A stretch of DNA of 63,622 nucleotides, counting the filler, from Octopus bimaculoides (Eukaryota), in NCBI RefSeq assembly GCF_001194135.2. It is 6 parts of 6 records of this genome, joined end to end, with 100 filler letters (N's around TTAATTAATTAA, not from the genome) between each part and the next. Parts side by side here need not be neighbours in the genome. Positions count along the whole stretch, not along the records: positions 27,845 to 44,410 come from NC_068982.1; 5 more parts are not named here. One strand, 5' to 3'. Of this stretch, positions 1 to 63,622 are shown piece after piece (the stretch's first letter is position 1; every line of letters begins with the position of its first letter). A program made the position numbers and the translations under genes. The notes under the pieces were generated by a model. It saw only the letters and a program-made list of their open reading frames with translations, was not told the DNA's origin and ran no database searches.

Positions 1-597
1 ACTTGACCTGAGTTCAGTACGGAGACAGCTTAAGCTTATATTGAAAAAATATAATTTATATTTTAAAAATGAAATTTAATCCTTAAGTATTTAATACTGT
101 AATGGTGTCTGTCTAATTTGAGTTGTTTAACAATTCTCCTGTTTGTTCACACTTTGTTGCTGACTCTCACGTTTCCAAATTTAGCGTTCAGCACTAGAAT
201 TTACACGAATTTTACATGACAAAGAATTCTCAATAAAACTTCCGTCTTCTCTCTCAAGAGGCAAAGACCTTGTATTTTAAGTGTGAGTCAGCTATGGTAA
301 TTTCCGGGAAAATTCGATAATAACAATGATTCACTAACGAAGTCAGATTAAGACTTAAGCAAATCTTTTACAAGCTAGAAAAGGAATATTTTGCTAATGA
401 TGGAAGAATAATATAGAAACATGACCAGAGTTGTCACCTGTGCTTAAGGCAATAAATCAAAACTAATTTAGTCATTGCATAATTGTGCTTGTATGCATGC
501 ATGTATGTATGTATGTATGTATGTATATATATATATATANNNNNNNNNNTCTGTCTGTATGTATGTATGTATGTATGTATGTATGTATGTATGTATA

Positions 598-1310
598 CAG
601 GAGTTGGACAAAATAATGGAAACACTTTAAAACACCATAAAATTTCAGACAAATTTATTTTAATATGGGGTAGGACCGTCTTTGGCAGTAATTACAGCTT
701 GAATTCTACGAGCTATGGACTCGTACAAAGTTTGAATTGTTTCCAAGGGAAATTTTGTGCATTATTCTGCTAAAACAGTCTCCAGTTCTTGTAGTGGAGG
801 ATATCGACTCCTTACTTGTTTTCTAAAATGCACCATAAATGTTCAATAATGTTGAGATCTGGGGACTGTGGTGGCCAGATAAGGTGTTTATCTTCACTAA
901 AATGTTCCTCGTGCCATTCAGTAACAACTTTAGCCCTTTGAATTCGTGCATTATCATCCTGAAAGATTGCGTTTCCCTCCGGAAACAGTTCCGCAACCAT
1001 AGGATGAATTTGATCAGATGAAATACTTAAATAGTCTTGACTATTAATTCTGCCATTAAGGGAACCCATTGGACCGGCGGATTTCCAAGATATAGCACCC
1101 CCCCTCCCAGATCATCACAGATCCTCCTCCATGTTTAACAGTTGGAAGAAGACAGTCTGGGTCAAATGCTTCTTTTGGCTGTCTCCACACGTATACTCGG
1201 CCGGTGGTTGGAAATAAGGTAAAGGATGATTCGTCCGAGAATATAACATTCTTCCACTGCTCTAGGGACCAATTCTGCAGGTTTTTACTTCACTCTAAAC
1301 GCTTTGCAAT
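598..1310 (-). mobile_element. Tc1/mariner DNA transposon, 3' half (frameshifted DD36E transposase plus 3' TIR)
   Basis: Minus-strand translation gives IFSDES...TVKHGGGSVMIW (frameshift in a G run)...FQDDNARIQRAKVVTEWHEEHFSEDKHLIWPPQSPDLNIIEHLW (frameshift)...IQAVITAKDGPTPY* (stop at 660-662). The end reads TA|CAGGAGTTGGACAAAATAATGGAAACAC from 598. The 5' half is lost in the gap starting at 1333. Confidence 0.9.
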
Positions 1311-1896
1311 GTTTTTTTGGGTTTTTTTTTTTNNNNNNNNNNNNNNNNNNNNNNNNNNNNNNNNNNNNNNNNNNNNNNNNNNNNNNNNNNNNNNNNNNNN
1401 NNNNNNNNNNNNNNNNNNNNNNNNNNNNNNNNNNNNNNNNNNNNNNNNNNNNNNNNNNNNNNNNNNNNNNNNNNNNNNNNNNNNNNNNNNNNNNNNNNNN
1501 NNNNNNNNNNNNNNNNNNNNNNNNNNNNNNNNNNNNNNNNNNNNNNNNNNNNNNNNNNNNNNNNNNNNNNNNNNNNNNNNNNNNNNNNNNNNNNNNNNNN
1601 NNNNNNNNNNNNNNNNNNNNNNNNNNNNNNNNNNNNNNNNNNNNNNNNNNNNNNNNNNNNNNNNNNNNNNNNNNNNNNNNNNNNNNNNNNNNNNNNNNNN
1701 NNNNNNNNNNNNNNNNNNNNNNNNNNNNNNNNNNNNNNNNNNNNNNNNNNNNNNNNNNNNNNNNNNNNNNNNNNNNNNNNNNNNNNNNNNNNNNNNNNNN
1801 NNNNNNNNNNNNNNNNNNNNNNNNNNNNNNNNNNNNNNNNNNNNNNNNNNNNNNNNNNNNNNNNNNNNNNNNNNNNNNNNNNNNNNNNNNNNNNNN

Positions 1897-1929
<33 letters not shown>

Positions 1930-2016
1930 CATGTAATTGTTAGAGAGGACAACAAACATTAAGGCAAGGCAAACATCTCAAGTCGTATACAATATTATTA
2001 TTGGAAAGAATCCTAA

Positions 2017-2072
2017 GTCTTCCAGCTGCTTTTGGGATATCCCTGTGTATGAGACATTCTGTCATCAGAGAC
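2017..2072 (-). ncRNA. Decayed minimal hammerhead-like motif (GTCT/AGAC stem I family)
   Basis: Minus strand reads GTCT-CTGATGA-[insert]-GGGATATCCC-AAAAG-CAGCTG-GA-AGAC. Stem I, the CUGAUGA core and a palindromic CAGCTG are present, but GAAA and the NUH triplet are damaged. Related to the copy at 24210. Confidence 0.4.
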
Positions 2073-5000
2073 AAATAGAGAAAATAGGGCGATGTGCGTG
2101 TGCAGATGTGAAGTGTTTATATATTAATGTTTGAAGGGTATACAGTGTACAACCTTCAGACATTAATATATAAACACACAAAATCCTCTCCTGATCGGTC
2201 AAGTAATGAAGTTTGTTACATGAGTGACCATCTTGTCCACTTTGTACAACCCCGTAAGTAGAGATCTGGAGGGATTGTTGACTAAAAGGACGTTCAATGC
2301 AACAGAGAGACCTGGCGGGATTAGGAACAAAGGGATCAGATCATTTAGGGCAGTAAGGGACTGGGAACAAGGAAGGAAACTCAACGCAACAAAGGATTTT
2401 ACCTAGCTTTTGGCTTCTTTTTCTCTCTTCTTTCGCATTTATTTTTTAATCTTATCGTCTCTGTTGGCACGCGATGTAAGGTAGATCTACTACTACTACT
2501 ACTACTACTACTAGAGTTGTTGGTAAGGCTGTTGTTGCTGTTGTTGTAAAGGCGTGGCGTGTGGATTTTTAATGCTTGATGGATCACAGACGTGAAGGTA
2601 GTGGTGTAAGGGAGAAAATAAGAGAGAGATAGAGGGGGTACAAAAGAAGGCAGTAATTTCTGTGTAAGACTGCCTCCTCCTCTCCTTTTCCTCCTCCTTC
2701 CCTTCTGACTGTTTGTCTTGAACCACACTTTAACAACAAGTCAGGTTATTTTTGTTATATGAAGCATGCCTAATTGAGCTCTAATGGAGGCTTAATTAGT
2801 AGTCTGTAGTTTGGGGTGAGGTGTAGGGTGTCTACGTCCCTGTGTTCGTGTGTGTGTGTGAATGTCTGTGTGTCTACTTACACTGACAGTGAATTGCTTG
2901 ATTTCTGGGATGCAGTGAAAAAGTTCCCTCCCAAACTATCTTTCTTGTTTTTGTTGTTATTGCTTCTGTCATTGTTGTTCTTGTTATTGTCGCTATTGTG
3001 GTTAGAGTCGCTGCTGCTGCTGCTGCTGTTGTTGATGATAATATTGTTGATGAAGATGATGATGTTGCTTAAACACAGTCTTTCCCTCCTTCCTTTTCTT
3101 CATTCAAAAAAATCATAAACTTTCCAGTCATGAACATCGCGTTTTACTATCGGATGTTCCTGCGATTAAATTGAGACCGGATTAGACGTTACCCGGCCAA
3201 TATATAATCCGAACTACATATGTCAGATCTACTTTTTTCCATTCGCAAAATATGCATTTTTTAAAAGACAGGAAAAAGTCTGAAAATCGGCTATAATAAT
3301 ATAGTTTTCCAGTCTAATTGCTACGAAGGTATGATACTGTGGACAAAAAAAAAAAATAGAGGAAAAAGTTACATAGGTTTAAAATTCGAAGAAAATGTAT
3401 TTTTAGCCAATAATGAGGCAGGAATTTTCTTCGTTTAGCGGAGCGGTGTCAACTTTACGGTTGTACCCTGTGAAATTTATAGCGTCTGTGAAATAAACAG
3501 AAATATCTAATTTCATTGTAGGTTTCTAAACAAACAGAAATACCTAATAAAATCAACATGTATCATCATACTGTTTCTTTTGTCTCTTGATTGTATGTTT
3601 TTGCTATTATTTTTTAATTTGTTATATTAATATATTTGTTTGCATGTGTTTACTTTATGCATATTTCAGTATTATGTATACCTGTCATGTATGTATGTAT
3701 ATCATTAATACATAAGTGCGTGTGTGTGTGTATGTGTGTATGTGAAAAGGAGGCGTCTGTCTCCAAAACTTCAATGTTGAGTAACGTTTTCAAGCTTGGA
3801 TTTGTAAACCACAAGAATAACACTGGTCAACAAAGAATTTGTCCCAAGAAAAAAAATACCTGTATCTTACATGTTTTTGCGTGCAGAGTTCAAAAATAAT
3901 GCCAAATTATTTGTACTAAGTTCACATATTTCATTCACCTTCATAATGCCAAGAAACTGTATAAACATCACAAACAACTGTTACTATATATGAAAAATAC
4001 GTAAAATATTAAGACAACTGACGAAAAATAACTATATCAAAATTCTAATTGATAAATATAAATTTTTATTAAAACAAAACACGCGGGTGAAGTAAATCTC
4101 GTGGTGTGAAGAATCCACACAACATGCGGTTGAAACACAATACAACGTGCGGTTGTCATGGTAACAAATCGTTAATGCCTCACTGTCTGTTGATTGGCTA
4201 AAATTACCCAAATTTCCCAAATTTAATGCCAAATAACATCAGATTCTTTAATTTGCGAAATAAAGTAATTGGTTGATCGCAATCAAAATTCAGAGTTGCA
4301 TCGATATACCAAAATTGAAAGCAATCTTAGCAAAATTGAGGTAGGGGCTCATTTTGCGAATGAAACTAACTAGATTCCATATATTCCTGTTTTAATATGG
4401 CAGGACAACGTAACTTGAGTAAATTATAACTGTTTTTTTTTAGCGAGTCGGTTAACGCCGTGCAGACCCAAAAAAGTTTCCAAATCTTTNNNNNNNNNNN
4501 NNNNNNNNNNNNNNNNNNNNNNNNNNNNNNNNNNNNNNNNNNNNNNNNNNNNNNNNNNNNNNNNNNNNNNNNNNNNNNNNNNNNNNNNNNNNNNNNNNNN
4601 NNNNNNNNNNNNNNNNNNNNNNNNNNNNNNNNNNNNNNNNNNNNNNNNNNNNNNNNNNNNNNNNNNNNNNNNNNNNNNNNNNNNNNNNNNNNNNNNNNNN
4701 NNNGGTGGTGGTGGCCTTGATTGTATTTAGCCCTGATTGAGTCGACATATTTATGATGGAAGCTATTCCATGTACTCCTAGATACATTATACCTGAATAA
4801 TAGGCGGTATGTTCGTGGCTGGAACGTCTTTCGATCGTGCGTTCGATCAGGGCTGACCGGGTAGTGTATGTATGTGAGAGTGATAAACACCAACAACAGC
4901 AATAATGTGATTTCTGGTGATCTACAACCGAACCAAGGAAATTCTATTTTCATTGGTTGATCAAATCCCTCACCCTTTATGGTGACAATTCCTGACAAAA

Positions 5001-6941
5001 TTGTAGCTATTTTTAATGGTGAGATTTGAACTCAGATACGGTAAGATTTGAACTCAGAATGTTCAGAACCGGAGCAGATATCACCAGGCAACCTGTCAAT
5101 CATTCTAACAATGCTACAGGTTTACCACTGTCTTGTACATTTTTTAACACCAGGCTAATTCTGTCTTGTACCCCAGGCTAATTCTGGTTTACACTCCTAC
5201 ATGAGCGACGATGTTCCAGGCATGACCATCTCGTCTTACTCCTTTTCTTCAGATAGCGTTTTATGTTTGTGATGGTGATGGTGATGACGGTGGGGATGGG
5301 GGTAAGATAATACAGAAATTAATATAGATATTTCTGTGACACACCAGAACCCTTTCATCTTGTCATCATGCAGCAGAAAGAGAGAGAGAGAGTGGGGTAT
5401 AGAGATAGACAAATAGACAGACAGACAAACAGAGGTGGACAGACAAAAAGAGAGAGAGATGGAGCGTAGAGAGAGAAAATAAGTAGATAAGGGAGGGTCA
5501 GAGAGAGAGAGAGAAAGAAAGTTCTGTGTCGGCAAGGAAGAAAGTTCGTGCGGGTACATATTTTAGCCCCAACACCGATCTGTTAATTAGGATGAGGTCA
5601 GGAGGTATTCAGTGGATGATGTCTGGGTGAAGACGGGTGACGGGTCAATTTACTTTGGCTGAATTCACCCTTAACAACGTAGAAAGTAATATTACCTGAC
5701 TGACTTCAACATTCTCTCAGGCAGAACCATCATCAACAACTGGACAGGAGGAAGGCCTCATCAAGTTTTTTTTTTTTTTTCTCTCGCCGGTTCCTGTCTG
5801 CACCAGACATTGCCTCCACCTGTTCTTGTTGTTGTTGCTGTTGTTGTTGTTGATGTCGTCGTCGTCGTCGTCATCGTCGTTGTTGTTGTTCGACCACATC
5901 GACCAAACTTATCAAACATACAGCAGCTGCAATCATCAAGCCTTTGTTTGCCATAGTCTATCTAAAGCTACATTTTTTTATTGTGTTCTTCATGTCTTTT
6001 AAAGACGCCAAGGTGTACTTTGGGGTAGGATTCGGTTGTTATTTTTAGCAGATCAAACGAACGCGCAGAAGCTTCCTTCATTTTATGATTCCAACTACTA
6101 ACACCAACACCACCGCCACCACAGCCACCACCACCACCAACACCACCAGCGCCACCACCAATGCCACCACCACAGCCCCACCACCACAACCCCACCACCA
6201 CAGCCCCACCACTAACACCACCACGGCCGTCGCCCCACCACTAACACCACCACCACCACCACTACTACTACTACTACTTCCCGACTGCAGTGAGGCTATC
6301 AAATGACGGTATCATGGTAGAGGTAAAGTAGCGGCGAATTAATTCGAATCTGTTTAAGACAGCAACAATGTTGATAAGTTAAACAGAGAATATGGCCGCC
6401 ACACATTAACATTTCTCGTTTCTTTGCGACTGACGTATGTAGGGGCGTGGGCGGAAATGGGCTTTAGTACACACTGTGTGTACATATATATACATATATA
6501 CATGTATGTACGTATGTATATGAGTGAGTAAATAAACGAAAGGGACACTCTGCATATTCAGTAGGGGTTACATATATTATTATCTAAAATAATTAAATTC
6601 GATCTCATGCAACTTAAAGTTACAGGAAGATAGCACATCGGGCGCAGACGGGGTCGAATCTCTATATATATACATCTAGTAAGTTGGGCCTCATCTCAGC
6701 GGTGGCGGTAGTGGTGGTGGTGATGATGGTGGGGAGGAGTGGTGTGCAGCAATATCGTCCTGGGGAAGGCCTCGAACGGCGCACATTCTCTCCTGATGAC
6801 CCCACGAGCCAGTGTCCGGTATGCAGAGCGTTCGACTTGTAGTGCTTGGGAGCACCACAAGTTGTCTGCAAATAATAGAGAGAGAGAGAAGGGAGAGAGA
6901 AAGGGAGAGAGAGAGGGGATGAGATAGGGGAGAGAGAGAGA

Positions 6942-7089
6942 GGCGCAGGAGTGGTAATGTGGTAAGAATCTTGCTCCCTAACTACATGTTTCCGGGTTCA
7001 GTTCCACTGTGTGGCACCTTCTAGTCTCGCCTCGGGGCGACCAAGCCATGCGAGTGGAATTGGTTGACGGAAATTGAAAGAAACCTGTC

Positions 7090-7134
<45 letters not shown>

Positions 7135-7230
7135 TGTATGCTTATGTGTTGTGTCGGTGTGTCTGTGTTTTCCGCCCAGCATCGCCAGACAACCGATGTT
7201 GGTGTGTTTATGTCCCCGTAACGTAGCACC
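6942..7230 (+). mobile_element. tRNA-derived SINE family 1: head, internal (TA)n and truncated body
   Basis: Head ggcgcaggagtgg...gtggtaag...ccgggttcagttccactg (A/B-box-like), then (TA)n, then the body motif gacaaccgatgttggtgtgtttatgtccccgtaac seen in many other copies here. Confidence 0.85.
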
Positions 7231-7346
7231 CTTAATCACCTTAGTGCCAATTGTACCACATACAAAAACGATATACACACATACACACACACACATACAC
7301 ACNNNNNNNNNNNNNNNNNNNNNNNNNNNNNNNNNNNNNNNNNNNN

Positions 7347-7358
7347 TTAATTAATTAA
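7347..7358. other. Assembly gap placeholder TTAATTAATTAA (also at 27789-27800, 44455-44466, 54060-54071, 62301-62312)
   Basis: The same 12-mer is centred in 100-nt gaps (44 N + 12 + 44 N) five times and encodes stops in all six frames. Confidence 0.95.
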
Positions 7359-7402
7359 NNNNNNNNNNNNNNNNNNNNNNNNNNNNNNNNNNNNNNNNNN
7401 NN

Positions 7403-7632
7403 GTGTGTGTGTGTGTGTGTGCTTGTGTGTCTGTGTTTGTTCTCCTACCATCGCTTGACAACCGATGGTGGTGTGTTTACGTCCTCATATCTTAGCGGTG
7501 CGGCAAAAGTGACCTATAGAATAAGTACTAGGCTTACAAAGAATAAGTCCCGGGGTCGATTTGTTCGACTAAAAAGGCGGTGCTACAACATGGCCGCAGT
7601 CAAATGACTGAAACATATAAAAGAATAAAATA
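7403..7632 (+). mobile_element. SINE family 1 body and tail
   Basis: (TG)n followed by catcgcttgacaaccgatg...ggggtcgatttg.tcgactaaa.ggcggtgct.ca.catggccgcagtcaaatgactgaaac and an (AAGAATA)-type tail. Confidence 0.9.
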
Positions 7633-8840
7633 ATACTCATGGACCCCATTGGAGCACATTTGGTATTACTTTACCTCAGGATTCCTTGTTGTTTAGATTT
7701 CATTCTACACTAATCAAAATGTCTTGTTGGTTTAATGGGCAGGGTTTATGAATGCTTACAAAACCACTTGATAGATGGATGTGTTGTTTGTTGCTTACAT
7801 ATCAATGCAGGTGGACATGGAAAGTGGGAAAGAGAAGGACGAAAAGAAGAAGCGAAGAATGGGGGAGATAAATCTGTGAGTTGCATTCGGTCAAGTGTGC
7901 GCAGAGAGGAAAACAGGAAATCTAGAAGAATAAAGGAACTGGGGAACGCGGGCAAGAGAGAAAGAAAAAGAAAATGACAAATAGATATAGTATAAGGATG
8001 AGACATTTATTTGACATAGAAATAGAACACAAATCCACCCACGTATTTCTCTGATGCACAGGCAAATGTCATAAACAAAATAGTAAGTACATGTTTGTGT
8101 TTATTATTGTCACTTTCTGGTTATTAAATTGAGTCATTCGAATTATTTTATTCAATGGGTTTGGTGTTAGCAGGTGTTTCACTTGGCTCATGCTGTGTTG
8201 CCAATGTCTTCTTCTTAAAGTGGCAAGGTCATTGTACTCTCAGTTCTATTAAACCATCTCATGAATAGCGGCATCAAAAATGAATTTGCACCAATTTATT
8301 ACACATCGGCCATTTTTCATCATGTATATTTCATTGCGATGGTGTATTGTACCTACATTATATATTAGTTGTTCCGATATTTGTTGTAAATATTATCCTC
8401 TCTGCCCATACCTGCTTATAATAAATATTGTTTATATTCTTTCATATTTAGTATCTTTATTGTCTACACAAGTTCCCAGAGTCCTTCTAGCATCAGGTTC
8501 AGGTGCTATGGAAGATTAATGTGTGTTTCATAATGTTATTTTTCAAGCTCTATGAATGATTTCTTGATTCTCTGCCGATACGATAATACCATACACGAAT
8601 GTCTATTTATTACACGTTCCTATTATATATGATAATTTCCAGCGTTTCTTCAAGGCAACAGTTGCATACCCGTGAAATTCTCTCATAAGGTTTGACGTTT
8701 TTCAGTATTGGCCATTTAGATAATTTCATGAGACATTACAATTAGATAGTGGTAAGATGGTGACAATTTCAAGAACACTTTCTTTGCAATTGTTAGATAT
8801 GTGTATGAATCTGTGCAGCTGGGTACATCATGCGTGTGTC

Positions 8841-8880
<40 letters not shown>

Positions 8881-9255
8881 TAAACACACTCTCACTCAGA
8901 TACACACATGCACAAACACACGTGTGTATGTGTGTATATATGTAAATATATGTATATATTCGTATACAAACATGTATATCTAGATATAGTTGTGTACATA
9001 CACGCACAAATATATATACATATATATATGAATAAATATATATATATGTGTGTGTTTATATATATAATTTTGGGACTGCCATGTTGGCTTGGCGATAACT
9101 ATTAATTTCCAGTACCGCTGCCGTAGTCTCCTTTAGAGAGACTTGGAAATATTAATAACTCTATTTCTGAAAACCAGTGGATAGATTCCACTGAAATTAG
9201 ATAAATAACCTTCGAGCAGATAGTCAGCAGCGCCGCCTGGCTAAGGCTTGGCTGC

Positions 9256-9302
9256 TCTGCATTGACAAGGGGCAACACCCTGAAACTAGTCTAGTCTGCA
9301 GA
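9256..9302 (+). ncRNA. Decayed minimal type-I hammerhead ribozyme motif
   Basis: TCTGCA-TTGACA-AGGG gcaaca CCCT-GAAAC-TAGTC TAGTC-TGCAGA. It has a 6-bp stem I, a 4-bp stem II and a GUC triplet. The core carries C3U and has lost G8; a 5-nt duplication lies in stem III. Confidence 0.6.
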
Positions 9303-9610
9303 TGCCAAACCAGCAGGGGGACACTGCTGACCTCCCCTGTTCGAAGGTTATAAAGGACACAGGTTTCGTGTGTCACATAGCTAGCTANNNNNNNNNNNNN
9401 NNNNNNNNNNNNNNNNNNNNNNNNNNNNNNNNNNNNNNNNNNNNNNNNNNNNNNNNNNNNNNNNNNNNNNNNNNNNNNNNNNNNNNNNNNNNNNNNNNNN
9501 NNNNNNNNNNNNNNNNNNNNNNNNNNNNNNNNNNNNNNNNNNNNNNNNNNNNNNNNNNNNNNNNNNNNNNNNNNNNNNNNNNNNNNNNNNNNNNNNNNNN
9601 NNNNNNNNNN

Positions 9611-9684
<74 letters not shown>

Positions 9685-10770
9685 TTATTTATATTTATAT
9701 ATACACGCATAAAAGTTTTGAAGTTAGAATATTTTAAAGATATCTTGAAGAAGTTTTTCTGCAACTTTTATAAAATTTTTGCAATCACAATATAAAAAAA
9801 AAAACTTATCAAAACTAAACTACTGAATTATTCATGAATGATTTTAAATGTTTTTATCAGTTTAGGAATTTTAGAAGCCAATATTTCTTCTAATTTTCTC
9901 AATTTCTAAAGACATTTTGAATTTTTTTCTAGCGGAGACAACAATATTTATAATTTGTAATTTATTTTCTATCATACGTAATGATATCTGATACATTGAT
10001 AGGTTCAGCTTAGGAAACTTTTAGAAATTTTGAGAAGTATTTTAGCTCTTTTTATTTTAATTAACAGAAATTTGCGTAAAATTTAAATATTCATCATAAT
10101 CATAGTTAACATAAAATTTAAATATTTCTGAAATTGAAATATGATTATAAAATTCCATTATATAAATTTCGAAAGTGTTTCGATATCATTTTCTGATGAT
10201 ATTTTGAAATCAAGATTGGGGGAGAAATTTTGTTTGAATTTGCTCTAAACTTAAAATTTCACATTTTATGAGCATTTTAGTTCAGATAATTATATTTAAG
10301 TCGTTTATTTAAAAATTAACAGTAAATACTTGTATTACCAACTAGACATATTCTTACAGAATAAACTAATCATTCACATTATCGACATTTGGGGATCAAT
10401 TTCCATGGCTGCGCTTAAGTTATGAAAATATGCCATGAAATTCTGTAATTTCTGATGTCTCATCTAGCCTCTGGAAATAAGACAGGAAAAGTGTTGCTGT
10501 GAAGGATGAGCAGATTCTATCGGGATACGTGCACACGAAGTTGGGAATTTAATCGCATTACTGGTGTAAGTAAAACAAAGTAAGAATTGACCAAATCTTA
10601 CAGAGGTGACTCACTATTTCTATCGGATCACTCGATCTCGTGGACGCTCCCTCTCTTACTTGCAGATGACAGGAAAGAAAATTAAATTCGGTGTGAATGA
10701 AATCCGGAGAAATTGTGAAATAGATAATGAGGAAAACAAATGATTGGTATGTCACACTGAACCATTTGAA

Positions 10771-10849
10771 TGTGAGTTTCTATGTAAAACTTGCTTCCAC
10801 TTAGTGCTACTCAATTAGTGCAGTAGCGAGTTTTACATGGAAATTCATA
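10771..10849 (+). repeat. Near-perfect 25-bp inverted repeat (hairpin with 29-nt loop)
   Basis: Arms 10771-10795 and 10825-10849 pair fully on the + strand with four G-U wobbles. Confidence 0.85.
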
Positions 10850-12294
10850 AATGCTATCACCGTACCTTTTTCACAGTGTAATTCGAAGTAAATTTTATAG
10901 AATTGTAAATATATAAATAGATAAAGACGGAGAACGGCGATTCATTACAGTGCCCAATTTAGGACAATAAAGGAGTACCAGATTTCTTAAATAGTGTGAC
11001 CCTTGTAAACTGGTAAACAAAATGTCCCTAAACTTGAAATGAGTAGAAACACGAAACCGTGATGTTATCTAATGATTTATCAGCATAGTTGGAGTGAGAT
11101 GTCGTCTACTAGGAATCGAACAAACCTCACGGAGATGATTAATCATTTCTAACAATGATCGATCACATGAAGACTCTCACACTGAACTATAGATGTGAGA
11201 GTGAAGAAATTAAATTAAGCATCAATAAAATCTGATGAAATTTGAGCTAAGAAACACAACATCAATTCTGCAAAACACATTGTGGAAAGTTCTGTCATTT
11301 CTGCTATGCTGCAGCTTTCAATATATCATTTATTTGGTGTCTACTCGAATTTTCTCATTACCTGTTTTCAGGTGCAAGCCTGAGAAATTCTGTGTGGCGA
11401 TTCAGTCAGCTTTGTATATATTACTAATCACGTTTACCTAACAATATTCAGTTCCTATTCCCGCTTAACTGCAACTCAATACTATCGTAAAATATGTTTA
11501 ATATATACAAAAATATTGATCCTTAGCTTTGGTACAAGGTCACATGTTAACAGAGTGTCAGTGTATAAGGCCGATTATAATAACGGTTTAGGATATGGGA
11601 AGACGTCCACGCACAATCGTTTATTTGAAGAATCTACTGTTAAGTTAATCGACCCGAATACATGAGTAATATTTATTTTATCGATGTTCGATGGATGACA
11701 AGACAAAGTCAGCCCACATAAAATACGAATTCAGAAATATAAAGAGACATACATAAATAAGTGTAAGTCATTTTACATCCGACACTCTACTGTCTCCGCA
11801 CAGCAATGTGCTGCCCAGATAAACATACATTGATTTAATAGTCGTAAAAGAAGAAGCCAAGAAAATATAAACACATTTAGAAAATTTATATAGCCGTTGT
11901 CTTTGGTCTGCTTTTTATTCTTTCGTTTTCCCTTTTATCTTATACTTTGTGGTGTTCATATCTCTATTTATTTAATGAAAGATTGTGCTGCTTCTGTCAA
12001 ATATGTGCGCGCGCGTTTATGTCGGTAGGTAGGTATGTAGGTAGGTATGTATGTATGTATGTATGTAGGTAGGTAGGTAGGTAGGGAGGGAGGGAGGGAG
12101 GTAAGTTGGTTGGTGAGTAGGTAGGTATTGATTGGGTGATTGATTGATTGCGATTTCTGCAAAAAATATAAACACTGCAGCTTAGTAATTAGACAAAAGA
12201 GGCGTATAGGTCAAGTTTCTCACTGATATTACGATTGTTCTTTGAGTCAATAGACATTTTTTGCTTTCTTTATTCGTTTTTGAGGCTGGGGTAA

Positions 12295-12580
12295 ACATGA
12301 TGATGATGAGAGAGGATAATGATGATGACGATGATGACGACGACGACGACAATGATAATGATGATGATGATAAGGAGGAGGAGGATAATGACGATGAACC
12401 TGACATTACTGCTGCTGCTACTTCTAATACTACTACTACTACTACTACTACTGATAACTGCAACAACATCAGAAGCAGCAATAGTAACAACAACAACAAC
12501 AGCAGCAGAAGCAACTACGACAATAACAACAACAACAATAATAATTATAATGATAACAACAACAGCGACAACAATAATTG
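12295..12580. repeat. Compound trinucleotide microsatellite (GAT/GAC/GAG/ACT/AAC/AAT)
   Basis: Seen directly. It accounts for the low-complexity ORFs at 12182-13081. Confidence 0.9.
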
Positions 12581-25122: not shown

Positions 25123-26136
25123 ATGTCATTTAACCAAATTTTACCCCAGATTCTTCTTTACTATGGTTACATTGTACTTCCAATTGGAATTATATCGAAC
25201 ATATTTTCCATTTTGATTCTATCACAGAAAACGCAGCGACGTATGACCATCAATTTTTACCTTACTGCTTTATCAGTTAGTGACGTATTTGTGCTGTCGA
25301 TTTGTTTGGTGGACAAATGGTTACGATTCGTCTACAATATACGCATCAGAAACACTTCGATTTTCCTCTGTAAAGCGTTGCCGTTCTCCGATAAAACCTT
25401 TTTATCTCTCTCTTCGTGGATCATTGCAATAATAACAACAGAACGAGCAATTGCGGTTTCATCTCCTCTGGGTCACAACTTCACACGAAATCGGAAGAAA
25501 GTGAAGAACTTCTGCGTACTTTTTATTGCCATATTTGTTATAGGACTAGTTTATTCGCCAGTACTGTTTTATTACAAATTCACCGAAAGAATCATCGCTA
25601 ACAATGAAACTTCAAAAACTATATGTCACGAAATTGAACCAGAAATCTACGAACGTGTAAAGTATGTAATATTCTATTGCATGTTCTGTTTTATTCCGCA
25701 GATAGTGTGTACCGTATGTGTATATTTTATTGTGAAGCATCTCTTGGAGAGAAGAAAGTTTTTGACATCACAATCACAGATTCATGACGACCACATCAAT
25801 CAAAACAACAGAAACATGGGATTAATTTTATCGATCAATATTTTGTTCTTTGTGTTTACTGTACCATTTTCTCTAACTGGAATGTTAATAACATTTACTG
25901 ATAAAACTACTGAATTCCATAAAGATCTCGTTCCAATATACACTTTTGTGCATCTGTTTTCCTATACAAACAGCGTCTTAAACTTCTTTGTCTATATCGC
26001 CAGCGGCAGCAGTTTTCGTCGGGAATTCACTAATATGTGCCGAAAGGTCAATACCAAACAATCGTTCAAAGACTCGCTTAAGACTGTTAGTAGTCGTCTT
26101 ACACCAACGTCCAGCTCCTCGTACAGAATTTCATGA
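25123..26136 (+). CDS. Rhodopsin-like (class A) orphan GPCR, 337 aa, FMRFamide/peptide-receptor-like or GPR139/142-like group
   Basis: Intact 1014-nt ORF with seven hydrophobic segments. Motifs are GxxxN (TM1), LSVSD (TM2), C3.25 (LCK), ERAIAV (E/DRY variant), an ECL2 Cys, P5.50, FTVP (TM6), NSVLNFFVY (NPxxY variant) and FRREF (helix 8). Confidence 0.92.
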   Translation: MSFNQILPQILLYYGYIVLPIGIISNIFSILILSQKTQRRMTINFYLTALSVSDVFVLSICLVDKWLRFVYNIRIRNTSIFLCKALPFSDKTFLSLSSWIIAIITTERAIAVSSPLGHNFTRNRKKVKNFCVLFIAIFVIGLVYSPVLFYYKFTERIIANNETSKTICHEIEPEIYERVKYVIFYCMFCFIPQIVCTVCVYFIVKHLLERRKFLTSQSQIHDDHINQNNRNMGLILSINILFFVFTVPFSLTGMLITFTDKTTEFHKDLVPIYTFVHLFSYTNSVLNFFVYIASGSSFRREFTNMCRKVNTKQSFKDSLKTVSSRLTPTSSSSYRIS

Positions 26137-26206
26137 TATATTAATCCAAGTAATAATTTCCCTTACTATTATGTGTGTGTGTATGTATGTATGCAGGTAT
26201 GTATGT

Positions 26207-26243
<37 letters not shown>

Positions 26244-26996
26244 NNNNNNNNNNNNNNNNNNNNNNNNNNNNNNNNNNNNNNNNNNNNNNNNNNNNNNNNN
26301 NNNNNNNNNNNNNNNNNNNNNNNNNNNNNNNNNNNNNNNNNNNNNNNNNNNNNNNNNNNNNNNNNNNNNNNNNNNNNNNNNNNNNNNNNNNNNNNNNNNN
26401 NNNNNNNNNNNNNNNNNNNNNNNNNNNNNNNNNNNNNNNNNNNNNNNNNNNNNNNNNNNNNNNNNNNNNNNNNNNNNNNNNNNNNNNNNNNNNNNNNNNN
26501 NNNNNNNNNNNNNNNNNNNNNNNNNNNNNNNNNNNNNNNNNNNNNNNNNNNNNNNNNNNNNNNNNNNNNNNNNNNNNNNNNNNNNNNNNNNNNNNNNNNN
26601 NNNNNNNNNNNNNNNNNNNNNNNNNNNNNNNNNNNNNNNNNNNNNNNNNNNNNNNNNNNNNNNNNNNNNNNNNNNNNNNNNNNNNNNNNNNNNNNNNNNN
26701 NNNNNNNNNNNNNNNNNNNNNNNNNNNNNNNNNNNNNNNNNNNNNNNNNNNNNNNNNNNNNNNNNNNNNNNNNNNNNNNNNNNNNNNNNNNNNNNNNNNN
26801 NNNNNNNNNNNNNNNNNNNNNNNNNNNNNNNNNNNNNNNNNNNNNNNNNNNNNNNNNNNNNNNNNNNNNNNNNNNNNNNNNNNNNNNNNNNNNNNNNNNN
26901 NNNNNNNNNNNNNNNNNNNNNNNNNNNNNNNNNNNNNNNNNNNNNNNNNNNNNNNNNNNNNNNNNNNNNNNNNNNNNNNNNNNNNNNNNNNNNNNN

Positions 26997-27056
<60 letters not shown>

Positions 27057-27399
27057 TGTATGTGTATTGCACAAAAAAGTTGTATACTGAGTTGAAGAAG
27101 TAGCGGTGCTCACAATGGTTTGTAGGCCATCGCATTATAGTGACGTTTATTTTTCAACTGAAACATCGATATGTTTAAATACCAATATATATGGACAGAA
27201 ACGAAGCAGTTTTCCTGTCATTGATGCAATTCGCAACACTTTTCAATAGAAGAAACGGCATGCTCAATAGTTGGCTTCGAATGCAATTCTTATAAATTAA
27301 TAGCTACTTCGGTCAATGTGCAAACATACTGCGGTTCTAATAGTGATGTGGCTGGATTGGAACAAATACCAGCGTAAACAGAATGTATACATACATCTA

Positions 27400-27720
27400 T
27401 ATATAGTCTATTAAAGTCTGTCATACCGGCCATGACGAAGGGAAGTAGCCCTGAAACTCGAGTCGCCTTTATATATATATATTTATATTTATATATTTAT
27501 ATATTTAATCCTTTATATTGAACACTCAATATTTCATCTACATTCAATACTTTCTTTCATGGTGCAATCCATTTTTATTTTATTTTATTTTATATTGTAT
27601 ATTGTATATTATATTATATATTGTATATTCCATATTCTATACCCCACATTAGTTCTGCAGGAATATAAATAAAACATAAAAAACAGTGTTGGAACTCTTT
27701 TAAGCAAAATAATATATTCC
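27400..27720 (+). repeat. About 300-bp dispersed element carrying a hammerhead-like motif, copy 1
   Basis: Homologous to the reverse complement of 38460-38760 (atagtct.ttaaagtctgtcataccggccatga.gaa ... taatcctttatattgaacactcaatatttca ... ttggaactctttt). Confidence 0.85.
27428..27467 (+). ncRNA. Variant minimal type-I hammerhead motif (CA-UGACGA core)
   Basis: GGC-CA-TGACGA-AGGG aagtag CCCT-GAA-ACTCGAGT-C-GCC, with stem I GGC/GCC, a 4-bp stem II, an 8-nt palindromic stem III and a GUC triplet. Confidence 0.65.
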
Positions 27721-27844
27721 TCTATACACAATCATACAAAAAAANNNNNNNNNNNNNNNNNNNNNNNNNNNNNNNNNNNNNNNNNNNNTTAATTAATTAA
27801 NNNNNNNNNNNNNNNNNNNNNNNNNNNNNNNNNNNNNNNNNNNN

Positions 27845-28103
27845 TGTGTGTGTGTGTGTATATCTATGCATGTATGTATGTATGTGTGTATGTGTGTTTG
27901 TGTGTCTGTGTTTGTCCACCCACCAACGCTTGACAACCGATGGTGGCGTGTCTACGTCCCCATAACTTAGCGGTTCGGCAAAAGAGACCGATAGAATAAG
28001 TAGTAGGCTTACAAAGAATAAGTCCTGGGGTCGAGTTGTTCGACTAAAGGCGGTGTTCCAGCATGGCCGCAGACAAATGACTGAAATAAATAAGAGAATA
28101 AAT
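27845..28103 (+). mobile_element. SINE family 1 internal microsatellite, body and tail
   Basis: (TG)/(TATG) repeats then the family-1 body to aaatgactgaaataaataagagaataaa. Confidence 0.9.
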
Positions 28104-28558
28104 GAATAGTCATTACCAAATACAGCTTAATCATTAATAGAACATTTTACTGGTTTTTACTCATACGGCTGTGGTCAGGCTGGAGCGCTGCTTTTAAGGA
28201 TTTTCAGTCGATCATATCGACGTCACGTTTTGCTTTTGTCTGGTATTTATTCTAACTAATGGCCAGGTTACATTGTTCGTTGTTTTTTTTTACTAAGGGA
28301 TGCAGGTTTACACCTGTATTCTCACGTGCGCGCGCACAAACACGCACACACACACATGTATGTATGTATGGGTGTGGGTGTACTTTTACATGTGTTGTGT
28401 GTGTGTAAGTATGTGTTTGTGTGTGTAGGTAAGCGTATGTACACCGCGTCCTGGTACGTGATTAGAGGCGACTGAAAGCGTTGCCTCAGCAAATCCGTCT
28501 AACCCATGCTAGCATGGAAAAGAGGACGTAAAATAATGATGATACACACACACATATC

Positions 28559-28614
28559 GTGGCTGTGTGGTAAGAAGTTTGCTTCCAAACCACACAGTTC
28601 CAGGTTCAGTCCCA
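28559..28614 (+). mobile_element. SINE family 1 head fragment
   Basis: gtggctgtgtggtaagaagtttgcttccaaaccacacagttccaggttcagtccca. Confidence 0.75.
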
Positions 28615-28709
28615 TTATATATTTTTACGCACCATGTGCTCTGATTTTGGCGCAAAACAAAACCAGTTGCACAGTCAGAGACTAACGTGAACAATCATGG
28701 ATTTAAACT

Positions 28710-28774
28710 GGTAGTCCACACTGACGAGGCTCAAGGTTGAATAACCAAAAGCCGAAACCTGGTTTGTGGATATC
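28710..28774 (+). ncRNA. Minimal type-I hammerhead ribozyme with intact catalytic core
   Basis: TCCACA(28715-20)-CTGACGA-GGCT caa GGTT gaat AACC aaa AGCC-GAA-ACCTGGT-T-TGTGGA(28765-70). All core positions are canonical and stem I extends (GGTA/TATC past one bulged G). Stem III is pseudo-palindromic, and predicted cleavage is after 28764 (GUU). Confidence 0.8.
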
Positions 28775-29639
28775 CGTAATTGCATAATATTTTTATTTGT
28801 GCTGTTAAATGTTTTAATTCTTTCTGTTTTCCTCGCATACTGTTTTTCTCTGTTATATTTGGTGCGCTACGGTGGATTATTTAAGACTTGGCTCTTATTT
28901 CTAGCAGGTAGATGCTCATTAAGCATCATTACGCTTCGTGCAAATTTATATTTCATAGCTCCTTANNNNNNNNNNNNNNNNNNNNNNNNNNNNNNNNNNN
29001 NNNNNNNNNNNNNNNNNNNNNNNNNNNNNNNNNNNNNNNNNNNNNNNNNNNNNNNNNNNNNNNNNNNNNNNNNNNNNNNNNNNNNNNNNNNNNNNNNNNN
29101 NNNNNNNNNNNNNNNNNNNNNNNNNNNNNNNNNNNNNNNNNNNNNNNNNNNNNNNNNNNNNNNNNNNNNNNNNNNNNNNNNNNNNNNNNNNNNNNNNNNN
29201 NNNNNNNNNNNNNNNNNNNNNNNNNNNNNNNNNNNNNNNNNNNNNNNNNNNNNNNNNNNNNNNNNNNNNNNNNNNNNNNNNNNNNNNNNNNNNNNNNNNN
29301 NNNNNNNNNNNNNNNNNNNNNNNNNNNNNNNNNNNNNNNNNNNNNNNNNNNNNNNNNNNNNNNNNNNNNNNNNNNNNNNNNNNNNNNNNNNNNNNNNNNN
29401 NNNNNNNNNNNNNNNNNNNNNNNNNNNNNNNNNNNNNNNNNNNNNNNNNNNNNNNNNNNNNNNNNNNNNNNNNNNNNNNNNNNNNNNNNNNNNNNNNNNN
29501 NNNNNNNNNNNNNNNNNNNNNNNNNNNNNNNNNNNNNNNNNNNNNNNNNNNNNNNNNNNNNNNNNNNNNNNNNNNNNNNNNNNNNNNNNNNNNNNNNNNN
29601 NNNNNNNNNNNNNNNNNNNNNNNNNNNNNNNNNNNNNNN

Positions 29640-29685
<46 letters not shown>

Positions 29686-29699
29686 TTATAAATACTCGA

Positions 29700-29858
29700 G
29701 AGTCATCTTCAGTTTCCACATTCCAAATTCCACGGTTGATAATATATTGGCCAAGCCGTGGCTAATAAAAGAAAGATACTCCCCGAAGGCGACGGGTAGT
29801 GAGACCGAACCCGGGAACTCGTAGTCTCGCAGCGAAGCTCTCAACCACACAGCTAGTC
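29700..29858 (-). mobile_element. SINE family 1 head (diverged)
   Basis: Minus strand tagctgtgtggttgagagcttcgct...gttcccgggttcggtctcact...ggaaactgaaga. Confidence 0.7.
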
Positions 29859-29969
29859 TTGTGATTATATCCATATTTTATGGAGTAAAATTACACAGGT
29901 AATTCTTGCTTCTATTAACTCTAATTTATGAACATACTGGGTTGTTTTACAAAGATAAGACTCAATAAA

Positions 29970-30130
29970 GACGTAGCTGTGTGGTGAGAAGTTTGCTTCC
30001 AAACCACATGGTTCCGGGTTCAGTTACACTGCGTGACACCTTGGACAAGTGTATTCTGCTATATCCTTGGTATGACCAAAGCCTTGTGAGTAAATTTGGT
30101 GGACGGAAACTGAAAAAGCCAGTTGTATAT
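29970..30130 (+). mobile_element. SINE family 1 head
   Basis: gtagctgtgtggtgagaagtttgcttccaaaccacatggttccgggttcag...gaccaaagccttgtgagt...gacggaaactgaaaaagcc then (TA)/(CA). Confidence 0.9.
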
Positions 30131-30496
30131 ATACACACACACACATATGAATATATTAATCTGACTTATCTTTGATCTATATTTGCAAATATTTGTATGT
30201 GAACGTGCAAATCTGTTTTGTACGGGTATGTATATTTATTTGTATTTATATTTCTTGTTTATTGTGTTGACGAAGGAAAAAAATGCCTGCTCTATGGCTT
30301 GAATCTAGAAATTGGACCCAATTCACTATTAACGTTTTTTCACTCGCTCACATACAACCCTCCGTGTATATTTTTGGAGTTTTTCGGTAGCATTTGAATG
30401 CCTCAGCCTTTTCAAGCATGTTGGAGATACGCCGTTCTTTTCGCCCTTGGTCCCTTAATATAATTTCACCCCCCACACACGCACACACACGCGCAC

Positions 30497-30531
<35 letters not shown>

Positions 30532-31574
30532 CACACACACATATAATTATTAATTTAATGTATAAATTACCTATAAATTTTTATTACANNNNNNNNNNNN
30601 NNNNNNNNNNNNNNNNNNNNNNNNNNNNNNNNNNNNNNNNNNNNNNNNNNNNNNNNNNNNNNNNNNNNNNNNNNNNNNNNNNNNNNNNNNNNNNNNNNNN
30701 NNNNNNNNNNNNNNNNNNNNNNNNNNNNNNNNNNNNNNNNNNNNNNNNNNNNNNNNNNNNNNNNNNNNNNNNNNNNNNNNNNNNNNNNNNNNNNNNNNNN
30801 NNNNNNNNNNNNNNNNNNNNNNNNNNNNNNNNNNNNNNNNNNNNNNNNNNNNNNNNNNNNNNNNNNNNNNNNNNNNNNNNNNNNNNNNNNNNNNNNNNNN
30901 NNNNNNNNNNNNNNNNNNNNNNNNNNNNNNNNNNNNNNNNNNNNNNNNNNNNNNNNNNNNNNNNNNNNNNNNNNNNNNNNNNNNNNNNNNNNNNNNNNNN
31001 NNNNNNNNNNNNNNNNNNNNNNNNNNNNNNNNNNNNNNNNNNNNNNNNNNNNNNNNNNNNNNNNNNNNNNNNNNNNNNNNNNNNNNNNNNNNNNNNNNNN
31101 NNNNNNNNNNNNNNNNNNNNNNNNNNNNNNNNNNNNNNNNNNNNNNNNNNNNNNNNNNNNNNNNNNNNNNNNNNNNNNNNNNNNNNNNNNNNNNNNNNNN
31201 NNNNNNNNNNNNNNNNNNNNNNNNNNNNNNNNNNNNNNNNNNNNNNNNNNNNNNNNNNNNNNNNNNNNNNNNNNNNNNNNNNNNNNNNNNNNNNNNNNNN
31301 NNNNNNNNNNNNNNNNNNNNNNNNNNNNNNNNNNNNNNNNNNNNNNNNNNNNNNNNNNNNNNNNNNNNNNNNNNNNNNNNNNNNNNNNNNNNNNNNNNNN
31401 NNNNNNNNNNNNNNNNNNNNNNNNNNNNNNNNNNNNNNNNNNNNNNNNNNNNNNNNNNNNNNNNNNNNNNNNNNNNNNNNNNNNNNNNNNNNNNNNNNNN
31501 NNNNNNNNNNNNNNNNNNNNNNNNNNNNNNNNNNNNNNNNNNNNTATATATATATATATATATGTCTGTATGTA

Positions 31575-31815
31575 TATGCGTATGCGAGTATCTTTGCCTG
31601 TGTTTGTCCCCCCCCACCCACTGCTTGACAACCGGTGTTGGTCTGTTTACATCCACATAACTTGGCTTTTCGACAAATGAGACCGATACAATAAGTACCA
31701 GGCTTAAAAAAATAATAGCCATTGGAGTCGATTTATTCGACACAAAATTCCTGAAGGCGGTGCCCCAGCATGGCCACAGTCCAATGAAAGAAACCATTGT
31801 AAAAGATAAAAGATA
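31575..31815 (+). mobile_element. SINE family 1 body and tail
   Basis: gcttgacaaccggtg...ataagtaccaggctt...aaggcggtgccccagcatggccacagtc. Confidence 0.85.
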
Positions 31816-32029
31816 CAGGAAACCACTACGTGATAGCGTGGCCAGCTAGAAATAGCAGCCTAATCCCCTCAATTCATATCAGGAAGGACACATTAGATAG
31901 TGCACTCCAAAAATGTACGGAACGGTCATGGCTGGAATTAAGACTAAATAACAACAACAATAACAATCAACATCTTTGCTTCGAGTATTTGTCTCTTTAC
32001 AGGCGCCATTTTGAATGACAACCATATAC

Positions 32030-32380
32030 ACACTTGTATGTATGTATGTATGTATGTATGTATGTATGTATGTATGTATGTGTGTATGCGTGTATGTATG
32101 TATGCATGTATATATGTGTGTATGTATGTATTATGCATGTATGTAGGTGTATGTATGTATGCATGTATGCATGTATGTATATGTGTATGTGTGTGTGTAT
32201 TTATGTGTGTGTATGTGTATGTCTGTCCGTCTGTATGTATATATGTGTGTATGTATGTATGTATGTATGTATGCATGTGTGTGTGTGTGTATGTATGTAT
32301 GTATCTATGTATGTATGGAAACATACTTATGTCCATATATATATATACATCTACACACATGCGCATATACACACACGTGT
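32030..32380. repeat. Degenerate (TATG)n/(TG)n satellite
   Basis: Seen directly. Confidence 0.9.
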
Positions 32381-32604
32381 ATATCATTGTTTATCAATAT
32401 AATTTTCTCCATGCCATGCTTAATGTTATGATTGCATAAACGCAAAATCTTGTAGCATTTTGTAACATAATCTTTAAGTCTGACCCTGTTGTTTTAAACA
32501 ATTTCTTTTCATCCCACCCGCCTTTCATTTACTAACGCTTTCTCTCGATCAAGATTTCATGGCGCTGGGCAATTCTTTCCAGTTATCAACCAATCAACGT
32601 CGGC

Positions 32605-32714
<110 letters not shown>

Positions 32715-33482
32715 TTGACTAACATACTTTCCGTTTTAATAAAATCTTTGGGCAACATTGGTATTCGATACTTCGTAAACTGGACAAAACAGCTTCAGAG
32801 CAGATTGTATAATGGTTTCCAATGGATTCATTTATACAAGAGAAGCGTTATCGGGATAACTGCATCTTCTGTTGCTTAATCCTCTCGCCTTTTCCGTTTC
32901 TTTGTTTCTTTTGTGAGATAGTTATGGTTTTCTTTTTTCGATAATTTGATTTTTTCATACTTATAATGATTCTTTTTTTCTTTTCTTCCTGTAAAAATAT
33001 GCTATGTTGATAATAAAGTATCTTCCACTTCAAAAGAAAAAAAAAGTAGAGCGTTTGTAAACAAGTTCTCCGAGACCCAGATTACATTTGTTTACCTTGC
33101 GATTCCGGGTCTCGTCAACTGATAAAAGCCTTCATGAAGAAACACTTTGCATTCAAACTAAGTAAGATACTCTTACAGGAGACGATAAGAAATCAATCAT
33201 TCGGTTCGATGTTCAACTGAAAGGCCCCTGAGCATATCTATGATTCTGGGCACTGCAATGGGTGAGTCTAAAATAAGCCAAGTCTTAGAGTAATCATGGG
33301 CAACTTATTTCGAGAAGCGGGCAGCATAAGACAAAACTCATCACCAGGTAAACGCCCCTACTAGAAAAAAAAAAACCTGAAGGGAATTTTTCATTTAGCC
33401 GTGCTATTCAGAAAGCCTTGCGGACCGCTGTTTGCAAATGATTGTATTAGAAGCTCCCTTATCAGCTACACGCACACACACA

Positions 33483-33527
<45 letters not shown>

Positions 33528-33859
33528 AGTCTCTCTCTCTCTCTCAAGTCAATGTTAACTCTATTTAAATCCGTTTCAATAAAATCAGACTTATGAGACA
33601 AAACGTCAGCAAGTCTGGGTTCACTACTCGGTTATTTATACTTTTCTGTTGTTTCCTCAATGATTTATTATTATTTTAAATTCAAACCAGAAAATACTGT
33701 GGCATGTTCTTTCTTGTTTGAAATCCGTAACGTTGATATTCTTCCATTTTGTCTGTTAGAATTCGTGTCGTTCTTAGCTAATGACGTTTACTAAATCAAT
33801 ATTTACGGCCCTCTCCATCCTTTTAGATTAATTTTCCTATTTATCTTATCTTCTGAGTT

Positions 33860-34350
33860 TGAGCATCGTGAAAAATGCTCTGAGGTATTTGTTGTGGCCG
33901 ACTCTTCACATTCTGAGTTCAAATCCCGCCAAGGTGAACTTTGCCTCTCATCCCCCTCGGAATCGATAAAATAAAGTATTGAGAGATCAATGTAACAGAT
34001 TAATTCATAATCCTTACAATCGGTGATCTTGCTCCAAAATTTCAGACAGTTATTTTGCAGCAATTGGCAGAATCGTTAGAACGCCAGAAAAAATGCTTCA
34101 ACTCTTTACGTTCTCATTTCATATCCCGCCAAGATCAACTTTACATTTCATTCCACCGGAGTCGGTGAAGTGCCGAGGCCGATGATACTGCTGGAATCGC
34201 TCGAGCACCGGGAAAAAAAAGATGCTTTGCAATATTTACTTCAGCTCATTATGTTCTGAGTTAAAATCTCTCCTAGATTAACTTTACCTTTCGTCTCTCC
34301 GAGTTTGATAAAATATAATATCATCCAAGTACTGGTGTCGATGGTATTTC
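33860..34350 (+). mobile_element. Three diverged SINE family 2 copies in tandem
   Basis: The motif ttctgagttcaaatcccgcc..gg..aactttgcct.tcatcc...gg..tcgataaa recurs at about 33920, 34110 and 34255. Confidence 0.7.
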
Positions 34351-34451
34351 TCCTTATATAACCGGTAGCCTCGTTTCCAAACGAAAAGCCATTATTTTGT
34401 AGTATCTGTCAAGTATAACGTTCCTATTACTAAATATTACTCTGATACCAA

Positions 34452-35061
34452 AATATTGGTTTCAAATTTTGGCACAAGGCTAGCAATTTCGGAGGAGGAG
34501 GTAAGTCGATTCCAGTGCTTAACTGGTATTTATGTTACCGACCCTGAAGGGATGAAAGGTAAAGTCAACCTCAGCAGAATTTGAACTCAGACTGCTAAGC
34601 ATTTCGCCCGGCGTGCTAACGATTCCGCCAGCTCACCGCCTTAATGCTGATTCAATAATATTCTTTTCTACTCTAGACACAAGGCCCGAAATTTTTGGGG
34701 GAGGTGACCAGTCGATTAGATCGACCTCAGTACCCAACTGGTACTTAATTTATCGACCACGAGAGGATAAAAGGCAAAGTCAGCCTCGGCGAAATTTGAA
34801 CTTAGAACGTAAAGACAGACGAAATACTTATTTCGTTATTGCCCACAAGGGGCTAAACATAGAGGGAACAAACAAGAACAGACGAACGGATTAAGTCGAT
34901 TACATCGACCCCAGTGCGTAACTGGTACTTAATTTATCGACCCCGAAAGGATGAAAGGCAAAGTCGACCTCGGCGGAATTTGAACTCAGAACGTAAAGAC
35001 AGACGAAATACCGCTAGGCATTTCGCCCGGCGTGCTAACGATTCTGCCAGCTCGCCGCCTT
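34452..35061 (-). mobile_element. Three SINE family 2 copies (34452-34642, 34657-34828, 34829-35061) with three different tails
   Basis: Reverse complement of family 2: gaccccgaaaggatgaaaggcaaagtcgacctcggcggaatttgaactcagaacg...gccagctcgccgcctt. Confidence 0.9.
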
Positions 35062-35949
35062 AATTCTGACACTATTAGGTTGGCAACTAAGTTCCCGCCG
35101 TTTAAAAAAAAAAAAAAAATTTTGGAATTTATTGCGTTTTTAAATTTTGGAATCTATTTTTTTCGAGAATTCTATTTTTGACTCATTTTGGAATCTATTT
35201 TGTTTTTTTATCTTTCATCCTTTCAGGTTCGATAACATAAGCACCAGGTGAACACTGGGGTCGGTGTAGTCGACTTAATTACTCCTGGGTAAGAGTATAA
35301 ACAAACTGCAGCCTTTTGCCAAGCTACGTCGAGCCAGTGTAGCAGAGAAGAGTCATCAGACCAGTATGGTCTCAAGCTCGAATTCAAGGCCTCCACATCA
35401 GACCGTGGTTGGTGGAGCGAACATGCTGGAGCCTTCGTCTTGCAGTGGACTGAATAGAGGCAAACCAATTAAAACAAGGTATTGTTAAAAGAAAAGAAAA
35501 TATGATAAATAACTGACTAGGTTGGTTTACAGCACTCCATGTCTTTGTCTCCCTGCTTTTGCTTGTAATCCACCGCCTTCATCAATCATAATTATGGCTT
35601 CTGATTTAGACATAAGGTTCGTGCCGTCTTAAGGCATAACCACACTAGGCAGTTGCTGGGAGGCCTCATGGGTTAAGGGGCCCGATTCTGATCTATGCAT
35701 ACAGAGGCTTGTTGTCAGTAGATAAAGATAGTGGTGCTTTGATTTTCGCAGGGACCTGTAATGCGGTTAAGCTGGACCGGCCATCGAAGCCAACTTTGCG
35801 TTTCATCTTTTCAGAGTTGAATAAAATAAAGAACCAGTCAAGTACTGGGGTCAGTTACTGGTTTTGTACCTAAATTAGAAACAACTTAGTTCTGGATTGA
35901 ATGAGAAAATACCTTTCAACATATTTTACACTTCTTACTCTACCATCCA

Positions 35950-36217
35950 TTGTTAGGAATATCTTTGCGAGGACATAATCGAAAAGAGGTGATTCGAGAA
36001 TGGAGCGAAGTGAATGACTGTGATCGTAGAATTACCGAAAGCACGAAATCTAGCGGCCGGGACATGTCGCACGTACAATTGCTGAGTGATATCCATGAAT
36101 TCGGTAAAAGCCACTCAGAAGGTCTCCACGAATCGGGAAACGATATAATTAAACGATCTGGGTCAAGATGAAAAAGAAGGGTGCAATTAAGAAAGAATGG
36201 AAGCGCATTGTAACCAG
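35950..36217 (+). mobile_element. RTE-clade LINE ORF 3' fragment
   Basis: MLGISLRGHNRKEVIREWSEV... followed after a frameshift by AGHVAR and a KRxxGRPxxRW-like decayed segment. Confidence 0.65.
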
Positions 36218-36382
36218 CAATGTATACATTCGATAGTCTAATCGGTAGAGGTGATTATATACATACATTCATACGTACATACATACATACATACATACAT
36301 ACATACATACATACATACATACATACATACGAATCGTTGGCCATTTTCTTCCTCCGTCTTCCCTTCTATTGGACTTTCCTCT

Positions 36383-36418
36383 GTTTCCGAAGAAGAGCGT
36401 CTGCTCGAAACATTAAAC
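36383..36418 (+). ncRNA. Minimal hammerhead-like motif (U4C core, extra A after A9), unit 1
   Basis: GTTT-CCGAAGA-A-GAGC gtct GCTC-GAAAC-ATT-AAAC. Confidence 0.55.
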
Positions 36419-36727
36419 CATCTTTCTTTCCTTCCCTGCGTATCTGCTAATGCTTTACATGTACCACGTCCGCACGTTGTTGTCTTTTGTGTTTGTCCTT
36501 GTTTTTTTTTGTTTTCTTTTTGATTTGCCAATTTATATGGATATACCAATGTATATATCCGATAATCTAATCGGTACAGGTGATTATATACCTGCCTACC
36601 TACCTACCTACCTACCTACCTACATACATACATACATACATACATACATACATACATACATACATGCATACATACGAATCGTTGGCCATTTTCATTCTGC
36701 GTCTTCCCTTCCGTTGGACTTTCCTCT

Positions 36728-36763
36728 GTTTCCGAAGAAGAGCGTCTGCTCGAAACATTAAAC
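36728..36763 (+). ncRNA. Minimal hammerhead-like motif, unit 2
   Basis: Identical to 36383-36418. Confidence 0.55.
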
Positions 36764-62256: not shown

Positions 62257-63199
62257 NNNNNNNNNNNNNNNNNNNNNNNNNNNNNNNNNNNNNNNNNNNN
62301 TTAATTAATTAANNNNNNNNNNNNNNNNNNNNNNNNNNNNNNNNNNNNNNNNNNNNGAGATGTGTTGGGGTGTTGGACAAAAGAATGGAAACACCTAGCA
62401 TCGTAGCGTCATAATTTTGAAATATCTATAAAATAGTCAAAAGCATGTTTATTTTTATGTTTTTGATTTATTATTAGTATTGCTTAATATGTTTTGCTGG
62501 CCCCCTATTCCAAATTTCTGACCTTGTACCTGTAATAGGAAGGATTAATGGTAGTAATCGTAATGATAGTTATGCTATTTGTGACTATCCCGTCTGAGCA
62601 CAGCGCTATCTTAGCCAATGTGTCTGTAGTAGAGAGAAAGAAATTTGGATTGTTGTTTCTAGCAGGTCGAGCAGTCACGTAGAGACTCCCTCCTTGTTTC
62701 ACTTTCGTTTAAGTTGTGCTCGTTGCTGTTGCATTGTTTAGAGACCGTGATCTGACCCATCTAAGTAGACCTATGATCAGTGACATTCCAAGCCATGACC
62801 ACCTCGTCTTATATTTGCCATATTATCTCCAAGACTACATCCAACATCTCAGTTTCTCTTTCTTTGAAACTATAAGCTGTTCTTCGAGTGAGATTTTGCA
62901 ATTATTTCTAGCTCGTCGTACGACCACTTAGAGGTTCTATCATTGGTTAATAATCATTATAGTTGTTGTTGCTTAGCACCAGGTTAAACAACATATAGAT
63001 CTATGTTTGAAGGCGTTTCAGAGATGACCATCTTGTATTTTATTGCTTTCATTTTATTTTGTATAGCAGAGACTTCATTATCCAGTCCATCCTTCCATAA
63101 TACAGATAAGTGGGACGGAGAAATATTTGGCTGTTATTTCTAGCGCTTCTATCGACCATTTTTGTTAAGTTCGTCGTATTTCCTCTTTCGATTGTTTTC

Positions 63200-63622
63200 C
63201 TATAACATACCGCCACCATCACCATCACCATCACCCCCACCCCCCACCGCCGCCGCCGCCGCCACCGTCACCATCACCACCACTATCACAAACATCAAGG
63301 TGAACACCGTAAAACTAATACTTGGCAGAACCACAACTACTTTAACCACAACCACCACCACTATCACCACTACTACCATCACCACCACTTCTACCACTAC
63401 CACAACCACAACACTATCTCCACTTCCCCCTTATACGACCATCAATTCTTGGTAAGGACACCAACACCATCACTACTACTACGACAACCACAACCGCTAG
63501 CAATACCACTACTACCACCACCACCACTAACACCAACATCACCACCACTGACACCGCCAACCACAATTTCTGTCAACACCACCACTACCACCACCTTCAC
63601 CCCCACTACCACCACTACCATC
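63200..63622. repeat. Degenerate (CAC/ACC/ACT)n trinucleotide tract
   Basis: Seen directly; runs to the end of the window. Confidence 0.9.

What the first reader, a model, noticed from the sequence alone, without database searches (positions are those of the whole stretch)
28710..28774. Apparently intact hammerhead ribozyme 2.6 kb downstream of the GPCR stop, same strand
Seen: all 13 core positions are canonical. Stem I is 6 bp, extendable to 10 with one bulge. Stem II is two-part (GGCU/AGCC plus GGUU/AACC), stem III is the pseudo-palindrome ACCUGGU, and the cleavage triplet is GUU. It interrupts a SINE head and is followed 200 nt later by a gap of about 670 nt that could hide a partner copy. 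Inference: if the GPCR 3' UTR or read-through transcript reaches it, self-cleavage could define or destabilise the transcript end.
Basis: partly seen in the sequence, partly recalled or inferred. Interest (0 to 1): 0.75.

Follow-up and report, generated by a model that had tools for sequence, protein, structure and literature searches.

The report
Lone hammerhead ribozyme motif, octopus repeats
The sequence fits the self-cleaving hammerhead ribozyme pattern exactly and is most likely a stray copy left by a mobile element of a well-known animal type, with nothing here showing that it controls the neighbouring gene.

Summary
At 28714-28771 (+), or 28710-28774 with the extended stem I, every conserved hammerhead core base is canonical. 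Stem I is 7 bp (10 with one bulge). Stem II is 4+4 bp. Helix III is the near-palindrome ACCUGGU, and cleavage would follow U28764. A strict descriptor finds about 2.5e-9 hits per random base, so about 7e-5 are expected in this piece.

It is the only copy in the piece and in 20 kb of Octopus vulgaris DNA. Rfam does not call it: 17.7 bits against a cut-off of 48.5. Thermodynamic folding puts about 95% of the monomer in an inactive pairing. A two-copy "double hammerhead" fold is much better.

This design is the published one for Penelope-like elements and non-LTR retrozymes in animals. I read it as a solitary retroelement-derived hammerhead next to a truncated tRNA-type SINE head. No reverse transcriptase, tandem partner or family copy could be shown, and the 674-N gap stays open. 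The GPCR-regulation idea is untested and unlikely. Verdict: new member of a known kind, modest interest.

The parts
28710..28774 (+). Whole type I hammerhead motif including the extended stem I (10 bp with A28713 bulged)
   Evidence: Read directly. My own descriptor gives a single hit in the piece. The single-sequence covariance model finds no second copy.
28714..28720 (+). Stem I, 5' strand (GUCCACA)
   Evidence: Pairs with 28765-28771. Pairing probability is 0.7-1.0 in the thermodynamic ensemble.
28721..28727 (+). Core CUGACGA (C3 U4 G5 A6 N7 G8 A9)
   Evidence: Exact match to CUGANGA.
28728..28753 (+). Stem II: GGCU/AGCC, internal loop CAA/AAA, GGUU/AACC, loop GAAU
   Evidence: The nearest-neighbour model gives this helix a probability of only about 0.06 in the monomer.
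28754..28757 (+). Core GAAA (G12 A13 A14 A15.1)
28757..28763 (+). Helix III, near-palindrome ACCUGGU. In cis it forms 2 bp plus a 3-nt loop. Between two copies it forms 6 bp around a U.U mismatch.
   Evidence: The same helix III occurs in an unrelated hammerhead in L065.
28764..28765 (+). Predicted cleavage site: after U17 (28764), before U1.1 (28765). Triplet GUU.
   Evidence: Position follows from the hammerhead numbering applied to the sequence. No cleavage was tested.
28765..28771 (+). Stem I, 3' strand (UGUGGAU)
28558..28614 (+). Truncated head of a tRNA-derived SINE (A-box-like and B-box-like parts). Homology to all other copies ends at 28614. A T5 run follows at 28622-28626.
   Evidence: ARAGORN calls no tRNA.
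28615..28965 (+). AT-rich sequence (37% G+C) that carries the hammerhead. It is unrelated to the SINE body, has no other copy in the sequence at hand, and is cut off by the assembly gap.
   Evidence: No Pfam domain in six frames of 28100-28965. No protein-level relatives.
28966..29639 (.). Assembly gap (674 N), followed by (AC)22. Its content is unknown.

Best explanation
This is a genuine hammerhead-derived sequence of the animal retroelement type: type I topology, and a very short palindromic helix III that needs a second copy to form a stable active fold. It was most likely deposited by a Penelope-like element terminal repeat or by its non-autonomous derivative, a non-LTR retrozyme. It now sits as a solitary copy beside a truncated SINE head in a repeat-rich, non-coding stretch of an Octopus genome.

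In its parent element the ribozyme would cut multimeric transcripts into units, by pairing two ACCUGGU segments into one helix III with swapped stem I strands. As a lone copy it is expected to cleave poorly or not at all, and to have no dedicated host function.

Shown: the motif, its improbability by chance, its single-copy state in the sequence at hand, the SINE break, and the folding energies.
Inferred: the retroelement origin, dependence on a dimer, and lack of host function.
For: - The core is exact and all three helices are present.
- About 7e-5 chance hits are expected in this piece.
- Several features not required by my descriptor match those listed as hallmarks of animal PLE and retrozyme hammerheads. 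These are G10.1-C11.1, C15.2-G16.2, a palindromic helix III, a 6-7 bp helix I and a long helix II (PMC4209133; PMC6765202, section on retrotransposons; PMC7229834).
- The double-hammerhead fold scores -38.5 kcal/mol, against -25.6 for two monomer hammerhead folds.
- The flank has 37% G+C, as reported for animal retrozymes (PMC7229834).
- Hammerhead_1 hits and Penelope elements have been reported in a cephalopod genome (PMC6962438).
- Dispersed monomer copies are common for such families (bioRxiv 10.64898/2026.07.22.740005).
- An unrelated metagenome contig holds a real-looking minimal hammerhead with the identical GAAACCUGGUU segment. It has stem I of 5 bp and stem II of 6 bp and is the one structured hit among about 120 pattern hits.
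- The organism is an Octopus: the SINE ORF matches an O. vulgaris protein, and the same SINE head occurs at least five times in 20 kb of O. vulgaris DNA.
Against: - No second copy of the hammerhead or of its 350-nt flank was found in the piece or in 20 kb of O. vulgaris DNA. Family membership and covariation are therefore untested.
- There is no reverse transcriptase or GIY-YIG remnant next to it.
- No tandem repeat is visible, and none with a unit under about 350 nt is possible.
- Rfam scores it far below its thresholds.
- It lacks the unpaired base between positions 9 and 10.1 that is described for minimal PLE hammerheads, and its stem I is longer than theirs (PMC4209133).
- A genome of a few Gb would hold about 10 chance matches to my descriptor.
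Confidence: 0.62

Rival explanations
1. Active tandem retrozyme locus. The visible copy is the first unit of a head-to-tail array whose next unit or units lie in the 674-N gap. Transcripts would then carry two hammerheads that cleave as a dimer and release a unit that can be circularised.
For: Helix III needs a partner. The gap starts 201 nt after the cleavage site. A unit of 350 nt or more would place the next hammerhead inside the gap, and published unit sizes are 170-400 nt, or up to 972 nt (PMC7229834; bioRxiv 10.64898/2026.07.22.740005). Tandem repeats often break short-read assemblies.
Against: Nothing upstream of the motif repeats downstream within the 191 nt that can be read. Gaps are frequent in this piece (seven gaps, 18% N), and this one borders an (AC)22 microsatellite, which explains it just as well.
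Confidence: 0.13
2. Chance match. Ordinary AT-rich intergenic sequence happens to satisfy the hammerhead consensus and was never part of a ribozyme-bearing element.
For: About 10 chance hits per genome of a few Gb are expected for the base descriptor. No relatives were found. It falls below Rfam thresholds. The thermodynamic ensemble prefers a non-hammerhead fold.
Against: It exceeds the descriptor on several independent counts: stem I of 7-10 bp, a second 4-bp helix in stem II, G10.1-C11.1 and a palindromic helix III. Only 7e-5 are expected in this piece. Animal genomes commonly hold hundreds to thousands of real motifs of this design (PMC4209133, PMC6962438).
Confidence: 0.12
3. Composite SINE of the schistosome Sm-alpha kind. 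The tRNA-like head supplies a polymerase III promoter, and the hammerhead 100 nt downstream belongs to the same mobile unit.
For: The head and the hammerhead lie on the same strand, 100 nt apart. SINE-like elements made of a pol III promoter plus a hammerhead are known in Schistosoma (PMC6765202).
Against: Homology to the common SINE stops abruptly at 28614 and the following sequence is unrelated to the SINE body. A T5 run at 28622-28626 and a T4 run at 28645 would stop polymerase III before it reaches the ribozyme. All eight other heads examined continue into the ordinary body.
Confidence: 0.07
4. Host-recruited ribozyme that cuts the 3' UTR or a read-through transcript of the upstream gene and so sets or destabilises its 3' end.
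For: A precedent exists in the Clec2 3' UTR hammerhead of rodents (PMC6765202). Retrozyme copies that overlap exons tend to lie in 3' UTRs in Xenopus (bioRxiv 10.64898/2026.07.22.740005).
Against: The gene is outside the sequence I could read. AATAAA hexamers at 28085 and 28097 precede the motif. The monomer is predicted to be mostly misfolded, and the context is a junkyard of repeats. No conservation data are available.
Confidence: 0.04

Closest known systems
Hammerheads of Penelope-like element terminal repeats (Cervera and de la Pena 2014, PMC4209133; reviewed in PMC6765202)
   Same: Type I topology, exact core, G10.1-C11.1, a long helix II, a very short palindromic helix III that implies action as a dimer, and frequent occurrence as scattered single motifs from truncated elements.
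   Different: No flanking reverse transcriptase/endonuclease reading frame or terminal repeat is visible. Stem I is longer (7-10 bp against 4-5). There is no unpaired base between positions 9 and 10.1. Helix III has 7 nt rather than the bare minimal core.
Non-LTR retrozymes of animals (Cervera and de la Pena 2020, PMC7229834; Li et al. 2026 preprint, 10.64898/2026.07.22.740005)
   Same: Type I hammerhead with stem I of about 6 bp and a first stem II segment of 4 bp, weak helix III, low G+C in the surrounding sequence, non-coding, and dispersed monomer copies known.
   Different: No tandem repeat can be seen here. Stem II carries an extra hairpin where canonical motifs have a simple loop 2. No conserved loop-loop contact bases can be recognised.
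Sm-alpha / Sj-alpha SINE-like elements of Schistosoma (described in PMC6765202)
   Same: A tRNA-like polymerase III promoter region and a type I hammerhead on one strand within about 150 nt.
   Different: Here the SINE head is a broken copy of a common SINE that normally has no ribozyme. Runs of T separate it from the hammerhead.
Clec2 3' UTR hammerhead of rodents and intronic HH9/HH10 of amniotes (PMC6765202)
   Different: Those are conserved among orthologues, and the Clec2 hammerhead is split by several hundred nt. Here there is no evidence of conservation or of inclusion in an mRNA.

Membership tests
Hammerhead ribozyme, type I | Conserved core: CUGANGA, GAAA, A15.1-U16.1, H17 not G | tested here: met
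   CUGACGA 28721-28727, GAAA 28754-28757, A28757-U28763, U28764.
Hammerhead ribozyme, type I | Three helices around the core, with stem I open and stems II and III closed | tested here: met
   Stem I is 7 bp (10 with a bulge) and stem II is 4+4 bp. Helix III in cis is only 2 bp plus a 3-nt loop.
Hammerhead ribozyme, type I | Score at or above Rfam's gathering threshold for a hammerhead family | tested here: not met
   No hit at gathering scores. The best is Hammerhead_3 at 17.7 bits against 48.5, E 0.62, using an unworkable type III reading. Published retroelement-type hammerheads are found with descriptors rather than with Rfam models, and the L065 example also gets no Rfam hit.
Hammerhead ribozyme, type I | Compensatory changes in the stems among related copies | not testable with these tools
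   No related copy could be retrieved. Full Octopus genomes are not searchable by DNA here.
Hammerhead ribozyme, type I | Self-cleavage at the predicted site | not testable with these tools
   Needs an experiment. The thermodynamic model gives the active stem II a probability of about 0.06 in the monomer.
Penelope-like element hammerhead | Lies in a terminal repeat flanking an RT / GIY-YIG reading frame | tested here: not met
   No Pfam domain in six frames of 28100-28965. The open frames of 60 codons or more in the piece look like translated repeats by eye; they were not searched. A 5'-truncated copy, or an element hidden in the gap, is not excluded.
Penelope-like element hammerhead | Very short palindromic helix III, so the motif works as a dimer | tested here: met
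   ACCUGGU. The double-hammerhead fold scores -38.5 kcal/mol against -25.6 for two monomer folds.
Penelope-like element hammerhead | Long helix II, short helix I (4-5 bp), extra base between positions 9 and 10.1 | tested here: inconclusive
   Helix II is long (8 bp in two segments). Helix I is 7-10 bp and there is no extra base (PMC4209133).
Non-LTR retrozyme | Head-to-tail repeats of about 170-400 bp, each with a type I hammerhead | tested here: inconclusive
   There is no repeat in the readable 352 nt, so any unit must be about 350 nt or longer. The next 674 nt are N.
Non-LTR retrozyme | Low G+C, non-coding unit | tested here: met
   37% G+C. No protein signal.
Sm-alpha-like SINE with hammerhead | Polymerase III promoter and hammerhead form one repeated unit | tested here: not met
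   All eight other copies of the head continue into the ordinary SINE body. T runs at 28622 and 28645 lie between head and ribozyme. No second composite copy was found.
Regulatory 3' UTR hammerhead (Clec2 type) | Lies within the mature transcript between the stop codon and the poly(A) site, and is conserved among orthologues | not testable with these tools
   The gene is outside the piece, and no transcript data or orthologous loci are available.

The most novel reading that the evidence does not exclude
Octopus genomes hold a so far undescribed hammerhead-bearing mobile family. It would be either a tRNA-head/hammerhead composite SINE or a retrozyme with an unusual two-part stem II. This copy would lie within the transcription unit of the upstream receptor gene, where cleavage as a dimer with a partner hidden in the gap truncates read-through transcripts.
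Probability: 0.05. Interest if true: 0.55.

Novelty: new member of a known kind. Interest (0 to 1): 0.25.

Why it matters
If it is real, it adds a cephalopod example to the well-documented spread of retroelement hammerheads in animals. Its stem II is somewhat unusual, being extended by a hairpin, and its helix III is a 7-nt near-palindrome.

This would matter more in two cases. The first is a family of such copies in Octopus that is expressed as circular RNA. The second is conservation of this copy at the orthologous position next to the receptor gene. Neither is shown here. On present evidence it is an ordinary by-product of mobile-element activity.

Tried and rejected
1. **Hammerhead arose from the SINE body.** From memory the segment resembled the SINE stretch GGATTTGGTAGACGGAAACTGAA. 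Rejected: the local alignment scores 11, against 9.7 +/- 1.7 for shuffles, and 113 of 500 shuffles reach it.
2. **Rfam's type III reading (28706-28763).** Rejected: only 7 nt lie between the would-be cleavage site and CUGA, so no helix I hairpin can form, and helix III would have two mismatches.
3. **Finding other copies through protein databases.**
   - A 63-aa reverse-frame peptide across the ribozyme found nothing.
   - A six-frame composite of 28613-28965 found nothing.
   - Exact look-ups of two window ORFs found nothing.
4. **Metagenome scan for the specific stem II plus helix III.** No hits.
5. **Metagenome scan for the core plus helix III only.** It returned at least 120 hits. All but one show the stem statistics of chance.
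6. **Covariance model of the motif over the piece, L001 and L002.** Only the query itself was found.
7. **Search of papers for the sequence strings.** Only unrelated primer matches came up.
8. **tRNA scan.** No gene was called.
9. **The Lunse et al. 2017 paper on dimeric PLE hammerheads.** It is not held in the library.

Full report
**The observation.** The sequence at 28710-28774 (+) reads GGUAGUCCACA CUGACGA GGCUCAAGGUUGAAUAACCAAAAGCC GAAA CCUGGU U UGUGGAUAUC. A descriptor I wrote finds exactly one type I hammerhead in the piece on either strand, at 28714-28771. It requires CUGANGA, a stem II closed before GAAA, A15.1-U16.1, H17 not G, and a stem I formed by the flanks. The anatomy is as follows.

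- Stem I is GUCCACA/UGUGGAU, 7 bp including one G.U. With A28713 bulged, three more pairs extend it to 28710/28774.
- Stem II is GGCU/AGCC, then a symmetric 3x3 internal loop, then GGUU/AACC closed by GAAU.
- Helix III is the 7-nt near-palindrome ACCUGGU.
- The cleavage triplet is GUU, with the scissile bond after U28764.

The gap is 28966-29639, 674 N.

**Chance.** I scanned random sequence of matched composition with a strict version of the descriptor: stem I >=6, stem II >=4, and helix III >=2 within 12 nt.

- It gave 0 hits in 40 Mb of first-order Markov sequence.
- It gave 2 hits in 800 Mb of independent-base sequence, about 2.5e-9 per base.
- That is about 7e-5 expected in the 27 kb (both strands) of readable sequence here.
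- It is also about ten in a genome of a few Gb, so the descriptor alone does not prove descent from a ribozyme.

The motif goes beyond the descriptor in several ways that published work lists as hallmarks of real animal hammerheads. These are the G10.1-C11.1 pair, the palindromic positions around 15.2-16.2, the 6-7 bp stem I and the long helix II (PMC4209133).

**Curated models.** Rfam reports nothing in the piece at gathering thresholds. With permissive settings the only hammerhead hit is Hammerhead_3, at 17.7 bits against a cut-off of 48.5, E 0.62. That alignment uses AACUGGU (28706-28712) as a helix III strand and leaves only 7 nt for helix I, which cannot work, so I reject it. Failure at Rfam thresholds counts against a textbook hammerhead. 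It is expected for the short-helix-III retroelement variants, which the literature finds with structure descriptors (PMC4209133, PMC8557442).

**Folding.**

- In cis, helix III can form only A-U and C-G around a 3-nt loop.
- The hammerhead fold of the 65-mer evaluates to -12.8 kcal/mol, or -15.6 without helix III. The minimum free energy fold is -19.8.
- In the ensemble, stem I forms with probability 0.7-1.0. The hammerhead stem II forms at only about 0.06.
- An alternative pairing of GACGAGG (28723-28729) with CCUGGUU (28758-28764) forms at about 0.95. The picture is the same in 171-nt and 352-nt contexts.
- Two copies can pair their ACCUGGU segments (6 bp around a U.U mismatch) and swap stem I strands. 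This is the classical double hammerhead. It evaluates to -38.5 kcal/mol, against -25.6 for two monomer hammerhead folds, -39.6 for two monomer optimum folds and -42.9 for the two-strand optimum.

The nearest-neighbour model ignores the tertiary structure of the core, so this evidence is indicative only. It agrees with the published behaviour of this class: little or no cleavage as monomers, and cleavage as dimers (PMC4209133, PMC6765202, PMC7229834).

**Surroundings.** The piece is 38.6% G+C and 18% N, and it is full of microsatellites and SINE copies.

- The only open frames of 60 codons or more read as translated microsatellite or SINE sequence (judged by eye, not searched).
- The six frames of 28100-28965 match no Pfam family at E<=1.
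- 28558-28614 is the head of a tRNA-derived SINE. It matches other copies in the piece (29972, 41209) and at least five copies in 20 kb of Octopus vulgaris DNA.
- In all eight other heads aligned, the sequence continues CTGCGTGGCACC..., whereas here it diverges after 28614.
- The following 352 nt (37% G+C) show no similarity to the SINE body.
- The missing part of the SINE is not seen after the gap. There, an (AC)22 run and a different, minus-strand SINE follow.
- So the hammerhead abuts a broken SINE head rather than sitting within it.
- Runs of T at 28622-28626 and 28645-28648 lie between the head and the ribozyme. Polymerase III transcripts from that head would probably stop short of it.

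**Organism.** A peptide translated from the SINE tail matches a hypothetical protein of Octopus vulgaris. Its locus, L001 (OX597840.1), carries the same SINE repeatedly. The window therefore comes from an Octopus genome or a very close relative.

**Search for relatives.**

- No second copy of the hammerhead or of 28615-28965 exists in the piece, in L001 or in L002. This holds for blastn and for a covariance model run without filters.
- Protein-space searches across all six frames found nothing. Exact look-ups of two ORFs found nothing.
- A metagenome scan for the specific stem II plus helix III found nothing.
- A looser scan, for the core plus CGAAACCUGGUH, returned at least 120 hits whose stem statistics are those of chance.
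- The one exception is contig JAAUYA010069340.1 (L065, 1168-1216). It has a 5-bp stem I, a 6-bp stem II and the identical GAAACCUGGUU segment. I estimate the joint chance of such stems among 120 hits at about 0.007.
- So this helix III variant recurs in at least one other real-looking minimal hammerhead, which Rfam also misses.

**Interpretation.** The design is the one described for hammerheads of Penelope-like element terminal repeats and of the non-LTR retrozymes derived from them: type I, with a palindromic and very short helix III and a long helix II. Both occur massively in invertebrates, often as scattered single motifs from truncated copies (PMC4209133, PMC7229834, PMC6765202, 10.64898/2026.07.22.740005). 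A giant squid genome paper reports 235 Hammerhead_1 hits and Penelope elements (PMC6962438), so such motifs are already on record in cephalopods.

I conclude that this is most likely a solitary retroelement-derived hammerhead. In the parent element it would process multimeric transcripts as a dimer. Here it probably does nothing for the host.

It does not meet two defining features that I could test: a flanking RT/endonuclease frame, and a visible tandem repeat. So I do not file it as a proven member of either element family. It works like them. Membership awaits a genome-wide search.

Cutting the upstream receptor transcript cannot be tested with the sequence given. The following count against it:

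- the repeat-junk context;
- two AATAAA hexamers upstream on the same strand;
- the predicted misfolding of the monomer;
- the lack of any conservation evidence.

A partner copy in the gap is possible only if the unit is about 350 nt or longer. The gap also borders a microsatellite, as other gaps in this piece do, so it carries no special weight.

**Verdict.** The motif belongs to a known kind, and the regulatory reading is unsupported. Interest is modest.

Noticed in passing
window 33901-34315 and 34495-35070; also 38298-38415 and 41729-41810: A second tRNA-like repeat family occurs as three units in one orientation, followed about 200 nt later by three units in the opposite orientation (arms 70-86% complementary). 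Such a cluster could fold back on itself if transcribed.
   Followed up: partly
window 29685-29845 (-), with 29640-29684: A different SINE-like element lies on the minus strand. Its tRNA-like head is around 29790-29845 and its (TG)n tail forms the (AC)22 run that borders the assembly gap.
   Followed up: no
window 28705-28714 versus 28754-28766: AAACTGGTAG just upstream of stem I resembles GAAACCTGGTTTG at helix III and the cleavage site. It could be a vestige of a unit junction or a coincidence. It is what produced Rfam's weak type III alignment.
   Followed up: partly
L065 (JAAUYA010069340.1) 1168-1216: A minimal type I hammerhead with the same helix III and GUU triplet (stem I 5 bp, stem II 6 bp) sits in an AT-rich, eukaryote-like metagenome contig that may hold exons on the opposite strand. 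Rfam gives no hit at E<=1.
   Followed up: partly
window 27845-28100, 31611-31793, 41259-41346, 42258-42458; L001 several places; L002: Tails and heads of one abundant tRNA-derived SINE are shared with Octopus vulgaris at 80-90% identity. An ENA metagenome assembly (ERZ15185476) also contains this octopus SINE, which points to host DNA in that sample.
   Followed up: partly
window 28440-28543: The tail of yet another repeat (…CCATGCTAGCATGGAAAAGAGGACGTAAAATAATGATGAT) ends just before the short (AC)n run and the truncated SINE head. Copies occur in reverse orientation in L001 (1591-1638, 6897-6945).
   Followed up: no
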